DNA of 64,000 nt from Candidatus Sulfotelmatobacter sp. (lineage in GTDB: Bacteria > Acidobacteriota > Terriglobia > Terriglobales > Acidobacteriaceae), in contig JBAPPL010000028.1 in the NCBI GenBank assembly GCA_049280095.1, positions 260,362 to 324,361 on the forward strand, read 5' to 3'. The position numbers and the translations under genes are program-made. The notes beneath the pieces were generated by a model that was given only the letters and a program-made list of their open reading frames with translations, did no database searches and was not told where the DNA came from. Below, one piece after another: positions 1-64,000 of this stretch (positions within the stretch are counted from its first letter, which is position 1; each line of letters opens with the position of its first letter).

Positions 1-737
1 GCATTACCGTCCGCGAAGTCATGGTGGCCCGCCCTGACATTTTTTCCCTGCCCGCGGACCTAACCCTCGACGAAGCCCTGAACCGCGTTGTCGAAGGCCA
101 GCACTCCCGCATCCCGGTCTACGATCCGCAGCGCGGCCCCGAGCACATCGTCGGCGTCCTCTATTACAAAGAGCTGGTTCGCTGGGTGCGGCTTCGCCTG
201 ATCAATCTTGGGATGCCCCTGGCCTCGCGCATCGCACGGACCCAGATCAGCCAGATCATGCACGACGTCCTGGTCGTTCCTGAAACCAAAGTCCTGGCAG
301 AACTGCTGGCCGAATTCAAAGAGCGTCGCCGTCATCTTGCGGTCGTCGTCGACGAGTTCGGTTCTACGGCAGGCGTAATCACCGTCGAAGACATTCTCGA
401 ACAACTAGTCGGGGACATCGAAGACGAATTCGACGTGTCTCCACCCGAGCCCGAGTTGCAAGATGAATCCGTGCTGATCCTCGAAGGCGCAGTCAACATC
501 CGCGACCTCGAAACTCAGCACGGCCTGCTCCTGCCTCGCGACGCCGGATTCGAGACCCTCGCCGGATTCGTCCTGGCTCGTCTGCAACGCATCCCGTACT
601 TGGGAGAGTCCTTCGAATACGAAGGCCACCGCTACACGGTCGAAGAAATGGAAGGTCACCGCATCGCCAAAGTGAAGATCGAAAAGCTGGAAAACGTAGA
701 GGGCAGGCCGGAACCCGCGAAGCAGGCCGGAGACTGA
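1..737 (+). CDS. CBS-pair plus CorC_HlyC domain protein (CorC/TlyC-type), 5' end cut by window edge
   Basis: Frame is open from base 3 (ITVREVMVARPDI...). Contains VVVDEFGSTAGVITVEDILEQLVGDIEDEFD and a C-terminal CorC_HlyC-like segment. Stop at 735-737. Confidence 0.85.
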   Translation, partial: ITVREVMVARPDIFSLPADLTLDEALNRVVEGQHSRIPVYDPQRGPEHIVGVLYYKELVRWVRLRLINLGMPLASRIARTQISQIMHDVLVVPETKVLAELLAEFKERRRHLAVVVDEFGSTAGVITVEDILEQLVGDIEDEFDVSPPEPELQDESVLILEGAVNIRDLETQHGLLLPRDAGFETLAGFVLARLQRIPYLGESFEYEGHRYTVEEMEGHRIAKVKIEKLENVEGRPEPAKQAGD

Positions 738-751
738 AGACGCAAACCTGT

Positions 752-791
752 GTCATCCTGAGCGGAGCAGATGGATCGCGAAGCAAGGCAC
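752..791. repeat. REP-A element, half copy (GTCATCCTGAGCGGAGC core)
   Basis: The core at 752-768 is the reverse complement of the cores at 8326-8342 and 9173-9189. Confidence 0.7.
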
Positions 792-825
792 CGAAATATC
801 AAACGGCTTGGAGCACGTGTCCGCG

Positions 826-1287
826 ATGACAGTCAGACGGAAACTCGGTATCGCTGCTATTGTGCTGTTCGCAATAGGCGTCGTATGTTGGTTTGTGGTC
901 GATGACTTTCGCTCTATTGCTTATCTGGCATGGCGAGGGGCTTATTTCGCAGTACACCCCGTTCCACCTCGTTGCAAGCAGAGAGCAGCGGAGTTCAGAG
1001 CAAAGGTCGAACTTATACAACGAGACGCGAAGGACTCACGTAAAGTTGGGACAATGAAAGACGGCGTGGCCCGTTTCTTCGCGTCCGAGAACGTCCCCCT
1101 CATCTTCGATCAAATAGGGCAAGATCATGAGGCTACTGGCACGGTTGACTTCAAGGGCTTAGCCGAGTGTGGAAACGTTGCCTGCGGTGACGATTCTACG
1201 TCGATCGGGGTACGCGTCAAGGTGGACGTCGATGGAACTGTGGTGTCGGATCCCGTTGTTATAGGAATTTATACCAACTGCTTGTAG
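826..1287 (+). CDS. hypothetical membrane-anchored protein
   Basis: ORF with one N-terminal TM helix (LGIAAIVLFAIGVVCWFVV). No recognisable domain. ATG 826 chosen over TTG 808. Confidence 0.5.
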   Translation: MTVRRKLGIAAIVLFAIGVVCWFVVDDFRSIAYLAWRGAYFAVHPVPPRCKQRAAEFRAKVELIQRDAKDSRKVGTMKDGVARFFASENVPLIFDQIGQDHEATGTVDFKGLAECGNVACGDDSTSIGVRVKVDVDGTVVSDPVVIGIYTNCL

Positions 1288-1294
1288 CCCCCGA

Positions 1295-1329
1295 CGACTG
1301 AGAACTGAGAACCGAGAACTGAAAACTGT
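1295..1329. repeat. heptamer tandem array (GAACTGA-like, 5 units)
   Basis: Units read cgactga gaactga gaaccga gaactga aaactgt, directly at the 5' end of the permease gene. Confidence 0.8.
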
Positions 1330-2233
1330 ACTCCAACGCGTCCTCTACACTCTCCCAGTAATCTGGCTGGTAGTAAGCCTCGTCTTCTTACTAATCCACC
1401 TGGTGCCCGGAGACCCCATCCAGCAAATGCTGGGCGAAGGCGCGCCGCCCGCCGACATCCAAGCTACGCGCCACGCCTACGGACTCGACGCTCCGCTAGG
1501 CGAGCAATACCTCCACTACTGGAAAGGCGTTCTCCACGGCGACCTCGGCCCGTCGTTCCGCTATAACCAAAGCGTCACGCGCCTTATCGCCCAGCGCTAT
1601 CCCTACACGCTGCAGTTGACGCTGGCGTCGCTCTTCGTAGCAATAATCCTGTCGATCCCCGCAGGTGTGCGTTCCGCCCAGCGCCGCAACCGCTGGGATG
1701 ACCGCCTGCTCAGCGTAATCAGCCTCTTCGGCTTGTCGTTCCCCAACTTCGCGCTGGGCCCGATCCTGATTCTTCTCTTCGCCATCAAGTTGGGATGGCT
1801 CCCCGTCTCGGGCGCCGGTTCTTTCGCCAACATAATCCTCCCCGCCATCACCATGGGCGGAGCGCTAGCCGCCATCCTGACCCGCATGGTCCGCACCTCC
1901 ATGCTCGAAGAGCTAAGCCAGGACTACATCCGCACTGCCCGCGCCAAAGGCCTGCCCGAGCGCACGGTAGTCTACAAACACGCCCTGCGCAACGCCATGA
2001 TCCCCATCATCACCGTCCTCGGCCTGCAATTCGGCGCGCTGCTGGCAGGCGCAATCGTGACCGAAACCATCTTCTCCTGGCCTGGCATCGGCCGCTTGAC
2101 GATTCAAGCCATCTCGAATCGCGACTACTATCTGGTACAAGGCTGCATCCTGGCGATTGGATTGACCTACGTCGCCGTGAATTTTCTGACGGACGTTCTG
2201 TACTCGGTGGCGAACCCGAGGATCAGGCAGTAA
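1319..2233 (+). CDS. ABC transporter permease, DppB/OppB type (start codon uncertain)
   Basis: Contains LIHLVPGDPIQQMLGEG and YIRTARAKGLPERTVVYKHALRNAMIP motifs. The first canonical start in frame is GTG 1403. The conserved first helix (LKTVLQRVLYTLPVIWLVVSLVFLLIH) lies upstream in the same frame, which is open from 1265. CTG 1319 is a provisional start. Confidence 0.8.
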   Translation: MKTVLQRVLYTLPVIWLVVSLVFLLIHLVPGDPIQQMLGEGAPPADIQATRHAYGLDAPLGEQYLHYWKGVLHGDLGPSFRYNQSVTRLIAQRYPYTLQLTLASLFVAIILSIPAGVRSAQRRNRWDDRLLSVISLFGLSFPNFALGPILILLFAIKLGWLPVSGAGSFANIILPAITMGGALAAILTRMVRTSMLEELSQDYIRTARAKGLPERTVVYKHALRNAMIPIITVLGLQFGALLAGAIVTETIFSWPGIGRLTIQAISNRDYYLVQGCILAIGLTYVAVNFLTDVLYSVANPRIRQ

Positions 2234-2395
2234 GCCGCAAGAGTCATCGCTGACAGGCGCCGGGACGATTTGACGTAATTGAAACACGCTTCCACGAGTC
2301 CTTCTCTGAGTTTGTTGATTTTGGTTTTGGATGATTCAACCCGCGGCAAAGGCGCCGAAAAATAGGCCGGGACTTTCGGAGCGGCAAATTCATCC

Positions 2396-2424
2396 TTGAC
2401 TCGTATATATCATCATCATATGCT
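2396..2424 (+). promoter_or_regulatory. candidate sigma70-type promoter for vapBC
   Basis: TTGACT at 2396-2401, a 17-bp AT-rich spacer, then TATGCT at 2419-2424. GGGGGAGGA Shine-Dalgarno at 2441-2449 before ATG 2452. Confidence 0.35.
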
Positions 2425-2451
2425 GTATATACACAAGCGAGGGGGAGGACT

Positions 2452-2640
2452 ATGGCCGTAACCATGACTTCGATCCGCCTGGACACTCAATTAGCCGACG
2501 AGGCCGTGAAAGTCCTCGGCGCGAAATCCCGCACCGACGCCGTTCACATCGCCCTCCGCGAGATCGTTGCGCTCAAGCGCTTCAAGGCTCTGATGAAAAA
2601 GAACTCCGGCAAGCTCAAATTCTCCGGGCTTGATGAGTGA
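2452..2640 (+). CDS. vapB: type II antitoxin, VapB family
   Basis: 62-aa protein (MAVTMTSIRLDTQLADEAVKVLGAKSRTDAVHIALREIV). Overlaps the downstream PIN-domain gene by 8 nt. Confidence 0.8.
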   Translation: MAVTMTSIRLDTQLADEAVKVLGAKSRTDAVHIALREIVALKRFKALMKKNSGKLKFSGLDE

Positions 2641-3040
2641 CCTGGTCATCTTCGATACGTCGGTTCTGGTCGACGAGGCTCGCACCGGACGTCATCGCGA
2701 GAGCATCGCATCGGTCGGCGGCTTGGTCCGAACATCATCCGTCGTTCTCGCGGAACTGATGCGTGGTGTCATCGGGCCGGCGGAACACAAGTTCCTCCGC
2801 TCTCTAGCAAGAAACTACCCGATCTTAACTCCGACGCAAAAGAATTGGCTGGAGTCGGGCGAGGTACTGGCCAACATTCGCGCTGATCGCGGCTTCGAAC
2901 CACACAAATTGCGTGACCTGCATTTCGATGTACTAATCGCTCTCACCGCCCGCTCGTATGGCGCCCGCCTCATCACAACCAATCGGACAGATTTCGAGCT
3001 GATCAATCGATATCGCGAGATCAGGTTGGAAGTGTGGTGA
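2633..3040 (+). CDS. vapC: PIN-domain ribonuclease toxin, VapC family
   Basis: Acidic PIN residues fall in the FDTSV, LAEL, DVLIA and TTNRTDF contexts. Overlaps vapB. Confidence 0.85.
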   Translation: MSDLVIFDTSVLVDEARTGRHRESIASVGGLVRTSSVVLAELMRGVIGPAEHKFLRSLARNYPILTPTQKNWLESGEVLANIRADRGFEPHKLRDLHFDVLIALTARSYGARLITTNRTDFELINRYREIRLEVW

Positions 3041-3063
3041 GAAGGTAGCGCGATCAAAAGCTT

Positions 3064-3091
3064 AAAGGCGGGGCATGGCTGCCCCGCCTCT
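3064..3091. terminator. hairpin between convergent vapC and VOC genes
   Basis: 10-bp perfect stem, AGGCGGGGCA (3066-3075) with TGCCCCGCCT (3080-3089), and loop TGGC. The flanking U tract is weak (TTTAAG on the minus strand). Confidence 0.5.
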
Positions 3092-3101
3092 TGAAACGAA
3101 A

Positions 3102-3575
3102 CTACGCTGCCTGCATCACTTTCTTCATCCGTTCTTTCATCTCCTGCGGGGAGACATCTTCCACATGCGTGGCCACGCTCCAGAAATGTCCGAAGGGATC
3201 TTGAATGAAGCCGGAGCGGTCGCCGTAAAACTGGTCCTGCACCGGCTTCAGGATTTTCGCGCCCTCGGCCTTCGCGCGCTCAACTACGCGATCGACGTCG
3301 GGAAGATACACGTACAGGCTTACCGGGCTTCCGCCGACCGCGGTCGCGCTGGTGTGTCCCTGCCCCATGCCGGGATTTTCGTCAGCCAGCATGATGTGCG
3401 AGTTGCCGATTTTCAACTCGGCGTGACCCACTTTGCCGTCAGGGCCATTCATGCGAACGGTTTCGACCGCGCCGAAAACCTTCTTGTAGTATTCAATCGC
3501 CTGGGCCGCGCCTTTGATGATTAGGTAGGGAGTGACGTTGTTGTAGTCCTTGGGAATGTACGAAACTTTACTCAT
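3102..3575 (-). CDS. VOC/glyoxalase-family protein (PhnB-like)
   Basis: MSKVSYIPKDYNNVTPYLIIKGAAQAIEYYKKVFGA...HAELKIGNSHIMLADE...QFYGDRSGFIQDPFGHFWSVATH matches the family pattern. Confidence 0.8.
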   Translation of the reverse strand: MSKVSYIPKDYNNVTPYLIIKGAAQAIEYYKKVFGAVETVRMNGPDGKVGHAELKIGNSHIMLADENPGMGQGHTSATAVGGSPVSLYVYLPDVDRVVERAKAEGAKILKPVQDQFYGDRSGFIQDPFGHFWSVATHVEDVSPQEMKERMKKVMQAA

Positions 3576-3714
3576 GATTGTTCCTCCTTGGAATGTAGGC
3601 TAAGGGTGGAGGTTTGTGGCGCGCATGCGGAGAAGCTACGCGTCCCAGCACTGCCCCTATCAAAACACAATTTGGGAGACGACTCAAGACCGATCCGCGG
3701 GTTAAGATTCCTCT

Positions 3715-4584
3715 ATGTCCAGCACCGCCATCTCGTTCCGTCACCGGGTTACCGGAAATGCCCGCCACAATCCGCTGGCGGCGACCGGCGTGGTGCTGGT
3801 GATCATCTTCATAATCTTCGCCCTCTTCGCTCCCTGGATCGCGCCGCAGGATCCTGCCGCCATCAATCTTCCTGCGCGCCTCGACCCTCCGTCCCACGCG
3901 CACTGGTTCGGCACCGACGAGCTCGGCCGCGACATTCTCTCGCGCATCGTCTACGGCGCGCGCATCTCGATGCTGGTGGGAAGCTGCGTTGTCGTCGCGT
4001 CGCTCGCACTCGGACTCATCATCGGTTCCATCGCCGGCTACTACGGCGGAGGCATCGACCGCTTCGTCAACGTGGTCTTGATGAACGCGTTCCTCTCGTT
4101 CCCCGGAATCCTTCTCGCCATTGCGTTCGTAGCCTTCCGCGGCCCTGGCATCTTCAATCTGGTTCTCGCGCTTTCACTGGGCGGCTGGGTCGGCTACGCC
4201 CGCCTGGTGCGCGGACAAGTCCTCGCCGCGCGCGAACGCGAATTCGTCGAAGCCGCCCGGGCCCTCGGAGCGAGCGACCTCAGAATCATCGTCCGCCACA
4301 TTCTGCCGAACATTATTCAGCCTGTGATCGTGCAGGCTGCCATCGGTATGGCCGGAGCCATCCTCGCCGAAGCCACAATGAGCTTTCTAGGTCTCGGCGT
4401 TCCACCGCCCACGGCCAGTTGGGGCACGATGCTCAACGACGGCCGCGCCCACCTGTTTGACGCGCCCCATCTCGTGCTGTTTCCCGCGCTCGCCGTGATG
4501 CTGGCGGTGTTGTCGTTCAACTTTATCGGCGACGCTCTACGCGACTATCTCGACCCCCGCTCCCGCATCGAAGCCGGACTCTAA
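3715..4584 (+). CDS. ABC transporter permease, DppC/OppC type
   Basis: Contains FAPWIAPQDP and EFVEAARALGASDLRIIVRHILPN motifs. About six TM segments. Confidence 0.9.
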   Translation: MSSTAISFRHRVTGNARHNPLAATGVVLVIIFIIFALFAPWIAPQDPAAINLPARLDPPSHAHWFGTDELGRDILSRIVYGARISMLVGSCVVVASLALGLIIGSIAGYYGGGIDRFVNVVLMNAFLSFPGILLAIAFVAFRGPGIFNLVLALSLGGWVGYARLVRGQVLAAREREFVEAARALGASDLRIIVRHILPNIIQPVIVQAAIGMAGAILAEATMSFLGLGVPPPTASWGTMLNDGRAHLFDAPHLVLFPALAVMLAVLSFNFIGDALRDYLDPRSRIEAGL

Positions 4585-4620
4585 CCCCGCAACTCATTCA
4601 ATACACGCCAAATCGACTTC

Positions 4621-4649
4621 TTGACATACATTGCATATTGCAATATATA
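4621..4649 (+). promoter_or_regulatory. near-consensus sigma70-type promoter with embedded palindrome (candidate operator)
   Basis: TTGACA at 4621-4626, a 17-bp spacer, then TATATA at 4644-4649. Inverted repeat ATTGCA-TAT-TGCAAT at 4630-4644. The ATG of the XRE gene is at 4666, so the leader is very short. Confidence 0.6.
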
Positions 4650-4665
4650 TATAGCGATCTGAGAT

Positions 4666-5220
4666 ATGAAACTGGGGGAGAAAATACGTTACCTGCGTGA
4701 GGTGGAAGGTTCACTGCGCGGCCTCGATCGCCCCATCACTCAGCAGGAGATGGTCAAGGCGATCCGGCAGGAACTGCGCAAGAGCATCAGCCAGTCGTAC
4801 TTGTCGCAGATCGAGAGCGGGTCGCGGCCGCACATGACGCAGTCGTCACGTGCGTTGCTGGCCAAGTTCTTCAAGGTTCATCCCGGTTTTTTGGTGGATG
4901 ACCCTGAGGGTTATCACACGGAGCTGACTTCAGATCTACGTACGACCGAAGGCCAGCTTGATGTCTGGTTGCTGCAGGGATCGGAGCGCTTCGTCAGCGA
5001 TCCGGAAGTGAGCGAGGTGCTGATCAAGGCCGCGCGCGAGAAAGACACGAGACGCTGCCTGCTGCTGTTGGGCGCGATTCTCGACACGCCGGGCTTGGCC
5101 GAACGTCTGCTCGAAGCCCTGCGGCCGGATTTAGTAGCAAGAGGAAATCATCGCCAAGTAAGCCGGGGACAAGAAGATCACGGTCGCGCCGCGGAGGCAG
5201 AAGGGAGAAGAACCCGATGA
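4666..5220 (+). CDS. XRE-family helix-turn-helix transcriptional regulator
   Basis: HTH segment ITQQEMVKAIRQELRKSISQSYLSQIESGSRPHMTQSSRALLAKFF. Its stop overlaps the next start (ATGA). Confidence 0.8.
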   Translation: MKLGEKIRYLREVEGSLRGLDRPITQQEMVKAIRQELRKSISQSYLSQIESGSRPHMTQSSRALLAKFFKVHPGFLVDDPEGYHTELTSDLRTTEGQLDVWLLQGSERFVSDPEVSEVLIKAAREKDTRRCLLLLGAILDTPGLAERLLEALRPDLVARGNHRQVSRGQEDHGRAAEAEGRRTR

Positions 5221-5888
5221 ACTACTCCATAACCTGGGCGAACTTTTACCTCGTATGTTTCGCGGTCGGTTTCTGCCTGAGTTTTTTTTCTTTCGTGTTC
5301 GGAGGTTCGCGCACAGGCCGTCTTCATCTGCCTCACTTTCATGGGCACGTCGGCGGCGCACATCTACCTGCTGCCGGCGCGGGGCACGGTCCGGTTACGA
5401 CCGGTCACGCGCCGGTTGCAACCGATGCATCAGTTGCCGCGAGCAACGCACACGCGCAGCGAGGCGGCGGGGTTTCGCCTTTCAACTTCGTCACGCTAAC
5501 CGCGTTCCTGGCCTGGTTTGGCGGGGCTGGCTTCCTGCTCACGCGCTACTCTGGCCTTTGGGTCGGCTTCGGATTGCTGGCTTCGGCCACCAGCGGGCTG
5601 ATTGGTGGAGGCATCGTCTTCCTATTCCTGAGCAAGGTGTTGATCTCAGAGGACGAGAACATGGACCCCGCGGACTACGAAATGGTTGGAGTGCTGGGGC
5701 GAATCTGCAGTCCGATTCGCGCAGGCGGAACCGGCGAAATCATTTACACGCAGATGGGCACGCGGCGTGTCTGCGGGGCGCGCAGCGACGAGGGCAGCGT
5801 CATCGCGAAAGGGACTGAAGTCGTGGTCACGCGCTACGAAAAGGGAATTGCCTATGTGCGGCTGTGGAGCGAAATGTCCGGGGAATGA
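5217..5888 (+). CDS. NfeD-family membrane protein
   Basis: TM helices followed by a C-terminal OB-like NfeD segment (GVLGRICSPIRAGGTGEIIYTQMGTRRVCGARSDEGSVIAKGTEVVVTRYEKGIAYV). Lies upstream of a flotillin gene. Confidence 0.75.
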   Translation: MNYSITWANFYLVCFAVGFCLSFFSFVFGGSRTGRLHLPHFHGHVGGAHLPAAGAGHGPVTTGHAPVATDASVAASNAHAQRGGGVSPFNFVTLTAFLAWFGGAGFLLTRYSGLWVGFGLLASATSGLIGGGIVFLFLSKVLISEDENMDPADYEMVGVLGRICSPIRAGGTGEIIYTQMGTRRVCGARSDEGSVIAKGTEVVVTRYEKGIAYVRLWSEMSGE

Positions 5889-5938
5889 GTAAAGCGTGCT
5901 TGGCATTCAGGCTTTGCATGGTTCGGTGAGGAGACGCT

Positions 5939-6346
5939 ATGGAACGAAAATTGTTTCAAATCGCGGTAGGGCTGACGTGGCTGGCGTTGCCGTTGACTGC
6001 ACTGAACTACTGGAGGGCTTGGGATCTCCTGCCGCCGCGAATGGCGGTGCATTTCGACATCAATTGGCAGCCCAACGGCTATACGTCGCGCGAGGGATCG
6101 TTAATGCTGGCGCTGGGGACAACAGCCTTTTTGCTATTGATTTTTACGATCGCCAGCTACGCCGCGGGCAGTGCGTCGGTTTCGAGTTTGGCGAAGTGGT
6201 CGATGGTGGCCGTCTTTTATGTCGCGTTGGGTTTTGTTTTTTACGTAAATAACTGGATCGTGGATCGCAACCTGAGCGGGCAGCCGCGTAGCGAAGTAAT
6301 TGTTCCTCGTGATTTGAATGCGGGAGGTGGGTTCCCTCAGGGCTAA
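5939..6346 (+). CDS. small integral membrane protein, DUF1648-like
   Basis: Four predicted TM segments. LPPRMAVHFDINWQPNGYTSRE resembles the DUF1648/SdpI N-terminal motif. Confidence 0.5.
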   Translation: MERKLFQIAVGLTWLALPLTALNYWRAWDLLPPRMAVHFDINWQPNGYTSREGSLMLALGTTAFLLLIFTIASYAAGSASVSSLAKWSMVAVFYVALGFVFYVNNWIVDRNLSGQPRSEVIVPRDLNAGGGFPQG

Positions 6347-6388
6347 AGCCCGAAGTGATTTGGGATTTACGCGGCGCTGAAGCGCCGC
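6340..6388. repeat. REP-B GC hairpins
   Basis: GGGC-TAAA-GCCC at 6340-6351 and GCGGCGC-TGAA-GCGCCGC at 6371-6388. Same style as the hairpins at 37700-37762. Confidence 0.6.
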
Positions 6389-6489
6389 TCTTCCACGGTA
6401 CTGCAAGCGTTTTATGAGGTTCTCAACAACGTGTGTGGCTTGGTCTTGAATATTGAACTTGTGGAACTGCATTCGTAGAAGGAGGCGTT

Positions 6490-7932
6490 ATGCCGGAGAT
6501 GTCACGGATGGTCGAGATTTGGATTTTCGCCGGGCTGGGGGTGATGGTCCTTCTGTTCCTGATGAGCGGAATGGCCAGGCTATATCGCAAAGCGGGGCCG
6601 CACGAAGCACTCATCGTGTATGGCCTGGGCGGGACGCGCGTGGTGCAGGGACACGGCACGCTGGTTCTGCCCATGGTGCAAGTGTGCCGCGATCTGTCCC
6701 TGGAACTGATGTCGTTTGACGTGGCGCCGCAACAGGATCTCTACACCAAGCAAGGCGTGGCGGTGACGGTGGAAGCGGTTGCGCAAATCAAAGTGAAGTC
6801 CGACCGCGAGTCGGTGCTGACGGCTGCCGAGCAGTTTCTCACCAAGACTGATCAAGAGCGTGAGGGGCTGATCCGGCTGGTGATGGAGGGCCACCTGCGC
6901 GGCATTATCGGCCAGCTTACGGTGGAAGAAATCGTGAAGCAGCCGGAAATGGTTTCCGACCGCATGCGCTCCACATGTGCGGAGGACATGAACAAGATGG
7001 GGCTCGAGGTGATCTCGTTCACCATCAAGGAAGTTCGAGACAAGAACGAATACATCACCAACATGGGCAAGCCCGATGTAGCGCGCATCAAGCGCGACGC
7101 AGACGTGGCCACCGCGGAAGCCGACCGCGACACCGCGATCAAGCGCGCACTGGCGCAGCGGGAAGCGGCTGTAGCCAAGGCGCAGGCTGATCAGGAACGG
7201 GTGCTGGCGGAAACTTTGTCGCTGGCCAAGCAGGCCGAATCGCAGCGCGACCTCGAAGTGAAGAAGGCGCAGTTCCTGGAAGTCACAAAACGCCAGCAGG
7301 CGCAGGCTGACAAGGCTTATGACATCCAGACCAACATCATGCAGCAGCAGGTGGTGGCGGAGCAGGTGAAGGTGCAGCAGATCGAGAAAGAACAGCAGGT
7401 CAAAGTGCAGGAAGCGGAAATCAATCGCCGCGAGAAAGAACTGATCGCAACCGTACTGAAGCCGGCGGAAATCGATCGTCAACGGATTGAGACCCTGGCC
7501 GCGGCCGAGAAGCAGCGCCTGATCGCGGAAGCGGAAGGCCATGCGTCATCGATACGGGCACAAGGCGAGGCTGAGTCCGAAATCATTTTCAAAAAAGGCG
7601 AAGCTGAAGCCAAGGCCATGAACGTCAAGGCTGAGGCATATCAGGAATACAACCAGGCGGCAGTGATTGACCGGCTGTTTACGGCAATGCCGGAAGTGGT
7701 GAGGGCGCTGGCCAGTCCGCTGGCGAACGTCGACAAGATCACCATTGTCTCGACTGGAAACGGTGATGCTTCCGGGATGAACAAGATCACGGGCGATATC
7801 ACCAAGATGGCGGCGCAGGTGCCGGCGTTATTCGAGACGCTCTCCGGCATGCCGTTGTCGGAACTGTTGGGCAAGGTGCGGCAGATCGGAGACAAATCGC
7901 CGAAGCCGCCAGTGGTTGAAACGACGAAGTAG
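6490..7932 (+). CDS. flotillin-family SPFH/Band-7 protein
   Basis: N-terminal TM and SPFH core, then long Ala/Glu/Gln-rich coiled-coil repeats (AEADRDTAIKRALAQREAAVAKAQADQERVLAE...). Confidence 0.9.
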   Translation: MPEMSRMVEIWIFAGLGVMVLLFLMSGMARLYRKAGPHEALIVYGLGGTRVVQGHGTLVLPMVQVCRDLSLELMSFDVAPQQDLYTKQGVAVTVEAVAQIKVKSDRESVLTAAEQFLTKTDQEREGLIRLVMEGHLRGIIGQLTVEEIVKQPEMVSDRMRSTCAEDMNKMGLEVISFTIKEVRDKNEYITNMGKPDVARIKRDADVATAEADRDTAIKRALAQREAAVAKAQADQERVLAETLSLAKQAESQRDLEVKKAQFLEVTKRQQAQADKAYDIQTNIMQQQVVAEQVKVQQIEKEQQVKVQEAEINRREKELIATVLKPAEIDRQRIETLAAAEKQRLIAEAEGHASSIRAQGEAESEIIFKKGEAEAKAMNVKAEAYQEYNQAAVIDRLFTAMPEVVRALASPLANVDKITIVSTGNGDASGMNKITGDITKMAAQVPALFETLSGMPLSELLGKVRQIGDKSPKPPVVETTK

Positions 7933-7945
7933 GAAAGCTCACTTG

Positions 7946-7969
7946 GGGACAGCCGCCCTCGGCTGTCCC
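7946..7969. repeat. GC hairpin (REP/terminator-like) after the flotillin gene
   Basis: 10-bp perfect stem GGGACAGCCG / CGGCTGTCCC with loop CCCT. No T tract follows. Confidence 0.55.
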
Positions 7970-8005
7970 GCGAGCGAAGCGAGGCGCAGAGCTTGGAGCT
8001 GAAAT

Positions 8006-8227
8006 ATGAATCGCAAATCGAAAGGAATTGGGGCAGGCATTGCATCAGGCGCGGCGCTGGGCGCGGTCGCCGGCGTTCTGGCGGGGCATGTTGCGATCTG
8101 GCTTGGCATCGGAATCGCGATTGGAGTGGCACTCGGAGCATCGTTCCGACGGACCGAGAAGGTATGTCCCGAGTGCGCGGTGATCCATCGGAAGCATGAA
8201 GTGAGCGGCAGGCAGCTGGGAGGGTAG
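8006..8227 (+). CDS. glycine-zipper miniprotein with C-terminal CPEC motif
   Basis: 73 aa, GIGAGIASGAALGAVAGVLAGHVAIWLGIGIAIGVALGA followed by KVCPECAVIHRKHE. Same strand as flotillin and pspA. Confidence 0.5.
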   Translation: MNRKSKGIGAGIASGAALGAVAGVLAGHVAIWLGIGIAIGVALGASFRRTEKVCPECAVIHRKHEVSGRQLGG

Positions 8228-8282
8228 AGGGCGTGATTGAAATGCCCTGCGGAGCTGGTTGGTGGTTTTGAAAGACAAGGGG

Positions 8283-8343
8283 TCCTTCGACTCCGCAAGC
8301 GCTTGCGCTAGGCGCGCAACCGCTCGCTCCGCTCAGGATGACA
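8283..8343. repeat. REP-A element
   Basis: CTTCGACTCCGCA followed by GCTCCGCTCAGGATGAC (8326-8342). Same orientation as the copy at 9133-9190. Confidence 0.7.
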
Positions 8344-8366
8344 ATTTGGGAAGTGCAAGAAAGCGA

Positions 8367-8387
8367 GAAGCTAGAAGCTAGAAGCTA
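8367..8387. repeat. heptamer tandem array (GAAGCTA x3)
   Basis: Three perfect units immediately upstream of the AAGGAG Shine-Dalgarno (8391-8396) of pspA. Confidence 0.8.
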
Positions 8388-8402
8388 AAAAAGGAGTCCA
8401 CC

Positions 8403-9062
8403 ATGGCATTACTCGAGCGTGTTTCCACATTAGTCCGGGCCAACCTCAACGATCTGATCGATAAGGCTGAGGAGCCGGAGAAGATGATCAAGCAGGTGAT
8501 TCTCGACATGCAGAACCAACTGCTGCAGGTGAAGACGCAGGTGGCGATTGCCATTGCCGATCAGCATCTGCTCGAGAAAAAACAAAAAGAGAACGAAGAA
8601 AAAGTGGCGGAATGGATGCGCAAGGCCGAACTGTCAGTCGACAAGAAACAGGACGACCTGGCACGAGCCTCATTGCAGCGCGTGGAAAGCTATCGCGAGA
8701 TGAGCGAGAGCTTCTTGCAGCAGGTGACAGACCAGAAGGCGCAGGTGGAGAACCTGAAGTCGGCGCTGCGCCAGTTGGAGCAGAAGCTGAGCGAGGCGCA
8801 GGCCAAGGCCGATCTGCTGATTGCGCAACATCGCCGCGCCCGGGCCGTGGGCAAGGCCAGTGACGCGCGCCTGGCCATGGGCGACGGCTCGAAAGCCGCG
8901 GCTTTCGACCGTATGAAGCGCAAAGTGGCGCACTCTGAAGCGGTGGGGCAGGCGAAGGCCGAGATTGCCAGCGACAATATGGAAGACCGCCTCGCCGCGC
9001 TGGAAAAAGAAGATCGCATTGAGCAGTTGCTGGCGGAGCTGAAGGGGAAGCGCGGAGCTTAG
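8403..9062 (+). CDS. pspA: PspA/IM30-family protein (phage shock protein A-like)
   Basis: MALLERVSTLVRANLNDLIDKAEEPEKMIKQVILDMQNQLLQVKTQVA matches the PspA N-terminus. The rest is coiled coil. Confidence 0.9.
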   Translation: MALLERVSTLVRANLNDLIDKAEEPEKMIKQVILDMQNQLLQVKTQVAIAIADQHLLEKKQKENEEKVAEWMRKAELSVDKKQDDLARASLQRVESYREMSESFLQQVTDQKAQVENLKSALRQLEQKLSEAQAKADLLIAQHRRARAVGKASDARLAMGDGSKAAAFDRMKRKVAHSEAVGQAKAEIASDNMEDRLAALEKEDRIEQLLAELKGKRGA

Positions 9063-9104
9063 TCGGACCGATGCGTTGGCGCCCGCGATTCGGTTGAGGG
9101 ACTA

Positions 9105-9190
9105 GGGATCCCCTCGGCACGCTCGGGGCAGGCTCTTCGACTCCGCATCCATTTCGCTTTCGCAAAGTGGATGCTCCGCTCAGGATGACA
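9105..9190. repeat. REP-A element
   Basis: CTCTTCGACTCCGCA ... GCTCCGCTCAGGATGAC (9173-9189). Confidence 0.7.
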
Positions 9191-9311
9191 CTAACCTTAG
9201 GATGCGCCCGGGGAATCGTCACCCCGGCTTACATCCATTGACCGGTCGGGCCGCATCTCTGTAATCTTGGTTGTGCAATTTCGGATGGGATTTCCGGTTC
9301 GAGGATCTTTC

Positions 9312-9833
9312 ATGAAGCAAGGTGCAATTCTCCTGCTGTTGCTGATGACGACGCTCATGCTGGGCGGCTGTGGCAGCACTCCCACGTCGGTTCAGACGGG
9401 GGCGGGTGGAATCTGGCTGGCGGAGTTGACCGGAGGCAGCGGCCAAGCGTCCGGGTTGAGCTTTATCACGGACTTCACGCTGAACGGCAATGCCACCCTG
9501 AACATTTTGAGCTTTCAATTCCTCAACTATAACCCCAACAACAGCGCCAACTGTTTCTCCTCCATCAACGGGCCAAATGTGACCGGATCAATCCCCTTGA
9601 CGCTTCAGTCGAACGACACCGTGACCGGCACCATCACCTACGTCGTGCAGTCGGGAGGCAATGCCCTTACCCTTAACGGAATCGTGAACGGAACGGCGAG
9701 AGAGAACGGGAGCGGGACGAATGCTACCTATACGCTGACCAGCGCCACGATCACCGGCACTTGGACTCTAACTGGTAGCTCCGGGTGCACCGTGAGCGGC
9801 GACACGTTTTTCACCATGACCCAGTCGTCCTGA
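9312..9833 (+). CDS. hypothetical lipoprotein
   Basis: MKQGAILLLLLMTTLMLGGCGS is a signal peptide with a lipobox. GAGGA Shine-Dalgarno before ATG 9312. Thr/Gly/Asn-rich mature part. Confidence 0.6.
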   Translation: MKQGAILLLLLMTTLMLGGCGSTPTSVQTGAGGIWLAELTGGSGQASGLSFITDFTLNGNATLNILSFQFLNYNPNNSANCFSSINGPNVTGSIPLTLQSNDTVTGTITYVVQSGGNALTLNGIVNGTARENGSGTNATYTLTSATITGTWTLTGSSGCTVSGDTFFTMTQSS

Positions 9834-9845
9834 AGTTTTTTGAGT

Positions 9846-9989
9846 TTAGAACCAATCGCTGCGATAAGCGACCCACCAGGACGCGAAGAGGATGGGAACG
9901 GTTGCGGCCACTCCCCACCAAATCGGCAGCAGAAAGTCCGCCATCAGGCCGAGCACTGTGAAGGTCATCCAGAAGACTTTCTTTTGCAT
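9846..9989 (-). CDS. candidate 47-aa membrane miniprotein (below the ORF-track cutoff)
   Basis: My own translation: MQKKVFWMTFTVLGLMADFLLPIWWGVAATVPILFASWWVAYRSDWF, with two hydrophobic helices. ATG at 9987-9989 (complement), TAA at 9846-9848. Confidence 0.35.
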   Translation of the reverse strand: MQKKVFWMTFTVLGLMADFLLPIWWGVAATVPILFASWWVAYRSDWF

Positions 9990-10057
9990 AGAGTAATTGT
10001 AGGCCGGAGGCTGCGGGAAGGCAGCAGTGCGGTTGGGCCAGCACTTTCGTCACCTCT

Positions 10058-10085
10058 CTGGTCTGCTATAGCTGGTCTGCTATAG
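10058..10085. repeat. perfect 14-bp tandem duplication (CTGGTCTGCTATAG x2)
   Basis: Copies at 10058-10071 and 10072-10085, ending 10 nt before the lpxD ATG. Confidence 0.85.
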
Positions 10086-10095
10086 AGTGGGAACC

Positions 10096-11109
10096 ATGAA
10101 GCGCTCGCTGCAAGAGATTGCCGAGGCTGTGGAAGCGCGCCTGCGTGGGGATGGGAAGGTCGAGATTGAGGGCGTGGCCAGCATCGGATCAGCCTCCAAG
10201 CATGATCTGGTGTTTGTGGAGGAAGAGAAATATCTTGCGCGGGCGATGCAATCGGGAGCGGGGGCGGTGATTGCGGGGGAATTCGCCGCGGCGGCATCCG
10301 GCAAGCCTTTGCTTATCAGCCGTCATCCCAAGCTAGCTTTTGCGCGGGCGGCGCGCTTTCTGCGGGACGGGAATCGCGATGGGAATAACGCCGGCGTACA
10401 TCCGACTGCGGTGGTTCATAAGTCGGTTCGTCTGGCGCCGGGTGTGGTGGTCGGGGAATATGCCGTCGTGGGGGCGGATGCGGAAATCGGGGAGAGCACG
10501 CGGATCGGCGCCGGTTGCTCGATTGCGCGAGGAGTGAAGATTGGGCGGGACTGCGAGATTTATTCGAAGGTTACGATTTATGCGGGGACCGCGCTGGGCG
10601 ACCGCGTCATCGTGCATGCGGGTGCGGTTCTTGGAAGCGATGGCTTCGGATATGTGCGCGACCCCAAGAGCGGGCGCTACGAGAAATTTCCGCAAGTCGG
10701 AAAGCTCGTGATCGAAGATGATGTGGAGATTGGCGCTAATACGACGATTGACCGCGGAGCGCTCGACGAGACGCGCATCGGGCAGGGAACGAAAATCGAC
10801 AACCTGGTGCATATCGGCCACAACTGCCGGCTGGGGCAGAATGTAGTGATTGCGGCACAGACCGGGCTCTCCGGCAGCATTGTGATTGAGAATGAGGTCG
10901 TGCTCGGAGGCCAGGTCGGCATTGGCGAACACGCGCGCATCGAAGAAGGAGTGATGCTGGGCGGGCAAGGCGGTGTGCTGCCGAATAAAGTGCTGCGCGG
11001 CAAGGGCGTGGCTTTCTGGGGGACTCCGGCGCAACCGGTTCGGGAATATCTGAAGCAGTTGGCGGCGCTGGCGAGGCTGGGACAAGGGAAGAAAGAAAAA
11101 AAGAGGTAG
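10096..11109 (+). CDS. lpxD: UDP-3-O-acylglucosamine N-acyltransferase
   Basis: N-terminal LQEIAEAVEARLRGDG...IEGVASIGSASKHDLVFV followed by long hexapeptide-repeat (LbH) region. Confidence 0.9.
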   Translation: MKRSLQEIAEAVEARLRGDGKVEIEGVASIGSASKHDLVFVEEEKYLARAMQSGAGAVIAGEFAAAASGKPLLISRHPKLAFARAARFLRDGNRDGNNAGVHPTAVVHKSVRLAPGVVVGEYAVVGADAEIGESTRIGAGCSIARGVKIGRDCEIYSKVTIYAGTALGDRVIVHAGAVLGSDGFGYVRDPKSGRYEKFPQVGKLVIEDDVEIGANTTIDRGALDETRIGQGTKIDNLVHIGHNCRLGQNVVIAAQTGLSGSIVIENEVVLGGQVGIGEHARIEEGVMLGGQGGVLPNKVLRGKGVAFWGTPAQPVREYLKQLAALARLGQGKKEKKR

Positions 11110-11111
11110 GC

Positions 11112-11756
11112 GTGGCGATCGTCGTGATTGGCGGGCATTCGCGAAGCGTGGGGAAAACCAGCGTGGTCGCGGGACTGATTTCCGCGCTCCGCGAATACGA
11201 TTGGACCGCGGTGAAGATTACACAATATGGACACGGGGTTTGTTCTGCTAATGGAGCGCCGTGCGATTGTGCCACTGACGATCACAGCTGGGCGATTTCT
11301 GAGGAGAAAGATCGCAGCGGAGAGTCCGACACTTCACGCTTTCTTGTGGCGGGCGCGGCTCGAGCCTTGTGGGTGCGCACCGAGCAGGGCAGGCTGGCTG
11401 AAGCCATGCCTGCGCTGCGGCAACGGCTGGAACAGGCGCGGCATGTGATGGTGGAATCGAACAGCGTGCTGAAGTTCCTGCGGCCGGACTTGTATCTGAC
11501 AGTGCTCGACCCGGGCACGGAGGATTTCAAGACTTCGGCGCGCGAATTTCTAGATCGCGCCGGTGCGGTGATTCTGCACGAGGGTTCACAATCTGGAACG
11601 GCGTGGCAAGGCGTTTCGTTGAAGCCGGTGGCCGCACGACCGGTGTTCCGGATTACGCCTCCGCCTTATGTGACGGCGGAGATTGTCGACTTCGTGCGGA
11701 GTGCGGTGGCGCTGCACGCGACAGCGGATTCCTCGGCGCTGCGCGCTTCGGAATGA
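11112..11756 (+). CDS. hypothetical P-loop-like protein (DTBS/MobB-like N-terminus)
   Basis: IVVIGGHSRSVGKTSVVAGL resembles the GxxxxxGKT loop of BioD/CobQ-type proteins. The remainder is unrecognised. Confidence 0.45.
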   Translation: MAIVVIGGHSRSVGKTSVVAGLISALREYDWTAVKITQYGHGVCSANGAPCDCATDDHSWAISEEKDRSGESDTSRFLVAGAARALWVRTEQGRLAEAMPALRQRLEQARHVMVESNSVLKFLRPDLYLTVLDPGTEDFKTSAREFLDRAGAVILHEGSQSGTAWQGVSLKPVAARPVFRITPPPYVTAEIVDFVRSAVALHATADSSALRASE

Positions 11757-11800
11757 CAAAGTTTAATTAGGTTGCAGACTGCGGACGGCTGACAGCCGGT

Positions 11801-13447
11801 TTGTTATCCTTGGCCGTGCGGCAAATTCATTTCAGCGCCTGGTTGTTGGTTCTTCTCTCGTCGATCCTGCAGGTACTTATCTTTCCTCTTGCCGGACTTT
11901 ACATTCTTTCCTGGGTGGCTTTTGCGCCTTTGATCGCAGCTCTCCTGCGTGCGCGGCCTGCGGGAGTGCTGGAAATCAACGGCTCTGTCGATCTTCAGGC
12001 GGCGAAACCCGGGCAGGCTTTCTTGCTGGCATATGTTTCCGGAATCCTCTGGTATGCAGGCACGTGCTACTGGATCTATAACACCATGCACGAACATGGC
12101 GGCCTGAGCGTGCCGTTCGCCCTGCTGGCTCTGTTTCTCTTTTGTCTTTATCTGGGGCTTTATCACGGGCTGTTCGGCTTGTTGTTGAGCTGGTCGGTGG
12201 GACCGAGCGGAGATTATCGCCGGGCCTTGATCGCTGCGCCGTTTCTGTGGGTTGCTGTGGAGTTGGCTCGCTTCGACGTCACCGGCTTCCCTTGGAACCT
12301 GCTGGGCACCGCGCAGGTGGATAACATTTCACTCAGCCGCATCACGACCTGGACCGGCGTTTACGGAGTCTCGTTCGAGATCATGCTGGTGAATGTCGCG
12401 GTGGCGGCGGCATTCCTGGTGCTGCGAAAAAAGCGAAGCACGCTGTTAGTGGCCGCGCTGGCTGCGGCGGCAGTGCTGCAAGCGGGGAGGTTGGTGGACG
12501 CGCCTGCGATTCCGGCAGATCGTGCGGCGCTTCTGGTTCAGGAAAATATTCCGGTGGATGAAACCTGGACCCGCGACACTTTCGAGCGCACGCTGCGGGA
12601 GTTGACTGATCTCAGCGTGAAAGATTTCAGGGTGAAGGGCGACGCTTCGACGGTTTCTGACGCGAGCAATTCCAAGCCGGGCGGTATCGACCTGATCGTC
12701 TGGCCAGAATCTCCGGCGCCTTTTTTCACCAGCGATCCGCTATTCCGCGAGCCCGTGAGTCAGATGGCTCGCGAGACGCACAGCTGGGTGGTGACGGGCG
12801 CTATCGGAACCGCGCCCGCCGCGCAGAGTGCACGCCCTGCTTCGCAGGTATTCAACTCGGCCGCACTCATCAGTCCCGCGGGTGATTGGACGTCGCGTTA
12901 CGACAAAGTGCATCTGGTGCCGTTCGGAGAATATCTGCCGTTTCCCAAGCTCTTCGCGTTTGCGGGGGGATTAACCAAAGAGGTAGGGGAATTCGAAGCA
13001 GGCACCTCGCGGACGCCTTTGGATGCGGGCGGAACAAAGCTAGGAGTTTTCATCTGCTACGAGTCGGTGTTTCCCGGCGAAGTCCGGCAGTTTGCGGATC
13101 AGGGTGCGCAGGTTTTGGTGAATATTTCGAACGACGGCTGGTATGGCGACAGCGGCGCATATGCACAGCACCTGAATCAAACACGCATGCGCGCCATCGA
13201 GAACGACCGCTGGATCTTGAGTGCGACCGATACGGGAGTGACGGCTTCGATCGACCCTTACGGGCGAACCGTGGCGCGCCTTCCGCGCAAGGAACGGGCA
13301 GCGCTGGTTGCTCCTTATGCCCTCACTTCCGTAACCACGTTCTACACGCGGCACGGCGATTGGTTCGCCTGGCTGTGTGCGATAATTTCAGCAGGGGCGC
13401 TGATCACGCGCTTTGCATTTTCCGGGAAGGCGAAAGACTCCGAATGA
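11801..13447 (+). CDS. lnt: apolipoprotein N-acyltransferase
   Basis: Multi-TM N-terminal half and a CN-hydrolase C-terminal half (LIVWPESP..., VFICYESVFPGEVRQF, NISNDGWY). TTG start at 11801. Confidence 0.85.
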   Translation: MLSLAVRQIHFSAWLLVLLSSILQVLIFPLAGLYILSWVAFAPLIAALLRARPAGVLEINGSVDLQAAKPGQAFLLAYVSGILWYAGTCYWIYNTMHEHGGLSVPFALLALFLFCLYLGLYHGLFGLLLSWSVGPSGDYRRALIAAPFLWVAVELARFDVTGFPWNLLGTAQVDNISLSRITTWTGVYGVSFEIMLVNVAVAAAFLVLRKKRSTLLVAALAAAAVLQAGRLVDAPAIPADRAALLVQENIPVDETWTRDTFERTLRELTDLSVKDFRVKGDASTVSDASNSKPGGIDLIVWPESPAPFFTSDPLFREPVSQMARETHSWVVTGAIGTAPAAQSARPASQVFNSAALISPAGDWTSRYDKVHLVPFGEYLPFPKLFAFAGGLTKEVGEFEAGTSRTPLDAGGTKLGVFICYESVFPGEVRQFADQGAQVLVNISNDGWYGDSGAYAQHLNQTRMRAIENDRWILSATDTGVTASIDPYGRTVARLPRKERAALVAPYALTSVTTFYTRHGDWFAWLCAIISAGALITRFAFSGKAKDSE

Positions 13448-14545
13448 ATCAAGAGTTGGAACAGGAATACGGGTCGTTGAATAAGAAGGTGCGCGAGCTC
13501 CGGGAGTATCTTTGACGCGGCGAAGCTCCGTCCACAGCTAGCCGAAATTGAAAAGCAAGCCGCCGACCCGAATCTGTGGTCGAATCCGCAACGATCCCAA
13601 CAGGTGATGCGCGAGAAAAAGCGTCTGGAGCATTTGCTGGCGACAGATGCCGATCTTGGCCGCCGCGGCGATGACATTGCCGCCTACTTCGAACTGGCGA
13701 AAGAAGGCGAGAATGTCGATGCCGAGTTGCGCCGCGACGTCGACTCGCTGCGCGGACTGGTCGACAAGCTTGAAACCGAGACGCTGCTCTCCGGCCCAAA
13801 CGATGCGCTCAATGCCATCGTGACCATTCATCCCGGAGCGGGCGGAACGGAATCGCAGGACTGGGCCGACATGCTGCTCCGCATGTATTTGCGCTGGGCG
13901 GAGCGGCAGGGATTCGAGACCGTTCTTTACGATTACCAGCCGGGCGAGGAAGCAGGGTTGAAATCGGCGACGTTCGCGGTGAACGGCGAGTATGCCTTTG
14001 GCCTGTTGAGCAGCGAGATCGGCGTGCACCGCCTGGTGCGGATTTCGCCATTCGATCAAGCCAAGCGGCGGCATACTTCGTTTGCGAGCGTTTTTGTTTC
14101 TCCGGAAATCGACGACAGCATTGAAGTGGTCATCAAGCCCGAAGACATTCGCACCGACACTTACCGCTCGAGCGGCAAGGGTGGGCAGCACGTCAATACG
14201 ACGGATTCGGCGGTGCGCATCACTCATATCGCGACCGGCCTTGTGGCCAGTTGCCAAAATGAGCGCTCGCAGCACAAGAATCGCGAGCGCGCCATGAGCA
14301 TGCTGCGCTCCAAGCTCTACGAATTCGAGATGGAGAAAAAGCGCGCCGCCTCGAAAAAGATTGAGGATTCCAAACTCGATAACGACTTCGGATCGCAGAT
14401 TCGTTCCTACGTGCTGCAGCCCTATCGCATGATCAAAGATCACCGCACCAAGACCGAAGTGGGCGATGTGGACCGCGTGCTCGACGGCGACTTGCAGCCG
14501 TTCATACGGGCGTATTTGCTGGCGCGGCGTGGGGAGAAGTCGTGA
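13444..14545 (+). CDS. prfB: peptide chain release factor 2, with programmed +1 frameshift at 13510-13516
   Basis: Frame 1 (13444-13512) reads MNQELEQEYGSLNKKVRELREYL and runs into CTT TGA C. The +1 frame from 13514 continues DAAKLRPQLAEIEKQAADPNLW... and carries SPF (RISPFD) and GGQ (SGKGGQHVNTT). Confidence 0.95.
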
Positions 14546-15177
14546 GGAAACCCGTGAAGGCAGTGGCGGCGAAAGCGAAATCGACCAAGCTCGGCCCTCG
14601 CTTTCTGCGCGCATTTAACTTTGCTGCGGAGAAGCATGCCGGGCAAACGCGCAAGGCCTCAAGGACTCCTTACATCGCGCACTTGATGGGAGTTGCTTCG
14701 CTGGTGCTGGAGTTCGGGGGCGACGAAGATATGGCGATTGCGGCTCTGCTGCACGATGTGGTGGAAGACTGCGGGGGTGCGCCCATGCTGAAGGAAATCC
14801 GGCGGAAGTTTGGGAGCCGCGTGGCCAAGATTGTGGACGGCTGCACGGACTCGGATACGGATCCCAAGCCGCCGTGGCGCGAACGCAAAGAAACCTATAT
14901 CCGGCATCTGAAGAGCGCCGACGCGGAAACCCGGCTGGTTTCCGCTGCCGATAAACTCAACAACGTGCGCTCGATTCTTTCCGACTACCGGGAAGTCGAG
15001 GAGTCAATCTGGGACCGTTTCAGTGGCGGACGTGAGGGCACTCTTTGGTACTATCGGGCTTTGCTGGAAGAATTCCTTCGGGGCCAACCCAGCCGGTTAG
15101 CTCGGGAGTTGGAGCTGGCGGTAAGAGAACTTGAAGGCAGCGCGAAACTTGCTGGTTCCGGAAGTGCAGAGAGGTGA
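14542..15177 (+). CDS. HD-domain protein, SpoT/RelA hydrolase-like (candidate small alarmone hydrolase)
   Basis: FAAEKHAGQTRKASRTPYIAHLMGVASLVLEFGGDEDMAIAALLHDVVED. Its GTG start overlaps the prfB stop (GTGA). Confidence 0.7.
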   Translation: MRKPVKAVAAKAKSTKLGPRFLRAFNFAAEKHAGQTRKASRTPYIAHLMGVASLVLEFGGDEDMAIAALLHDVVEDCGGAPMLKEIRRKFGSRVAKIVDGCTDSDTDPKPPWRERKETYIRHLKSADAETRLVSAADKLNNVRSILSDYREVEESIWDRFSGGREGTLWYYRALLEEFLRGQPSRLARELELAVRELEGSAKLAGSGSAER

Positions 15178-15181
15178 ACTG

Positions 15182-16453
15182 ATGCCGCGGCAGATCGATT
15201 TAATTCGCGCTTCGAAGCTGCCGTCGAACATGATGCAGTTCGCGGCGAAGGGCGCGCTGTCGGTGCCGCCGGACGAGAATCTTGAGATCCTGGTTTATCT
15301 CGCTAAGCATAATAAGATTTTTGGTGACCTCGCCCGCATGACGTTGGCGGGCTGGGACGAGAAGGCATCGCTGGCCGCGGCTTCTAATCCGAAGACCGCG
15401 CGTGAGGTGCTCGACTATTTAGTTGCGCCCGAGAACCTTCGTCCCAGGTTGCTGCCGGCGCTGCTGGAGAATCCTTCGGTCGCTGACGGTGAGTTAGCCA
15501 AGTTCGCCATTTCTGCATCTCCCGAAGCAATCGCGGCTATGCTGAAGAGCCCGCGAGTGCGGGCTTCAACGGGGATTCTGGAGTGTCTCCGCGCGAACCC
15601 GTACTTGAAGGCCACCGAAGCATCCGAAGTTGCCGGGTTACTTGGAGGTGAGAAGAGCGAGCCGGCTCCGATTCCGGGTGCGGAGCGCGCACCGGGGGTG
15701 GATGAATCCGTTGCCGCGAACTCCTCCGAATTGCCTGAGGAAGCGACTCCCGAGGCAATCGACGAAGGCGGAGAGGTTCCCGACGAGACGATTTCCGCCT
15801 ACCTCGCCGAGCACGCCACGGAGATTGCCGGAGAGCAGGACAAGCCGTTCCAGCCGGTCGGCGGCATAGTGGAATTGCTGGGCTCTGGTTATTTTCCGGT
15901 GTCGGAAAACAAAGAAATGGCGGAGGCTGCCGACAAGGCGCAGGAATCCGCCGCCGAGCCGGCCACCACGGCTTCGGCAGCCGTGGCAAAGGCGAAGCTC
16001 GCCGCAGCCCAGCCTAAGCCCGGCCAGCGGGACAACACGCTGCAGAAAATCAACCGTCTGGATGTGAAAGGCCGCATCCAGCTGGCGATGAAAGGCAATA
16101 AGGAAGAGCGGTCCATTCTGATTCGTGACGGCACCAAGGTGGTGGCGCTGGCAGTGCTCGATGCGCCCAAGATTTCCGATGGGGAAGTGGAAAGGTTCGC
16201 CCTGCAGAAGAACGTGCTGGAAGCGGTTCTTCGGCAGATTCCTCTGAAACGCCGCTTCATGAAGAACTACATTGTGGTGCGGAATCTGGTGTCGAATCCA
16301 CGCACGCCGCTCGATCTTGGATTAGGGTTGATGAAGCATCTCTTAATGAAGGACTTGAAAAACATCTCCGCCAACAAGGAGGTCTCTGAGACCGTCCGCA
16401 ATCTGGCTCTGAAGATGTACAAGCAGAAGTTGGACGCCGCGAACAAGAAATAG
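15182..16453 (+). CDS. hypothetical bipartite helical-repeat protein with acidic linker
   Basis: ATG 15182 after a GAGAGG Shine-Dalgarno. N- and C-terminal helical repeats with NP(K/R)TP-type turns, and a central Glu/Ala/Pro-rich linker. Confidence 0.55.
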   Translation: MPRQIDLIRASKLPSNMMQFAAKGALSVPPDENLEILVYLAKHNKIFGDLARMTLAGWDEKASLAAASNPKTAREVLDYLVAPENLRPRLLPALLENPSVADGELAKFAISASPEAIAAMLKSPRVRASTGILECLRANPYLKATEASEVAGLLGGEKSEPAPIPGAERAPGVDESVAANSSELPEEATPEAIDEGGEVPDETISAYLAEHATEIAGEQDKPFQPVGGIVELLGSGYFPVSENKEMAEAADKAQESAAEPATTASAAVAKAKLAAAQPKPGQRDNTLQKINRLDVKGRIQLAMKGNKEERSILIRDGTKVVALAVLDAPKISDGEVERFALQKNVLEAVLRQIPLKRRFMKNYIVVRNLVSNPRTPLDLGLGLMKHLLMKDLKNISANKEVSETVRNLALKMYKQKLDAANKK

Positions 16454-16464
16454 AAAAGGAATTC

Positions 16465-16878
16465 ATGGCTTCTTCGCCGCCGGCAGATCCTGTAACCGAA
16501 CTCTTACGCAACGCTAAAACCATCGCGGTGGTTGGACTCTCTGACAATCCGCTGCGTCCCAGCTATGGCGTGACGGTCTACATGCAGGGCGAGGGATACC
16601 GCATCATTCCGGTGAATCCGCAGATCGAGTCTTGTCTAGGCGAAAAGGCTTATGCTTCTTTGCTGGATGTGCCCGAGAAGATCGACATCGTTAACATTTT
16701 CCGGCGGCCGGAGTTCGTAGAAGAAATTGTGGATGAAGCCATTCAGTTGAAGGTCCCGGCGATCTGGATGCAGGAAGAAGTGATTCACGAGAAGGCCGCT
16801 GAGAAGGCGCGCCTGGCAGGAATCTTCGTAGTGATGGATCGATGCATTCTGAAAGAACACCACGCTCGGTTCCGATGA
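16465..16878 (+). CDS. CoA-binding domain protein (YccU/YneT-like)
   Basis: AKTIAVVGLSDNPLRPSYGVTVYMQGEGYRIIPVNP. Confidence 0.8.
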   Translation: MASSPPADPVTELLRNAKTIAVVGLSDNPLRPSYGVTVYMQGEGYRIIPVNPQIESCLGEKAYASLLDVPEKIDIVNIFRRPEFVEEIVDEAIQLKVPAIWMQEEVIHEKAAEKARLAGIFVVMDRCILKEHHARFR

Positions 16879-16911
16879 GCTAAATCCCCAGCGCTTGCCT
16901 TAGCGCCTGAC

Positions 16912-18183
16912 CTATCTCTTAACCCCAACGAAGACCACAGAGGCATCGTCGCGCACGCCCGAGCCATTCGCGAACGCGCGGACATCATCAACGATGCTGA
17001 CGGCAGACGCCTCAGCGCTGACCGCGTGATTGGCGAGCCGTTCCAGGCCATACTCCTGTTCATCCGCGTTTACCGCTTCGGTGATGCCGTCGCTGTAGAA
17101 GACGAGCCGCGATCCCTCCGAGAGGCTTATGCACGTTTCGGAATAATCTCCGCTGGCGATGCCGAGAGGCAGACCGCGCTCGGTGTCGAGGAAGTGCGCT
17201 CCATGCTCATCGATAAAGAGCGGATGCAAATGCCCTGCGTTCGCGAAGATCACAGTGCGCGTGGCCGGATCGAGCACAGCATAGACCATTGTGACGAATT
17301 TGCCTGCCGGAAAGTCATCGACCAGCAGGCAGTTCAGCTTGGTCAAGACCTCACCGGGACTGCAGCAGGCTTCCGCGAGAGACCGCAGCATTCCGCGGGT
17401 AGCCGACATCAGCAGAGCTGCGGCCGTGCCTTTTCCCGAGACATCCGCCAGCACCAATCCCCAGCGGCCATCGGGAAACGGGATGAAGTCGTACCAGTCT
17501 CCTCCAACAGCGCTGGCGGGGACGCTCAGACCCGAAATCACGAAGCCCGGGATGAAGGGCGAACTCTTCGGTAATAGCGCCTGCTGCATCACCCGGGCGT
17601 CCTGAGCCTCGCGCCTCATGGTTTCCCGTTCCGCGCGCTCTGATTGAAAACGGCGGGCATTGTGCACAGCCACGGCCACGTGATCGCACAGCGCCTGAAG
17701 TATTCTTATTTGCTCACGAGGAAAGGCGTCTAACTCGGGATGCGATGCGGTGAAGACGCCCACGAGGCGCTCGCCCACATGAAGTGGAATCACGACTTCA
17801 GAAAGTGTGTCGTGCTCGCATCCGATGTAGTAGTCGTCCTTGCGCACGTCGGGTGCATAGCGCATTTGGCCGGTTGAAGCCACATAGCCGACCATGCCTT
17901 CTTTGCCGATCTTCAGGCGATGGCCTTTGTGGTTGACGCTGCATCCATGAACGCCGGCGAGCACCATCTCGCCGTGTTCTTCGTCGTGCAGATAGATGCC
18001 GGCCTCCACGCAGCCGAAGGAACGGGCTACGTCGTTCACAATCTTGTCGACGAGCGGATCGAGTTCGAGAATCGAGGTGATCTTCTGCGCGGCTTTCTGC
18101 AGCTTTTTCAGATCCTCTACCTGATCGAAGCACGGCGGGCGCATAGGAACAGCGGCGGCGACAGGTCTGGGCATCGTGGACAT
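16912..18183 (-). CDS. GAF-domain PP2C/SpoIIE-family serine phosphatase
   Basis: N-terminal GAF-like region and C-terminal PPM region (GDWYDFIPFPDGRWGLVLADVSGKG..., FYSDGITEA, DDASVVFV). Confidence 0.8.
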   Translation of the reverse strand: MSTMPRPVAAAVPMRPPCFDQVEDLKKLQKAAQKITSILELDPLVDKIVNDVARSFGCVEAGIYLHDEEHGEMVLAGVHGCSVNHKGHRLKIGKEGMVGYVASTGQMRYAPDVRKDDYYIGCEHDTLSEVVIPLHVGERLVGVFTASHPELDAFPREQIRILQALCDHVAVAVHNARRFQSERAERETMRREAQDARVMQQALLPKSSPFIPGFVISGLSVPASAVGGDWYDFIPFPDGRWGLVLADVSGKGTAAALLMSATRGMLRSLAEACCSPGEVLTKLNCLLVDDFPAGKFVTMVYAVLDPATRTVIFANAGHLHPLFIDEHGAHFLDTERGLPLGIASGDYSETCISLSEGSRLVFYSDGITEAVNADEQEYGLERLANHAVSAEASAVSIVDDVRAFANGSGVRDDASVVFVGVKR

Positions 18184-18262
18184 GGGATTCAGCCCTTCTT
18201 AACGCCCGAGTGAGCGCAAAATCATACAGGTTTGTTCCTCTATAAGATGCGCTGTGACAGGT

Positions 18263-19633
18263 CTAAGATTCTTTCCTGGGGCGTGACGTTTTACTGGCGG
18301 CAGCGGGCGCACGCAGTTTCCTGATCTCTTCCATGCGCTCGCGGATGCGCTTCTCGATGCCCTCGTTGGTCGGCTTGTAGTAAACGCGATCCCGCAAATT
18401 GTCGGGCAGGCATTGCATGCTGGCAACTTTGCCTTCGACATCGTGCGCGTATTGATAATCTTTGCCGTAGCCCAGGCCTTTCATCAATCCTGTAGGAGCA
18501 TTGCGGAGGTGCAGCGGCACGGGTTCGGCGGCGGTTTGTTCGATATCCTGCTGGACATTTCCGTATGCGGTGTAAAGCGCATTCGACTTGGGTGCGACCG
18601 AGAGATAGACGACGGCCTGCGCCAGTGCGAGGTTGCCCTCGGGCATCCCGATGAAATCTACGGCATCGCGCGCGGCCATACATAATGAGAGCGCGTTGGG
18701 ATCGGCCAGGCCTATATCTTCGACCGCCATGCGGACCACGCGGCGCGCAATGTAGAGCGGATCTTCGCCGGCTTCGATCATGCGTCCCAGCCAGTAGAGC
18801 GCGGCGTCGGGATCGCTGTTACGCACCGACTTGTGCAGAGCTGAGATCAGGTTGTAATGCTCTTCGCCGGCCTTGTCGTAGAGTAGAGTGCGTTTCTGCA
18901 GAGCGTCGCGAACAATGTCGTCAGTGATTTCGGCCGGCTGTTTTCCCGCCTGGTGCGCTAGCCCTGCCGCAACTTCCAGCACGTTGTAGGCGCTGCGCGC
19001 ATCGCCGCTGGTGTAGCTGGCGATTTTCCTGAGGACATCGTCGGACGCGCGCACCTTCATTGTGCCCAGGCCGCGATCTTCATCCGTTAGCGCTCGCTTC
19101 AGCAGTTGCACGATCTGTTCTTCGGTGAGCGGCTTGAGAACGTACACGCGAGTCCGCGAAAGCAACGCACCGTTGATCTCGAACGACGGATTCTCGGTAG
19201 TGGCACCGATCAGTCGGATATTGCCCTTTTCCACATGAGGCAGGAAGGCATCCTGCTGGGCTTTGTTGAAGCGGTGAATCTCATCGATGAAGACGATGGT
19301 GCGTGTGCCGTATTGGCGGGCGCGTTCGGCGTCGGCCATGACCTGCTTGATCTCTTTGATTCCGGCGAGGACGGCGGAGAATTCGATGAATTCAGCCTTG
19401 GTCATGCGGGCGATTATCTTTGCCAACGTGGTTTTGCCGGTACCCGGCGGTCCCCAGAAGATGAGTGATCCCATGTCGTCGCGGTCGATCTGCGTGCGCA
19501 ACGGCTTGCCGGCGCCGATCAAGTGGTCCTGGCCGGCAAACTCTTCGAGCGTGCGCGGGCGCATGCGGTCCGCCAGCGGCCGGGTGCGGTCGGTGGCCGT
19601 GTCGGGGCTCGGAGTGGGTTGGAAAAGTCCCAT
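18263..19633 (-). CDS. rarA: replication-associated recombination protein A (AAA+ ATPase)
   Basis: LIFWGPPGTGKTTLAKIIA, VFIDEIHRFNKAQQDAFLP, and a MgsA C-terminal domain. Confidence 0.9.
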   Translation of the reverse strand: MGLFQPTPSPDTATDRTRPLADRMRPRTLEEFAGQDHLIGAGKPLRTQIDRDDMGSLIFWGPPGTGKTTLAKIIARMTKAEFIEFSAVLAGIKEIKQVMADAERARQYGTRTIVFIDEIHRFNKAQQDAFLPHVEKGNIRLIGATTENPSFEINGALLSRTRVYVLKPLTEEQIVQLLKRALTDEDRGLGTMKVRASDDVLRKIASYTSGDARSAYNVLEVAAGLAHQAGKQPAEITDDIVRDALQKRTLLYDKAGEEHYNLISALHKSVRNSDPDAALYWLGRMIEAGEDPLYIARRVVRMAVEDIGLADPNALSLCMAARDAVDFIGMPEGNLALAQAVVYLSVAPKSNALYTAYGNVQQDIEQTAAEPVPLHLRNAPTGLMKGLGYGKDYQYAHDVEGKVASMQCLPDNLRDRVYYKPTNEGIEKRIRERMEEIRKLRAPAAASKTSRPRKES

Positions 19634-19640
19634 GGAGGAT

Positions 19641-19698
19641 GCTCCTAGCTTCTAGCTGCTGGCTACTAGCTAAAAGCTAGGGGCTAGAAGCTAGGAGC
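19641..19698. repeat. heptamer (nnAGCTn) array forming a 16-bp inverted repeat
   Basis: GCTCCTAGCTTCTAGC (19641-19656) is the exact reverse complement of GCTAGAAGCTAGGAGC (19683-19698). There is an inner CTAGC/GCTAG stem. The element spans the trmH-like stop and the rarA Shine-Dalgarno. Confidence 0.85.
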
Positions 19699-20564
19699 CT
19701 TCTCTGCCTCGCTGCCTCGTAAAGCACGATGCTCGCTGCCACGCCGGCGTTGAGAGATTCCACCTGCTGCGTGTGAGGAATGGAGATGAATTCGTCCATT
19801 TTGGCCATTGTTTCGCGCGGCAGGCCGGCGCCCTCATTGCCGAAAAAGATCGCGGTCGCACCCTTCAAGTCTGCCTGATCCAGCGGCGTTCCTTTGTGCG
19901 AGGAAGTTGCAATCAGGCGCACATCTTTTGCTCGCAGCTTGTTTGAAACTTCTTCTAACTTTGCTGTAGACGACTTTCCGCGCGCGTGAGATTGCCCGTG
20001 AACTACGGGCAGACGGAACACCGATCCAGCCGAGGCGCGCACGACTTTCGAGTTGAACGGGCTGACTGTGCCATCACCCAAAACCACTCCCGCGCTACCA
20101 AACGCTTCGGACGAGCGAAGGATTGTGCCCAGGTTGCCTGGGTCTTGCAGTCCGGCCAACACAACGATCGGGCCGACTTGCGACCGTTCTTCCTCCATGA
20201 GATCGTCGAGCGAAAATTCCTTCAGGCGAACCAAAGCGACTACGCCTTGGGGCGATTCGCTGGGCACGAGGCTGTCGAACAATTTGTCGGGGAGCAGCAG
20301 AGTTTCGACCTGAGCACCGAGTTGCGGTAGCAGGCGTTCTGCCCGGTCTTGGGCTGATTCACGAAAGAACACTGCGCTGAAGCGCAGGCCACTGCGGATG
20401 GCCTCTTCCAGGATGCGCAAGCCTTCGATCGCGCAATCTCCGCTTTCGGTGAGTTCGGCGCGTGAAAATGCCTGGCGTAGCTGTTTGACCAGCGGGTTGT
20501 GGCGCCCTTCAATGCGGCGTAGCCTGTGCTGCACGCTGAGCGCGGGTTCTGAGGATTTTCCCAT
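19677..20564 (-). CDS. TrmH/SpoU-family RNA 2'-O-methyltransferase
   Basis: VLAGLQDPGNLGTILRSSEAFG..., IFFGNEGAGLP..., ESLNAGVAASIVLYE. Confidence 0.85.
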   Translation of the reverse strand: MGKSSEPALSVQHRLRRIEGRHNPLVKQLRQAFSRAELTESGDCAIEGLRILEEAIRSGLRFSAVFFRESAQDRAERLLPQLGAQVETLLLPDKLFDSLVPSESPQGVVALVRLKEFSLDDLMEEERSQVGPIVVLAGLQDPGNLGTILRSSEAFGSAGVVLGDGTVSPFNSKVVRASAGSVFRLPVVHGQSHARGKSSTAKLEEVSNKLRAKDVRLIATSSHKGTPLDQADLKGATAIFFGNEGAGLPRETMAKMDEFISIPHTQQVESLNAGVAASIVLYEAARQRRLLASSP

Positions 20565-20670
20565 CGGACATAGACCGCTAATTGTTACTGAATGATACGC
20601 CGCATGCGCGTCTTGCGGCCCTTTGCCGTATTATGGTAGGTTCCACGGACAAAATATTCCAAGCGGAATT

Positions 20671-21336
20671 ATGCGGGAAGGGAGCGCTGTGCGCGCCGAA
20701 ATCCTAAAAATCAATTGTGATACCCCTGAGAGTTCACTGGTCAAGTACGCCGCCGATCAGATTCGCGCCGGCGAGGTACTGGGCATGCCGACCGATACCT
20801 TTTACGGGCTGGCTGCCGATCCGTTCAACCTGCGCGCCGTCGACCGGGTATACGACATCAAGACCCGCTCGCGGCACAAACCGTTGTCGCTGCTCATCGA
20901 AAGCGTAGATCAGGCGGAAGAGCTAGCCAAATCGTTGCCCGAAGAATTTTACGCTCTGGCGCGGCAATACTGGCCGGGACCGCTCACCATCATTGTGAAA
21001 GCCGGGTCACGTCTTCCCCTGAAAGTGACTGCTAATACCGGCAACGTGGCGCTGCGCGTGCCGAATGCCCAGATTCCGCGGGCGGTGGTTGCGGCCGCGG
21101 CCATTCCGATCACGGCTACGTCGGCCAATCTGAGTGGGGCTTCGGAATGTACCAGCGCCGAGCAGGTGCGCGACCAACTCGAGGGGCGCATCAGCATTAT
21201 CGTGGACGGCGGAACTTCCCCCCGCGACATCGCTTCCACCATCATTGACCTCACCGACGAAGGTGCGCGCTGGCGAGTTATCCGGGAAGGTGCGATCCCG
21301 GCCGAGGAAATTTCCACGTTCTTCGCTAAAGGATGA
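20671..21336 (+). CDS. tsaC: L-threonylcarbamoyladenylate synthase (TsaC/YrdC/Sua5 family)
   Basis: GEVLGMPTDTFYGLAADPFN, YWPGPLTIIV, ALRVPN..., TATSANLSG. Start is ambiguous (TTG 20623, ATG 20671 or GTG 20690). Confidence 0.85.
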   Translation: MREGSAVRAEILKINCDTPESSLVKYAADQIRAGEVLGMPTDTFYGLAADPFNLRAVDRVYDIKTRSRHKPLSLLIESVDQAEELAKSLPEEFYALARQYWPGPLTIIVKAGSRLPLKVTANTGNVALRVPNAQIPRAVVAAAAIPITATSANLSGASECTSAEQVRDQLEGRISIIVDGGTSPRDIASTIIDLTDEGARWRVIREGAIPAEEISTFFAKG

Positions 21337-21363
21337 CTCACGCCAAAGGATGATCGCCAGAGG

Positions 21364-21993
21364 ATGACTGACAATTCTGTCAACCGGCATCCCCGACGCC
21401 GCTCGCTGCAGTGGCTGGAGGCGCTTGGGCTGGCGGTATTGGCTGCGCTGGTTTGGTTCGTTATCCTGACAGTGATCGGCATTGTGCATCAGGGAACGCT
21501 ACAGGAAGTCCACCCGGCAGATGCCATTGTCGTATTCGGCGCGGCGGAGTATTCCGGCCGTCCCTCACCCGTGTTGCGGGCGCGGCTCGATCATGCCTTC
21601 GATCTTTTCGAGAAGGGGATCGCTCCCGTGGTGATTGTCACCGGCGGCGCGGCTTCGGATCCCAGCTTCAGCGAAGGCGGTGTGGGCAGCGATTACCTGA
21701 AGCACCGCGGGATTCCGGAGCGCGACCTGATCGCCGAGACCCAAGGTTCCGACACGGCTCAATCGGCGGTGCGGGTGGCTGTGATCATGCGTGCCAATGG
21801 ACTGCACAGTTGCGTGGCCGTCAGTGATGCGTATCACGTGTTTCGCATTAAGAGGCTGCTGGAACATGAGGGCATCGGCCCGGTGTATGTTGCGCCCCGG
21901 CCTGATTCGCGCCCGCACAGTGTCGCGCAGCGGGCGTATGCGGTAATGCGGGAAGCGACCAGCTACTTGCTGTGGAAGCTGGGAATGAGCTAA
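21364..21993 (+). CDS. YdcF/DUF218-family (SanA/ElyC-like) protein
   Basis: N-terminal TM, then DAIVVFGAAEYSGRPSPVLRARLDHAFDLFEKGIAPVVIVTGG. Confidence 0.75.
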   Translation: MTDNSVNRHPRRRSLQWLEALGLAVLAALVWFVILTVIGIVHQGTLQEVHPADAIVVFGAAEYSGRPSPVLRARLDHAFDLFEKGIAPVVIVTGGAASDPSFSEGGVGSDYLKHRGIPERDLIAETQGSDTAQSAVRVAVIMRANGLHSCVAVSDAYHVFRIKRLLEHEGIGPVYVAPRPDSRPHSVAQRAYAVMREATSYLLWKLGMS

Positions 21994-22067
21994 GGGGCTT
22001 TCTGAGTTTCCCAGTTACTCATTTCATTACGAACTCCGGGCGTTGTCACCGCGGACACTGAAACCAA

Positions 22068-22092
22068 GGTCCCTCGCTTTGCTCGGGATGAC
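22068..22092. repeat. REP-A variant (GGTCCCTCGCTTTGCTCGGGATGAC)
   Basis: Matches the arms of the element at 25841-25943. Confidence 0.65.
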
Positions 22093-22131
22093 AAGGACAG
22101 TGGGCGACCTCTCGCAACTGTGAACCACCTC

Positions 22132-22656
22132 TTACCAGTCGTTGCGCTCTCGCAGGCTCGTGATGTGCGCGACGTGATGGCGTCCATGCCAGGAGTAGAG
22201 CGCGAGGTTCTTTTCCAGGCTCACCAGACCGAGCTCGGGATGGCGAAAAGAGCGCTTCCAATCTTCCGGCTGAAGTGACCTCAGCAGGCGAACCCATCGG
22301 TCGTGCAATGAATCGAGCATCGCCAGTGAGACTTCCACCGGGGTCGCCTGTGTGTCAGCCAACTGCGCCCAGCGATCTTCGGCGTAGGGCTTGATCGTCG
22401 GTTCCTCCTCGGTGAGGGCCAGCTTGAAGCGCACGTAGGCGTTGAGATGACTGTCGGGCACGTGGTGCGCGACCTGGCGCACGGTCCAGCCATCGGGGCG
22501 GTAGGGCGTATCGAGTTGCTTGTCCGAGAGCCCTTTCACCGCTTTGCGCAGGTTGGCCGGGGCCTGGGAGATGTCGTCGATAGACTTTTTTCTCTGCTCT
22601 TCTGTAGGTGGTCCGTCGAAGTGGAACTTGCCGATGGGGTAGCGCGGGTCGGTCAT
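22132..22656 (-). CDS. DinB/YfiT-family metal-dependent protein
   Basis: MTDPRYPIGKF..., WTVRQVAHHVPDSHLNAY, SWHGRHHVAHI. The internal ATG at 22656 gives the typical length of about 175 aa. Confidence 0.8.
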   Translation of the reverse strand: MTDPRYPIGKFHFDGPPTEEQRKKSIDDISQAPANLRKAVKGLSDKQLDTPYRPDGWTVRQVAHHVPDSHLNAYVRFKLALTEEEPTIKPYAEDRWAQLADTQATPVEVSLAMLDSLHDRWVRLLRSLQPEDWKRSFRHPELGLVSLEKNLALYSWHGRHHVAHITSLRERNDW

Positions 22657-22968
22657 TAGCTCTCTCCAAGAACGAGGGTGTTCTTTGACAGATGATCCCT
22701 GGAACTCAATAGGTTCAAGAAGGCGGCCCGCAGTCGGAGGCTTCCCGGTTCGCTGAAACGGAGTCGCACGAGTGGCAGGAACCCTTTCTGTAACTACAAC
22801 CCCTAGGGCGTCGGAGCGCCCCACCCCATTCCCTCCGGCTTCGCATTTCGATTCCCTATGCCCTAAGATTTGTGCAACGAAAAGCTCGTTTCTAGGCTAA
22901 ACTCCCAATTCTGGGCGGTTTATGTCTCCATGGGTGCAGCGATTGCATCTCACTGAACGAGAGGAACT

Positions 22969-23814
22969 ATGGCAGCGTCAGTCTGGTCTGGACACTTAAC
23001 CTTCGGTCTCATCTCCATGCCGGTGCGCTTGTTTTCAGGCGCGCGCAGCAGCGGCATCTCTTTCAACATGCTGCATCGCACCGACAAATCGCGGCTGAAG
23101 CAGCAGTACATTTGTCAGTTGGAGGGCGTCGTCGTAGACCGCGCCGACATGGTGAAAGGCTACGAGTTTCGCAAGGACGAATACATCATCATCGAGCCGG
23201 AAGAGATCAAGAAGATCGAGCCGCAGACTGCGAAGACCATGGAGATTCTGGAATTCGTCAAGGCGGGCGACGTGGATCCCGTGTATTTCGAGTCTTCGTA
23301 TTACATGCTGCCGGAAGAGGCGGGGCGGCGTCCTTACGCGCTGCTCACCAAAGCGTTAGAGGAAAGCGAATATGTTGCCATCGCCAAGATCACCATGCAC
23401 AACCGCGAATACACGGTGTTCCTGCGGCCGCACGAAGGCGGACTGATGCTGCACACCATGTACTACGCGGAAGAAGTGAAGAAGGTGGAGGGCTTTGGCG
23501 CGCCCGATGTGGAATTGAGAGAAGCGGAAGTAAAAGTCGCACACCAACTCATCGAAGCGCTGGCGGACAAATGGGATCCGGAGAAATATAAAGACAGCTT
23601 CCAGGAAAATCTAAAAAAACTGATCGAGGCCAAGCTCGAGGGCGGGGAAGTCGCGGCAGTCGAGAAGCCGAAGAAGTTGGCTCCGGTGGTCGACTTGATG
23701 GCTGCCCTCAAGCAGAGCCTGGCGCAGATGGAAGGCAAGAAAAAGCCCGCAGCCACGGCTAAATCAGAGGAGCCAGCGGCCGCGGCCGGCGGCAAGTCGC
23801 GGCGCGGCAGATAG
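22969..23814 (+). CDS. ku: Ku protein (non-homologous end joining)
   Basis: WSGHLTFGLISMPVRLFSGA..., YYMLPEE, and a Lys-rich C-terminal tail. Confidence 0.9.
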   Translation: MAASVWSGHLTFGLISMPVRLFSGARSSGISFNMLHRTDKSRLKQQYICQLEGVVVDRADMVKGYEFRKDEYIIIEPEEIKKIEPQTAKTMEILEFVKAGDVDPVYFESSYYMLPEEAGRRPYALLTKALEESEYVAIAKITMHNREYTVFLRPHEGGLMLHTMYYAEEVKKVEGFGAPDVELREAEVKVAHQLIEALADKWDPEKYKDSFQENLKKLIEAKLEGGEVAAVEKPKKLAPVVDLMAALKQSLAQMEGKKKPAATAKSEEPAAAAGGKSRRGR

Positions 23815-24028
23815 AGCAAGATCAGGGTCTCAGGTAGTGGGTGTTAGGTCTCGGGCAAAACCCGAACACCTGGCATCTAAGAGCTGCTTTTCGCCCCGTC
23901 CAACTTGTATTCGAAGAAGTGCATCCCATCCGGTCAGAGCACTGGCACAGATCGCGGCCAGCCGTTAGAATGTTTAATTCCTTGTGTAGTCTGAAACGCG
24001 TCACCAGAACTTTTCCCTTGGGGTGCTG

Positions 24029-25819
24029 ATGAGTCTTCGATGTGTGGGCCGATTGGCGGCCATGGTGCTTATCACCCTGCTGTTCACGGCGTGTGGCCAG
24101 GTCTACCGTCCCGTGGTCATTCCCTGCTCGGAGAACGGAATTCCTGGGTGTCCGGTGCAGACCCCTCCCATTCCGGAAAATTTCCACGCTGTCTTCGCCA
24201 TCAGCACCAACGCCCCGAACAACCCGGGCGGAGCTCTGCAGATTGACGTCTCCGGAGACTCCATCATCGCGGAAACACCCACCTCCAACCCGAGTGCGAC
24301 CAACCTCGGCGACATTCCAACGCATGCTGCTATTCTGCCCAACGATTCGAGAGTGTTCGTCGCCAGCGTGGGTAGCGTTTCGGGCGGGATTGACGGAGTC
24401 TCCTCCTTTACCACGTCTTCCCAGTCCCCGTTCTCGAGCGGATTTGGTCCGGTAAATTCCCCTACGTTGCCGAGTCAGGCATCCGGCATCACGGCGATCA
24501 GCGAAGCGGGTAATCTCGTGACGGCGACGCTGAGCGCCCCTTGGACCAATGTCGCAGCAGGATATGCCATCGTTATCGCGGGCGTGGTCATTCCCAATTG
24601 CAAACTGCCTGCTTGTGACCCCAACTCCTACGATGGCGGCTTTACCCTTGCTTCGATCGACGGGACGGGCACGATCATCCAGTACGTAAATCCAGCCGCT
24701 GGACTCGCCCCCGTATCATCCATTGGAATCGCAACGTTTCCACCACAGCCCGTTTTCGTCAACAGCACCCAGAACAACTTCATGTATTCGGCGAACTACA
24801 ATTCCAATTCAGTCTTTGCGCTCAACACGTCAGTGGATGCCGTCACCAACAGCGCCTCGGTAGGAATTCATCCCGTGAGTCTGGCCGAGCTTCCGAACGG
24901 GACCAAGCTCTACGTGGCAAATCAGGGAACCAGCCAGGCGACCAGCTCGATCAGCAGTTTGAACGTTGCTGATCTCTCGCCGAACCCGGTGACCGGTTTT
25001 ACCGGAACAAATCCGGTCTGGATAGTGGCGCGCGGCGACAGTCAGAAAATTTATGTGCTAACCCAGGGCGACGGACAACTGGTGACGATCGACACCGCCA
25101 CAGACACCGTTTCGAGCAGCCTACCGGTGGGCGCAGGAGCCAACTTCATTTTCTTTGATCCCAATCTCAATCGCCTTTACGTGACGAATCCTGTGACCAG
25201 CAAGGTCTACGTTTTTTCCGACACCGGCGGAGCCAACGACACTCCGGCTCAGCTGGCAGCGATCTCATTCGCGGCGGGGTCAGCGCCATGTCCTTCGGGA
25301 TGCGCGCCCACCTCAGTGACGGCGCTGGCGGATGGAACCCGATTTTACGTAGCCAGCTACCAGATGGCTGCAGCTTGTCCCCAGGGAAGTGGTGTGGCGG
25401 GGCCCTGCGTTATCCCCGGCCTCACCGTGTTCAACGCGAATAGCCTCAGCTTGCAGTATCCCGGCGCGCCAACTCTGAGTTTGCTGAGTTCTCCTTTCGC
25501 AGTGGGTCAAACTGCGGTTCCGCCCGTGGCCGCTTGCGTCTCGCCGGTGCTGCCCGCTCTCTACGCACCCGGCGCCACTCGCTTCCGGATGTTCACCACC
25601 GCCTCAGTGGACAGCAGCCACGTCTACGTGAGCATGTGCGACGCCGGCTATATCGCCGACATCATTACAACCGGCAGCAACACCAACGGCAGCGGCGACG
25701 GCAATGTGTCCCCCGATACCCTGGTCACCGACCTGCCCACAGCTTTCGGCGCCGGGCCGATACAAGCGAGCGGCTACCCGGCGAATCAGAATCCGATTTT
25801 CATGATGCCCGGGCAGTAG
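24029..25819 (+). CDS. secreted or lipoprotein beta-propeller repeat protein (YVTN-type)
   Basis: Signal peptide with lipobox-like LLFTAC. Repeated LYVAN/IYVLT/LYVTN propeller-type motifs. Confidence 0.6.
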   Translation: MSLRCVGRLAAMVLITLLFTACGQVYRPVVIPCSENGIPGCPVQTPPIPENFHAVFAISTNAPNNPGGALQIDVSGDSIIAETPTSNPSATNLGDIPTHAAILPNDSRVFVASVGSVSGGIDGVSSFTTSSQSPFSSGFGPVNSPTLPSQASGITAISEAGNLVTATLSAPWTNVAAGYAIVIAGVVIPNCKLPACDPNSYDGGFTLASIDGTGTIIQYVNPAAGLAPVSSIGIATFPPQPVFVNSTQNNFMYSANYNSNSVFALNTSVDAVTNSASVGIHPVSLAELPNGTKLYVANQGTSQATSSISSLNVADLSPNPVTGFTGTNPVWIVARGDSQKIYVLTQGDGQLVTIDTATDTVSSSLPVGAGANFIFFDPNLNRLYVTNPVTSKVYVFSDTGGANDTPAQLAAISFAAGSAPCPSGCAPTSVTALADGTRFYVASYQMAAACPQGSGVAGPCVIPGLTVFNANSLSLQYPGAPTLSLLSSPFAVGQTAVPPVAACVSPVLPALYAPGATRFRMFTTASVDSSHVYVSMCDAGYIADIITTGSNTNGSGDGNVSPDTLVTDLPTAFGAGPIQASGYPANQNPIFMMPGQ

Positions 25820-25840
25820 CCGGCTCGTGGAGGAACGGCC

Positions 25841-25943
25841 CGTCATCCCGAGCGAAGCGAGGGATCGTGGTTTCTGCCTGCATCGTCAAGATTGAGCTGA
25901 CCCAGACAAACACCAGGATCCCTCGCTTCGCTCGGGATGACAG
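25841..25943. repeat. MITE-like REP-A pair: 25-bp perfect inverted repeats around a 50-bp core
   Basis: GTCATCCCGAGCGAAGCGAGGGATC (25842-25866) is the exact reverse complement of 25917-25941. Confidence 0.85.
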
Positions 25944-26012
25944 AAGCAGGAGAGACTGACCGGAGAGACTGAGCGGGAGCCCGGATGACAGGTTCGATGA
26001 AGCCGGACGACG

Positions 26013-27266
<1,254 letters not shown>

Positions 27267-27425
27267 GGGAACCTCTATTTTAGCATGCGGCAAGAGCGTG
27301 CTGGCACCAGCGCAGGCAACGTTGTGCAGTTGAAGCTCTGGAATATAATCCCTGCAACGTGCGTCGGCGCGCGGGTTGTCGTCGAATCGAGACGCTGGCA
27401 CCGGGGCGTATCTGTAAGGAGATTT

Positions 27426-30400
27426 ATGAAGTCCGGCCCCTTTCGTCTTCTGGTCCTATTCGCCGCTATAACCAGCGGCCTCGGGTTCGCCCAAACCCAG
27501 CCAGCGCCTCTCGCTACGCAACGGATTGAGGACCGTGTCCGCGTCACGCTCCGGGGCAATGTGCATCCGCTCGCCCAATCTCGCTACGACCGGGGCGCGG
27601 TGTCCGATTCCTTTCCCGCCGAGCGCATGTTTCTCCTGCTCCAGCGTTCCCCGGAACAAGAGAGCGCGCTCCGCGAGTTCATTCTCAATGCCCACAGTAC
27701 GGGCAATCCCGCCTATCACAAGTGGCTCAGACCGGAGCAGTTCGCTGCGTACGGTCCGGCTGACTCCGATATTGCGGCCACAACGGCCTGGCTGCAGTCG
27801 CATGGTTTCGCCGTCGCCCGCATCACTAGAGGAAAAACCGCCATCGAATTTTCCGGCAACGCTGGGCAAATCCGCGCCGCCTTCAACACTGAAATCCACA
27901 CCTACCTTGTGAATGGTGAAGAGCATCATGCCAATAACCGCGATCCGCAAATCCCTACCGCGCTTGCGCCCGTTGTGGCCGGCATCACTCCACTCAACGA
28001 TTTCCGTCCAAAGTCTTACATGCGGGTTTTGGGGCAAGCTTTATACGATCCGAAGACGCACATACTAAAGCCAGAATGGACCCTCTCAGGCAATCCTCCG
28101 GTCCTGGCTCTTGCTCCGGGCGACTTCGCCGTGCAGTACGATCTCAATCCTCTTTACAATGCCGGCATTAACGGCAGCGGCGTCACGATCGGAATCATCG
28201 GCGCGGCGGACGTAGATCCAACGACCATTGCGAACTACCGCACGCTTTTCGGACTGCCTCCGGTCAACCTCAGCGTCATCATCGACAGCAGCGATCCCAC
28301 ACCCGGCGAAGGCAATTGGGCCACTGGCGAGTCCTATCTCGATGTCGAGGAGGCCGGCGCAGTCGCGCCCGGCGCCAGCATCAACCTATACACTGCGGCC
28401 GACACCTCGGTGCAGAGCGGACTGCTGCTGGCCGCCCAGCGCGCCGTTGACGACGATCAGGCTCCCGTCCTCAGCACGAGCTACGGCACCTGCGAACAAG
28501 ATCTCGGTTCCGCTGGCAATCAGTTCTGGGCAACGCTATGGGAGCAGGCGGCAGCGCAAGGACAGACATCTTTCGTATCGGCTGGCGATGGCGGCTCGGC
28601 GGGTTGCGATGATTTCGGCGAAGCGCAGCCGGCGCAGTACGGGCTCGCGGTCAGTGGTTTCTCTTCTACTCCGTGGAACATATCGGTCGGCGGCACCGAT
28701 TTTTATTACAGCACTTACAGCGGAAGCTCAAGCGCGCAACTCGCCCAGATCGGAACCTACTGGGACCTGAACTCGACCAATGCGCCTGCCGTCTCGCTGC
28801 TTCAGCCGGTGCCCGAACAGCCTTGGAATCAGGCTTTCGGTCTGAATCTGTACGACGGCGGAGTCTACGATCCCACCACCAATGGGCCGACGATCGTTGC
28901 CGGAGGCGGGGGCGCCAGTACTCTCTACACCAAACCGGCATGGCAGAGCGGGAAGGGTGTGACCGCAGATGGCCAGCGCGATCTGCCCGACGTGTCCCTC
29001 TTCGCTTCAGCGGGCGGGAATGACAGCTTTTATCTGGTCTGCGGGGGAACCGACGCTTGCTTTCAGGACGGCTTGGGCTACTACGGACTCGACGCCGTCG
29101 GCGGGACTTCAGCTTCGTCTCCAGCCATGGCTGGCATCATGGCTCTGATCAATCAGAAGTACGGTCCTCAGGGACAGGCCAATTTCATTCTCTATCTGTT
29201 GGCCGTTCAGCATCCGTCGGTTTTTCACGACATCGCGATCAGCAGCAACAATGTGCCTTGCGGCGAGGGCACGCCCGACTGCACTCTAAGCACGCTGACT
29301 GACAATACCAACGGCTTCGACACTCTCGGAAAGTATTACGCGATCCCCGGCTACGATCGGGCTTCCGGCCTCGGCAGCGTGGATGCCAACCTGCTCGTTC
29401 AGTACTGGAATTCGCTGCGCTTCACGTCGACAACGACCGCTCTAACTCTGAGTCAAACCACCTTTACCCACGGCACTCCCGTCAAGCTGAATGTCGCCGT
29501 TGGTGGAGCGGGTGGAACGCCTTCCGGCGATGCCGGCCTGGTGACGACTGCGACGCCCGCCAGCAACACCAGCATGGGCGAACTCACGCTTAAGAGTGGC
29601 GCAGCGTCAGAAACCATCGACAATCTCCCAGGAGGAACGTATCAAATCGTCGCAAAGTACACCGGAGATACTACTTTTGCGCCCAGCAACTCGAACCCGG
29701 TTACTCTCGATGTTGCTCCCGAGGCCGGCACGATTACGCTGTCTGGGGTTTCCTGGAGTAACGCGAGCAACGCGTTCGTTCCGATCGCGAACGGCCACAA
29801 GTATCCCTACGGAACTTATTTCGCCATTGACGCGCAGCCGCGCGGCGTGAATGCTCCGCAAGGATCGTTGGACGGCCTGGCAACCGGGACGGTCACTTTC
29901 ACCGATTCGGCAGGCGGCACCACCGTGAATTCCGGGGCCATCAACATTACCCGCGAAGGCATTGCGGAATGGGTGCCTTTGCTTACGCTTCCGGTGGGCG
30001 CAAACAGTATCAGTGCCAGTTACCCGGGTGATCCCAGCTTCAACGCGTCCTCCAGCACGACGCCAGTCACATTCACGATTACGAAAGCGACGCCCTACAC
30101 CTTCCTGGATGCATACCCTTCGACCGTGGCTCTCGGTTCGTCAACATCACTGATTTTCCAAGTAGGCGCGGGCTACGATAGCCCCGAGCCCGCTCCTCCC
30201 TACTCCACGTTCAATTCTTCCTCTCCGATATCTCCGACTGGTACCGTCACCTACTCATTCGGGACTACCGTGCTGGGAACGGTGCCCATAGCTGCGGGCT
30301 ACGGAGGTCTATACGGATCGCAGGCGACCCTTAACGTAAACACCCTGCCGCTGGGCACCGATACCGTAACCGCGAAGTACAGCGGGGATGGAAACTATAA

Positions 30401-31310
30401 TCCCGCCTCCGCCCCCTTCAAAGTAGCTGTCGAGCAAGCCCCCGGCCTTTCTGGAATCGCCAACCCAGGCTCGATCAATCAGGCGGAGTACACGGCGATC
30501 ACTGCCACCGTCACAGGTCTGAGCGGGATGCCCGTACCGACTGGTACTGTCAGCTTTGCCGCACCCGCCGGTTCCGTCAATTACTGGAACGACACCGAGA
30601 CGCTCAATAACGGGTCGGCGACTTCCCGTCCGCTCCCCGGCGAGGACTTCCTCGGCAATGTGATGGCTAGCGTCTCTTACTCCGGAGACAGCACCTACGG
30701 TCCGGCTAACATTGACGTCTCTTTTACGGTCACACAGGGTACCGTTTCGCCGTTCACTCTGAGTGGGACGCCGGTGACCATCGCAACGGCCGGAGCCACC
30801 GCCAACAACACTTCTACGGTTACGACCACACCGGCTGGGGGATTCACGGGCACAGTCTATCTCTCTTGCACTCTCATCTCTTCGCCGAGTGGGGCCGAGC
30901 GTCCTCCAACCTGCAGCATTCCCGCTTCCGTGAATGTAACCGGAACAAGTGCGGTCATGGCAACGATGACCGTTAACTCAACCGCTCCCAGTACTATTGC
31001 CGCGTTGATCGCACCGTTCCCAAGAGGGATGAGGTGGTTTCTTGCCAGCACGGGAAGCTTCGCAGGCGCGATTTTGCTGATCGGAATTCCACGCCGCCGG
31101 TGTCTGCGCCGCGCCGCTGCTTCTCTGACCATTCTGATCACGCTCGGAATCTTGCTAGCGTGTGGCGGGAGTCCCGCTAACAGTGGCGGCGGTGGCACGA
31201 CAACGATTCCCGGCACCACAGCGGGCGCTTATACCTTTACCGTGAATGGAGCATTGACGGCAAACGGCGTGAGTCAGGTGCAGACCATGGTGAGCGTCAC
31301 AATCCAGTAA
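27426..31310 (+). CDS. S53 (sedolisin/kumamolisin-like) serine peptidase with multiple Ig-like domains and an unusual C-terminus
   Basis: Signal peptide [23 protein letters not shown]. Pro-kumamolisin activation-domain pattern (RGNVHPLA...WLQSHGF). [17 protein letters not shown] serine motif. About 700 aa of Ig-like repeats. Confidence 0.8.
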
Positions 31311-31399
31311 TTCGCGGGTAAGACTGGGGTCTTCATCCGGTCGTTGAAGATCACAGCTCTATTTCTTCGGGCGACATCTTCTGATACGCTGCTACACCT

Positions 31400-33151
31400 A
31401 TGCGCTTCCACCAAGCCATTTTCCTCATCGTCGCCGTGACCGGGTCCGTGTTTGCCCAAAACCCCAAACCCGTTGCCGACCGCCTCGCCGCCCAGAACGC
31501 GCTTTTCGAAGAGTCCTATCAGACCGATCTCCGCAACTTTCCTGAGCGCGCCACCGCCTACGGCGACTACCGCTACAACGACAAGCTCGCCGAGTACTCA
31601 CTCGACGCCATTCTCCAGCGCCACCACACCGACGAGACCTTCCTTGCCGGGATTGAAGCCATCCCAAGCACAGGCTTCTCCGATCAGGACCAACTCTCCC
31701 ACGACCTGCTGGTTCGCGTGCTGCGGCAGCGCATCGACGACTTCGACCTCAAAGAGTACGAGATGCCGATCAATCAGCAGAATGGCATCCATACCAGCCT
31801 TGCGGACCTGCCGCTGTCCATGCCCTTCGACTCCGTCAAGCACTACGAGGACTACATCGCGCGGCTTCGCCAGATTCCCCGCGTCCTCACCCAGACCACT
31901 GAAGTACTTCGCGCCGGTATGAAGGACAAGCTCATGCCCGTACGATTTATCGCCGAGAAGCTTCCTGTGCAGTGCCAGGGAATCATCGACGCTGACCCAT
32001 TTCTGCTCCCGACGAAGAAGTATCCGGCTGACATTTCGCCCGAAGACCAGAAGCGCCTGACCCGGCAGATAATCGAGGCCATCAATGCCGATGTCATTCC
32101 TGCCTATAAGACGTTCGCCACGTTTCTGAGCACGGAATATGCTCCCGAAGGCCGCACCACCCTTTCCATCACTTCTCTGCCAGACGGCGAGAAGCGCTAC
32201 GAAAACGACATCTACGCCCGCACCACCACCCACATGAAGCCGGATGAGATCCATCAACTCGGCCTGCGCGAGATCGATCGCATCCAGGCCGAGATGACCG
32301 CGATCGCCAAAAAGGAAGGTTTCGCCGACCTTGCGTCTTTCCGCGCCTCCATCAAAACCAATCCCAAATACATTCCTACCTCCGCCGATCAGATCCTCGA
32401 TGATTTCCGCCACTACATCGCCCAGATGGAGCCAAAACTTCCGGAGCTTTTCACGCTCCTCCCGAAGTCGCCGGTCACTGTTGAAGCCATACCGCCCTTT
32501 CAGTCCGCCGCGGCAACCCATTACGTCACCGGAACGCCGGATGGCAAGCGCCCCGGCCGCGTCGTGGTCGCAACCTCCAACTTCGCCGAGCGCTCAATGG
32601 TTGATGATGAGGCCGTCGCCTACCACGAAGGCGTTCCCGGACATCACATGCAGCTGTCGGTCCAGCAGCAGCTCACCGGATTGCCCAAGTTCCGCCTGCA
32701 TGGTCTTGGCTTTAACGCCTACATCGAAGGCTGGGCGCTATACGCCGAAGAACTCGGCAAAGAGGTTGGTTTCTATCAGGATCCCGTCTCGGATTACGGC
32801 CGGCTTTCCTCCGAACTCTTCCGCGCGGTGCGTCTGGTGGTCGACACCGGAATTCACTCGAAGGGATGGACCCGCGATCAAGTCGTCGAGTTCATGCGCA
32901 AGTCCGGCGCGGTCGACGAGCCGACCATCCAGTCCGAAACCGACCGCTACATCGCGTGGCCGGCACAAGCCCTCAGTTACAAGCTCGGCCAGCTTAAGAT
33001 CCGTGAACTCCGCGAACGAGCCAGGAAAGAATTGGGATCGAAGTTTGACATCCGCAAATTCCACGACGAGATGCTCGATGGCGGAACCTTGCCGCTCGAT
33101 CTTCTCGAGGCCCGCACCGACAAATGGATTGCAGAGCAGAAAGAAAAGTGA
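31400..33151 (+). CDS. DUF885-family protein (secreted, metallopeptidase-like)
   Basis: Signal peptide. HEGVPGHHMQ and YIAWPAQALSYKLG motifs. Confidence 0.8.
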   Translation: MRFHQAIFLIVAVTGSVFAQNPKPVADRLAAQNALFEESYQTDLRNFPERATAYGDYRYNDKLAEYSLDAILQRHHTDETFLAGIEAIPSTGFSDQDQLSHDLLVRVLRQRIDDFDLKEYEMPINQQNGIHTSLADLPLSMPFDSVKHYEDYIARLRQIPRVLTQTTEVLRAGMKDKLMPVRFIAEKLPVQCQGIIDADPFLLPTKKYPADISPEDQKRLTRQIIEAINADVIPAYKTFATFLSTEYAPEGRTTLSITSLPDGEKRYENDIYARTTTHMKPDEIHQLGLREIDRIQAEMTAIAKKEGFADLASFRASIKTNPKYIPTSADQILDDFRHYIAQMEPKLPELFTLLPKSPVTVEAIPPFQSAAATHYVTGTPDGKRPGRVVVATSNFAERSMVDDEAVAYHEGVPGHHMQLSVQQQLTGLPKFRLHGLGFNAYIEGWALYAEELGKEVGFYQDPVSDYGRLSSELFRAVRLVVDTGIHSKGWTRDQVVEFMRKSGAVDEPTIQSETDRYIAWPAQALSYKLGQLKIRELRERARKELGSKFDIRKFHDEMLDGGTLPLDLLEARTDKWIAEQKEK

Positions 33152-33238
33152 CGGCAGGTTAGCGAGGAGGGCGGCTTTCAAGCTGTCGGGCGCAATGCAA
33201 ATGGATTGCGCTGCGAAAGCGGTCCTCTGGAGATACCG

Positions 33239-34588
33239 CTACTGGAGCCGGTCCATAAGCCCCGGCAGCGTCTTCATCAGATCGTTGTAGATGACCATGA
33301 CGGCGAAAAGCACGAGGAAAACGAATGCCGCCTGGTAGACGCGTTCTTTGATGCGCAGGCTGACGTCGCGCCGCATAAGCCCTTCGATAAAGAGGAACAA
33401 GATCACGCCGCCGTCCATAATCGGGATCGGCAGTAAGTTGAAGATGCCGAGGTTGAGGCTGATCCCGGCGGTCAACTCCATCAGCGGCGTCCAGCCCTTT
33501 TGTTGCGCCGCGTAGCCCGCATCCTGCGCGATACCGATCGGCCCAGAGACTGCTTTGAGCGATACTTTCCCCTGCACAATCTTTTTGGCCAGCTCCAAAA
33601 TGAGCAACGAGTATTTCTTGTTCTGCTCCAGTGAACGACTCAACGCCTGGCCGAACGGCAGCGTCGTGACCTTGGTCTCGCTTCTGGCTACGAATCCCAG
33701 GCGATATCTCTGCTCCTTTGGATCTTCCGTTTTCCCCAGCACCGGCTTCAGGCCCACAAGGTTCAGGGTCTGGCCGTCCCGCTTCACCGTAAGATCGACG
33801 GGAGTCTCCTTGGATTGCTGGAGGCGCTCGATCATGGCTTCGATGGAAACCAGCGGCTTGCCATCCAGGGCAACAATTCTGTCATCTTCCTTCAGCCCGC
33901 CCTTGGCAGCAGGTGAGTTGGGCTCGATCTGGCCGACGATGACCGGATCTTCCGGAAACCATCCCGCCGAACCCACTTCCGAAGTAGTCACCGGCTGCGG
34001 CACAATCGTCTTCTCGAAGGTCTGATCTCCCCGCTGAACCGTGACCGTCAGCGGCTGATTGGGACTAAGCCACACCCGCGGCTGCAGCTGTTCCCAGGTC
34101 GGATTCACAATGCCATCGACTTTCACGATGCGGTCACCGGGCTGTAATCCGGCGCGGTCGGCAGCTGAGTCGTGCTTCACTCCCTCGATGACCGCCGGCT
34201 TGTCCAGAAACACCGGATACTCGTAGTGCACCATGTAAACCGCGGTAAGCAGGAAGATGGCCAGCAGAATATTCATCGCGGGTCCGGCAATCGCAATCAA
34301 GAAGCGGTGCCAGCGCGGGTGAGACATGAACTCGCCCGGATCCCCGGTGCGCTCGTCCATCGGATTTTCGCCGCTCATCTTCACATAGCCGCCCAGCGGG
34401 ATGGCGTTGATGCGATAGTCGGTATCGCCTTTGCGGAAGCCGACCAGCCGCTTGCCGAATCCAATGGCGAACTGCTCCACCCGAACCCCGAGCAACTTGG
34501 CCACGGCATAGTGGCCGAACTCGTGGATCAGAATCATGAAGCCCAGAACCACAGCCACGGCAGCGATAGAGATAAGAATGTCAGACAT
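33239..34588 (-). CDS. rseP: RIP metalloprotease (site-2 protease, M50)
   Basis: HEFGHY, PDZ segments, FNLLPIPIMDGG. Confidence 0.9.
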   Translation of the reverse strand: MSDILISIAAVAVVLGFMILIHEFGHYAVAKLLGVRVEQFAIGFGKRLVGFRKGDTDYRINAIPLGGYVKMSGENPMDERTGDPGEFMSHPRWHRFLIAIAGPAMNILLAIFLLTAVYMVHYEYPVFLDKPAVIEGVKHDSAADRAGLQPGDRIVKVDGIVNPTWEQLQPRVWLSPNQPLTVTVQRGDQTFEKTIVPQPVTTSEVGSAGWFPEDPVIVGQIEPNSPAAKGGLKEDDRIVALDGKPLVSIEAMIERLQQSKETPVDLTVKRDGQTLNLVGLKPVLGKTEDPKEQRYRLGFVARSETKVTTLPFGQALSRSLEQNKKYSLLILELAKKIVQGKVSLKAVSGPIGIAQDAGYAAQQKGWTPLMELTAGISLNLGIFNLLPIPIMDGGVILFLFIEGLMRRDVSLRIKERVYQAAFVFLVLFAVMVIYNDLMKTLPGLMDRLQ

Positions 34589-34625
34589 AAAAGAAGTACG
34601 GAGCAGCCCCTTGTTAGATTATCTA

Positions 34626-35825
34626 CTAAACGACAGATGCCGGCCGCGAGTGCACGGTTCGCCGGCTTTTCTCCAAAACTCGCTGTTGAGCATATCGGCG
34701 GGCTTCTGCATCGGCTTCAAGCACCTTCGCAATCGACCCCAGCATCCCAGAATTAGATGCAGAAACCGCGGCTTCGATGATCCCGGGAATTTCATCAAAT
34801 GAAATGCTGCCCTCAAGAAACGCAGCGACCGCAACTTCATCGGCGGCGTTAAGCGCGACCGTCTTAGCCCCGCCCGCCTCCGCCGCCTCGTACGCTAAAC
34901 GGAGACAAGGAAATTTACTCATGTCAGGAGGGCAGAAGTCCAGATGACGCAAGTTACCGACCGGAAAGCGCAGCTCCGACTGAATCCGCTCGGGATATGT
35001 TAGCGCGTATAGAATCGGCAGCCGCATGTCGGTCACCGAAACCTGAGCCAGTATGCTGCCGTCAATGAACTCAACCATGGAATGGATCGTCGACTGCGGA
35101 TGGACCAGAACTTCCACCTTCGCCGGCGGCAGGTGAAACAATCGGCAGGCCTCAATCACTTCAAAGCCCTTGTTCATCAAGGTCGCTGAATCAATGGTGA
35201 TGCGCTTGCCCATCTTCCACGTGGGATGATTCAGCGCCTGCTCCACCGTGATCGAGCTGAATTCCGACCGCGGAGTATTCAGGAACGGCCCGCCGGAGGC
35301 CGTCAGCCAGATGCGTTCCACTTCCTCCATGCGCCCGCCCCGCAGGCATTGGTGAACCGCGTTATGCTCGCTGTCGATGGGCAGCAGCGGCTTGCCCTGG
35401 CGGCGCGCCTCCGCCGTGATCAACTCTCCCGCCGCGACCAGGCATTCTTTGTTGGCCACGCCGACAATCTTCCCCGCCTTCACCGCCTCGTAGGTGGCCT
35501 CCAGCCCAGCCACGCCCACAATCGCGCTCACCACGAAGTCGGCCTCAGGATGAGTTGCGACCTTCACCGCACCAGTCGCTCCCCAGACCACCTCGATTTC
35601 GCTAAGACCAGCTTGCTTCAGGCGCGCGCGCAGCGCATCGGCATCGGGCTCTGCCGCCATCGAAAGCACGCGGGGCCGCCAGCGCCGCGCCTGCTCAAAC
35701 GCTGCTTCCAGGTTTGCGCCCGCGGCCAGCGTGACGATCTGAAAGCGCTCCGGATAAGACTCAGTCACGCTGAGCGTGCTGCGGCCGATCGACCCAGTCG
35801 ATCCAAGGATGGCAATGCGTTTCAT
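34626..35825 (-). CDS. dxr: 1-deoxy-D-xylulose 5-phosphate reductoisomerase
   Basis: MKRIAILGSTGSIGRSTL..., LPIDSEHNA, HPTWKMG. Confidence 0.95.
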   Translation of the reverse strand: MKRIAILGSTGSIGRSTLSVTESYPERFQIVTLAAGANLEAAFEQARRWRPRVLSMAAEPDADALRARLKQAGLSEIEVVWGATGAVKVATHPEADFVVSAIVGVAGLEATYEAVKAGKIVGVANKECLVAAGELITAEARRQGKPLLPIDSEHNAVHQCLRGGRMEEVERIWLTASGGPFLNTPRSEFSSITVEQALNHPTWKMGKRITIDSATLMNKGFEVIEACRLFHLPPAKVEVLVHPQSTIHSMVEFIDGSILAQVSVTDMRLPILYALTYPERIQSELRFPVGNLRHLDFCPPDMSKFPCLRLAYEAAEAGGAKTVALNAADEVAVAAFLEGSISFDEIPGIIEAAVSASNSGMLGSIAKVLEADAEARRYAQQRVLEKSRRTVHSRPASVV

Positions 35826-35864
35826 GCTAAGTAAACTCGTAGGCCAGAATGCCTATTTTACGCG

Positions 35865-36773
35865 TTACCAGGGTCGAGTGGGCGGGAAGAGTGCCGCCAC
35901 GTAGAACCACAGTACCGGCGCGGCAAACAGCAGGGCATCGATGCGGTCGAGCATTCCGCCGTGCCCGGGAAGAATGGTGCCCGAATCCTTCACTCCGGCT
36001 CCGCGCTTGATCAGCGATTCCACCAGATCGCCCAGTTGCGCCGCCACGTTAAGCGCAACCGTCAGCAGAATAATTGGCCACAGCTCGGGCTTCTCCAGAC
36101 CGAACAGCCCGTCGCGCCGCCGGATCAGTCCACACGCCCACAGAATCTGACTGATAAGCAGCGCATGGTTAAAGAGCAGCGTCCCGACCAGCAGGCTTGC
36201 GGCGAGCGAAGCCGCCGCGCCCTCCCAGGTCTTTTTCGGGCTGATGCGCGGCGCCATCAAGTGCCGTCCCAGAGAGCGACCCACGAAGTAAGCGAAAACG
36301 TCGCCCGCCCAAACGATCAGTAAGAGATAGAGTATCCAGAACGCTCCCGCCCACTGCTGGCGAAGCTGCACCAGCATGGCCATGGGCAGGGCAATATAGG
36401 CAAAGGCAAACGCCGAAGCTGCCGCAGCCGGATACGCGCCGCTCATCTGCGCCCGCCGCATCGTGATGGTCAGAAACAGAAACGGAGCCAGCGCAGCGGC
36501 AAATCCCAACCCAAGGACGAATTTCAGCACCGAGACTTGCGGCGTCTCGCCGATCGCAGTCGCCGCCAACAGGAGAAAAAACAACCCCACGAAGATGTAT
36601 GTAGGCAGGCGCAACGGCAGCACGCCATAAGATTCGGTCAGTTTGAGAAATTCCTGGACAGTGATCAGCGCGACAGCCGCGGCCACCACAGCCAGCACCG
36701 GTGCCGGGGCGCGCAGCACCAGCAACAGAACAATGGGAATCAGAACGACCGCGGTCGCGATGCGCTTTAGCAT
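35865..36773 (-). CDS. cdsA: phosphatidate cytidylyltransferase
   Basis: SLIKRGAGVKDSGTILPGHGGMLDRIDALLF signature. Multi-TM protein. Confidence 0.9.
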   Translation of the reverse strand: MLKRIATAVVLIPIVLLLVLRAPAPVLAVVAAAVALITVQEFLKLTESYGVLPLRLPTYIFVGLFFLLLAATAIGETPQVSVLKFVLGLGFAAALAPFLFLTITMRRAQMSGAYPAAAASAFAFAYIALPMAMLVQLRQQWAGAFWILYLLLIVWAGDVFAYFVGRSLGRHLMAPRISPKKTWEGAAASLAASLLVGTLLFNHALLISQILWACGLIRRRDGLFGLEKPELWPIILLTVALNVAAQLGDLVESLIKRGAGVKDSGTILPGHGGMLDRIDALLFAAPVLWFYVAALFPPTRPW

Positions 36774-36782
36774 GCTGGCAGG

Positions 36783-37595
36783 TTATTTGGTGATCTTCGC
36801 CGCTTCGGCATGCGCGTCCCCGTGATTCAGTCCGCCGTAGCGCCGCTCCCGCTTCTGATACTCGGCGATCGCTTCGAGCAGATGCACACCGCGGAAATCC
36901 GGCCACAAAGTTGGCGTCACATAGATCTCGGCATAGGCCAACTGCCAAAGCAAGAAGTTGCTCAGCCGCATCTCGCCTGAGGTGCGCACAACCAGATCCG
37001 GGTCGGGCAAATGACGCGTATAGAGATGACGGCCCACCGTGTCTTCGTCAATTCGTAAATGTTCGATCCCGCCGTTCTGCGAAGCGGCGTGCACCATGGA
37101 GCGGAACGCGTCCACCATTTCACTGCGCGCGCTGTAGTTTAGCGCCAGCGTAAGCACCGTGCCTGTGTTGGTCGAGGTACTCTGGCGCGCCCATTCCATG
37201 CGCTCCTGCACATCTTCCGGCAGTTGCTGCTGCCGGCCGATATATTCCAGCCGGATATTGTTCTCGTTCAGCGTAGGCACTTCCGCCTTCAGATAGCGGC
37301 TCAGCAGGCCCATCAGAAAATCGACTTCGCTCTTGGGACGCTTCTTCCAGTTCTCTTCCGAGAAAGCATAAAGCGTCAGCGCATGAATGCCGACGCGCGC
37401 CGCCGTCTCCACCGTCGAGCGCACTGCGGCAACTCCGGCGCGGTGCCCGGCCACGCGCGGCATGTGGCGCCGCTTCGCCCAGCGCCCGTTGCCGTCCATG
37501 ATAATTGCGATGTGTTTCGGGAGCCGCCCTGGATCAAGATGCCGGTAGACTTCAGCTTCCTTGCGATCCAGCCCGGCGGGAACTTTGGCCTGCAA
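36783..37595 (-). CDS. uppS: isoprenyl transferase (undecaprenyl diphosphate synthase)
   Basis: HIAIIMDGNGRWA..., RTSGEMRLSNFLLWQLAYAE. TTG 37595 after AAGGGG is preferred, because the longer ORF (to 37799) runs through REP hairpins. Confidence 0.85.
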   Translation of the reverse strand: MQAKVPAGLDRKEAEVYRHLDPGRLPKHIAIIMDGNGRWAKRRHMPRVAGHRAGVAAVRSTVETAARVGIHALTLYAFSEENWKKRPKSEVDFLMGLLSRYLKAEVPTLNENNIRLEYIGRQQQLPEDVQERMEWARQSTSTNTGTVLTLALNYSARSEMVDAFRSMVHAASQNGGIEHLRIDEDTVGRHLYTRHLPDPDLVVRTSGEMRLSNFLLWQLAYAEIYVTPTLWPDFRGVHLLEAIAEYQKRERRYGGLNHGDAHAEAAKITK

Positions 37596-37699
37596 AGTGA
37601 TCCCCTTCGGATTGAAGCTAACACAGCCGGAAAGAGGGTTGCAATGACGGGAAAGGCACGCCGGCACGGGCGCGATCGAAGGAGTACGGGATCGGGAAG

Positions 37700-37845
37700 G
37701 GCACGGTTTTGAGCCGTGCCAACGGAGCAGAGTTTTAAAAGGGCGCGGCTTTAAGCCGCGCCGCAAAAGCCCATTAAAAATCAACGCGGCTTTAGCCACT
37801 GAGAGGTGTTAGCGGGTGTCGGCAGTCGCGGGCGAGGGCGCCCGC
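37700..37845. repeat. cluster of GC hairpins (REP-B and REP-D)
   Basis: GGCACGG-N7-CCGTGCC (37700-37720), GGCGCGGC-TTTAA-GCCGCGCC (37742-37762) and GCGGGCG-AGGG-CGCCCGC (37828-37845). Confidence 0.7.
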
Positions 37846-37855
37846 GCCACACATG

Positions 37856-38941
37856 TTACTTGGCTTCTTCCGGCACGATCTTCAACTCCAGCTTCTCCGT
37901 ATGCCGCAGCACGGTCAGCAAGCAATTTGCGCCTGCGCGGATGTCAGCCAGCACACGATGCAGATCGTCCACGCCGGCTACCGCGTGGCCCTTCAGCGCA
38001 ACGATGATGTCGCCATCCCGCAGCCCTGCCCGCTTCGCCGGACTATTCTCTTCCACCGACAGAACCAGCGCACCCGATTCTTTCGCCAGATCATAGAAAC
38101 GCACCACGCGGCGATGCACCGGCACAGTCTGCGCCGACACCCCGATATAGCTGCGCCGGATGCGTCCATCGCGCAGCAGGCGGCTCGCAACAAACTTCGC
38201 CGTGTTGATTCCGATGGCGAAACAAATCCCCTGAGCAGGCAGAATCGTCGCGGTGTTCACGCCAACGACGCGCCCCGCAGAATCGACCAGCGGTCCGCCC
38301 GAGTTGCCCGGGTTGAGCGCAGCATCGGTCTGGATCACATCGTCGATCAGTCGCCCGGAATACGACCGCAGCGAACGCCCCAATGCGCTTACGACGCCCG
38401 CAGTCACAGTCGACTGAAAGCCATACGGATTACCGATCGCAACCACAAGTTGTCCCACGCGAAGCTGCTGCGAATCGCCGAGAGCGGCGGCGGTCAGTCC
38501 CGGTTCGTCCACGCGGACGACAGCGAGATCGCTAGCCGGGTCGTCTCCAATCGCGCTTGCCGGCATGCGACGCCCATCTGCCAGCGTGATCTCGATGCGC
38601 TCAGCCTCATGCACGACATGGCTGTTGGTAAGAATCAAGCCATCGGGAGTGAATACAAACCCCGAGCCTCCGCCCCGCCGTTCACGAGGCTCGCCGGAGC
38701 GCGTGCGCTCGGCAGCTTGATGCACCTCGATGTTCACCACCGAGGGGCTGACGACGGCAACCGCGCCGGTAACTGCGCGGGAGTAGGCGTCCAGCAGCGA
38801 TTCATCGGGGTGAGCGGAGCTCGGAGCGGCAGCCGGTCCACGCGTAGACTCCTCACCCCAACCACTCGCTGCAGGTTGATCCACAGGGGAGGGGCGGGCA
38901 GAGAAAGCAGAAAAAACATTCCCAACTTCTTCCAAACTCAT
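37856..38941 (-). CDS. trypsin-like serine protease with PDZ domain (HtrA/DegP family)
   Basis: LTNSHVV, DLAVV, GNSGGPLVDSAGRVVGVNTA, and a C-terminal PDZ. Confidence 0.85.
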   Translation of the reverse strand: MSLEEVGNVFSAFSARPSPVDQPAASGWGEESTRGPAAAPSSAHPDESLLDAYSRAVTGAVAVVSPSVVNIEVHQAAERTRSGEPRERRGGGSGFVFTPDGLILTNSHVVHEAERIEITLADGRRMPASAIGDDPASDLAVVRVDEPGLTAAALGDSQQLRVGQLVVAIGNPYGFQSTVTAGVVSALGRSLRSYSGRLIDDVIQTDAALNPGNSGGPLVDSAGRVVGVNTATILPAQGICFAIGINTAKFVASRLLRDGRIRRSYIGVSAQTVPVHRRVVRFYDLAKESGALVLSVEENSPAKRAGLRDGDIIVALKGHAVAGVDDLHRVLADIRAGANCLLTVLRHTEKLELKIVPEEAK

Positions 38942-39018
38942 GCTGGATAGATGTCAGTCGATGTATTTCGGATTCAGGAGGCCACGAGCGAGAAAAAAGC
39001 AGGAGGAAAAATGCGGTG

Positions 39019-39048
39019 AAAAAAGCCGGGACCAAGGCTGGTCCCGGC
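39019..39048 (-). terminator. intrinsic terminator downstream of the 39182-39721 gene
   Basis: 10-bp perfect stem GCCGGGACCA/TGGTCCCGGC with loop AGGC. A6 on the plus strand gives U6 after the hairpin on the minus strand. Confidence 0.75.
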
Positions 39049-39079
39049 ATTGAGTTGGCTGGTTGCCCGGATAAAATCT

Positions 39080-39174
39080 AGGTTTCAAAGTTGCAAAGTT
39101 TCAGGGCGAACAGCGCCATTCACAAACAAACTTTGAAGCTCTGAAACTTTGAAACCTCTGCAACTTTGAAACCT
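39080..39174. repeat. octamer-like (CAAAGTTn) arrays in inverted arrangement
   Basis: 39080-39093 pairs with 39161-39174 (14 bp) and 39094-39104 pairs with 39141-39151 (11 bp). There is a 9-nt bulge and a 36-nt loop. Confidence 0.8.
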
Positions 39175-39181
39175 GCTTTCC

Positions 39182-39721
39182 CTACGCGGTCCGTCTCGGC
39201 CGCACGGTCAAATCCCGCAGCTGAGTTAGGACGCTCGACATCTGCATCCCGTTCAATTGCGAAACAAACGGCAGAATCTCCGCGATGAACTGATCTTTCA
39301 TCAGTTCGCTGATTTCGTCCTGGCGGTTCTTTTCTCCGCCACTAAGCAGTTCCGGCACGGTCACCTCCAATGCTCGCGCCAGCCGTTCCAGGGACGACAG
39401 CGTCGGCGTAGCTTTCTCGTTTTCAATCTTGGAAACGTAAGTCCGCGGCACGGACATGCGGCCGGCCAGTTGCCGTTGGCTCAACCCGCTGCGCAGGCGC
39501 AGCGAGCGGATCGACGTGGCCAGGTTCAGGTGCCCACGGCCAGTGCCAGGTATAGGCATCATCACCGGCGGCGCCATCACCACCGGCTCGGGCTCGGGTT
39601 CCTCGTCCAGGGACGAGTGGCAGCGCCGGCAATTGTTATTGACCGTACGGAATTGAACCAGCAGGCAATGATCGCAACGGACGACTTCCCTAGAATCTAC
39701 TGGGGCAAGAGTCGTGGCCAT
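39182..39721 (-). CDS. XRE-family regulator with N-terminal CxxC...CxxC zinc-ribbon-like segment
   Basis: VRCDHCLLVQFRTVNNNCRRCHSSL followed by the HTH LRLRSGLSQRQLAGRMSVPRTYVSKIENEKATPTLSSLERLARAL. Confidence 0.75.
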   Translation of the reverse strand: MATTLAPVDSREVVRCDHCLLVQFRTVNNNCRRCHSSLDEEPEPEPVVMAPPVMMPIPGTGRGHLNLATSIRSLRLRSGLSQRQLAGRMSVPRTYVSKIENEKATPTLSSLERLARALEVTVPELLSGGEKNRQDEISELMKDQFIAEILPFVSQLNGMQMSSVLTQLRDLTVRPRRTA

Positions 39722-39917
39722 CGGGTTGTGGGAGTGCCAGAGCCGGCTACTCCTTACTACTAACAGCGAAACCTAAAAATTGGGGGAAGGTTCCAACCGC
39801 AGGGCTAATCTGCGGTACAAGGCCTGTGGATGTCAAGGTTAAAATGCATAAAGCCATGAGTCTTGGCGGCGAAAACCAAAGCGATGCGGCGAAACCCGCA
39901 GAAACCGGGCCAAAAGC

Positions 39918-40535
39918 ATGATCGATCGTGACACCGCATGGTGTTTACTAACTGAGTTCACCCAGTCGGAAAGTTTGCGCAAGCACGCGCTGGCTGTCGA
40001 GGCCTGTATGCGCGCCTGCTCTCGCAAGTTTGATGGTGAGGGCTCCGAATCAGAACTTGGGTTGTCCAAAGAAGACCTGTGGGGCATCGTTGGACTCGTT
40101 CACGACTTCGACTACGAAAAGTATTCTAGCCTCGAAGACCATCCCTACAAGGGCAATGCGATTCTGAAGGAACGTGGCTGGCCCGAAGTGATCACGCGAG
40201 CCATCATGTCACACGCTGAATATACCGGCGTAACCCGCGACACGCCCATGGAAAAGGCTCTCTTCGCCTGCGACGAACTCGCCGGGTTCATCACCGCCGT
40301 GGCCCTGATCAAGCCGGGAAAATCGTTGGCCGAGGTGGATGCAAAGTCAGTTCGAAAAAGAATGAAGGACAAAGCCTTCGCCCGCAAAGTGAACCGCGAC
40401 GACATCATCAATGGCGCTGCCGCCCTGGGCGTTGACCTCGACGAACACATCGCCTTCTGCATCGAGGCGCTGCAAGGGATCGCGGAAAAGTTGGGATTGG
40501 ACGGCAGTGCAGCGAAAGCGATCACATCGCCTTAG
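39918..40535 (+). CDS. HD/HDIG-domain phosphohydrolase
   Basis: LRKHALAVEACMRA...GLVHDFDYEKY... Confidence 0.7.
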   Translation: MIDRDTAWCLLTEFTQSESLRKHALAVEACMRACSRKFDGEGSESELGLSKEDLWGIVGLVHDFDYEKYSSLEDHPYKGNAILKERGWPEVITRAIMSHAEYTGVTRDTPMEKALFACDELAGFITAVALIKPGKSLAEVDAKSVRKRMKDKAFARKVNRDDIINGAAALGVDLDEHIAFCIEALQGIAEKLGLDGSAAKAITSP

Positions 40536-42174
40536 CGGAAGACTCTGCCGGTGTTGGTAAGATCGCGCCCGAAACTGGAACCTTTAATTTGAAGAGCTCG
40601 AGGAAGTGACCGAAGGACTGGGGTTCTAAGCCGGAGAACTCAGGCGAGCGATTACGCAAGGCCTCCCCGAGGCCCGAAGCCCATCCTCCCTCAAACACCC
40701 AAACAGTGGCTCCGGGCTTAAGAGAGTAGGCACGCAGCATTTTCTGCCATTCATCTGCGAATGTGTCTCGTGTAAAGGCGCCTTCGTCCGGATCAGTCGA
40801 GGTCACGCGAAATCCGCGGCACCGAAACGACTCGAAGCCGGGCACGGAACGATCAATACTGATCTGCTCCTGCCGGCAAAGGTAGTGTCCCAGTTGCAGT
40901 CGGCTGGGTTCGTCCACAAAAATCAGATCGGACGGCCCGACCTGCTGGCGAATAAAGCCTATCGCTTGTTCCATATGTTCGTGCCTCTGGTCAGCGAGCG
41001 GCAGCATATCCCGCCCTTGCAGAGTTCCGAAGGCCTGACAGAGTACGACGACACCGATGACTAGCAGGACGGCGTTTCGCGTGCGTTGCTTTGTGATCTT
41101 GGCCAGGAGGACGCTCACCCCGGCGATCCCGAAAATAGCGAGAAAAACGCATTGCCGCGTTCGTCCATAGGGATAAAGTCCTGCGGCCACGGCCGCACAG
41201 TTCAAAACAAATGGCAGCAGCAGAAAAAGTCCGGTCAGGCGGGAGGGGACCACGGCGTTCGGCACGGGCTTCTCGCATAGCAGCAGAAGTGCTCCCGCGA
41301 CGAACATCAGTGCGGCAACATCTCCGACCGTGGTCTGTCCGAAAATGAAGCGGAATACTCCGAAGGACCCGTGATAGAGAAAAGGCAAAAGCCGGTTGCG
41401 GCCGGGGTGGAAGTAATAGTCGAAAAGATAGAAATCTGCATAGCGATGAAGCGGTTGTGCTCCCGGATACACCTTGCGCAATGCTGCGATTTGCGTCGTG
41501 TACAAAAACCAACCGAGCCCCACACCTCCAGCCTGCCCTGCGCCCCAGGCAACGATCACTGACGGCGAGGGAGGATGGGCGAACATCCTCAGAATGCAAT
41601 ACACGCCAAGCGCCGCGGCAAAGAGAAATGCCGAGTAGTGCGAAAGCAAAGACAGATAAAGAAACACCGTCGAGATCGCCATCAGGCGTACTAAGTTCTC
41701 AGCCAGGGCGCGCTCGAGGAAATAGGCGGCGGAGGTGGCGAACAGCAGCATTAACGTGTACTGCCGCAGATCGGCGGAGAGGGCGATCATGGGCGGGAGA
41801 AATGTCACCAAGATCAGGCCAACCCAGCCCGCCGTGCGCCCCGCCACGACGGTAAGCCACCTCCAAAAAACCCAGCAGAACAGCGTACCCGCGATCACGC
41901 ACGGAAGCCGCAACACAAGATTCGAAGTCCCAAGGCCTCGCCAGAAATAAAGAACAAGCACGAGAAGTGGCGGATGCAAGAGAGTGAGGCTCGCCTTGTA
42001 AGCGAGATAAAGGGATGCCTGGTTGGCAATCGAGAAGTGCCAGGCCTCGTCACTATTGAAAAACGTGGCATGGGCCAGCCACAACCGCCACAGCAAACCG
42101 CCGCCAACCAACGTCATGGCGACGTAGTCTGATCTTCGATCTGCGGCCCTCCCAGGCTGACTAGCGGCTGCCAT
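40522..42174 (-). CDS. GT39/ArnT-like membrane glycosyltransferase (PMT_2-like)
   Basis: About 12 TM segments with a soluble C-terminal domain. FNSDEAWHF near the N-terminus. Confidence 0.5.
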   Translation of the reverse strand: MAAASQPGRAADRRSDYVAMTLVGGGLLWRLWLAHATFFNSDEAWHFSIANQASLYLAYKASLTLLHPPLLVLVLYFWRGLGTSNLVLRLPCVIAGTLFCWVFWRWLTVVAGRTAGWVGLILVTFLPPMIALSADLRQYTLMLLFATSAAYFLERALAENLVRLMAISTVFLYLSLLSHYSAFLFAAALGVYCILRMFAHPPSPSVIVAWGAGQAGGVGLGWFLYTTQIAALRKVYPGAQPLHRYADFYLFDYYFHPGRNRLLPFLYHGSFGVFRFIFGQTTVGDVAALMFVAGALLLLCEKPVPNAVVPSRLTGLFLLLPFVLNCAAVAAGLYPYGRTRQCVFLAIFGIAGVSVLLAKITKQRTRNAVLLVIGVVVLCQAFGTLQGRDMLPLADQRHEHMEQAIGFIRQQVGPSDLIFVDEPSRLQLGHYLCRQEQISIDRSVPGFESFRCRGFRVTSTDPDEGAFTRDTFADEWQKMLRAYSLKPGATVWVFEGGWASGLGEALRNRSPEFSGLEPQSFGHFLELFKLKVPVSGAILPTPAESSAKAM

Positions 42175-42201
42175 TCATCCTCCGGCAACTTCTTGCCAAT
42201 G

Positions 42202-43731
42202 TTAGCGGATCACTTCGGCCACCTTGCCACCGGCAATCAACTCTGCGAGCCGCGCAAAGTCTTTGTACATGACCCGGTCTTTCTCCATCGTTGGACACAC
42301 CGACCGGATTGCTGCATGCGCCGCCTGCCCGCGCTTGGAGGCTTTCAGCGGAGAGAGAAAATCGATTGCCTGGGCCACGGCCATGGCTTCAATAGCCAGC
42401 ACATTGCGCGTGTTTTCGACAATGCGCTTCAGCTTGATCGCCGCCGTCATGCCCATGGAGACGTAGTCTTCCTTGTTGCCCGAGGTCGTAATCGAATCCA
42501 CCGACGCGGGATGCGCCAGCACTTTATTCTCGCTGACTAACGCGGCCGCCGTGACCTGCGGCATCATGAAACCTGAATTCAATCCTGCGCCTTGCGCCAG
42601 GAAGGGCGGCAAACCCTCACTGAGCGCGGGGTTCACCAACCGCTCGATTCGCCGCTCGCTGATGCCGGCGAGCGCGCTCAGGGCGATGCCTATAAAATCC
42701 AGCGCGAACGCAAGGGGCTCGCCATGAAAGTTTCCTCCCGAAATTACGTCACCCTTGAGGTGCTTGGCGTCGGTGATGAATACCAGGGGATTGTCGACCG
42801 CGGAATTCGCCTCGATCTCAAATACTTTGCGGCAGTGCTCCAGCGTATCGCGGACGGCACCGTGCACTTGCGGGATGCAGCGCAGGGAGTAAGCGTCCTG
42901 CACGCGGCCACATTCGCGGTGCGATTCTCGAATCTGGCTGCCTTCGAGCATCCGCCGCAAATTCGCCGCAGTCTTCATCTGACCACTGTGCGGCCGCGCC
43001 TTGTGGATGCGTTCGTCAAAAGCCGTGTCAGTTCCCTTGAGTGCATCACAGCACAGCCCGCCCAGCACGTCGGCGGAATCGACCAAAGTCTCGGCCGCCA
43101 GCAGAGCCAGAGTGCCGACGGCCAGCATGCCCTGCGTCCCGTTGATCAGGGAAATGGATTCTTTCGCTTCCAGTGTCAGCGGCTTGATCTGCGCCCGCTT
43201 CAGCGCGTCACTGCTGGAAACGCGCACGTTGGCGGCGTCGATACACTCGCCTTCGCCAATCAAGGCCAGCGCCAGATGCGCCAGCGGAGCGAGATCGCCG
43301 CTCGCGCCTACACTGCCCTGCGACGGTGCGAACGGGGTGACGCCTCGGTTCAGCATTTCGCACAGTGTATCGATCACCACCCCGCGCACGCCGGAGTAGC
43401 CCTTGGCCAGCGAATTGGCCCGCAACAGCATCATGGCGCGCGTTTCGGGGACGGAGAGCGGTTCACCCACGCCTACGGAGTGCGAGCGCACCAGGTTGAC
43501 TTGCAGTTCGCGAATCTGGTCGCCAACAATGCGGACGTCGCTCAGCTTGCCCACGCCGGTCGTGATCGCGTAGGCAACCTTATTACTGGCGACGATCTCG
43601 TCAACCACGGCCCGCGCACGATCCACGGCCTCGCGCGCGTCAGGGGACAAGAGCACAGGCCGCCTGTCAACTGCGACCTCGCGCACCGCGTCAAGAGTAA
43701 GTTCGTTTCCGTTAATGTGGAGTGCGTTCAA
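42202..43731 (-). CDS. hutH: histidine ammonia-lyase
   Basis: GSVGASGDLAPLAH (MIO-forming ASG). NLVRSHSVG carries the Ser-His typical of HAL rather than PAL/TAL. Confidence 0.85.
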   Translation of the reverse strand: MNALHINGNELTLDAVREVAVDRRPVLLSPDAREAVDRARAVVDEIVASNKVAYAITTGVGKLSDVRIVGDQIRELQVNLVRSHSVGVGEPLSVPETRAMMLLRANSLAKGYSGVRGVVIDTLCEMLNRGVTPFAPSQGSVGASGDLAPLAHLALALIGEGECIDAANVRVSSSDALKRAQIKPLTLEAKESISLINGTQGMLAVGTLALLAAETLVDSADVLGGLCCDALKGTDTAFDERIHKARPHSGQMKTAANLRRMLEGSQIRESHRECGRVQDAYSLRCIPQVHGAVRDTLEHCRKVFEIEANSAVDNPLVFITDAKHLKGDVISGGNFHGEPLAFALDFIGIALSALAGISERRIERLVNPALSEGLPPFLAQGAGLNSGFMMPQVTAAALVSENKVLAHPASVDSITTSGNKEDYVSMGMTAAIKLKRIVENTRNVLAIEAMAVAQAIDFLSPLKASKRGQAAHAAIRSVCPTMEKDRVMYKDFARLAELIAGGKVAEVIR

Positions 43732-44177
43732 GAGAGTTTCCCATTTCGTTTTCCTAGGGCTGCACGAAATACCTTCAGATACTTCGACGGCAGCGCAACA
43801 ACTTTCATATCCGGACCGGTAACGATATGCGTAGTCTCGCCTTCTGCCAGCAGAGTGCCGTCTTCCGCACGCCGCAATTCATAACCGAAGTGGATCACGG
43901 ACTTGCGCACATTCAATAATTCCGTGCGCACGAGAACCTCTTCGTCGTAGCGCACCGGCGCACGATAGCGGCATTTGGCTTCGGCGACCGCGATGAAGCG
44001 TCCATCCTTGGTTTCCATGTCGCGATAGGAAAAACCCAACTGCCGCAGCAATTCGACGCGTCCCACCTCAAACCAGATGAAATGGTTGGAATGGTAAACC
44101 ACGCCCATCTGATCGGTCTCGGCGTAACGTACGCGCAGCCGGGTTTCGTTTATCGCATGGGAGTGAGTGGACTTCAT
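43728..44177 (-). CDS. acyl-CoA thioesterase, 4HBT/YbgC family
   Basis: RVRYAETDQMGVVYHSNHFIWFEVGRVELLRQLG. 4-nt overlap with hutH. Confidence 0.8.
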   Translation of the reverse strand: MKSTHSHAINETRLRVRYAETDQMGVVYHSNHFIWFEVGRVELLRQLGFSYRDMETKDGRFIAVAEAKCRYRAPVRYDEEVLVRTELLNVRKSVIHFGYELRRAEDGTLLAEGETTHIVTGPDMKVVALPSKYLKVFRAALGKRNGKLS

Positions 44178-44201
44178 CTGCCGCTCTTCATTTCCCGCTC
44201 T

Positions 44202-44984
44202 TCATTTTCCGCTCCACACGGGTTTGCGTTTTTCGAGAAACGACACAACCCCTTCGCGGAAGTCGGCGGTGGTGCGGATGGCTGCGTTTTCTCGCACCGC
44301 TGCTTCAATATGCAAATCCAGTTCGGCGCGGGCGTGATCGTTGAGCAGCTTCTTTGTCGCTCGCAGCGAAGTCGGACTATTCTCCATCAGCAGCGCAGCC
44401 AATTCGCGGGCGCGCGTCATGAGATTTTCCGGTGCCACGATTTCGCTGATCAATCCCATCCGCGCGGCTTCATCGGCGCTGATGATTCGTCCAGTCAGCA
44501 GCAGGTCGCGCGCCTGTTTCTCTCCGACCTGGCGCAGCAGGAAAGTGGAAACGATGGCGGGCACGAACCCGATGCGCACCTCGGTGTAGCCGAACTTGGC
44601 TTCGGGTACCGCTAGCGTGAAGTCGCAAAGCAAGGCCAGTCCGGTGCCGCCCGCGATCGCAGCTCCATTCACCGCAGCGATCGTGACCTTGGGAAATTCG
44701 TAGAGCGTTCGGAACAGGCGGACCATCGTCTCCGAATCTTTAAGATTCTCCTCGGGAGAGCGGCCGATCAGCGCTTTCAGGTTGTCCAGGTCCATGCCGG
44801 AGGAAAAGGCTTTTCCTGCTCCGGTCAGGATGAGTACGAGCGCGTCGGAAGCCTCCACTTCCTCGGACGCACGCAGCAGATCGTCAATCAACTCGAAGCT
44901 GATGGCGTTGCGTTTATCCGGACGATTCAGCGTGATCGTAGCCACACCGGAATCGTATGCGAGTTGGATCGTCTTGTAGTTCAC
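44202..44984 (-). CDS. enoyl-CoA hydratase/isomerase family (candidate methylglutaconyl-CoA hydratase)
   Basis: ITLNRPDKRNAI..., LTGAGKAFSSGMDL, AAVNGAAIAGG. Lies next to the HMG-CoA lyase and carboxyltransferase genes. Confidence 0.8.
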   Translation of the reverse strand: MNYKTIQLAYDSGVATITLNRPDKRNAISFELIDDLLRASEEVEASDALVLILTGAGKAFSSGMDLDNLKALIGRSPEENLKDSETMVRLFRTLYEFPKVTIAAVNGAAIAGGTGLALLCDFTLAVPEAKFGYTEVRIGFVPAIVSTFLLRQVGEKQARDLLLTGRIISADEAARMGLISEIVAPENLMTRARELAALLMENSPTSLRATKKLLNDHARAELDLHIEAAVRENAAIRTTADFREGVVSFLEKRKPVWSGK

Positions 44985-45019
44985 TTTGTAGTTTTCACTT
45001 CGTTCCCGTCTGGAAACGG

Positions 45020-45913
45020 CTAATCGTCGTTAACGGAATTCGAATATCGCGCCCCGATCTCTGCTGTCGCGCGCATCAGCGCGTCCAGCGGCTTCAGGGA
45101 CGGTAACTCAGCGCCACGCTGCTTCAGGGCTTCAATCACTGTTTCGGTCGCAATGTTGCCTACCAACGCGTCTTGCGCGAAAGGGCAGCCACCGAATCCG
45201 CCTAACGCCGAGTCGAAGCGGCGGCAGCCGGCGTCGTACGCCGCTAAAATCTTCGCGGCGGCATGCTCAGGACGGCTGTGCAGGTGAACTCCAATCTCCA
45301 GGTAATCGTACTTCGCCATCACCGCTCCGACCAGTTCGCTAATCTGCTCCGGACTGGCCATGCCGACCGTGTCAGCCAGAGAGATCATACGCAGGTTGTC
45401 GACTTCCAGCAGCGAGATCGCCTCAATTACTTCCTCCGCGTTCCACAGATCGCCGTAGGGATTGCCAAATGCCATTGAGATATAAACTACGACATCGAGC
45501 GCGGCATTGTCGGCTTTGGTCTGAATCTTCTCCAGTTCCTCGAGCGCCTGTTCGGCGGACTGATTCTGATTCTTGCGCAAAAAAGTTTCCGAGATCGAAT
45601 AAGGAAATCCCAAAGTATGTACCGCTTGCGTGTCGATGGCGCGCTGCGCTCCCTTTTCGTTGACTACGATGCCGATGATCTCCACGTCATCTGGCGGATC
45701 GAGTTCCTTCAACACTTCCTCCGAGTCCGCCATCTGCGGCACGGCTTTCGGCGACACGAACGAAACCGCATCAATGTGCTTGAACCCGGCACTGATCAAC
45801 GCCTGCAAATAGGCGCGCTTGATGTCGGGCGGAATCTGCCCCTTCAGCCCCTGCCAGGCATCGCGCGGACATTCGATGAGCTTCACGGCGTCGGACATAT
45901 CAAAACCTGCCAC
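45020..45913 (-). CDS. hydroxymethylglutaryl-CoA lyase
   Basis: ECPRDAWQG, HLHSRPEHAAAKILAAYDAGCRRFDSALGGFGGCPFA. Confidence 0.85.
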   Translation of the reverse strand: MAGFDMSDAVKLIECPRDAWQGLKGQIPPDIKRAYLQALISAGFKHIDAVSFVSPKAVPQMADSEEVLKELDPPDDVEIIGIVVNEKGAQRAIDTQAVHTLGFPYSISETFLRKNQNQSAEQALEELEKIQTKADNAALDVVVYISMAFGNPYGDLWNAEEVIEAISLLEVDNLRMISLADTVGMASPEQISELVGAVMAKYDYLEIGVHLHSRPEHAAAKILAAYDAGCRRFDSALGGFGGCPFAQDALVGNIATETVIEALKQRGAELPSLKPLDALMRATAEIGARYSNSVNDD

Positions 45914-46010
45914 GGATCACACGGATTCTCACGGATCAAACCTTAAAAGGGAAAACTTCAAAGACTTCATTTTCTTTGATCCGTGTAAATCCGTGAAAAT
46001 CTGCGGCCAA

Positions 46011-47720
46011 CTATGTTTGCAGCACTCCAACCTTGAACTCCGGCACATCCGGATTCAATGTGGCCGCTTCGAGGGCTTGTGTAATGGCGTCGCGCGTCTC
46101 AGCGGGGTCGATGATTTTGTCGATCCACAGCCGAGCCGCGCCGTAGCGCGGATCGGTCTGCTCGTCGTAGGTGCGCTTGACGGATTCGTACAGCGCTTTC
46201 TTTTCTTCCTCGCCCAGTTTCTGGCCGCCGCGCTCGAGCTGCTTCATCTTGATCTCCACCAGGGTTCCCGCCGCCGAATCGCCGCTCATGACGGCGTAAC
46301 GCGCCGTGGGCCAGGCGAAAACGAAGCGTGGATCGAATGCCTTGCCGCACATCGCGTAATGTCCGGCGCCGAACGACCCTCCTACGATCACGGTAATTTT
46401 CGGTACTACCGAGTTCGATACTGCGTTCACCATCTTCGCGCCCGCTTTGATAATGCCGCTCCACTCCGCGTCGCGGCCTACCATAAAGCCATTCACGTCG
46501 TGAAAAAAGATCAGCGGGATCAGATTCTGGTTGCAGTCCATGATGAAGCGCGCGGCTTTCTCCGCAGATTCGGTGTAGATCACGCCGCCGAACTCGATCC
46601 GCTTGTGGCCTTCGTGGTCGGTTTGCTGGGCGTGCAGCTTCTGGTTGGCGACAATTCCCACGGCGAAGCCGCCAATGCGACCATAGCCGCAGATCAGCGT
46701 CTTGCCATATTCCGCCTTGTACTCATCGAAGCGGCTGCCATCGAGCACGCGCGCCAGAATCTCTTTAATGTCGTAAGGCCGCGCCGGTGAAGAATCGTAA
46801 ATGCCATAAATCTCCTCAGCGGCGAGCGCGGGTGCGACGGGCTTCTTGCGATCCCAGGGCGATTGCCGCCGGTATCCCCACTTCTCGACGATGGAGCGAA
46901 TCCGCGCCAGGCAGGCCGCATCGTCGGGTTCGCGAAAATCCACCGTGCCGCTGATGCCGGCGTGCATGGCTGCTCCGCCTAAATCCTCCGCGGAAACTTT
47001 CTGTCCAATCGCCGCCTGCACCAGCGCCGGCCCGGCCAGAAACAAGCCACTGCCGTCAGTCATCAGAACGTGATCGCACATTACCGGCAGGTATCCGCCG
47101 CCGGCCACGCACATGCCCATGATGGCCGCGATCTGCGGAATGCCCAGGGCTGACATGACGGCGTTGTTGCGGAACACTCGCCCGAAATCATCCGTGTCGG
47201 GAAAGACATCTTCCTGCAGCGGCAGAAACACCCCTGCCGAATCGACCAGATAGACAGTAGGAATGCGGTTCTCGATGGCGATGTTCTGAGCGCGAATCAC
47301 CTTCTTCGAGGTCATCGGGAAAAACGCTCCCGCCTTTACCGTGGCGTCGTTCGCAATGACCATCACCATGCGTGTCTGGATGCGCGCCAAACCCGTGATC
47401 ACGCCCGCGGCTTGCGCTCCACCCCATTCTTCATACATGCCATGGGCCGCATAAATTCCCATTTCGAAGAATGTTCCCGGGTCCACTAGCAGTTCAATGC
47501 GTTCACGGGCAGTGAGGCGTCCCTTGGCATGTTGGTTCTCGATGGCTTTCGTGCCACCGCCTTCGCTGATCTTCTCGCTTTCGTTGCGCACCTGTGACAT
47601 GAGATCGGCCAGAAAGCGCATGTTGGCCTCGAATCGCGCCGAGGTGGGGTCGACTTGTGTCGTCAGGACGTTGGCAGTCTTCGACGACTGGTCTGGAGGC
47701 GCTTCGCTGCGATCAGCCAT
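46011..47720 (-). CDS. acyl-CoA carboxylase carboxyltransferase (beta) subunit, methylcrotonyl-CoA carboxylase-like
   Basis: Carboxyl-transferase pattern (GKLTARERIELLVDPGTF..., VIANDATVKAGAFFP, GRDAEWSGIIKAGAKM). ATG 47720 chosen. Confidence 0.85.
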   Translation of the reverse strand: MADRSEAPPDQSSKTANVLTTQVDPTSARFEANMRFLADLMSQVRNESEKISEGGGTKAIENQHAKGRLTARERIELLVDPGTFFEMGIYAAHGMYEEWGGAQAAGVITGLARIQTRMVMVIANDATVKAGAFFPMTSKKVIRAQNIAIENRIPTVYLVDSAGVFLPLQEDVFPDTDDFGRVFRNNAVMSALGIPQIAAIMGMCVAGGGYLPVMCDHVLMTDGSGLFLAGPALVQAAIGQKVSAEDLGGAAMHAGISGTVDFREPDDAACLARIRSIVEKWGYRRQSPWDRKKPVAPALAAEEIYGIYDSSPARPYDIKEILARVLDGSRFDEYKAEYGKTLICGYGRIGGFAVGIVANQKLHAQQTDHEGHKRIEFGGVIYTESAEKAARFIMDCNQNLIPLIFFHDVNGFMVGRDAEWSGIIKAGAKMVNAVSNSVVPKITVIVGGSFGAGHYAMCGKAFDPRFVFAWPTARYAVMSGDSAAGTLVEIKMKQLERGGQKLGEEEKKALYESVKRTYDEQTDPRYGAARLWIDKIIDPAETRDAITQALEAATLNPDVPEFKVGVLQT

Positions 47721-47840
47721 GAGTATGGACGAAGAGATCGGACTGTTTACGGTATACCACTGGCGCGGGAGCGCGCAACGGAAGGCATGGCGAGAAGACG
47801 GCGGGAAGGCCTCGAAGCGCAAGGTGTTTCGATGTTCGAG

Positions 47841-49898
47841 TTATTGCAGATGGAGACGGCCGAGCAGGGCCTGAAAGCGTGGTTCCGGACGCAGGTTCGT
47901 CCAAACCGGGTCGACCTTGAGATAAATCAGAGCGGGCTCGGACCACCGGTAACAATCCTCAAGTGCGCTGAGCGCCGCCGCATTTCTGCCGAGCGCTGCA
48001 TTCGCCTCCGCTGACGAGCAGGAATCGATCCTGAAAGGATTCGGCCTTGCCAGACTGCCCACTTCCGGGGGCTTGGCCATCTCCTCCATGGCAGCGCGGA
48101 ACCCGCCCTGAGCATAGAGCCGCTGCAAAGATTGACCCCGGTCTGGAATACCAGAGAGACGGTCATTCTCCATGCTTTCCTTCAGCCAAAGATCGTACCG
48201 GCCGGTCTGACGATAATATTTCGCGAGGTAGAAGCGCACTGGTATGAAGTTGGGGTTCAGGGCCAGAACGCTCCTGTAGGCTTGCAACGCTGGGTCGTAA
48301 CGGCCGGCCAGATAATACCCGAACCCAGCGTCAGCGCTGATGATCAAAGAGAGCGGGTCCAATTCGCGGGCGCGCTCCAGTTCTGCGATCGCTTCTTCAT
48401 GGCGGCCTTGTGGGCCCAGCAGTAGATTGCCATACCAATGGTGGGCTCGGGCGAAGTTGGGGTTGAGCGCAATCGCCCGGCGAAACTCCTGCTCGGCACC
48501 GTGCCAATCCCAGTCATGCAGCACCTTAACCGCGGCCAGCGAGGTGTGCGCTTCGGCCAGCGTGCTGTCGAGTTGAAGTGCCTTCTCGGCGGCGGCCTCG
48601 GCCTCGGCCATGTTGCCGACGCCATCTCCATAGAGGGTTAGCAGCGTATGGCAGTCCGCCAGCCCGGAGTAGGCCAGGGCGAATTCGGGATCTTTTTCAA
48701 GCGCCTGGTTGAAATACTCGATCGCCTGGCGAAATCCTTGCACATTTCTTTGGTTCCAGGCGTAGCGGCCATGCAGGTAAAGGTCGAAGGCCTCCGGGTT
48801 CACGGCGCGCGGCCGCCGCAGCCGTCCAGTCTCTTCGGCGCTCAAATTGAGCTTCACCTGGTTGGTAATCTCCTCAGCTACACGCGCCTGCAGCGAAAGC
48901 ACGTCCTTCAGGTCGCCGTCGTAGGCTTCGGCCCAGATGTGCCGATCAGTTGCCGTCCGGATCAATTGCGCAGTGATTCTTACCCGATCCCCCGAGCGCA
49001 CCACTGAGCCTTCCACCACGGCGTCTACTCCCAACTCGCGCCCAATCTGTGGAAGCGGTTTGCGCGTCCCTTTGTATCGCATGATCGAGGTCTTCGAAAC
49101 CACCTTGAGATCGTGAAGCTGTGCCAGATCTGTGATGAGTTCATCGGTCATCCCATCGACAAAATATTCCTGGTTGGGGTCATTGGATAGATTCTGCATC
49201 GGCAGCACGGCGACCGAACGAATCGAAGCGAGGTCCGGCTCGCCGAACAGCCTCTGCTTCCAACCTGCTCCTTCCACCAAGACCACCGAAGCTACGATCG
49301 CCAGCCCACTCAAGAGTCCCGTTACCCAACCACGCGCAGCCGAGTTTCGAGTTTGGGCTCCGAATCCGCTTTCGTCCGCCGCAGAAGCCGGACGGGAATC
49401 GATCTGAGACTCCGAACTCGCCGCGGCCGCCGTCGGCAAATCCGCAGGCCTGGAGCTATCGCTTGGAGAAACTCTAAGGTGATTGCCTGAAGAACCTGGA
49501 GGAGGGGAGGAGTGCGGCTCTATGCCGTTACCGCCATTGCGGCCGTTGCCATCTCTGGGTTGGTCGGCCTTGAATTTCCGAACCTGCCCGACGAAGCGGT
49601 AGCCCCGCTTCGGTACGGTCTCAATGTAGCGCGCCCCGTCCTCCCCATCGCGCAGCACCTTGCGCACCAGGTAAACGACCTGGGTTAAGTTATTCTCCTC
49701 GACCACGGTGTCGTACCATACCGTTCTCATCAGTGCGTCTTTTTCCAGCAAACGGCCGTCGTTCTCCACCAGCACCAGAAGAGTATCGAAGGCCCGAGGC
49801 GGCAGCTCCATGCGCGCCGTGCCATGACGCAGCAGACGTTCGGCGGGGTCGAGTACGAAAGGCCCGAACTCGTAAAGGTGCCTTACTGCCTTATCCAT
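47841..49898 (-). CDS. CadC/OmpR-type winged-helix regulator with TM segment and TPR domain
   Basis: YEFGPFVLDPAERLLRHG...PRAFDTLLVLVEN...VPKRGYRF, one TM helix, and C-terminal TPR repeats. Confidence 0.8.
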   Translation of the reverse strand: MDKAVRHLYEFGPFVLDPAERLLRHGTARMELPPRAFDTLLVLVENDGRLLEKDALMRTVWYDTVVEENNLTQVVYLVRKVLRDGEDGARYIETVPKRGYRFVGQVRKFKADQPRDGNGRNGGNGIEPHSSPPPGSSGNHLRVSPSDSSRPADLPTAAAASSESQIDSRPASAADESGFGAQTRNSAARGWVTGLLSGLAIVASVVLVEGAGWKQRLFGEPDLASIRSVAVLPMQNLSNDPNQEYFVDGMTDELITDLAQLHDLKVVSKTSIMRYKGTRKPLPQIGRELGVDAVVEGSVVRSGDRVRITAQLIRTATDRHIWAEAYDGDLKDVLSLQARVAEEITNQVKLNLSAEETGRLRRPRAVNPEAFDLYLHGRYAWNQRNVQGFRQAIEYFNQALEKDPEFALAYSGLADCHTLLTLYGDGVGNMAEAEAAAEKALQLDSTLAEAHTSLAAVKVLHDWDWHGAEQEFRRAIALNPNFARAHHWYGNLLLGPQGRHEEAIAELERARELDPLSLIISADAGFGYYLAGRYDPALQAYRSVLALNPNFIPVRFYLAKYYRQTGRYDLWLKESMENDRLSGIPDRGQSLQRLYAQGGFRAAMEEMAKPPEVGSLARPNPFRIDSCSSAEANAALGRNAAALSALEDCYRWSEPALIYLKVDPVWTNLRPEPRFQALLGRLHLQ

Positions 49899-50362
49899 AG
49901 ACCCTCAGAAAATCATCACAAAAAAATGAGGTCTGCTAAGGACTTCCAGGCAGGGCGTGCGGCACAGTTGCGGACGCATCACGCAGTTGAGGACCTGGGA
50001 GTCCGTTCGGCGAGAAGTCTATTCGAGCCTGGCGATGGCTTGGAAGAGCACGAACGTGGTGGTGGGGGCCACTTTTCTCCTAGGCTCTAAGGTTCGACTG
50101 CATCGCAAGCACCGCAACTTCACAGTTTTGCCGGCTCTTTTTTCGGCCAGAAACCTCACGGTCGAAGCCGGCAAGCAGGGTCACAGGGGGAGGATTCACG
50201 GGCGCCACGGCTTTGATCTCAGCCGGTACGGGGGAGAGGGCAAAACTGCTTCGTCAAGCCTGAGAAACCCAAGCCGGAGGGCTCCGAATCCCTTCCCCGC
50301 GGCCGCTGTCTGTGCTATCCACACGAGGAAGAATCGTTGCTCTCCAGATTTCTGATCTAAAT

Positions 50363-51109
50363 CTAGAGCTGACCTACGCTGCGAAACAGCGCGGCAACTT
50401 TTTCCGGGAGAGTTTCCTCGAGCTTACGGGCTAGCCACTCCTGCAACTCCGATTTCTGCGGCGCTGCCAGAGATTGAAACTCCAGTCCCACGAGACCTTC
50501 CTGGCCACTCCAGCGCACTCTCGTTTCGGAGAATAGCTGGCTCGAGTGGCCGGGCAGGCTAAAGCGCACAGCCGTAGAGAGCGCGGGATCCGGCATGGTG
50601 CGGGTGCTGATTGCGACTCCACCCTCGCTGATGTTCACGGTTTGGCACAGGAACTCTTCGGGTTGGCGTGCTCTCACAAAAACGGGAACAGCGAGGGGGC
50701 AGCGGAAATAGCGCCGGCGTTCACGTACCACGAGTCCATACGAGGCTCGCAAAATTTGGTTGATCGAGTCAGCCGAGAGCGGCCTGGGCAACACAAAAGT
50801 CGAGTCCAGCTTGATGCCGGGCGTCTGCGCCTTGTCCCCGGCGGCGAGGGCAAAAGTCACAGCCGTGCGGTTTGAGCGGGAAAAACGCAACTGCTCCATC
50901 ACCAGCATCGCGCCCTCCCCCAGTTGGAGATCAACGACAACGGCCTCGAACTTCTGCTTATCCAGAAGGCGGGCTGCGGCAAACACTTCTTCACAAATCT
51001 CGGGGCGTATGGCGAGAGGCCGCAATGCGTCGATGATTAACTGGCAAGCGAGTGCATCCTTGGACACAACTAGCGCTGTGGCGGCTCCCGCATCTGAAGG
51101 CTCCATCAT
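50363..51109 (-). CDS. receiver-like domain plus PilZ domain protein
   Basis: RRYFRCPLAVPV...QTVNISEGGVAIST is a PilZ pattern. The N-terminal part has a CheY-like fold pattern (VVVDLQLGEG). Confidence 0.7.
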   Translation of the reverse strand: MMEPSDAGAATALVVSKDALACQLIIDALRPLAIRPEICEEVFAAARLLDKQKFEAVVVDLQLGEGAMLVMEQLRFSRSNRTAVTFALAAGDKAQTPGIKLDSTFVLPRPLSADSINQILRASYGLVVRERRRYFRCPLAVPVFVRARQPEEFLCQTVNISEGGVAISTRTMPDPALSTAVRFSLPGHSSQLFSETRVRWSGQEGLVGLEFQSLAAPQKSELQEWLARKLEETLPEKVAALFRSVGQL

Positions 51110-51378
51110 GTACTGCTCACTTTCTTGCTGCTCGGCTCGGCTCCCGGCCGGGACCAGGTGTGCACAGAACCACGCCGCCTCACACGGAGGAGCGTCACCA
51201 GCAGCGCTCCACACGCTGAGCTAAATAGGGCAAGGCCCACAAAAAGCAAATAGTTCACGTTCTGTGCTCCTGATCAGGGCCACGATGAAGGATGTGGCTT
51301 GCGGTCACTACCAGGCTGACCGATAGTCTGTCGTAGGCGGGGTTAGTGTCAATCGAATAAGTCACTAGGGATAGCATG

Positions 51379-51426
51379 AGTTACTAAGTTGAGTTTTTCA
51401 GTTATTAAGTACACAAGTTACTAAGT
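51379..51426. promoter_or_regulatory. three direct AGTTAYTAAGT repeats in an AT-rich divergent intergenic region
   Basis: AGTTACTAAGT at 51379-51389, AGTTATTAAGT at 51400-51410 and AGTTACTAAGT at 51416-51426. Confidence 0.5.
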
Positions 51427-51637
51427 CGATAACTTGTTGCGTCTTATGGTTTCAAAGAGTTCTTTGGGCGCCTCGATTGAAATGCCTGACGGATTTGCAG
51501 CGGAAGAGATCTGGCTTCGGACCGCGGAATCCAAAGATTGCTGTTTACCCTTGTGCTACGGGTGAATAGGCTGCTGACCTCAACACGGCAATAGGGTATG
51601 CTCAGTAGCATGCTGTAAATCCCCAAAGGGAGCGTGC

Positions 51638-51883
51638 ATGGCTGATCTAGATGCGGTTCTAGAGCAGTTGAGAGTGGAACGTAAACGTGCGGAGGGCGAG
51701 CTTAAACAACTGGAAAAAGTGATTGCACAGCTGAGCAAGGTAAAGATGCGAGGCCCACAGGCCTCGCTGCGCTCAGGCAAGAGCATGAAACGCCAGTTGT
51801 CGGCTGCAGCCCGCGAGCGCATCGCGGCAGCGCAAAGACGGCGCTGGGCGAAGGTGCGTGCGCTGTCCAGAAAAGCGTCGTGA
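51638..51883 (+). CDS. small basic coiled-coil protein, hypothetical
   Basis: AGGGAG Shine-Dalgarno before the ATG. 81 aa, with an N-terminal heptad-like helix and a C-terminal LSAAARERIAAAQRRRWAKVR segment. Confidence 0.55.
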   Translation: MADLDAVLEQLRVERKRAEGELKQLEKVIAQLSKVKMRGPQASLRSGKSMKRQLSAAARERIAAAQRRRWAKVRALSRKAS

Positions 51884-51958
51884 GTTCGGACGAGCCGGGT
51901 TTCCACCCTTCGTTTCCAAAGGGGTGGGAATCCGGCTGCGATTTTCAGATGCTTAAGA

Positions 51959-52690
51959 TTAATCACGTCGGTCCAGCCACTCTCCGAGTCTGCATCCGTC
52001 TTCCTCCAGCAGAAACGTTCCTGCGCCGAAACATTCCCCGAAGATGCGATGCGATTCCTGGTCGCGCGCCGCGCGCGAAATCCATTGCTTCCCCACCTGA
52101 TACTGCGAGGCCGTGAACCACTTCTGCGGCAGCACCTCCACCAGCCCCGCCTGCAGGTAGAAAACAAAAAGAGCGAATGCCGGGTCGTCATTCGACAGCG
52201 CCTTGTAGCTGGTGGGGACGATCAACTCATCAACTGTCGCCAGTTCGGCCGGCACATCAATCTTATGCATGCCCGGGCCAAGCGTCAGGGGCACCTCGAA
52301 CTCCGCGACCGGCGGCGTCTTGGCATAAATGCGATCGGAAGATTGCTTGAACCATCCGGCAATCTCAGCCAGGTCAAACGCTTCAAGCTGATCCGGATCG
52401 AAACCGGTCAGCCGAATGTTGCGTCCCTCCGGACACCAGATCCCGAGACAACTGGGCGAGGCCAGAAACGGCCGGCAATAGGTGTTCAACGCCAGCCGAA
52501 GCTGATCGGGCTCGTGCTGCAGAGCCAACGAAATTACATATCCCACCGGCCCCTGCTCGCCCTGGTGGGTCCAGGCAAATTGTTGCCCCGTGGCAGAATG
52601 AAATTGAGGGAAGGTCTTCCAATACCAGGGCGCCGGACCAACCGTACGCTCAAGTTCTTGCCGGATGCTTGCTAGATTCGGATTGGGCAC
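51959..52690 (-). CDS. hypothetical protein, no recognisable domain
   Basis: 243-aa ORF that starts 2 nt after the stop of the B12-binding mutase subunit gene. Confidence 0.6.
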   Translation of the reverse strand: MPNPNLASIRQELERTVGPAPWYWKTFPQFHSATGQQFAWTHQGEQGPVGYVISLALQHEPDQLRLALNTYCRPFLASPSCLGIWCPEGRNIRLTGFDPDQLEAFDLAEIAGWFKQSSDRIYAKTPPVAEFEVPLTLGPGMHKIDVPAELATVDELIVPTSYKALSNDDPAFALFVFYLQAGLVEVLPQKWFTASQYQVGKQWISRAARDQESHRIFGECFGAGTFLLEEDGCRLGEWLDRRD

Positions 52691-52692
52691 GA

Positions 52693-53121
52693 TCAGCCTG
52701 CGGCGGGAACGCCCGCGCCCTTCACGTTCGCGCGGATGAATTTCACGATGTCGTCCATGGCGGTGCCCGGCTGGAAGATCGCCGCCACGCCGCGTTTCTT
52801 GAGAGCATCAATATCCTGGTTGGGAATAATTCCACCCACCAGCACCAGAACGTCATCCATCTTGTTTTCTTTGATCAAGTCCATCACCCGGGGCACGATG
52901 GCATTATGCGCGCCGGAAAGAATCGACAGGCCGATGACCTGAACATCTTCCTGCAGCGCCGCGCTCACAATCATCTCGGGAGTTTGTCGCAGTCCGGTGT
53001 AAATCACTTCCATGCCGGCATCGCGCAGGGCGCGCGCAATCACTTTGGCCCCACGGTCGTGCCCGTCGAGCCCGGGCTTGGCCACGAGCACGCGAATCTT
53101 GATGTCAGGCATTCCACTCAT
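52693..53121 (-). CDS. B12-binding small subunit/domain of methylmalonyl-CoA mutase family
   Basis: [34 protein letters not shown] carries the DxHxxG cobalamin motif. Confidence 0.9.
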
Positions 53122-53168
53122 TTAAACACAGCGGGTAGCGGAGAGCACAGAGGCAGCCCGCTTGCTGG

Positions 53169-53831
53169 CTAAAGGGTTTCTGTGTCCAGGCTCTTCCACA
53201 AATACCAGCACGCGACGCTGCGATAAGGCTCCCAGCGTTTTGCGATCTTTTCCATCTGCTCCGGACTGGGCAGCTTGATCTTCCGCTTGCGAATTTTCTT
53301 TTTTGCCGCCGCAGACTTCTTCGCTGCCTTCGGGCGCGGCCGATCGAGATAGTGTTTGTGTATGGCCATGCGAATCGCAAAGTCGCCTGTCGGCAGAACA
53401 TTCTCGCGCTTCAGTGTGAACATCAGAAACATCTGCGCAGTCCACACTCCAATACCCTTCACCTGGGTCAGATGTTCGACCACTTCAGCATCGGGCAGCT
53501 CCGGCAGCCGCGCGAAATCAACCAGCCCGTTTGCAGTTTTTGCCGCCAGGTCTTTCAAATACGCGGACTTCTGTTTCGACAATCCCGCACCGCGCATCTG
53601 TTCGTCGCTCAGCTTGAGGATGCCCTCCGGCGTAAGCGGCTCGCCCGCCAGCGCGGCAAAGCGCTTGAAAATGGTTTCCGCGGCTTTGCCGTTCAGTTGC
53701 TGGTAAACGATGGCCTCAGCTAGGCTGTGAAACTCCGCTGGCCCAAACTGCATGCGGCACGGCCCTAGGCGTTTGATGATTGCTCGCATGACAGGGTCGG
53801 ATTTCTTGAGATGGTTGAGTGCTCTTCGCAT
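53169..53831 (-). CDS. HhH-GPD DNA glycosylase (AlkA/3-methyladenine glycosylase II-like)
   Basis: LTQVKGIGVWTAQMFLMF (HhH), VLPTGDFAIR (catalytic Asp context), RWEPYRSVACWYLW. Contains a Lys-rich insert. Confidence 0.75.
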   Translation of the reverse strand: MRRALNHLKKSDPVMRAIIKRLGPCRMQFGPAEFHSLAEAIVYQQLNGKAAETIFKRFAALAGEPLTPEGILKLSDEQMRGAGLSKQKSAYLKDLAAKTANGLVDFARLPELPDAEVVEHLTQVKGIGVWTAQMFLMFTLKRENVLPTGDFAIRMAIHKHYLDRPRPKAAKKSAAAKKKIRKRKIKLPSPEQMEKIAKRWEPYRSVACWYLWKSLDTETL

Positions 53832-54044
53832 GGATCTATATCTTAATCACAAAGCCGGCTTGTGGCGAATAAAAAACGAATCGTCACTGCGGACACAACG
53901 AGGTGCCAGGAGGGTCGCCGATGCGCAACGGCTCGCTTAACGGGCTTGGATGCGAATGGAGGCGGCAGCGTGTCTCGGTTGGGTAAGCGTGGATCCTGGC
54001 GTGGCCTTGTGCCTTGGGCCAAAAGCCTGAGCCGCGAGGAACGA

Positions 54045-54620
54045 CTATCCGCTAGCTTTGGCAGGCGGAAGCTGGAATCCAATGCGTCGGCGCGGTGGCG
54101 GCTTGGGAGTCATGAGCTCCTTGATAGCTTCGATCAGATCCTGAATTACGGAATCGTGCGTGTCCAGCCGATTCTCCAATTGAGCGATTTTTCCCGCGAG
54201 TCGACGGTTCGTGGCCAGCATTTCACGCAAGCGCACAAAGGCGCGCACCACAAAAACGCTCATCTGAACAGCCCGTGTGGAATTCAGCACGGTTGCGGCC
54301 ATGATGGCTCCGTGCTCGGTGAACGCATGAGGCGTATACCGGCGCCCACCACGGGTTTTCTTTGAGGTCGCAAATTGCGACCTCAAAGCGGCGTTCTCCC
54401 GGTCGGTTAGCTGAAACATGAAATCAGAAGGGAATCGTTCCTGATTACGTTTTACCTGTTCGTTGAGCCGCTTCACTGGCACGCCATAAAGCCGCGCGAT
54501 GTCGACGTCGAGGATGACGCGCTGATGGCGGAGAATTACGATCCGCGATTCCACGGCGACGGCGGGCTTCGCTGGCCGTTTCGGCATCCTGAGAACGGTT
54601 GCTTTTGTCTGGTTTTTCAT
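54045..54620 (-). CDS. ORF6N-domain protein (KilA-N-related DNA-binding)
   Basis: RIVILRHQRVILDVDIARLYGVPVKRLNEQVKRNQERFPSDFMFQLT. Start is uncertain (54620 or 54644). Confidence 0.7.
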   Translation of the reverse strand: MKNQTKATVLRMPKRPAKPAVAVESRIVILRHQRVILDVDIARLYGVPVKRLNEQVKRNQERFPSDFMFQLTDRENAALRSQFATSKKTRGGRRYTPHAFTEHGAIMAATVLNSTRAVQMSVFVVRAFVRLREMLATNRRLAGKIAQLENRLDTHDSVIQDLIEAIKELMTPKPPPRRRIGFQLPPAKASG

Positions 54621-54739
54621 TTGGGTCACCATTCGTGACCTCAATCATAGTCCGAGGAAGGTGTCGTACTTTCGACAATTAAGATCTCAAGCTCTCATCC
54701 GCTTCCCATTTTGGTCTTATTCGTAGCCGCCAATTACCG

Positions 54740-56545
54740 CTAGGTGATGCTCACTTCCGTATAGGTCCCATACACCTCGCGCAGGGCTTCGCAAATCTCG
54801 CCCACCGTCGCGTACGCTCGCACGGCATCCACGATGTAGGGCATGGTGTTCGCCGTGGAAATATTTCCGGTCGTGCCAGCATTCGGCTCCTGCGCTGCAG
54901 CTTTCTTCAGCGCATCGAGTCTTCGCCGCACCTCGTCGTTCGAGCGCCGTGCCCGGAGTGCTTTCAGCTTGGCTGACTGCCGCCGCGCGACGCTCTCGTC
55001 GATATAAAGAATGTGCGGCGACTCTTCCTCGACGACGAACTCGTTCACGCCCACGATAATCTTCTCCTTCGCCTCGGCGGCGCGCTGATATTGGTAGGAG
55101 GCTTCGGCGATTTCCTTCTGTGGATAGCCGCGCTCGATGGCCTTTACCATGCCTCCCATCGTGTCCAGCTTGCCGAAGTAGTCGAACGCGCCTTTTTCCA
55201 TTTCGAGTGTCAAGTTTTCCAGGAAATACGACCCACCCAAGGGATCGACGGTCTGGGTCACTCCCGATTCGTAAGCGATGATCTGCTGCGTACGCAGAGC
55301 AATGCGGGCCGCTTCTTCGGTGGGCAGTGCCAAGGCTTCATCGTAGGAGTCGCAGTGCAGTGACTGCGTGCCGCCGAGCACCGCGGCCATAGCCTGCAGG
55401 GCAACGCGCGCGATGTTGTTCATCGGCTGCTGCGCGGGCAGCGACACTCCCGCAGTCTGCGTGTGAAAGCGCATCAGCCAGGTGCGCTGGTTCTTCGCGC
55501 CGAACCGTTCTTTCATCACCCGTCCCCAAATCTTGCGGGCCGCGCGGTATTTGGCGATCTCCTCGAAGAAGTCATTGTGCGCGTTGAAGAAAAAACTGAG
55601 GCGAGGACCGAAATCGTCAACGTCGAGGCCCCTCCTGCGAGCCCACTCGACGTACTCGATGCCGTCATACAAAGTGAACGCGAGTTCCTGCAGCGCCGTC
55701 GAGCCGGCCTCGCGAATGTGGTAGCCGCTGATGGAGATCGTGTTGAAGCGGGGCGTGAATTTCGATCCGAACTCGAAAGTGTCGATCACCAGGCGCATCG
55801 ACGGCGCTGGCGGATAAATGTATTCCTTCTGCGCGATGTATTCCTTGAGAATGTCATTCTGAATCGTGCCGGAAATCTTTTTCCAGTCCGCGCCTTGCTT
55901 CTCCGCCACCACCAGATACATTGCCCACAGCACCGACGCGGGCGAGTTGATCGTCATCGAGACTGTGGTTTTTTCCAGATCGATGCCGCCGAAAAGAATT
56001 TCCATGTCTTCGAGCGAATCAATGGCCACGCCGCACTTGCCCACTTCTCCTTCGCTGGCCGGATGATCGGAGTCATATCCCATCAGCGTGGGCAAGTCGA
56101 ATGCGACGGAAAGGCCGCCGCCGCCGTGTTCGAGCAAATACTTATAGCGCTGGTTGGTCTCCTCGGGAGAAGCGAATCCAGAGAACTGCCGCATGGTGTA
56201 GAGCTTGCCGCGATATCCCGTGGCGTGAATACCGCGAGTGAATGGCGACGTCCCGGGGAATCCGAGATATTTCTCTTCGCTCCAGTCCTCCGGAAGATCG
56301 GCCTGCGTGTAAAGGCGGCGCACCGGGACGCCTGAAACCGTGGTGAAGCGGGCGCGCCCGTGCTCGTCGAGATTCACGCCGGTGGGCGCGCCAATCGGCC
56401 GCTCGGGAGATTTCTCGAGCGTAGGCGCAAGCGTCTCCTCGGCCCACTTTCTTTCTGCAGCGGAGGGATGGCGATTGTCAAAGACATCGGCGATCGGACT
56501 TTCAGCAACCTGCGGCTTAGGCGGCTTCTTCTGTGGCATGAGCAC
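54740..56545 (-). CDS. methylmalonyl-CoA mutase family, large catalytic subunit
   Basis: [52 protein letters not shown]. Confidence 0.9.
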
Positions 56546-56641
56546 CCCAGCGTTCTGTTGTGATCATAGGGAAGCGAGCGCGCGCGGGCAAGACGGCAGC
56601 AGGTAACCGGTACGACCGGTCGGTCAGTGCCTGACAGTGTG

Positions 56642-57409
56642 TCACTTCGGGGCGTTGCGCGAAATTTCCCACGCCTTGGCATATTTCCACGAGACGTAGC
56701 CAGCGTGGTAGAGGTGCAGCAGCAGGCCTTCGCGGCCGTCGAGGAAGCCGAGTCGGCAGAAGTAGTTGTAGGTGAACGTCGCCAGCGGCCGCAGAACGAT
56801 GTTGATGAAACTGAAGCCGCTGTGACCCTTGGCGATCGCCAACTGCGCGCCCAGCGAGGAATAACGGTTCATGTGGGCGAGATAGAGAGTGAGTGTGGGG
56901 TAGGTGTAGTGAATGAGCGCGTTCTTGAATTGGACGATCGTTTGGCGAACTTCTGGTTTCAGTTCGCAACGGTCGTGCGGGTCATGGCCGGTCACAAATC
57001 CCTGCCCACGCCTGAACAACCGCAGCTTAGGATCAGGGTAGAAACCGCCGTGGCGAATCCATCGCCCAAGAAACAGATTCTTGCGTGGGAGTTTGTAGCC
57101 GATGGCAGCGTTCGGGTTTGCGATGGCAGCGCGAATCTCTCCGGCTAGGCCCGGACTTACCTCCTCGTCCGCATCCAGCAGCAGCACCCAATCCTTGGTG
57201 CACAGCTCGATCGCATACTGTTTCTGCGCCACGTAGCCGCGCCACGCTTCCAGCACGGTGCGGGCTCCGTGCTCCCGCGCGATCTCGCAGGTGCGATCCT
57301 TCGAGCCAGAATCGACGAGCACGATCTCATCGGCCCAGCGCACGCTGGCTAGCGTGCGGCCGATATTCGCCTCTTCGTCCATCGCCACTATGGCCACGGA
57401 GATTGTCAT
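56642..57409 (-). CDS. family 2 glycosyltransferase
   Basis: ISVAIVAMDEEANIGRTLASVRWADEIVLVDSGSKDRT and LLLDADE. Confidence 0.85.
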   Translation of the reverse strand: MTISVAIVAMDEEANIGRTLASVRWADEIVLVDSGSKDRTCEIAREHGARTVLEAWRGYVAQKQYAIELCTKDWVLLLDADEEVSPGLAGEIRAAIANPNAAIGYKLPRKNLFLGRWIRHGGFYPDPKLRLFRRGQGFVTGHDPHDRCELKPEVRQTIVQFKNALIHYTYPTLTLYLAHMNRYSSLGAQLAIAKGHSGFSFINIVLRPLATFTYNYFCRLGFLDGREGLLLHLYHAGYVSWKYAKAWEISRNAPK

Positions 57410-57413
57410 AGGG

Positions 57414-57512
57414 GAATTGCTGATTGCTAATTGTTGATTGCTGATTGCAACCCAGAGTCGATCAGCTTTTCAATCATCAATCATCAATCATCAATCATCA
57501 ATCATCAATCAT
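57414..57512. repeat. two heptamer arrays, (TGATTGC)x5 and (CAATCAT)x6, in near-inverted orientation
   Basis: 57414-57448 reads gaattgc tgattgc taattgt tgattgc tgattgc. 57471-57512 holds six perfect caatcat units. The arrays are reverse complements except for one position per unit. Confidence 0.9.
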
Positions 57513-57522
57513 CAATAACTTC

Positions 57523-58779
57523 TCAGCCACTAGCAGTGCGGCTCCGGATTTCAGAAAGCAGAAACACGATCAGGATGAACAACTCCGGTTCGATCGGATG
57601 GCGGTAGCGGGCATGCGGAAACACGAAGTAATAGACCGTGGGATAAGTTGCGACGAGTCCGGCGAAAAGCCACGCTCCGGGCCGCTTTTGCCGCAGCGCA
57701 CGACCGAGTCCCCAGATCGCCAGCACTGACGATGCCAGGAAAAGCGAACTGCGGAAATCCCAGGGAGCTGTGCTGTGCGTCGGTCTGGGCACTCCATTCC
57801 AGAAATAGAAGAAACGCTTCATGCTGATCAGTGCGAACCGCTGCGGATGCTCGCGAATCCAATCGAACGCCAGCCGCCTGCAGTCGGCCTCGTAGGCAAT
57901 TTCGCCCATGCGTTGAAACTTCTCGAGCTCTAGCTTATTGAGATTGGGCTGCAGGGTCGCGATCAGCATGCCGTCGGCCATCTTGTTGTTGCCGAGACGA
58001 AACTGCAATCCGAAATCGTCACGAATGAAAACGAAGCGTCCAAAGACCTCGTAGTTTCGAATCAGCCACGGAGATAGAACCAGAAAGAACACAAAAGAGG
58101 AAAGCACGACGCCGGCGAGCGACGGCAGTCCACGCCGGTATCTCTGCCGCCACACCCAAAGGCCGCAGAACGGCAGAAAGGCGAGCATCGCGGGATTTGC
58201 CAGAGCCCCAACGCCCCACAATATGCCGAACAGTGTCCATCCTCGCCAACCCGGCCACTGCTGCAGTTCCAGAGAAAGCCAAAAAACTAATGCCAGCATC
58301 AGCGGAGTGAAGGTCGTGTCCCATATCCAATGAACCGACCAGTACCAGACATAGGGATTAAGCGCCCACGCCCCGGCCGACCACAGTGCAACGCGCGGGC
58401 CGAAGGTCCGGTGCGCAGTCAGGAATACCGGAATAGTGGTGAGCGATGCAAAAAAACTATTGATCGACAGCAATACCCATGCGGATGCGTAAGTGTAAAC
58501 GCCAAAAACCTTGAAGACTCCGCCAATCAGGTAGGGATAGAGCGGTGGCTCCCAGGCGGTGGGACCGGCATTGCCTCCATAAGGATTGCTGAACCCCTGC
58601 CCCAGAGCGATCGAACGGCCGACGCGGCCCATCTCAAAGCCGAAGCCGAAGTTATCTTCTCCGGGGCGAGTGCGATACTGGCGGAGAATTCCGATCGCCA
58701 CCAATTGCAGAAGAAACGAAAGCAGCACCATCCACAACACCGATCGCGGCATGGCTGGGAGATGCGGTCGTTCCATCAC
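57523..58779 (-). CDS. GT39/ArnT-like polytopic membrane protein
   Basis: About 10 TM segments. FGFEMGRVGRSIALGQGFSNPYG...PPLYPYLIG, similar in style to GT39/PMT_2 proteins. Confidence 0.5.
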   Translation of the reverse strand: MMERPHLPAMPRSVLWMVLLSFLLQLVAIGILRQYRTRPGEDNFGFGFEMGRVGRSIALGQGFSNPYGGNAGPTAWEPPLYPYLIGGVFKVFGVYTYASAWVLLSINSFFASLTTIPVFLTAHRTFGPRVALWSAGAWALNPYVWYWSVHWIWDTTFTPLMLALVFWLSLELQQWPGWRGWTLFGILWGVGALANPAMLAFLPFCGLWVWRQRYRRGLPSLAGVVLSSFVFFLVLSPWLIRNYEVFGRFVFIRDDFGLQFRLGNNKMADGMLIATLQPNLNKLELEKFQRMGEIAYEADCRRLAFDWIREHPQRFALISMKRFFYFWNGVPRPTHSTAPWDFRSSLFLASSVLAIWGLGRALRQKRPGAWLFAGLVATYPTVYYFVFPHARYRHPIEPELFILIVFLLSEIRSRTASG

Positions 58780-58827
58780 CGGGGAGTTTATCAGGTCTAA
58801 GCGGGTGCCTCGCGGAACCCATCCCTT

Positions 58828-60936
58828 CTAGAGTTGGCCTCCCGACGACGGCGGCGACTGTGCCGGCTGCCCCGCTGGCGTTGCATCCTGCCGCGGCACC
58901 ACGTAAGGGACCTTAGGTAGGTGCGTGACCTGGCCGCGCGTGGCGTCGGCGACGTTGATGCCGGTATGGTCGAGCAGCAATCCCGTGGCGCGATCCAGTT
59001 CGATGCGCGACTTCTCATAGGCCGCCTTGGCGGAGACCAGATTCGACTCGCTGGTAGTGAGGATCGAGGCATCCTGCAGGATCGCCGTGGTGGTGGTGAG
59101 TCCGACTTTCAACTTTTGTTGATCGGCGTCGAGAGTCTGGCGCGCAAAGTCGACCGCATACTGCGCCGCCTGCACTGCGGCACGGTTCTGCTTCACATCG
59201 AACTGGGCGTTGCGCACTTCGATGCGTATTTGATTTTCCAGTTGGTGCAGTCGCACCTGCGCCTGGCGGTATTCGAGTTCCGCGCGCACCTGGTTGGCCT
59301 GCGCTTCCCGATTGCGCAGCGGGATCGAAAGGCTGAGGCCAATACCCTTGTCAGGCGCGGTCGAGTTAAAAAGCTGATTCAGGGTTCCACCGTAGCTGAC
59401 GGGACCGCCGTTGGCAAAGGGAGGCGGCGCGGTTGACTCGCTAAAGCAGGTTGAGGGGGCAGCACAAGTCGGTGGCAACAGCGCCGGATTGACATTCCCT
59501 CCAACCCCAGATCCGCCGTAATAAGCGTAGGCATCGAGCGTGGGAAGCATCGCGTTGCGCACGGCTTTGCTGCTGAGGTCGCGGGAATTGAGATCAATGC
59601 GCGATTCGACCAGTTCAGCACGATGGTCGAGAGCCTGATTGATGAGGTCTTGAATGGGAACCACCGCTTCTTCCTGCGGAACCTGCATGCCGGAGGTGGG
59701 AATCACGTCAGCTTCCGCCAGCACAGGATCGTCGATGCTGCGGCTGAGCGCATTCTTCATCAACAGCTTTTGCAGTTCCAGATTGTTCTGCGCCAGAATC
59801 AGGTTCTGCTCGTCCGTCGAAACCGTGCTCTGCGCGCTCACCACCTGAATCGGCGGCACGGTGCCCACTTGCGCCTGCTGCTTGGTATCGGTCAGCGCCT
59901 TCTGCGCATAGGTAAGAGCTTCCTGTTGCACGCGCACGTTCTCGTAGGCATACACCAAGTCCCAATACATGTCTTCAATTTGATCGACGGTAGTGATGAT
60001 TTGCAGACGGAAGGCGACGTCGGAGATCTCCCGATTATTCTTGGCAATCCGAATAAAGCGGAGATTGGGAAGTGAACCGAAACCCTGCAACAAGTTTTGC
60101 GTGATCCTGAACTGGAAATTCGAACTCAGTTCTGGAGTCAGCAAGCTGGTTGGGTTGTTGGTGGTGATATGGCTGTTGTTGAATCCGGCGGCAATGCTCG
60201 TACCCCACTGAAAGCCTTGCGTGTAGGCGAAGCCGGCCGTATAGGTGTTCTGTCCCACGACCGGGACCGGACTGAAAACGCTGACCGATTCGGTGTCGTT
60301 CTTATCGAGTTGCAGCGTGCTGGTGACGATGGGATCGAAGCTGGCGATGGGTGACCCAATGCCAAGCGTGGAACTAACCAAGCCGTTGGTGCCGGTGCCC
60401 ACGCCGCTGGGCGCTACGGTAGTGCCTCCAGTGCCGGAACCCACTGTGCCGCCGAGGCCGCCCACGCCGCCGCCCGGAGTGTTCTGCACGATGCCGGCAT
60501 TCACGCCGAGAATATTGGCGCCTGACTTGGCCCGCAAGTAATCGGTGTCTGCGATATTGAGGTTGTAGCGGGCAATATCGATATCGAGATTATTTTCCAG
60601 GGCGAGTGCTACGGCGTCGTCAATCGAAAGATAAATCTTGCCATCGCGCATCAGCGAATCGATGCGCGGCGAGTTGCCAAGATTCGGCTCTGCCACCTGC
60701 TGCGGCTCGTAAGGCTGCAGGAAATGAGGAAAGGCCGAGCGCGGGTTCGAGTAATCCTGCAGGTGAACCGTCTGCGGCTGGGCGGCGGTTGGCGCGGCCT
60801 GCGGCGTTGGAGCGGCGGGAACATCCTGCGCGCGCAGGCACGGCTGCAGCTGCAGACAGGCCAAAAAGGCAGAGGCCGCCACTAACAGGGTTGGCCGCGG
60901 GTGGGCTGCCGTCATTCGGGGCAGAAGCAAGAGCAT
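58828..60936 (-). CDS. TolC-family outer membrane factor, enlarged paralog 1
   Basis: ATG 60936 lies 7 nt after AAGGAG. Signal peptide. Two OEP-type repeats (LSIDDAVALALENNLDIDIARYN..., RAELEYRQAQVRL...). About 60% identical by eye to 61157-63274. Confidence 0.8.
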   Translation of the reverse strand: MLLLLPRMTAAHPRPTLLVAASAFLACLQLQPCLRAQDVPAAPTPQAAPTAAQPQTVHLQDYSNPRSAFPHFLQPYEPQQVAEPNLGNSPRIDSLMRDGKIYLSIDDAVALALENNLDIDIARYNLNIADTDYLRAKSGANILGVNAGIVQNTPGGGVGGLGGTVGSGTGGTTVAPSGVGTGTNGLVSSTLGIGSPIASFDPIVTSTLQLDKNDTESVSVFSPVPVVGQNTYTAGFAYTQGFQWGTSIAAGFNNSHITTNNPTSLLTPELSSNFQFRITQNLLQGFGSLPNLRFIRIAKNNREISDVAFRLQIITTVDQIEDMYWDLVYAYENVRVQQEALTYAQKALTDTKQQAQVGTVPPIQVVSAQSTVSTDEQNLILAQNNLELQKLLMKNALSRSIDDPVLAEADVIPTSGMQVPQEEAVVPIQDLINQALDHRAELVESRIDLNSRDLSSKAVRNAMLPTLDAYAYYGGSGVGGNVNPALLPPTCAAPSTCFSESTAPPPFANGGPVSYGGTLNQLFNSTAPDKGIGLSLSIPLRNREAQANQVRAELEYRQAQVRLHQLENQIRIEVRNAQFDVKQNRAAVQAAQYAVDFARQTLDADQQKLKVGLTTTTAILQDASILTTSESNLVSAKAAYEKSRIELDRATGLLLDHTGINVADATRGQVTHLPKVPYVVPRQDATPAGQPAQSPPSSGGQL

Positions 60937-61098
60937 GGGTCGTCTCCTTGAGTCAACACGGTCGTGCATCGTGTTAAAACGACAAATATAGATTTCCAGA
61001 GTTGAATGCGGAAAACATAAGAGCGTCACTCCATCTTAGCGGGACGGAGTGGAGGAATTGAGCGCGGGTCGCAAAGAATATTGTAAAGAATTGTGAGT

Positions 61099-61141
61099 AA
61101 GAAAAATAAGGCGCGGCCTCGTGCGAGGACGAACCGCGCCT
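61099..61141 (-). terminator. intrinsic terminator between the two TolC-like genes
   Basis: 8-bp outer stem AGGCGCGG/CCGCGCCT with an inner CCTCG/CGAGG stem. Followed on the minus strand by TATTTTTCT. Confidence 0.65.
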
Positions 61142-61156
61142 GTTTTGCTCGCGACG

Positions 61157-63274
61157 TTATTGCGGCTGCTGCGCAGGCGCTGCCTGCGGCAAGGGCTGGG
61201 CCACGGACGGCATATCCTTGCGCGGTGCGATGTAAGGCACACTCGGCATGCGGGTGACTTGACCTTTTGCTGCATCGTCAACGCTGATTCCGTCATGATC
61301 GAGCAGCGTGCCGGTGGCGCGGTCCAGTTCAATGCGCGACTTTTCGTAGGCCACCGTGGCATTCACCAGGCCCGATTCTGCCGTAGCCAACTGGCTCTGG
61401 TACTGCAGAACCAGCGTTGTGGTCGAGGTTCCAAACTGATATTTCTTCTGCTCGGCGTCGAGCGACTGCCGTGCTAGTTCCACGGCAGCTTGGGCGGAAT
61501 CCACGCTGGCGCGGTTTTGCTGTACGGCGTATTGCGCGTTGCGGATCTCGATCCCCACCTGATTCTCGATCTGCTGCAGCCGCATCTGAGCCTGCCGGTA
61601 TTCCAGTTCCGAGCGAATCTGCACGGCCTGCGCGGCGCGGTTGCGCAGCGGGATGTTCAGTTGCAAGCCGACACCCTTATCAGGCGAGGTAGAGTTAACG
61701 AGCTGGTTCAGCGTACTGCCAAGGCCAGTCGGGGAAGCTGTGAAGTCCAGTCCGCTGGGACCGCCGGTAGGGCTGGCGCAACCGAGGGCGTCCTGGATCG
61801 GAGTTGGATTGGGGGTGGCGCAAAGGTCAGCTGGGTTTTGCGTACCGCCCAGTCCGGCGCCACCGTAGTAGGCGAAAGCATTCAGCGTAGGCAGCAGGGC
61901 GCTGCGCACCGCCTTATTGCTCAGGTCGCGGCTGTTCAGGTCGATGCGCGACTCCACTAGTTCGGCGCGATGCCGCAACGCGTCATTAATCAAGTCCTCG
62001 GTGGGCACAACTTCCTCGTGCGCCGGAATTTCCATGGTGGAAGTAGGGATGACTTCGGAGGTGGCGAGGGTCGGATCCTTAAGAGTGCGCGTGAGCGCGT
62101 TCTTCATCAGCAATTGTTCCAACTGGAGGTTAGTCTGCGCCAGGGTAACCAGTTGTTGGTCCTGCGCTACGGTGCTCTGCGCGCGCACCGTTTCGATCGG
62201 AGCCAGGCTGCCGATCTCGACCTGCTTCTTGGTGTCGGACAAGGTTTTCTGCGCGAAGGCTAAGGACTCATTCTGCACGCGGGCGTTTTCGTAGGCGTAG
62301 ACCAGGTCCCAGTAGATGTTTTCAATCTGGTCGACAGAGTCAATGATCTGCAACCGGAAAGCTACATCTGTCAGTTCGCGATTGTTTTTGGCGATGCGAA
62401 TGAAACGAGTATTGGCAGGAAATCCAAAACCCTGCAGCAACGGCTGAGTGATCGTCATTTTAAAGTTTGAGTTGAGCTGAGGGCTTAAAGAAGAAAAAAA
62501 ACTGTTTGTGGTCTGCCGGTTATTGTTGAACGACACATTCAAATTCGTGCCCCATTGAAACGCCTGGTTGTAGGCGAAATTAACCGTGCCGGTGTTCTGA
62601 ATCAGGCTGCTGCCGGGAAGTACACCTTGAAAAATAGAACTCGCCTGCTGGCTGAAATGGTCTTCCTGCAACGTGCCGGTGATGACTGGATCAAAGCTCG
62701 TGATGTTCGGTCCAAGGCCGAGAGTCGAACTGACCAAGCCGTTGGTGCCGGCGCCGATGCCGCCTGCTCCCAGGCTGGTGCCGCCGGTAGAAGCTCCGGC
62801 AGTCGCGCCGATGCCGCCGACGCCGCCGCCCGGAGTGTTCTGCACAACTCCTGCATTGACGCCGAGGATGCTGGCTCCCGCTTTCGCGCGCAGCACGTCG
62901 GTGTCAGCTATGTTCAGGTTGTAACGCGCGATGGCGATATCCAGATTATTCTCCAGCGCTAGGGCAATGGCGTCGTTGAGTGAAAGATACAGCTTGCCAT
63001 CGTGCATGAACTGGTCAATGCGTGCCGTATTGGCCAGATTTGGATCGGCCAGATGCCGCGCTTCGTAGGGCGCAATCGGGTTGGGAAAATGCGATACCGC
63101 ATGGGAATAATTCATCACGGGAAGCGGACGCGCCTCGGGCGTGTTCTGCGGAGTGGGCGCAGCGGGCGGCTCCTGCGCCCAAGCTGTGACGGCGCAACCT
63201 GCGAGCGTCAGTGTTCCCAATAAAACCGCGGCCATGGTCAGCCGGATATTTGAGGTTAAGCGTGCGAATGGCAT
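61157..63274 (-). CDS. TolC-family outer membrane factor, enlarged paralog 2
   Basis: Signal peptide with LTLAGC. Same domain order and the same Gly-rich and Cys-pair inserts as paralog 1. Confidence 0.8.
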   Translation of the reverse strand: MPFARLTSNIRLTMAAVLLGTLTLAGCAVTAWAQEPPAAPTPQNTPEARPLPVMNYSHAVSHFPNPIAPYEARHLADPNLANTARIDQFMHDGKLYLSLNDAIALALENNLDIAIARYNLNIADTDVLRAKAGASILGVNAGVVQNTPGGGVGGIGATAGASTGGTSLGAGGIGAGTNGLVSSTLGLGPNITSFDPVITGTLQEDHFSQQASSIFQGVLPGSSLIQNTGTVNFAYNQAFQWGTNLNVSFNNNRQTTNSFFSSLSPQLNSNFKMTITQPLLQGFGFPANTRFIRIAKNNRELTDVAFRLQIIDSVDQIENIYWDLVYAYENARVQNESLAFAQKTLSDTKKQVEIGSLAPIETVRAQSTVAQDQQLVTLAQTNLQLEQLLMKNALTRTLKDPTLATSEVIPTSTMEIPAHEEVVPTEDLINDALRHRAELVESRIDLNSRDLSNKAVRSALLPTLNAFAYYGGAGLGGTQNPADLCATPNPTPIQDALGCASPTGGPSGLDFTASPTGLGSTLNQLVNSTSPDKGVGLQLNIPLRNRAAQAVQIRSELEYRQAQMRLQQIENQVGIEIRNAQYAVQQNRASVDSAQAAVELARQSLDAEQKKYQFGTSTTTLVLQYQSQLATAESGLVNATVAYEKSRIELDRATGTLLDHDGISVDDAAKGQVTRMPSVPYIAPRKDMPSVAQPLPQAAPAQQPQ

Positions 63275-63290
63275 CTACTCATCTCCGTTT

Positions 63291-63343
63291 GTAAGGACCG
63301 ATTCGTTAAGACCGATTTGTTAGGACAGTTGGTTAAGACCTTG
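63291..63343. promoter_or_regulatory. four tandem 13-14 bp repeats (GTTAAGACCGATT-like) upstream of TolC paralog 2
   Basis: Units are gtaaggaccgattc, gttaagaccgattt, gttaggacagttg and gttaagaccttg. They start 17 nt upstream of the start codon (minus strand). Confidence 0.55.
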
Positions 63344-63726
63344 CAACATGAAACTTGGTTGTACGTGAGACAACCCGGATTCACCCAAAATGGCGGTTCT
63401 ACTCAATTGCAGTTCCACTCAATCCTTGATACGCAAGCAGCGGCGCCCCGGTTCCTGAAAATATCTTTCGAAGAGCCCTCGGAAAAATCTCCCGAAACGC
63501 CCTAAATAAACGCGAACCTAGTTAAACGCACCAGTATATCTGACCCCGCCGCCTCTCTTTCGAGTTCTCCGGGAGGTGAAACTGATAAAGTGCTGGCGAT
63601 GGCCGAGCGACTCTCCGTAGAGCGAAATCATAGTTGCGTGAACCTGTCCCATGAAATGACTTGGATGAACCAGCGCGGCTGTAGGACTCGCGGCTGCAAG
63701 GCTTAGGGTCAGACTTATAAGATCGC

Positions 63727-64000
63727 ATGCGCAATCTCAAACTGATTCTCTCCTATGACGGTTCGGAATTCGCCGGCTGGCAAGTGCAGCCTGATGCCAT
63801 GACCATACAAGGCACGCTGGCCTCAGCCATTGGACGAGTTACGGGGGAAAAGGTATTGCCGCAAGGCTCGGGACGAACCGACGCTGGAGTGCACGCGCTG
63901 GCCCAGGTGGTGACGTTTGCCACAGAATCCCCAGTCCCTACCGCGAATTTCGTGAAGGCGCTGAACGATATTTTGCCGGCGTCAGTGCGGGTTCTGGAAG
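63727..64000 (+). CDS. truA: tRNA pseudouridine(38-40) synthase, 3' end cut by window edge
   Basis: MRNLKLILSYDGSEFAGWQVQP...GSGRTDAGVHALAQV (my own translation). Runs off the window. Confidence 0.85.
   Translation, partial: MRNLKLILSYDGSEFAGWQVQPDAMTIQGTLASAIGRVTGEKVLPQGSGRTDAGVHALAQVVTFATESPVPTANFVKALNDILPASVRVLE

Follow-up and report, generated by a model that had tools for sequence, protein, structure and literature searches.

A run of six genes on one strand that brings NfeD and flotillin together with PspA raises the question of whether a membrane scaffold and a membrane-repair protein act here as one unit behind a single regulator, and whether such a unit has been described before. 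We analysed the locus in its 64 kb window (the whole stretch of DNA studied, 64,000 nucleotides) and compared it with the related loci of 80 species-representative Terriglobales genomes, all from one order (flotillin 87–97% identical). In our best reading, to which we give a probability of about 0.6, the locus is the form that a phage-shock-protein/flotillin membrane-stress cluster takes in the Terriglobales (Acidobacteriota), and it would work as a membrane-stress operon that regulates itself and contains a hairpin acting as an internal attenuator or as an mRNA stabiliser. The layout is as follows: a promoter/operator, an EspR-like HTH regulator, a YuaF-type NfeD, an optional DUF1648 protein, a FloT-type flotillin, a hairpin, a Gly-zipper miniprotein and PspA.

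4621-4662, + strand: sigma-70-type promoter with overlapping candidate operator (from the sequence and its conservation in relatives)
4666-5220, + strand: regulator ORF, 184 aa
5217-5888, + strand: short YuaF/YqiJ-type NfeD-like membrane protein, 223 aa (orthologue profile; NfeD_TM in orthologues)
5939-6346, + strand: short-form DUF1648 membrane protein, 135 aa (PF07853 match)
6490-7932, + strand: FloT-type flotillin, 480 aa (Band_7 and Flot above threshold)
7946-7969, + strand: G+C-rich hairpin with a 10-bp stem, starting 14 nt past the floT stop (folding, conservation)
8006-8227, + strand: Gly-zipper membrane miniprotein, 73 aa, with a C-terminal C-x2-C-x3-H-x2-H (CPECAVIHRKH) (PF26273 in homologues)
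8281-8343, + strand: REP-like repeated element in the miniprotein-pspA spacer (CCGCTCAGGATGAC copies)
8361-8387, + strand: heptamer tandem array, AAGCTAG x3.9, directly 5' of the pspA RBS (Tandem Repeats Finder)
8403-9062, + strand: PspA/IM30 family protein (bacterial ESCRT-III-like membrane remodelling/repair family), 219 aa (PF04012)
9131-9190, + strand: REP-like element/hairpin 3' of pspA (second + strand CCGCTCAGGATGAC copy)

The six + strand ORFs within 4666-9062 lie where the initial annotation had placed them, as does the ATGA at 5217-5220, the 4 nt shared by the regulator stop and the NfeD start. This overlap is retained in 62/77 loci and may reflect translational coupling. The remaining gaps measure 50 nt (NfeD-DUF1648), 143 nt (DUF1648-floT), 73 nt (floT-miniprotein) and 175 nt (miniprotein-pspA); median gaps in the relatives are small (30–97 nt). 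The 143- and 175-nt gaps of the window are roomy enough for unrecognised promoters. The gaps had been described as free of opposite-strand genes, and this holds: the antisense ORFs across the cluster (6580-7542, 8488-9222, 6134-6472, 7939-8298 and 7641-8141) matched no Pfam family and look like an ordinary by-product of G+C-rich DNA. The sole match of the cluster to anti-phage defence models (PADLOC) was a weak generic HTH (E=0.004).

Profile-HMM assignments agree with the gene families named earlier: PspA, Band_7 plus Flot, and DUF1648 score above Pfam thresholds, and NfeD and the HTH protein, sub-threshold as single sequences, are backed by orthologue profiles. PspA matches PspA_IM30 (PF04012) over profile positions 2-218 of 220 (130.4 bits, threshold 33.9, E=9.6e-38). 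Against TIGR02977 it scores 130 bits, under the equivalog cut-off; with the NCBIfam cut-offs missed, it is a PspA/IM30 family member only, not an E. coli-type PspA equivalog. The flotillin combines an N-terminal hydrophobic anchor (VEIWIFAGLGVMVLLFLMSGMA, residues 8-29, from the translation), an SPFH/Band_7 domain (107.2 bits, threshold 23.6, E=1.3e-30), a coiled coil and a Flot domain (34.6 bits, threshold 27, E=2.3e-8), in that order. Its score against NCBIfam FloT (343.8 bits) fails the equivalog cut-off of 700, which makes it FloT-like without being an equivalog of the B. subtilis protein. Relatives of this flotillin are encoded in at least 582 species-representative genomes.

The NfeD-like protein has three predicted TM segments, also seen as three hydrophobic segments in the orthologue alignment, followed by a variable, His-rich linker and an OB-like domain at the C terminus. 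Its single sequence gives 14.4 bits against Pfam NfeD (PF01957; threshold 29.1, E=0.045), and just 3/22 orthologues match that model at E<=0.1. The assignment comes through the orthologues: a profile of 22 of them matches the solved, soluble OB domain of B. subtilis YuaF over the full length of that domain (2K14, E=0.0012, residues 130-201), and PF25842 (NfeD_TM) is precomputed on the orthologues in two of the loci. The DUF1648 protein matches PF07853 at residues 21-58 (32.0 bits, threshold 28.7), and its codon positions show substitutions in the order pos3>pos1>pos2. In the relatives the slot is empty in ~17 loci and holds a short form (~125–170 aa) in ~37 or a long form (~295–300 aa) in ~22, the long orthologues having an extra conserved C-terminal domain (PF07853 at 27.6–41.6 bits). 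Its earlier listing as a cluster member is thus borne out as to family but has to be relaxed as to constancy, since by this distribution the gene is an accessory, optional member. All 120 listed homologues of the glycine-zipper/CPEC miniprotein, one of them 99% identical to the window protein, have a precomputed PF26273 Gly_zipper; the family assignment rests on them, as this model was absent from the Pfam set scanned with the window protein. With tblastn the miniprotein is recovered from 64 of the 80 loci; a further 11 carry, in the floT-pspA gap, a small Gly-zipper ORF that lacks the tail (~75/80 in total). Residues G27, H28, W32, C54, C57, H61 and H64 are invariant across 41 sequences, the codon-position pattern is that of purifying selection, and the AF2 model (pLDDT 70.8) has helices at 8-52 and 55-70.

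The arrangement is well conserved around these genes. In the same order and strand as the flotillin locus we found the regulator in 79/80 genomes, NfeD in 79/80 and PspA in 80/80, and the core order regulator-NfeD-flotillin-PspA is kept wherever the contig extends far enough. The NfeD gene lies directly 5' of floT, or with the DUF1648 gene alone between them, in 79/80 loci. These counts show synteny beyond NfeD-flotillin and uphold the initial annotation in placing the scaffold genes and PspA behind a single HTH regulator; the flanks of this core change. Because all of this synteny comes from one order, part of the conservation is plain vertical inheritance. One could go further and see only an inherited gene order within one bacterial order, in which NfeD-flotillin and PspA are neighbours without functional coupling; the 80 loci are all close relatives, as the flotillin identities indicate, and flanking synteny (OppC, LpxD) is partly kept too. 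We regard this as very improbable. The flanks turn over, whereas the core is never interrupted: OppC, the upstream marker, is retained in only 56/68 loci and the downstream markers in just 41/65, 7/61 loci have neither, and insertions of 0.6–3.8 kb part OppC from the regulator in some relatives. Furthermore, independent associations of PspA with Band7/flotillin are described from other phyla (PMC9239133, PMC11237479), and a physical PspA-SPFH interaction has been demonstrated in B. subtilis (PMC8581546).

The only conserved promoter/operator predicted for the cluster is located 5' of the regulator. Its -35 box (TTGACA, 4621-4626) and -10 box (TATATA, 4644-4649) are separated by a 17-nt spacer. 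A perfect 15-bp palindrome (ATTGCATATTGCAAT) lies at 4630-4644 and is unique within the 64 kb window, and an imperfect 28-bp palindrome (4634-4661) has the -10 box at its centre. Three ATYGCRAT-like boxes cover the -35 to +1 region. In 78 of 79 related loci the consensus TTGACAtanATcgCAnATTGCAATATAAaTATngCGATtTGa can be recognised 5' of the regulator, and it recurs neither elsewhere in the window nor within ~7 kb in the related loci. A metagenome scan with the core promoter motif gave 120 matches, 117 of which have the regulator gene <=120 nt downstream; the other three are a contig end, an offset copy before a regulator gene and a chance match. Where the contigs leave room 3' of the motif, NfeD follows in 74/74, Flot in 34/34 and PspA in 25/25. 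The regulator gene lacks a Shine-Dalgarno sequence, and its leader is ~10 nt long.

The regulator itself scores 16.8 bits against HTH_3 as a single sequence (threshold 23, E=0.007), and a profile of 23 orthologues matches the EspR HTH chains 3QWG, 3QF3, 3R1F and 4NDW (E ~1e-5, residues 23-80). Close homologues are labelled XRE-family HTH in public sources. Residues 1-155 are strongly conserved, the C-terminal helical domain is kept and the tail is variable. The protein belongs to a small family (468 clusters among 1.84e9 at E<=1e-3), and its structure model (pLDDT 49.9) is too poor for use. By its profile matches, the regulator is an EspR-like Cro/C1 (XRE-type) HTH protein. The parallel drawn earlier with actinobacterial ClgR survives as a functional resemblance only: the closest relative of solved structure is EspR of M. 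tuberculosis, and among the PDB profile matches at E<=10 no chain bears the name ClgR, a weak negative that presupposes a ClgR structure in the PDB, which we take to be present there.

This kinship bears on the direction of control. The HTH protein could be of the activator or nucleoid-associated type (EspR/ClgR-like) and stimulate expression under stress via the repeated ATYGCRAT boxes, which span -35 to +1 rather than forming one simple operator; its closeness to EspR is consistent with this, as is the position of ClgR at the head of the clgR-pspA operon in M. tuberculosis (PMC11237479). We consider such a role unlikely. A perfect -35 box, a 17-nt spacer and a near-consensus -10 box should make an activator unnecessary, the palindrome centred on the -10 box occupies the classical position for steric repression, and ClgR-type PspA partners, including ClgR itself, were read as repressors by Ravi et al. 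(PMC11237479). From operator position alone, we infer that the protein would act as a repressor rather than as an activator. To our knowledge, EspR and ClgR are not simple autorepressors.

Whether the repressor would govern the whole cluster depends on what happens 3' of floT. Folding of the gap 7933-8005 yields -35.4 kcal/mol (z=-3.27), a value equalled by 0/200 shuffles. A hairpin of <= -15 kcal/mol is found at the matching position in 74/80 loci (median -25.8 kcal/mol), two-sided changes affect 5/8 pairs, and in several relatives (six loci) a T-run gives it the look of a canonical intrinsic terminator. The initial annotation had attributed the gaps to hairpin/REP elements. This applies to the CCGCTCAGGATGAC element, the core of which has three copies in the window (752 on the - strand, 8329 and 9176 on the + strand; chance expectation 0.08), but not to 7946-7969 or to the element at 6374-6396 in the DUF1648-floT gap, each present as a single copy in the window. 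The type of hairpin seen at 7946-7969 is nearly restricted to the post-floT position in the loci; by these observations it is a predicted structure conserved in position rather than a dispersed repeat, and it may act as an internal attenuator, as a terminator or in stabilising mRNA. Because this hairpin is conserved, a single uninterrupted transcript is not assured. An independent transcript ending at 7946-7969 had been named beforehand as a challenge to a single unit, and the conservation of the hairpin gives that challenge substance, whereas the core order and the single conserved promoter favour the unit.

Further downstream, the miniprotein-pspA gap is 175 nt, compared with a median of 36 nt in the relatives, because of the REP-like insertion at 8281-8343. 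A period-7 array, varying in unit and copy number, occupies the site equivalent to the heptamer array in most related loci. The Shine-Dalgarno sequence of pspA (AAAGGAGTCCAYCATG) is strong and conserved in relatives, and floT has a strong one of its own. Within 150 nt 3' of pspA, a hairpin of <= -15 kcal/mol occurs in 61/79 loci (median -17.3 kcal/mol), and the element at 9131-9190 likely marks the 3' end of the cluster.

The locus could accordingly be split in two, with regulator-nfeD-(DUF1648)-floT terminating at the hairpin, the miniprotein gene and pspA using an unrecognised promoter of their own, e.g., of the ECF-sigma type, and the HTH protein controlling the scaffold module only. The frequency, covariation and occasional T-run of the post-floT hairpin fit such a split, as do its greater strength relative to the post-pspA one, the independent Shine-Dalgarno sequences of floT and pspA, and the ECF-type sigma-W promoter that drives pspA in B. 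subtilis (PMC8581546). We hold it to be possible but doubtful. Across the floT-pspA spacers of 79 loci, 30 kb in all, neither a sigma-70-like site (>=10/12) nor a conserved sigma-54 site occurs, and no conserved block was seen there besides the Shine-Dalgarno sequences and heptamer arrays. The hairpin often lies only ~40–50 nt from the miniprotein start, the gap before pspA is typically just as short, and pspA is never parted from floT in the 80 genomes and 25 metagenome contigs. We therefore return to the single autoregulated operon, and infer co-transcription across the post-floT hairpin.

The initial annotation knew of no description of this combination as a unit, a claim that the literature overturns. 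Popp et al. (2022, mSystems, PMC9239133) already reported PspA operons of Acidobacteriota with band 7/FloT, NfeD and HTH regulators as partners, band7_Flot adjoining 11/19 acidobacterial PspAs. Their network shares the phylum and the core genes with the window cluster, but it is a domain-level consensus only, in which neither the promoter/operator nor the post-floT hairpin is described, and its text and supplements make no mention of the DUF1648 protein and the Gly-zipper miniprotein, both present here. Under their neighbourhood criterion (same strand, gaps <=150 bp), the four components are co-directional and three of the four window gaps comply, the exception being the miniprotein-pspA gap with its REP-like insertion. 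Ravi et al. (2024, PMC11237479) likewise described PspA operons with TM+band-7+flotillin and YqiJ/YuaF-type proteins. The trio of PspA, membrane-anchored flotillin and YuaF/YqiJ-type protein is common to both, but their operons are built on a CesT/Tir-PspA dyad, often with an AAA+ ATPase or phospholipase D, none of which was seen in the window cluster by ORF and Pfam scan.

Other known systems resemble parts of the cluster. The experimentally studied pspA-ydjGHI (samGHI) unit of B. subtilis (PMC8581546) also joins PspA to an SPFH-domain protein and small membrane proteins, and the zinc-ribbon and TM of YdjG parallel, by description, the CxxC...HxxH tail of the miniprotein. However, pspA comes first there and last here, YdjI is soluble whereas the window flotillin is membrane-anchored in its own right and also carries a Flot domain, YdjH belongs to the TPM-domain proteins (Ravi et al.) and is not an NfeD, and control is by sigma-W instead of a local HTH regulator. 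In B. subtilis yuaF-floT-yuaI and E. coli yqiJK, a three-TM short NfeD with a C-terminal OB domain, a domain predicted for the window protein from its orthologue profile, lies immediately 5' of the flotillin, as here, but both are without pspA and an HTH regulator, and clusters of the window type often have DUF1648 between nfeD and floT. In M. tuberculosis clgR-pspA-rv2743c-rv2742c (clgR-pspAMN), a Cro-like HTH heads an operon with pspA and a membrane protein, as here, but flotillin and NfeD are absent and the window regulator is EspR-like, not detectably ClgR-like; no PspM/PspN homologues were identified in the window cluster.

The locus is a well-documented example of a strongly conserved soil-Acidobacteria cluster, the arrangement of which was reported by comparative genomics in 2022. 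In the operon that we favour, a regulator dimer would bind the palindrome and shut down its own promoter until membrane or envelope stress lifts the repression. Transcription would then start at the regulator and run through floT, and a fraction of the transcripts would pass the hairpin and continue into the miniprotein gene and pspA. By terminating some transcripts or by shielding the 3' end of the upstream mRNA, the hairpin would set how much upstream product is made relative to downstream product. In B. subtilis, recruitment of PspA to the membrane needs an SPFH protein and membrane partners (PMC8581546; bioRxiv 10.64898/2026.02.06.704340). By analogy with YuaF-FloT of B. subtilis, NfeD and FloT may build a membrane scaffold that, with the Gly-zipper protein, would place and organise PspA polymers on the damaged membrane, a step that parallels the recruitment of PspA in B. 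subtilis by the SPFH protein YdjI and the membrane proteins YdjG/YdjH.

All six plus-strand ORFs proposed in the initial annotation were confirmed in the window, as was the overlap of the regulator stop codon with the NfeD start codon (ATGA at 5217-5220); the other four junctions are gaps of 50, 143, 73, and 175 nt. The gaps were also said to hold no opposite-strand gene, and the antisense ORFs that overlap the cluster lack any Pfam match. The genes of the cluster are the following:

4666-5220, plus strand: regulator gene (184-aa EspR-like HTH protein)
5217-5888, plus strand: nfeD
5939-6346, plus strand: DUF1648 gene
6490-7932, plus strand: floT (flotillin)
8006-8227, plus strand: miniprotein gene (73-aa glycine-zipper protein with a C-terminal CxxC-x3-HxxH tail)
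8403-9062, plus strand: pspA

Profile searches bore out the labels of PspA (PspA_IM30, 130 bits), the flotillin (Band_7, 107 bits, and Flot, 34.6 bits), and the DUF1648 protein (32 bits), each of which exceeds its curated threshold. The NfeD and XRE labels fall below threshold in Pfam searches with the single sequences (E=0.045 for NfeD; HTH_3, E=0.007, for the regulator) and are retained on the profiles of the orthologues. The profile from 22 NfeD orthologues matches, over the whole length, the C-terminal OB domain of Bacillus subtilis YuaF (E=0.0012), the NfeD partner of FloT, whose OB domain has been solved; NfeD_TM, a newer Pfam family, was found on NfeD orthologues in two further contigs. 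The profile from 23 regulator orthologues matches the HTH of Mycobacterium tuberculosis EspR (E ~1e-5), and close homologues are named XRE-family in public sources. The AlphaFold2 model of the regulator with 24 close homologues (pLDDT 49.9) was too low in confidence for a fold search. The miniprotein belongs to Gly_zipper (PF26273), according to precomputed matches on its homologues. Substitutions in both its gene and the DUF1648 gene are biased to the third codon position, as in genuine coding genes. The linker between TM1 and TM2 of NfeD (residues ~30-85; window 5300-5470) is rich in histidine: in the alignment, a conserved RLHLPHFHGH is followed by a variable H/G/A/P-rich stretch whose length differs among species. 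It may be a metal-binding or sensing loop.

A scan with one genome per species detected a related flotillin in at least 582 genomes, and we compared the best 80 of these loci, with flotillins sharing 87-97% identity with that of the window. The close homologues carry the labels Candidatus Sulfotelmatobacter, Terriglobales, or Acidobacteriaceae; the relatives examined lie within Terriglobales, and the phylum-wide distribution is taken from the literature. Synteny reaches beyond the NfeD-flotillin pair: by tblastn, the regulator and NfeD are each present in 79/80 loci and PspA in 80/80, in constant order and strand, the single locus missing the first two being at a contig end. The 4-nt regulator/NfeD overlap is retained in 62/77 loci, and the median gaps at the other four junctions are, in order, 36, 30, 97, and 36 nt. 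The 143-nt gap of the window contains added sequence, including an element at 6374-6396, that is missing from relatives with 30-nt gaps. In two loci (L025 and L041), regulator ORFs of 386-397 aa extend into nfeD.

The flanks are far less stable than this core. An OppC-like permease lies upstream in 56 of the 68 loci with enough sequence, often 0.6-3.8 kb off, and a lipoprotein or LpxD lies downstream in 41/65; both markers are missing from 7/61 loci. In the window, the upstream region carries two insertions between the permease genes:

1403-2233: OppB-like ABC permease
2452-3040, plus strand: small ORF pair (62 aa and 136 aa, 11-nt overlap), which we take to be a VapBC-type toxin-antitoxin
3102-3575, minus strand: 157-aa ORF, presumably glyoxalase-like
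3715-4584: OppC-like ABC permease

Because the antitoxin-like and toxin-like ORFs occur in only 12/80 and 13/80 related loci, respectively, the VapBC-like pair resembles a mobile insertion interrupting a transporter operon.

The two uncharacterised membrane proteins differ in their distribution: DUF1648 is optional in the cluster, whereas the glycine-zipper miniprotein is nearly core. The DUF1648 slot is empty in ~17 loci, holds the short form of the window in ~37, and a long form of ~297 aa in ~22, at these positions:

L005, 6083-6976: long-form DUF1648 protein
L036, 5987-6889: long-form DUF1648 protein
L079, 4062-4943: long-form DUF1648 protein
~19 other loci: long-form DUF1648 protein

The long form has more TM segments and a well-conserved C-terminal soluble domain (...GFHYYFTRHGVEIRTLGFRLKSIP...GYGIRG...AYVWG...GEVFLGH...), for which a Pfam search gave no family match; the 135-aa protein of the window looks like a truncated relative. 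In two genomes (L039:6548-8422 and L078:993-2912), the DUF1648 ORF continues into the flotillin ORF without a change of frame (624-639 aa), and one gene caller also called a joined product (protein P0007, 624 aa); this could be a genuine fusion or a missed stop. The miniprotein was detected by tblastn in 64/80 loci, and inspection of the remaining gaps revealed 11 further glycine-zipper small ORFs, the majority lacking the CxxC...HxxH tail, which brings the total to ~75/80. Its AlphaFold2 model (pLDDT 70.8) has one long helix (8-52) and is compatible with a single TM helix as well as with a two-TM hairpin. Two loci have a tandem pair of different small glycine-zipper ORFs in the floT-pspA interval (L056:8455-8981 and L079:6498-6940), which suggests duplication and turnover of the miniprotein.

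The regulator gene is preceded by a sigma-70-type promoter close to consensus, with TTGACA at 4621 and TATATA at 4644 separated by a 17-nt spacer. No Shine-Dalgarno sequence precedes the start codon, which lies ~10 nt beyond the expected transcription start. A consensus promoter and terminator scan of the window had missed this promoter because its -10 box ends in A, and the terminators from that scan were at chance level only. The 42-bp region is recognisable in 78/79 loci (consensus TTGACAtanATcgCAnATTGCAATATAAaTATngCGATtTGa) and holds an imperfect 28-bp palindrome centred on the -10 box together with a third ATYGCRAT-like box. There is no further copy of this operator in the 64-kb window, nor within ~7 kb in the 80 loci. 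Scanning metagenome contigs with the 22-nt operator core gave at least 120 matches, and in 117 of the 120 listed the core is followed by the regulator gene within 120 nt; the remaining three are a contig end, an offset copy before the regulator gene, and, as the one match lying apart from a regulator gene (L143), an AT-rich chance match. Among the matches listed, contigs of sufficient length have NfeD (74/74), flotillin (34/34), and PspA (25/25) downstream. The regulator family is small: among 1.84 billion representatives, 468 clusters reach E<=1e-3. Together with the conservation of the operator and its near-exclusivity among the matches listed, this points to a local regulator dedicated to the cluster and probably autoregulatory.

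A strong hairpin (7946-7969 in the window) starts a few bases past the floT stop codon in 74/80 loci, with a median of -25.8 kcal/mol. Such hairpins are mostly missing from the other internal junctions, and 61/79 loci have a weaker one downstream of pspA (median -17.3 kcal/mol). The post-floT stems vary among lineages yet remain paired, with both sides altered in 5/8 consensus pairs, and the gap 7933-8005 of the window folds with z=-3.27. A reading of this hairpin as a dispersed REP was considered and rejected: it occurs once in the window, and across 1.12 Mb of related loci its type is nearly restricted to the post-floT position. An Rfam search of 4300-9700 at a permissive threshold gave no meaningful match. 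A few copies have a T-run resembling a classical terminator. Between floT and pspA, 79 loci gave neither a sigma-70-like site (>=10/12) nor a conserved sigma-54-like one, and no conserved promoter of either type was found before floT or pspA; conservation ahead of pspA is limited to a strong Shine-Dalgarno sequence and a period-7 tandem array. The simplest reading of the cluster is a single autoregulated operon. The strong hairpin might also lie between two separate units, with pspA served by a promoter of an unrecognised type, a reading that we consider rather unlikely next to the negative promoter searches. Under the single-operon reading, the internal hairpin would attenuate or stabilise the transcript, so that expression of the scaffold genes would differ in level from that of the miniprotein gene and pspA.

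The window also contains two kinds of repeats:

1297-1328: 7-nt tandem array
8361-8387: 7-nt tandem array
19641-19698: 7-nt tandem array
57416-57448: 7-nt tandem array
57470-57516: 7-nt tandem array
739-765, minus strand: REP-like element ending in CCGCTCAGGATGAC
8281-8343, plus strand: REP-like element, same ending
9131-9190, plus strand: REP-like element, same ending

The arrays, which we take to resemble cyanobacterial STRR heptamers, have 3-7 copies of their units (ACTGAGA, AAGCTAG, GCTACTA/AGCTAGG, ATTGCTG, TCAATCA) and sit between co-directional ORFs, directly upstream of the next start. Period-7 arrays precede pspA in most relatives and floT in some, with differing units and up to ~9 copies; many units include a stop codon, giving stops in all three frames, but some (GCCAGCA, CGACCAA) have none. 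The window has three copies of the REP-like element, against 0.08 expected, and the 80 related loci have 11. Two copies flank pspA on both sides and lengthen the local spacers, including the 175-nt miniprotein-pspA gap. Directly upstream of the floT start, a block ACTGCATTCGTA(n)AGGAGGCGTTATG (6459-6489) is conserved in most loci; it is longer than a Shine-Dalgarno sequence alone would require and may be a translational control element.

The functional grouping of the genes is well supported; the claim that the combination had not been described as a unit did not hold. Popp et al. (PMC9239133) described the NfeD partner in the PspA neighbourhood and HTH regulators encoded within PspA operons, and together with Ravi et al. 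(PMC11237479) this makes the combination already known. In the literature examined (text and supplements), no link between DUF1648 and PspA operons was found; descriptions of the miniprotein, the operator, and the post-floT hairpin were likewise not seen there, in a reading not targeted at these three features. With an XRE regulator at its head, the cluster was also considered as an anti-phage defence island, a reading rejected because PADLOC gave no match beyond a weak generic HTH hit (E=0.004).

At the protein level, work on B. subtilis (PMC8581546; bioRxiv 10.64898/2026.02.06.704340) suggests that NfeD and FloT would form a scaffold, and that the flotillin and a small membrane protein would organise PspA. 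Much as PspA controls PspF, one of NfeD, flotillin, and PspA could hold back or release the regulator; its tight translational coupling to NfeD and the near-exclusivity of the operator among the metagenome matches listed are the grounds for placing it under scaffold control. If true, the cluster would contain a transcription switch gated by flotillin. The near-universal miniprotein, with its CxxC-x3-HxxH tail, could be a hitherto unstudied membrane adaptor or sensor for PspA, with a role comparable to that of PspB/C, LiaI, or YdjG. That all three hold jointly, with a scaffold-controlled regulator, a miniprotein adaptor or sensor, and a hairpin tuning the scaffold-to-PspA stoichiometry, is a long shot.

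Acidobacteria rank among the most abundant bacteria in soil, and genetic work on them is difficult. The cluster occurs in hundreds of acidobacterial species, with the flotillin encoded in at least 582 species-representative genomes, and is probably the main PspA-based membrane-maintenance system of Acidobacteria. What is new here is incremental and leaves the present picture of Psp systems unaltered: a defined promoter/operator, a conserved internal hairpin, and a near-core miniprotein next to an optional DUF1648. These pieces are experimental handles on the cooperation of flotillin scaffolds with the ESCRT-III-like PspA, currently studied in Bacillus.

What the first reader, a model, noticed from the sequence alone, without database searches (positions are those of the whole stretch)
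57414..57512. Back-to-back heptamer arrays predicting a long imperfect hairpin between two glycosyltransferase genes
Seen: five TGATTGC-type units (57414-57448) and six perfect CAATCAT units (57471-57512) are separated by 22 nt. The arrays are reverse complements of each other except for one position in each 7-nt unit. The element fills the whole gap between the GT39-like stop (57523) and the GT2 start (57409) on the minus strand. Inference: it could form an attenuator- or processing-type stem-loop. Its length should be prone to change by slipped-strand mispairing, because the period of 7 is not a multiple of 3. Similar short-period arrays recur at 1295-1329, 8367-8387, 19641-19698 and 39080-39174, so this looks like a genome-wide element class at gene boundaries.
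Basis: partly seen in the sequence, partly recalled or inferred. Interest (0 to 1): 0.6.

Follow-up and report, generated by a model that had tools for sequence, protein, structure and literature searches.

The report
Heptamer-repeat hairpin between two glycosyltransferase genes
The 113-base gap between two co-directional glycosyltransferase genes of a soil acidobacterium is filled by a hairpin whose arms are 7-base tandem repeats; it belongs to a repeat class already described in Xanthomonas and cyanobacteria, its repeat number differs between near-identical strains, and it sits between the downstream gene's start codon and what was probably its original ribosome-binding site.

Summary
On the mRNA (minus) strand the order is: PMT_2 gene stop, (UUGAUGA)x6.7, a 21-nt apex, (NCAAUCA)x4.7, CCCCU, then the AUG of the GT2 gene. 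The predicted RNA hairpin has -31.7 kcal/mol.

The organism is a Terriglobia acidobacterium (Ca. Sulfotelmatobacter-like). The same element sits at the same junction in 32 of 48 related species. Seven nested species instead have the bare 4-nt ATGA stop/start overlap.

Ten independent assemblies of the same strain population differ by 0-2 SNPs in 3.6 kb. They carry three length alleles that differ by exactly 7 or 14 nt, and only in the perfect arm. The predicted slippage is therefore real.

There is no terminator or promoter signature, and I found no arm covariation specific to any lineage.

GT2's AUG has no local Shine-Dalgarno in any of the 32 filled alleles. An SD-like GAGGAG sits at the 5' base of the stem, and folding reduces the SD-AUG distance from 80-127 nt to about 5-10 nt.

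Best reading: a slippage-grown fold-back repeat of a known class (Xanthomonas GGGAATC pairs, cyanobacterial STRR). It is tolerated, and possibly exploited, because folding keeps the two cistrons translationally adjacent. Function is inferred, not shown.

The parts
57523..58779 (-). Upstream gene: PMT_2-family (GT-C fold) glycosyltransferase, 418 aa. Its stop codon TGA is at 57525-57523.
   Evidence: Pfam PF13231, E = 2.6e-11. Orthologues have 73-95% identity in 80 Acidobacteriota genomes.
57519..57524 (-). Purine tract GAGAAG that overlaps the stop codon, 2 nt before the stem base. It is the weak local version of the SD-like GAGGAG/GGAGGAG/AAGGAGG found at this position in relatives.
   Evidence: Anti-SD duplex energy is -2.7 kcal/mol here. 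The median over 32 orthologues is -6.0, and 16 of 32 are at or below -6, against 9.7% of random coding windows.
57470..57518 (-). 5' arm of the RNA hairpin: a perfect (UUGAUGA)n array with UGA in every unit, which gives stops in all three frames. This is the part that is length-polymorphic.
   Evidence: TRF gives 6.7 copies at 100% identity. Alleles shorter by 7 or 14 nt occur in assemblies that are otherwise identical.
57449..57469 (-). Apex or loop (AAAAGCUGAUCGACUCUGGGUUG), homologous across the orthologous elements.
   Evidence: Alignments. The GAAAAGCWGA...UGGGUUGC motif is shared, which indicates a single origin at this junction.
57415..57448 (-). 3' arm of the RNA hairpin: an imperfect (NCAAUCA)n array (GCAAUCAGCAAUCAACAAUUAGCAAUCAGCAAUU). 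It is invariant among strains and nearly invariant among the closest species.
   Evidence: TRF gives 4.7 copies at 84% identity.
57410..57414 (-). Pyrimidine linker CCCCU between the stem base and the AUG. There is no Shine-Dalgarno here.
   Evidence: The local SD energy is +1.2 kcal/mol. None of the 32 filled alleles has a local SD at or below -6.
56642..57409 (-). Downstream gene: family-2 glycosyltransferase (GT2), 255 aa, with ATG at 57409-57407.
   Evidence: Pfam PF00535, E = 4.7e-19. The start is fixed by orthologues, including the ATGA overlaps.
19635..19704 (-). Same class at another locus: a CUAGCUU/AAGCUAG array hairpin between two co-directional genes. The upstream stop lies inside the 5' arm, and the downstream SD AGGAG and the AUG (19633) are masked.
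   Evidence: -40.4 kcal/mol, z = -2.9. The RBS opening energy is 20.8 kcal/mol, the second highest of 50 genes.
39077..39174 (-). Same class at another locus: a period-8/17 GUUUCAAA/UUUGAAAC array hairpin between co-directional genes.
   Evidence: -40.2 kcal/mol, z = -4.1.
45911..46001 (-). Same class at another locus: a period-9/10 CACGGAUNN array hairpin that abuts the start of gene 45020-45913.
   Evidence: -44.6 kcal/mol, z = -7.7. It has the highest RBS opening energy of 50 genes, 26.3 kcal/mol.
1297..1328 (+). Single (ACUGAGA)x4.6 array, 10 nt after the stop of ORF 808-1287. It has no inverted partner.
8361..8387 (+). Single (AAGCUAG)x3.9 array just upstream of the SD AAGGAG and the ATG at 8403. 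It has no inverted partner.

Best explanation
This is one locus of the heptamer-array hairpin class: intergenic 7-nt simple-sequence repeats that occur as convergent inverted pairs.

Origin and change (shown or strongly inferred). A (TGATTGN)n ... (NCAATCA)n fold-back arose once, inside or next to the 4-nt stop/start overlap (ATGA) of a PMT_2-type GT-C gene and its GT2 partner. This happened in the ancestor of a Ca. Sulfotelmatobacter-like clade. Its outermost unit, ATTGCTG, is the ancestral C-terminal coding sequence. Since then it has been inherited vertically. It changes by gain and loss of whole 7-nt units, which is replication slippage and is fastest in the perfect arm. It also changes by homogenisation of units, and by repeated loss or allelic replacement back to the bare ATGA.

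Function (inferred). The element is transcribed inside a bicistronic mRNA and folds into a long imperfect stem-loop. The stem is not a terminator. Its main consequence is geometric. The insertion separated GT2's start codon from what was probably its original Shine-Dalgarno and from the upstream stop codon by about 100 nt. Folding brings them back to within about 5-10 unpaired nucleotides. GT2 translation can then continue through a split ribosome-binding site and/or through termination-reinitiation coupling.

The repeat is therefore best seen as a self-propagating by-product of mutation that persists because it closes on itself. It is not a dedicated regulatory device. UGA in every unit of the 5' arm also guarantees termination of the upstream ORF in any frame, whatever the unit number.
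For: Anatomy and fold.

Class membership:
- Other array-armed hairpins lie at co-directional junctions in the same window.
- Hairpins with a different unit (GAAGUCA/ACUUCUG) occupy the same junction in sister lineages L045, L059 and L065.
- TGATTGN/NCAATCA hairpins occur at many unrelated loci in soil metagenomes.
- The class is published for Xanthomonas and Nostoc: heptamers, about 90% intergenic, on average 28 nt from the upstream ORF, 70-75 convergent pairs, length variation between species (PMC4692102).

Single origin and inheritance: 32 of 48 orthologous junctions carry the element, with a homologous apex.

Empty allele: it reads ...CGAGGC(A/G)TTG(C/T)TGA|ATGAC, and ATTGCTG is itself one unit. 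The tree forces at least 4 changes between filled and empty.

Slippage:
- Ten assemblies have an identical GT2 protein and 0-2 SNPs per 3.6 kb. The distance from anchor to ATG is 116, 109 or 102 nt, and all the change is in the perfect arm.
- Between species there are unit-sized indels: +13/14 nt in the window, +7 in L010, -7 in L009.

Backup stops: L201 has TGA>AGA at the stop, and its ORF ends at an array UGA. In 24 of 32 species the stop lies inside the 5' arm.

Strand: the sense strand is more stable in 26 of 32 loci, by a mean of 4.7 kcal/mol.

No promoter-like or terminator-like site lies in the spacer.

Split-RBS geometry:
- The local SD is absent in all 32 filled alleles (median +1.2 kcal/mol).
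- Five of 7 empty alleles have GAGG at -5.9 kcal/mol.
- The 5' stem flank has median -6.0, with 16 of 32 at or below -6, against 9.7% of random coding windows.
- The predicted stem cuts SD-AUG spacing from 80-127 nt to a median of 8.5 nt. It is 5-10 nt in 17 of 21 loci with a strong SD.
- Two flank types carry different SD-like sequences at the same position next to the stem: CGAGGC, or a 9-nt GGAGGAGTC insert.

Precedent: phage T4 genes 38 and 25, where a hairpin between the SD and the AUG restores the spacing (PMC3014915).

Five unrelated metagenome loci have the upstream stop within 12 nt of the 5' arm and the AUG within 3 nt of the 3' arm, with no local SD.
Against: Nothing shows that the pairing itself is under selection.
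- Native arm pairs fold no better than chimeras of arms from different species (-35.9 vs -35.4 kcal/mol, permutation p = 0.21).
- On the apex alignment 83% of cells pair, against 14-48% with slid partners, but covariation does not exceed shuffles.

In the window itself:
- The 5' arm has expanded and homogenised without compensation in the 3' arm. This leaves an A.G or A.A mismatch in every unit and a weaker hairpin (-31.7 vs about -49 kcal/mol in L005, L007 and L008).
- The SD-like tract is weak (GAGAAG, -2.7 kcal/mol).

The short effective spacing could be a historical by-product. The insertion happened next to the old SD, and slippage does not touch the flanks.

RBS masking is inconsistent. 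Opening energy ranges from 2 to 24 kcal/mol among orthologues and is 9.1 here, close to the window median of 8.5.

The sequence looks more conserved than four-fold degenerate sites. However, aligned identity is inflated by repetitiveness: 0.81 against a block-shuffled partner. The neighbouring spacers are about as conserved.

At class level, many hairpins lie between convergent genes or far from any start codon, so coupling cannot be the general role.

There are no transcript data.
Confidence: 0.5

Rival explanations
1. A purely neutral or selfish slippage and fold-back product with no effect on expression. GT2 would be translated by SD-independent initiation on an AU-rich leader, and the stem-base geometry would be a historical accident.
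For: There is no lineage-specific covariation. The window's 5' arm expanded without compensation. The element was lost or replaced repeatedly. The class occupies all kinds of intergenic contexts. Only 26% of window genes have a strong SD.
Against: No local SD evolved in any of 32 species, while SD-like tracts persist, and in some species are stronger than the ancestral one, exactly at the 5' stem base. The sense strand is more stable in 26 of 32 loci. The core units TGATTG and CAATCA remain complementary in all 32 species although four-fold degenerate sites are only 46-83% identical.
Confidence: 0.25
2. A REP-like intercistronic stem-loop that acts on mRNA fate. It would be a barrier to 3'-5' exonucleases or an RNase III site. 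It would stabilise the upstream PMT_2 segment and uncouple the amounts of the two proteins, as in malE-malF REPs or Neisseria Correia elements.
For: The stem is long and near-perfect in relatives, with up to about 26 contiguous pairs in L001. It begins 9 nt after the stop in the window, and the stop lies inside the 5' arm in 24 of 32 relatives. It sits between co-directional genes. Class members often follow stop codons and also lie between convergent genes (PMC4692102). The role of REP and Correia elements rests on my own knowledge of that literature.
Against: There are no RNA data. The ancestral state was tight ATGA coupling, and GT2 keeps no RBS of its own after the stem, so cleavage would leave an mRNA that is hard to translate.
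Confidence: 0.15
3. A contingency (phase-variation-like) tuner. Changes of unit number in 7-nt steps would alter the stem register, and so the SD-AUG geometry or hairpin strength. The population would then carry different GT2 levels for a surface-glycan modifying pair.
For: Three length alleles occur in a population that is otherwise clonal. The predicted register at the stem base shifts by about 6 nt in the 109-nt allele. Repeats in 5' leaders that tune expression are known (Moraxella uspA2 AGAT, cited in PMC4679880). Phase variation of GT2 plus GT-C glycan-modifying systems is known in other bacteria (my own knowledge).
Against: All three alleles fold about equally well (-29.9, -31.2 and -32.9 kcal/mol). 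The class occurs beside all kinds of genes. The repeats are neither inside an ORF nor between promoter hexamers.
Confidence: 0.07
4. A miniature mobile element (MITE, REP or Correia type) that inserted at TGA^ATGA and is copied between loci.
For: The same unit and the same arm order occur at many loci. Of 56 arrays in contigs with at least 54% GC, 20 have CAATCA arrays downstream and none upstream. Another locus in three soil metagenomes carries both orientations of a 33-nt arm identical to the window's 3' arm. The empty sites are exact.
Against: There is no target-site duplication at the filled/empty boundary. The outermost 5' unit, ATTGCTG, is ancestral host coding sequence. Loops at different loci are unrelated. 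Other hairpins in the same window use other units. Only one TGATTG element lies in the 64-kb window, and TRF found TGATTG-type arrays in the 80 related loci only at this junction.
Confidence: 0.08
5. An intrinsic terminator or attenuator between the two genes.
For: A stable stem-loop lies in an intercistronic gap.
Against: The stem is AT-rich, no U-run follows it, and the scan finds no terminator-like site in the spacer. The downstream gene has no promoter-like site of its own. In empty alleles the genes overlap.
Confidence: 0.03

Closest known systems
Paired (convergent) GGGAATC heptamer repeats of Xanthomonas campestris and X. axonopodis, and GGGGA(C/T)T of Nostoc (Rehm et al. 2015, PMC4692102)
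   Same: The unit has 7 nt. The repeats form tandem arrays of about 4 or more units. About 90% are intergenic and lie close to the 3' end of the upstream ORF. They are often found between co-directional genes. Dozens occur as two arrays in convergent orientation that can form stem-loops. Length and sequence vary between close relatives.
   Different: Here the unit is AU-rich (TGATTGN) rather than G-rich, so there is no G-quadruplex potential. The host phylum is Acidobacteriota. This locus also shows an exact empty allele, strain-level 7-nt polymorphism and a position between an SD-like tract and a start codon. None of these is reported for that system.
Cyanobacterial STRR heptamers and TAACTGA repeats of Beggiatoaceae, Cyanobacteria and Bacteroidetes (MacGregor 2015, PMC4679880)
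   Same: These are heptamer tandem repeats concentrated a few nucleotides upstream of start codons. Canonical RBSs are rare in the intergenic regions that carry them. Stop codons in the unit limit overlap with ORFs. A post-transcriptional role has been proposed.
   Different: TAACTGA repeats are almost all direct: 169 direct sets and one indirect. They are predicted not to fold. Here the arrays are inverted pairs that fold. The unit sequences differ.
Split ribosome-binding sites of phage T4 genes 38 and 25 (Nivinskas et al. 1999; Malys and Nivinskas 2009; reviewed in PMC3014915)
   Same: The SD and the AUG are too far apart in the linear sequence. An intervening hairpin brings them to 5-11 nt. 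The arrangement lies at an intercistronic junction and arose within one clade. Here the spacing falls from 80-127 nt to a median of 8.5 nt.
   Different: The T4 hairpins span about 15-20 nt, are unique sequences, and are proven by mutation and probing. Here the intervening structure is 4-5 times longer, is built of hypermutable repeats, and is untested. The window's own SD-like tract is weak.
REP/BIME, ERIC and Correia-type intergenic palindromes
   Same: These are transcribed imperfect palindromes after stop codons and inside operons. They can alter mRNA stability or processing (own knowledge).
   Different: Those families have conserved, family-specific sequences, are present in many near-identical copies, and are mobilised by RAYT or other transposases, in some cases with target duplications. 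Here the arms are microsatellites, the units differ from locus to locus, the loops are unrelated, and no duplication is seen at the empty site.
Phase-variable simple-sequence repeats (contingency loci), for example AGAT repeats in the Moraxella uspA2 leader
   Same: The repeat number varies within a population through slippage. The repeat lies in an untranslated leader of a surface-related gene.
   Different: Contingency repeats are usually 1-5 nt long and lie in ORFs or promoters of host-adapted pathogens. No expression switch is shown here, and the same class lies beside other kinds of genes, for example an ABC-transporter permease-like ORF.

Membership tests
Intergenic heptameric SSR / convergent heptamer pairs (Mrazek 2007 LSSR; Rehm 2015) | Tandem array of a 7-nt unit, about 4 or more copies, more than chance | tested here: met
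   TRF reports 4.7 and 6.7 copies. There are 9 pattern matches against 0.28 expected.
Intergenic heptameric SSR / convergent heptamer pairs (Mrazek 2007 LSSR; Rehm 2015) | Intergenic, close to the 3' end of the upstream ORF | tested here: met
   The 5' arm begins 4-6 nt after the stop, and the predicted stem 9 nt after it, in the window. The stop lies inside the arm in 24 of 32 orthologues.
Intergenic heptameric SSR / convergent heptamer pairs (Mrazek 2007 LSSR; Rehm 2015) | Two arrays in convergent orientation able to form a stem-loop | tested here: met
   In metagenome contigs with at least 54% GC, 20 of 56 arrays have the inverted array downstream and none upstream.
Intergenic heptameric SSR / convergent heptamer pairs (Mrazek 2007 LSSR; Rehm 2015) | Unit number varies between relatives (slippage) | tested here: met
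   Alleles of 116, 109 and 102 nt occur among assemblies with 0-2 SNPs per 3.6 kb. Indels of 7 and 13/14 nt occur among species.
Intergenic heptameric SSR / convergent heptamer pairs (Mrazek 2007 LSSR; Rehm 2015) | Genome-wide over-representation of period-7 arrays | tested here: inconclusive
In 798 kb (window plus related loci) there are 59 period-7 and 29 period-14 arrays at low stringency, against about 20 and about 2 per Markov shuffle. Many of these are the focal junction itself.
Cyanobacterial STRR | Specific heptamers (for example CCCCAGT, TTGGTCA, CAACAGT) in heterocystous cyanobacteria | tested here: not met
   The unit is TGATTGN and the host is Acidobacteriota. The STRR consensus sequences are from my own knowledge.
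REP/BIME | Conserved 20-40-nt palindrome with a family-specific head, in many near-identical copies, with a RAYT transposase | tested here: not met
   Only one TGATTG element lies in the 64-kb window. Other hairpins use other units.
MITE (Correia, ERIC and similar) | Terminal inverted repeats plus target-site duplication, conserved internal sequence, and an empty site that lacks both repeats | tested here: not met
   The empty site is ...ATTGCTGA|ATGAC and the filled site is ...ATTGCTGA|TTC...CCCT|ATGAC. There is no duplication, and the outer 5' unit is present in the empty allele. Loops at other loci are unrelated.
Intrinsic (Rho-independent) terminator | GC-rich stem followed by a U-run | tested here: not met
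   The scan finds none in the spacer. The stem is AT-rich and is followed by CCCCUAUG.
Split RBS bridged by a hairpin (T4 gene 38/25 type) | SD too far from the AUG in linear sequence, and no SD at normal distance | tested here: met
   None of 32 filled alleles has a local SD. An SD-like tract lies 80-127 nt upstream. In the window itself the tract is weak (GAGAAG).
Split RBS bridged by a hairpin (T4 gene 38/25 type) | The intervening structure reduces the spacing to a functional 5-11 nt | tested here: met
   Predicted only. The median is 8.5 nt; 17 of 21 strong-SD loci fall at 5-10 nt; the window gives 8 nt.
Split RBS bridged by a hairpin (T4 gene 38/25 type) | Stem-disrupting mutations lower translation and compensatory mutations restore it | not testable with these tools
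   This needs reporter fusions. The natural covariation tests were negative or uninformative.
Phase-variable contingency locus | Repeat-number change switches expression (frame or promoter spacing) | tested here: inconclusive
   The number varies within the population. However, the repeat is in neither an ORF nor a promoter, and all alleles fold alike. The effect on expression is untested.

The most novel reading that the evidence does not exclude
The hairpin may be a working part of the operon: a self-closing spacer. Its stem base holds the terminating ribosome and/or an upstream Shine-Dalgarno next to an SD-less start codon that lies about 100 nt away in the linear sequence. That would be a split RBS, or termination-reinitiation across a hairpin, 4-5 times longer than the phage T4 precedents. 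Because the arms are microsatellites, slippage in 7-nt steps could shift the stem register, so that clonal populations carry alleles with different GT2:PMT_2 ratios. The stop / hairpin / AUG geometry without a local SD recurs at unrelated loci (L123, L146, L157, L165, L178). This could therefore be a general way in which Acidobacteria tolerate or use repeat hairpins inside translationally coupled gene pairs.
Probability: 0.25. Interest if true: 0.7.

Novelty: new member of a known kind. Interest (0 to 1): 0.4.

Why it matters
Heptamer SSRs and their inverted pairs have been known for decades in cyanobacteria and since 2015 in Xanthomonas, but no function has been established for them.

This locus is an unusually clean natural experiment:
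- an exact empty allele (the ATGA overlap);
- 32 filled species-level alleles of one origin;
- hairpins with a different unit at the same site in sister lineages;
- three length alleles inside one near-clonal population.

It shows directly that the perfect arm mutates by whole units much faster than point mutation.

It also yields a concrete hypothesis that can be tested at the bench: folding of the repeat restores the stop/SD-to-AUG proximity that the insertion destroyed.

If that holds, it would explain how such repeats can invade tightly coupled operon junctions without breaking them. It would also add a hypermutable, long-range version of the split RBS known from phage T4.

Tried and rejected
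- Rfam gave only sub-threshold miRNA-like hairpin hits (34 bits against a gathering score of 53), so no known RNA family matches.
- RNA evidence: no RNA run holds the stretch.
- Logan contigs (k = 31) break inside the arrays. The single contig with a 14-nt deletion at 57470 (X1) is what a k-mer collapse of a perfect 47-nt period-7 repeat to 33 nt would produce, so I did not count it as variation. The exact-protein look-up gave the valid test.
- Arm co-evolution: native hairpins are not more stable than chimeric ones. RNAalifold found no consensus. Pair counting shows conservation without covariation.
- Total spacer length differences among species are not enriched for multiples of 7 (17 of 136 pairs), because loops and flanks also change. 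Unit-sized indels appear only in the alignment of close relatives.
- Conservation against four-fold degenerate sites turned out to be confounded by repeat-inflated alignment identity, and the neighbouring spacers are about as conserved. It is therefore only weak support for constraint.
- RBS masking by the stem is inconsistent among orthologues and average in the window.
- The terminator or attenuator reading was rejected.
- The MITE reading was rejected for this locus (no target duplication).
- A literature search for the unit sequences found nothing relevant.
- The repeat finder with 8-nt seeds misses the focal hairpin, because its exact runs are only 6 nt.
Full report
**What is there**

Both arrays are real. 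Tandem Repeats Finder reports 57416-57448 (period 7, 4.7 copies, 84% matches) and 57470-57516 (period 7, 6.7 copies, 100% matches), 21 nt apart. The pattern TGATTGNTGATTG with up to 1 mismatch occurs nine times in the window, all inside this element, against 0.28 expected by chance.

The flanking genes are on the minus strand. A PMT_2-family (GT-C) glycosyltransferase occupies 57523-58779, and a family-2 glycosyltransferase occupies 56642-57409. A TolC-like gene lies upstream and a methylmalonyl-CoA-mutase gene downstream.

Read as mRNA, the spacer runs as follows:
- UGA, overlapping GAGAAG;
- UUA, then (UUGAUGA)x6.7;
- a 21-nt apex;
- GCAAUCAGCAAUCAACAAUUAGCAAUCAGCAAUU;
- CCCCU, then AUG.

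It folds into 6-bp helices separated by single A.G or A.A mismatches. The energy is -31.7 kcal/mol (z = -2.65), against -26.6 kcal/mol for the opposite strand. Rfam gives only sub-threshold miRNA-like hairpin matches. No sigma-70-like promoter or intrinsic-terminator-like site lies in the spacer.

**Whose it is, and its history**

The PMT_2 protein has relatives of 73-95% identity in 80 Acidobacteriota genomes, named Ca. Sulfotelmatobacter, Acidobacteriaceae or Terriglobia. I located the orthologous PMT_2/GT2 junction in 48 of them, counting the window.
- In 32 the spacer is the same element. It has TGATTGN units 5', NCAATCA units 3', and a homologous apex (GAAAAGCWGA...UGGGUUGC or GGAAGCAGAGUG...UGGUUUC). 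Predicted stabilities range from -15 to -50 kcal/mol for the stop-to-AUG segment and from -22 to -57 for the spacer alone.
- In seven the genes overlap as ATGA, reading ...CGAGGC(A/G)TTG(C/T)TGA|ATGAC.

The last codons of the empty allele (ATTGCTG-A) are themselves one repeat unit, and the 3' end of the insert (CAGCAAT) is its reverse complement. No target duplication is present.

On a tree of the two flanking proteins the filled alleles fill a well-supported clade of 44. The empty alleles are nested in it at four or more places. The most economical reading is one origin in place, followed by repeated loss or allelic replacement.

In more distant relatives (L045, L059, L065) the same junction holds a hairpin built from a different heptamer, GAAGUCA/ACUUCUG, at -41 to -50 kcal/mol. 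Its 5' arm is the end of the PMT_2 ORF.

**Slippage is real**

An exact-sequence look-up of the GT2 protein returned ten further assemblies from different samples. Over 3.6 kb of flanks they differ from the window by 0-2 bases. L204 is an exception: an indel in its PMT_2 gene upset the ungapped comparison.

In these assemblies the distance from a fixed anchor (GCTAGTGGC) to the ATG is:
- 116 nt in the window and L202;
- 109 nt in six assemblies;
- 110 nt in one assembly, with an extra T;
- 102 nt in two assemblies.

Every difference is a whole number of UUGAUGA units in the perfect arm. The apex, the imperfect 3' arm and the flanks are identical. Records named in both styles carry more than one allele: flye-style 'contig_' ENA assemblies and NCBI MAG records. 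Judging by the naming of sibling records, these are long-read and k127 short-read assemblies respectively.

One assembly (L201) has TGA>AGA at the PMT_2 stop. Its ORF simply ends at the next UGA inside the array.

Among the closest species there are unit-sized indels: +13/14 nt in the window, +7 in L010 and -7 in L009. In the window all seventh positions of the 5' arm have been homogenised to A, whereas relatives have C, U or A.

Logan contigs could not be used for this question. They break in the arrays, and one shows a 14-nt loss that matches a k-mer collapse.

**A class, not a one-off**

The window holds three more array-armed hairpins at co-directional gene junctions:
- 19635-19704 (-40.4 kcal/mol);
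- 39077-39174 (-40.2 kcal/mol);
- 45911-46001 (-44.6 kcal/mol, z = -7.7).

Each has its own unit. There are also single arrays at gene ends, for example 1297-1328, 10 nt after a stop, and 8361-8387, just upstream of an SD.

A scan of public metagenome contigs for four TGATTGN units returned 120 loci of very mixed origin, with GC from 28% to 69%. In contigs with at least 54% GC, 20 of 56 arrays had NCAATCA arrays within 150 nt downstream and none upstream. The arm order is thus always 5'-TGATTG...CAATCA-3'. I cannot explain this asymmetry. Rehm et al. likewise describe their pairs only as convergent. The loops at these loci are unrelated. The contexts include co-directional, convergent and promoter-proximal gaps.

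In soil runs that hold this organism, word depth over the perfect array is 7-70 times that of the flanks in most runs. So (TCAATCA)n arrays are common there.

The published counterparts are:
- the heptameric repeats of Xanthomonas and Nostoc: about 90% intergenic, on average 28 nt from the upstream ORF, 70-75 convergent pairs, variable between species (PMC4692102);
- the TAACTGA repeats upstream of start codons in Beggiatoaceae (PMC4679880).

Earlier notes of this scan describe the same class in many other Acidobacteria windows. I treated them as leads only. No paper in the searchable library mentions these unit sequences in bacteria.

**How it most likely works**

Shown:
- The element lies between two genes that overlapped ancestrally.
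- It folds better as sense RNA: 26 of 32 loci, by a mean of 4.7 kcal/mol.
- It has no terminator features.
- Every unit of its 5' arm carries UGA, so the upstream ORF ends in any frame. In 24 of 32 species the stop lies inside the arm.

Also shown:
- GT2's AUG has no local Shine-Dalgarno in any of the 32 filled alleles (median anti-SD duplex +1.2 kcal/mol).
- Five of the seven empty alleles have GAGG at normal distance (-5.9 kcal/mol).
- The 16 nt just 5' of the stem base are SD-like in the filled alleles. The median is -6.0 kcal/mol, and 16 of 32 are at or below -6, against 9.7% of random coding windows.
- Two flank types achieve this with different sequences: CGAGGC, or an extra GGAGGAGTC.
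- The predicted stem reduces the SD-to-AUG distance from 80-127 nt to a median of 8.5 unpaired nt. It is 5-10 nt in 17 of 21 loci with a strong SD, and 8 nt in the window.

This is the geometry of the split ribosome-binding sites of phage T4 genes 38 and 25 (22 to 5 nt and 27 to 11 nt; PMC3014915). Here the hairpin is four to five times longer and is made of microsatellite.

Five unrelated metagenome loci show the upstream stop within 12 nt of the 5' arm and the AUG within 3 nt of the 3' arm, again without a local SD.

From this I infer that the repeat is a by-product of mutation (slippage plus fold-back copying) that can live inside a coupled junction. Folding keeps the stop, the old SD and the AUG together.

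**What speaks against a selected structure**

- Hairpins made from the 5' half of one species and the 3' half of another are as stable as native ones (-35.4 vs -35.9 kcal/mol, p = 0.21).
- On an apex alignment 83% of cells pair, against 14-48% with slid partners. This is because the sequence is conserved: covariation does not exceed shuffles.
- The window's own arm expansion is uncompensated, and its SD-like tract is weak.
- RBS opening energy is average here (9.1 vs a window median of 8.5 kcal/mol) and ranges from 2 to 24 among orthologues. By contrast, the two highest values in the window belong to genes that directly follow other array hairpins.
- The element looks more conserved than four-fold degenerate sites. 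But alignment identity of repeats is inflated, at 0.81 against a block-shuffled partner, and the neighbouring spacers are about as conserved.
- The short effective spacing may simply be inherited from where the insertion happened.

**Verdict**

The element is a new, well-documented member of a known but functionally unexplained repeat class. It shows direct evidence of unit slippage within a population and offers a specific, testable idea about how it coexists with translational coupling. The attenuator, MITE and classical phase-variation readings are unlikely. A REP-like role in mRNA stability or processing, and pure neutrality, remain open rivals.

Noticed in passing
window 25842-25941: The longest inverted repeat in the window has 39-nt arms that are 90% complementary (GTCATCCCGAGCGAAGCGAGGGATC...), with 22 nt between them. 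It is not built of short tandem units and looks like a different, REP-like palindrome family.
   Followed up: no
window 56546-56641 (minus strand), upstream of the mutase gene: The spacer between GT2 and the methylmalonyl-CoA-mutase gene is conserved across species. It holds a palindrome, TGACCGACCGGTCG, followed by a promoter-like TTGCCC-17-TATGAT. This looks like an operator plus promoter, so the mutase is probably a separate transcription unit.
   Followed up: partly
window 58780-58800 (minus strand), just upstream of the PMT_2 start: The motif GACCTGATAAACTCCCC(G/C) is almost invariant directly before the PMT_2 start in every related locus printed before the output was cut, although the rest of that spacer varies in length from 39 nt to over 1 kb.
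   Followed up: no
L044-L079 (for example L050:5293-5345, L062, L067), between PMT_2 and GT2-like genes of distant relatives: A conserved motif GTGAGACAATTTCGAGTCC (or ...GACAATACCGCGTT) recurs upstream of the GT2-like gene, and also after the different-unit hairpins of L045, L059 and L065. It may be a promoter or leader element.
   Followed up: no
Soil metagenome runs X1, X5, X9 (contigs of 1298, 2595 and 671 nt): Another locus carries both orientations of a 33-nt arm identical to window 57414-57446, including its variant TAATTG unit. The flanks are unrelated (GGCGCGTCATGTGTCGAGCGGCA... and ...TTTAAACTCCCTTTACCGCC). This hints at copying or conversion between hairpins at different loci. I could not fetch the locus.
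   Followed up: partly
Metagenome loci L081-L200: The arm order is one-sided. In contigs with at least 54% GC, 20 of 56 TGATTGN arrays have NCAATCA arrays downstream and none upstream. I have no explanation for this.
   Followed up: partly
window 21323-21369: A period-14/15 array repeats AAGGATGA(C) three times, that is SD-like AGGA plus ATG plus TGA. It lies exactly at the junction of genes 20623-21336 and 21364-21993.
   Followed up: no
L201:1389-1420; L204:116-1394; L043:4001-4129; L005:5354-5782: Some assemblies have disrupted reading frames in this gene pair. In L201 the PMT_2 stop TGA is AGA, and the ORF ends in the array. PMT_2 is split in L204. There are early stops in PMT_2 of L043 and in GT2 of L005. 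These may be real pseudogenes or assembly errors.
   Followed up: no
L012:5255-5301: A decayed version of the element keeps the 5' units but has lost the 3' arm (31-nt spacer). Here a GAAGG lies 11 nt before the ATG, which gives a local SD-like tract where the hairpin is gone.
   Followed up: no

What the first reader, a model, noticed from the sequence alone, without database searches (positions are those of the whole stretch)
58828..63274. Tandem pair of oversized TolC-like outer-membrane factors with Gly-rich and Cys-pair insertions and no pump partners
Seen: two paralogs of about 700 aa have the same architecture and are separated by a terminator (61099-61141). Typical TolC-family proteins are roughly 450-500 aa. 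Both carry a Gly-rich stretch (NTPGGGVGG...GTNGLVSS, DNA about 60370-60490 and 62730-62850) followed by extra beta-rich sequence. Both also carry a second insert with two cysteines (TCAAPSTC and LCATPNPTPIQDALGC). No MFP, RND or ABC genes are adjacent. The downstream same-strand genes are a GT39-like gene and a GT2 gene. Inference: the inserts fall where the barrel and extracellular loops are expected, so the surface cap would be enlarged and possibly disulfide-stapled. The pairing with glycosyltransferases hints at a role beyond drug efflux.
Basis: partly seen in the sequence, partly recalled or inferred. Interest (0 to 1): 0.6.

Follow-up and report, generated by a model that had tools for sequence, protein, structure and literature searches.

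The report
Long TolC-type channel pair, acidobacterial variant
Two neighbouring genes of a soil acidobacterium encode outer-membrane exit channels of the TolC family that belong to a lineage-wide, undescribed long variant, predicted to have six membrane strands per subunit instead of four, and that most likely serve the genome's many pumps that lack a channel gene of their own.

Summary
Two minus-strand genes, A (61157-63274, 705 aa) and B (58828-60936, 702 aa), are 60% identical TolC/OEP-family paralogs separated by a terminator hairpin. The genome's ten other OEP genes encode 431-515 aa.

- **Not a local oddity.** More than 8000 close homologs exist. The tandem pair stems from one old duplication kept in 43 of 69 Terriglobales loci.
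- **Extra beta sequence.** It is a beta-hairpin inserted between strands S1 and S2. It occurs across an Acidobacteriota-wide clade (246 of 301 genomes). AlphaFold2 predicts six strands per protomer, and all six show lipid-facing hydrophobic alternation. An 18-stranded trimer barrel is my inference.
- **Gly-rich stretch.** It is limited to Terriglobia-type members and strongly conserved there. It lies at the periplasmic base of the barrel, not on the surface, and is modelled as disordered.
- **Cys pair.** It lies in the S4-S5 surface loop and occurs as two or none, never one.
- **Pump partners.** Distant clade members sit in operons with adaptor plus MacB-type ABC or RND genes. This genome has seven adaptor-containing pump modules without a channel gene.
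- **Glycosyltransferases.** The linkage is only local synteny.

Most likely these are shared exit ducts, a new structural variant of a known family.

The parts
61157..63274 (-). TolC-family outer-membrane factor, paralog A (705 aa), upstream copy
   Evidence: ORF. Pfam OEP E 3.7e-41. AF2 model with the TolC fold.
58828..60936 (-). TolC-family outer-membrane factor, paralog B (702 aa from the ATG at 60936; an alternative GTG start is at 61029)
   Evidence: ORF. AAGGAGA lies before the ATG. Pfam OEP E 3.9e-45. It is 60% identical to A.
61100..61141 (-). Intrinsic-terminator-like hairpin with a U-run between A and B
   Evidence: -22.8 kcal/mol, z -2.67.
62693..62878 (-). Gly-rich, uncharged insert of A (residues 133-194) at the junction of helix H2 and strand S1
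   Evidence: About 31 of 62 positions are at least 90% conserved in 99 relatives. pLDDT is below 50.
60337..60522 (-). Gly-rich insert of B (residues 139-200)
   Evidence: It is 71% identical to the insert of A.
62435..62692 (-). Four-strand segment of repeat 1 in A (residues 195-280). S1, the extra hairpin Sx1/Sx2 (residues 223-256, 62507-62608) and S2.
   Evidence: AF2 strands 197-210, 223-238, 244-256 and 267-280. The hairpin is absent from the ten canonical OEPs. Hydrophobic alternation is seen in all strands.
60088..60336 (-). Four-strand segment of repeat 1 in B (residues 201-283). The extra hairpin is residues 226-259, 60160-60261.
   Evidence: Alignment with A.
61682..61846 (-). Enlarged S4-S5 surface loop of A (residues 477-531) with C485 and C499
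59353..59499 (-). Enlarged S4-S5 surface loop of B (residues 480-528) with C491 and C497
57523..58779 (-). PMT_2-family (GT-C, GT39/ArnT-like) membrane glycosyltransferase, 48 nt downstream of B. It is a neighbour and is not shown to belong to the system.
   Evidence: Pfam PF13231 E 2.6e-11. No terminator-like fold lies in the gap. It is present in 21 of 69 related loci.
56642..57409 (-). GT2 glycosyltransferase (255 aa). It is a neighbour and is not shown to belong to the system.
   Evidence: Pfam PF00535 E 4.7e-19. It is present in 61 of 69 related loci.

Best explanation
A and B are two paralogous outer-membrane factors (TolC/OEP family) of a Terriglobales acidobacterium related to Candidatus Sulfotelmatobacter.

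**What each protein is.** Each is exported by an N-terminal signal peptide. Each is expected to trimerise into an alpha-barrel/beta-barrel exit duct.

**How they most likely work.** They act as shared channels encoded apart from their pumps, as E. coli TolC and Anabaena HgdD do. They would dock onto the periplasmic adaptor proteins of inner-membrane ABC (MacB-type) and RND pumps that are encoded elsewhere in the genome without a channel gene.

**Structural variant.**
- They belong to an Acidobacteriota-wide clade whose first structural repeat carries an extra beta-hairpin between S1 and S2. Each protomer is therefore predicted to give six membrane strands. An 18-stranded trimer barrel instead of 12 strands is my inference.
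- Terriglobia-type members also have a roughly 60-residue uncharged Gly-rich loop at the periplasmic base of the barrel. Its role is unknown. My guess is a collar at the inner leaflet or a lumen-lining element.
- They also have a longer S4-S5 surface loop held by a disulfide.

**The duplication.** The tandem pair comes from one old duplication. The copies have diverged mainly in the predicted surface loops. This fits diversification of the exposed face, for example under phage or bacteriocin pressure, or some division of labour among pumps.

**Shown and inferred.** Shown: family membership, fold, size, distribution, duplication history, cysteine pairing, and the presence of orphan pumps. Inferred: the 18-strand barrel, the disulfide, the location and role of the Gly-rich loop, and which pumps are served.
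For: **Family and fold**
- Pfam OEP matches both proteins.
- A profile search of solved structures hits E. coli TolC at E 8e-15.
- The AF2 model matches TolC, ST50, CmeC, OprM and CusC with Foldseek probability 1.0 and target-normalised TM-score 0.64-0.80.

**Lineage trait**
- All 8000 scored candidates were hits; the best 120 listed are 630-737 aa, mostly about 700.
- 1319 clusters at 50% identity match at E <= 1e-30.
- 246 of 301 Acidobacteriota genomes have a match at E <= 1e-30, a level that the genome's own canonical OEPs do not reach.

**Extra hairpin**
- It is present in all clade members aligned and absent from the ten canonical OEPs of the genome.
- AF2 predicts four strands in repeat 1 of A (pLDDT 64-86). 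It predicts the same, independently, in a 543-aa distant member (pLDDT 82-91).
- All six strands show alternating hydrophobic positions across 36 diverse sequences.

**Pump partners**
- The distant member P0413 lies in an OEP, adaptor, ABC, MacB operon.
- Other distant members lie next to adaptor plus RND genes (L145, L153, L157) or adaptor plus ABC genes (L138, L147).
- The own genome has seven adaptor-containing modules with no OEP gene beside them: two with RND, two with ABC/MacB parts, three with a HlyD-type adaptor only so far. Nine of the ten canonical OEPs sit in pump operons.
- A shared, unlinked channel is the E. coli TolC and Anabaena HgdD paradigm (PMC8277102).

**Duplication and disulfide**
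- Downstream copies are monophyletic with support 0.98.
- The tandem arrangement is found in 43 of 69 loci.
- A and B are 25-40% identical in the predicted surface loops and 82-91% in helices H1-H2 and H6.
- The loop cysteines occur as two or none, never one.
Against: - No expression, localisation or interaction data could be obtained.
- The AF2 models are monomers, and I could not read their coordinates. Whether the extra hairpin sits in the barrel wall is therefore judged from the strand pattern and hydrophobicity only.
- The Gly-rich loop is conserved but unmodelled, so a gate or plug that changes the function cannot be excluded.
- Scores against the curated TolC and NodT subfamily models are far below their cut-offs: 69-70 bits against 225.
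- No specific partner pump is identified. The best candidate adaptor, C28:258160-259374, matches the operon-linked adaptors of distant relatives at only 28-34% identity.
Confidence: 0.7

Rival explanations
1. The channels are dedicated to exporting or decorating an envelope glycoconjugate (a glycolipid, LPS-related or exopolysaccharide product) made with the downstream PMT_2 and GT2 enzymes. Alternatively, their own Gly/Ser/Thr-rich periplasmic loop is glycosylated by that pair.
For: - B and PMT_2 are 48 nt apart with no terminator-like fold between them.
- GT2 lies within 6 kb downstream in 61 of 69 related loci.
- Distant clade members pair with MacB-type ABC exporters. That pump class exports glycolipids in Anabaena through DevBCA-HgdD (PMC8277102).
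- TolC is needed for a GT2-dependent beta-glucan in rhizobia (PMC13438883; title and abstract only).
- In diverse relatives the loop is rich in Ser and Thr.
Against: - The whole block is equally syntenic: truA in 76 of 80 loci, plus the mutase and AlkA-like genes. The linkage therefore carries no specific signal.
- PMT_2 is present in only 21 of 69 loci and is split in the closest relative, L123.
- No GT2 lies beside the more distant long homologs L154-L157.
- The GT2 is a small 255-aa enzyme, not a membrane synthase. Its matches are generic N-terminal GT2 matches.
Confidence: 0.12
2. The barrel stays 12-stranded. The extra hairpin, together with the long disulfide loop, forms an enlarged extracellular cap or lid over the pore.
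For: - The hairpin is inserted in the position of extracellular loop 1.
- The loops flanking it and the S4-S5 loop are the fastest-evolving parts, at 25-40% identity between A and B, as expected for exposed surface.
- All solved family members have 12 strands.
Against: - Both hairpin strands carry conserved alternating hydrophobic and aromatic positions like the certain membrane strands S2, S4 and S5. These are 231/233/235/239 and 245/247/249, at 75-100% hydrophobic.
- Strand Sx1 ends in the same pattern (hydrophobic, any, hydrophobic, any, Gln) as S2.
- The turn between the hairpin strands is 5 residues long and invariant between A and B, as is usual for a periplasmic turn.
- S1 and S2 keep their own hydrophobic faces.
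Confidence: 0.3
3. A and B assemble into mixed (hetero-) trimers. The tandem pair would then encode one channel rather than two.
For: - Both copies are retained side by side in 43 of 69 loci after one old duplication.
- The helices that form protomer contacts are well conserved between A and B, at 82-91% in H1-H2 and H6.
Against: - A strong terminator and a separate ribosome-binding site and upstream region separate the genes.
- 26 of 69 loci, and all deeper lineages, manage with one copy.
- All solved family members are homotrimers.
Confidence: 0.08

Closest known systems
E. coli TolC (PDB 1EK9 and related; outer-membrane factor family, Pfam PF02321)
   Same: - Two OEP repeats and the alpha/beta-barrel protomer fold (Foldseek probability 1.0, target-normalised TM-score about 0.74).
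- The gene is not linked to the pumps it presumably serves.
- There is no N-terminal lipid anchor in most homologs.
   Different: - It is about 230 residues longer.
- It has an extra beta-hairpin between S1 and S2, predicted to give 6 rather than 4 strands per protomer.
- It has a roughly 60-residue Gly-rich loop at the H2/S1 junction.
- It has a 49-55-residue S4-S5 loop with a Cys pair, and Pro-rich N- and C-terminal extensions.
- It scores 69-70 bits against the TIGR01844 cut-off of 225.
Anabaena HgdD (Alr2887), the single TolC homolog serving at least eight adaptor-transporter pairs, mostly MacB/ABC type
   Same: In function, it is one unlinked outer-membrane factor for many ABC-type pumps (PMC8277102). 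Distant members of the present clade sit in MacB-type operons.
   Different: No sequence comparison was made here, and I did not verify HgdD's own architecture. This is an analogy, not membership.
OprM/NodT-type lipoprotein outer-membrane factors (TIGR01845)
   Same: The fold is the same.
   Different: - They match far below the cut-off: 31-48 bits against 210.
- Homologs end their signal peptides in an Ala-x-Ala-Gln type site, not a lipobox.
- A alone has a fortuitous LAGC.
Loop-to-hairpin strand accretion in outer-membrane barrels (PorB with 16 strands to MOMP with 18; bioRxiv 10.1101/2023.06.14.544993)
   Same: An extracellular loop position holds a hairpin that would enlarge the barrel by two strands per chain.
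   Different: That case concerns single-chain porins. Here the barrel is built from three chains and sits on a 12-helix tunnel. No such case is described for the TolC family in the papers I could search.

Membership tests
Outer-membrane factor / TolC family (Pfam PF02321 OEP; TC 1.B.17) | Two tandem OEP repeats scoring above Pfam's gathering cut-off | tested here: met
   A scores 141 bits and B 154 bits against a cut-off of 22. The first repeat is split by the inserts.
Outer-membrane factor / TolC family (Pfam PF02321 OEP; TC 1.B.17) | Protomer fold with long antiparallel helices (H3/H4, H7/H8), an equatorial domain and beta strands at one end | tested here: met
   The AF2 helices are 287-354, 360-394, 546-613 and 619-654. 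Foldseek top hits are all TolC-family structures, with target-normalised TM-score 0.64-0.80.
Outer-membrane factor / TolC family (Pfam PF02321 OEP; TC 1.B.17) | Four beta strands per protomer, giving a 12-stranded trimer barrel | tested here: not met
   AF2 predicts six strands per protomer in A and in a distant 543-aa relative. The extra hairpin is absent from canonical OEPs. The trimer itself was not modelled.
Outer-membrane factor / TolC family (Pfam PF02321 OEP; TC 1.B.17) | Works with a periplasmic adaptor (MFP) and an inner-membrane ABC, RND or MFS transporter | tested here: inconclusive
   None is adjacent. Clade relatives sit in operons of adaptor plus MacB/ABC or RND genes. The own genome has seven adaptor-containing modules with no channel gene beside them. 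No physical interaction was tested.
Outer-membrane factor / TolC family (Pfam PF02321 OEP; TC 1.B.17) | Homotrimer in the outer membrane | not testable with these tools
   Only monomer prediction is offered. A signal-peptide-like N-terminus is visible in the sequence.
NCBIfam TIGR01844 (type I secretion TolC subfamily) and NF007002 (TolC equivalog) | Score above the curated cut-off | tested here: not met
   They score 69-70 bits against 225, and 47-52 bits against 495.
NCBIfam TIGR01845 (NodT/OprM lipoprotein subfamily) | Score above the cut-off and an N-terminal lipobox cysteine | tested here: not met
   They score 31-48 bits against 210. Homologs lack a lipobox.

The most novel reading that the evidence does not exclude
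This Acidobacteriota-wide clade of TolC-family channels builds an 18-stranded rather than a 12-stranded trimeric beta-barrel on top of the usual 12-helix tunnel. In Terriglobia it adds a conserved, uncharged Gly-rich element at the base of the barrel that acts as a collar or gate. This would be the first departure from the invariant 12-strand architecture of outer-membrane factors, and a natural case of loop-to-hairpin barrel enlargement in a multi-chain barrel.
Probability: 0.4. Interest if true: 0.65.

Novelty: new variant of a known kind. Interest (0 to 1): 0.45.

Why it matters
- **Architecture.** Every solved outer-membrane factor has four strands per protomer. A widespread soil-bacterial clade with six would change the textbook picture of the family. 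It would raise the question of how an enlarged barrel is joined to the 12-helix tunnel and how it is assembled.
- **Annotation.** It explains why many Acidobacteriota pumps have no channel gene of their own.
- **Prevalence.** Terriglobia are among the most abundant soil bacteria, so these would be among the most common exit ducts in soil.
- **If the 18-strand inference fails.** The finding is then an ordinary lineage-specific decoration of TolC.

Tried and rejected
- **Sequencing runs.** I have no expression or co-transcription data.
- **Model coordinates.** The predicted structures cannot be read in the Python box. The hairpin's position in three dimensions could not be measured.
- **Other phyla.** A tblastn of the four-strand segment against 72,556 plasmids found nothing. 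This is only a weak sign that the hairpin is absent from common Proteobacteria.
- **Taxon names.** Few exist for distant clusters; one is labelled 'Terriglobia bacterium'. Spread outside Acidobacteriota is untested.
- **Literature.** Searches found no description of long, Gly-rich or six-strand TolC homologs.
- **PG_binding_4.** The weak hit in B (E 0.0013, below the cut-off) is taken as chance.
- **Lipobox.** The LAGC in A's signal peptide is taken as fortuitous. B and most homologs lack it and end in an Ala-x-Ala-Gln type site.
- **Gly-rich motif elsewhere.** The stretch has no specific relatives in other proteins of the genome, only low-complexity matches.
- **Adjacent adaptor.** The adaptor just outside the window (C28:258160) is not followed by transporter genes.
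- **Representative proteins.** Those could not be used for structure prediction. I obtained diversity instead.

Full report
**Observation**

The region holds two long minus-strand ORFs. A is 61157-63274 (705 aa). B runs from a GTG at 61029 (733 aa), but the ATG at 60936 is preceded by AAGGAGA, so B is more likely 702 aa. Both match Pfam OEP (PF02321) at E 4e-41 and 4e-45. They are 60% identical over 682 residues.

A 13-pair GC-rich hairpin with a U-run lies between them at 61100-61141. Its free energy is -22.8 kcal/mol, z -2.67, and no shuffle of 200 folds as well.

The Gly-rich stretches hold 20 Gly in 65 residues and one charged residue. They lie at A 133-194 and B 139-200. The only cysteines of the mature proteins are a pair in each: A C485/C499 and B C491/C497.

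Downstream on the same strand lie a PMT_2-family GT-C protein and a GT2. No pump component is nearby.

**Organism and size**

Close homologs are named Candidatus Sulfotelmatobacter, Acidobacteriaceae or Terriglobales. The genome is 4.73 Mb in 57 contigs and holds twelve OEP genes. Ten encode 431-515 aa, and nine of those sit in operons with an adaptor gene and either an RND gene of about 1030-1100 aa or a gene of about 530 aa. Only A and B are about 700 aa and stand alone. The size is an outlier in the genome but not in the lineage:

- All 8000 scored candidates were hits; the best 120 listed are 630-737 aa, mostly about 700.
- 1319 clusters at 50% identity match at E <= 1e-30.
- 246 of 301 sampled Acidobacteriota genomes have a match at E <= 1e-30. 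The genome's canonical OEPs do not reach that level.

First-stage notes on four other genomes describe the same tandem pairs of about 700 aa with Gly-rich inserts.

**Anatomy**

A profile of 21 diverse long members aligns E. coli TolC residues 84-426 to profile positions 280-648. The extra length therefore sits mostly before helix H3.

The AF2 model of A was built from 99 sequences and has mean pLDDT 72.9. It has the TolC fold. All strong Foldseek hits are TolC, ST50, CmeC, OprM, CusC and the like, with target-normalised TM-score 0.64-0.80. The model shows these features:

- *Strands.* Repeat 1 has four strands (197-210, 223-238, 244-256, 267-280; pLDDT 64-86). Repeat 2 has two (463-477, 531-540).
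- *Gly-rich stretch.* Residues 141-187 have pLDDT below 50 and no secondary structure.
- *Cys loop.* Most of it (482-512) is also below pLDDT 50.

Repeat 2 passes from helix H6 straight into S4 through the motif LLP. In repeat 1 the equivalent motif FDP (194-196, with D195 and P196 invariant) is separated from helix H2 by the Gly-rich stretch. The Gly-rich insert therefore starts and ends at the periplasmic base of the barrel and is not a surface loop.

Alignment with TolC's strands makes 197-210 the equivalent of S1 and 267-280 the equivalent of S2. The extra hairpin (223-256) then sits in the position of extracellular loop 1.

**The extra hairpin is an old, clade-wide feature**

Eleven distant Acidobacteriota homologs of 523-641 aa (28-35% identical) lack the Gly-rich stretch but keep the hairpin. 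The ten canonical OEPs of this genome have a gap there.

An independent AF2 model of one such protein, P0413 (543 aa, mean pLDDT 81.3), again gives four strands in repeat 1, at pLDDT 82-91.

Across 36 diverse sequences both hairpin strands show the alternating hydrophobic pattern of the certain membrane strands. Positions 231/233/235/239 and 245/247/249 are 75-100% hydrophobic. Strand Sx1 ends in the same pattern (hydrophobic, any, hydrophobic, any, Gln) as S2. S1, S2, S4 and S5 keep their own hydrophobic faces.

My inference is that all six strands line the barrel wall, giving 18 strands per trimer. By standard barrel geometry an 18-strand barrel with moderate tilt has a radius close to that of the 12-helix tunnel, so this seems sterically possible. 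That is my own estimate and is not computed on a model. I could not read model coordinates, and no trimer prediction is offered. This is the main untested step. The concept has a precedent in single-chain porins, the loop-to-hairpin transition (bioRxiv 10.1101/2023.06.14.544993). I found no description of it for TolC-family proteins.

**The Gly-rich stretch**

In the phylum scan, matches that span the Gly-rich region came almost only from the window's own family, from one further family of its class, and from two families the tool places outside the class. Within 99 Terriglobales relatives (49-92% identity) about half of its positions are at least 90% conserved. These include non-Gly residues T147, T166, V181 and S183.

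Between A and B the stretch is 71% identical, against 60% overall and 25-40% in the predicted surface loops. In more distant members only the composition is kept: Gly, Ser, Thr, Ala and Asn, almost uncharged.

It is therefore constrained, not exposed to diversifying pressure, and not modelled. Its role is unknown. I favour a collar at the inner leaflet or neck, or a lumen-lining element.

**The Cys pair**

Among the 99 relatives, 89 have exactly two Cys in the S4-S5 loop and none elsewhere in the mature protein. Seven have none, two have a pair plus one further Cys elsewhere, and one has three in the loop. None has a single Cys in the loop. The spacing between the two varies from 5 to 17 residues. 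The same two-or-none rule holds in the 36 diverse sequences.

**Pump partners**

Distant clade members are encoded with pumps:

- P0413 is the first gene of an operon of OEP, a 592-aa adaptor, an ABC ATPase and a MacB-type permease.
- L145, L153 and L157 lie beside adaptor plus RND genes.
- L138 and L147 lie beside adaptor plus ABC genes.

The own genome has seven adaptor-containing modules without an OEP gene beside them:

| Place | Content |
|---|---|
| C45:92945-100692 | adaptor plus two RND genes |
| C53:106866-111189 | adaptor plus RND gene |
| C21:53113-56367 | HlyD-type adaptor plus ABC-2 parts |
| C21:181614-187265 | HlyD-type adaptor plus MacB-type parts |
| C24:143529-149052 | HlyD-type adaptor |
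| C28:64153 | HlyD-type adaptor |
| C28:258160 | HlyD-type adaptor |

The adaptors linked to clade channels in three distant genomes all find C28:258160-259374 as their best match here, at 28-34% identity. That adaptor has no transporter gene beside it.

The simplest reading is the TolC/HgdD paradigm, in which one or two unlinked channels serve many pumps (PMC8277102).

**The duplication**

In a tree of 128 sequences from 84 loci (80 Terriglobales, 4 more distant relatives) plus A and B, the downstream (B-type) copies form one clade with support 0.98. It is nested among the upstream copies. Twenty-two single-copy lineages branch outside the duplication.

Of 69 loci with enough downstream sequence, 43 are tandem and 26 single. 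Independent tandem pairs also occur in other families (G269, G290, G300). A and B differ most in the predicted surface loops and in the hairpin strands.

**The glycosyltransferases**

GT2 lies within 6 kb downstream in 61 of 69 loci and PMT_2 in 21 of 69. However, truA (76 of 80 loci) and the mutase and AlkA-like genes are equally conserved in place. PMT_2 is split in the closest relative, L123. GT2 is absent beside the more distant long homologs L154-L157.

The GT2 gives only generic N-terminal matches. Its best solved relative is GmaR, at E 9e-9 over 90 residues. PMT_2 has no solved relative by sequence.

The 48-nt gap between B and PMT_2 has no terminator-like fold, so co-transcription is possible. 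A functional tie is not supported beyond that.

**Verdict**

These are members of the TolC family by sequence and fold. They most likely act as shared exit ducts.

They differ from every described member in three ways: a predicted six-strand stave, which is clade-wide; a conserved Gly-rich loop at the periplasmic base, which is Terriglobia-type; and a disulfide-stapled long surface loop. I file this as a new variant of a known kind, of moderate interest. The interest rests mainly on the untested 18-strand barrel.

Noticed in passing
window 63296-63340 and 63457-63503: A 14-bp unit repeated 3.3 times lies 20-65 nt upstream of A's start codon. A 24-bp unit repeated 1.9 times lies further upstream, in the divergent region shared with truA. 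The first array was also flagged by another first-stage note.
   Followed up: partly
window 63194-63205 (A residues 24-27, LAGC): A's signal peptide holds a lipobox-like LAGC ahead of an AWA-Q site. B and most homologs have only the Ala-x-Ala-Gln type site. It was not tested whether A is lipidated.
   Followed up: no
L123:14473-15716 (closest relative, 90% identical locus): The PMT_2 homolog matches in two overlapping pieces, as if frameshifted. This suggests the gene is dispensable.
   Followed up: no
L096:10001-11479: The upstream (A-type) copy matches only over its first roughly 490 residues in this relative. It is possibly a disrupted gene or an assembly problem.
   Followed up: no
genome C28:257131-258084, 2-3 kb before the window start: A 317-aa secreted protein made of repeated GSGD/GSGN units follows the orphan HlyD-type adaptor at C28:258160-259374. 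No transporter gene is adjacent.
   Followed up: no
proteins P0143 and P0186 (distant long homologs): Besides the loop pair they carry a second Cys pair, adjacent CC, directly before the invariant Asp-Pro at the start of S1.
   Followed up: no
window 57414-57512: The 113-nt gap between PMT_2 and GT2 was described by another agent as a hairpin of heptamer repeats. I did not re-examine it.
   Followed up: no
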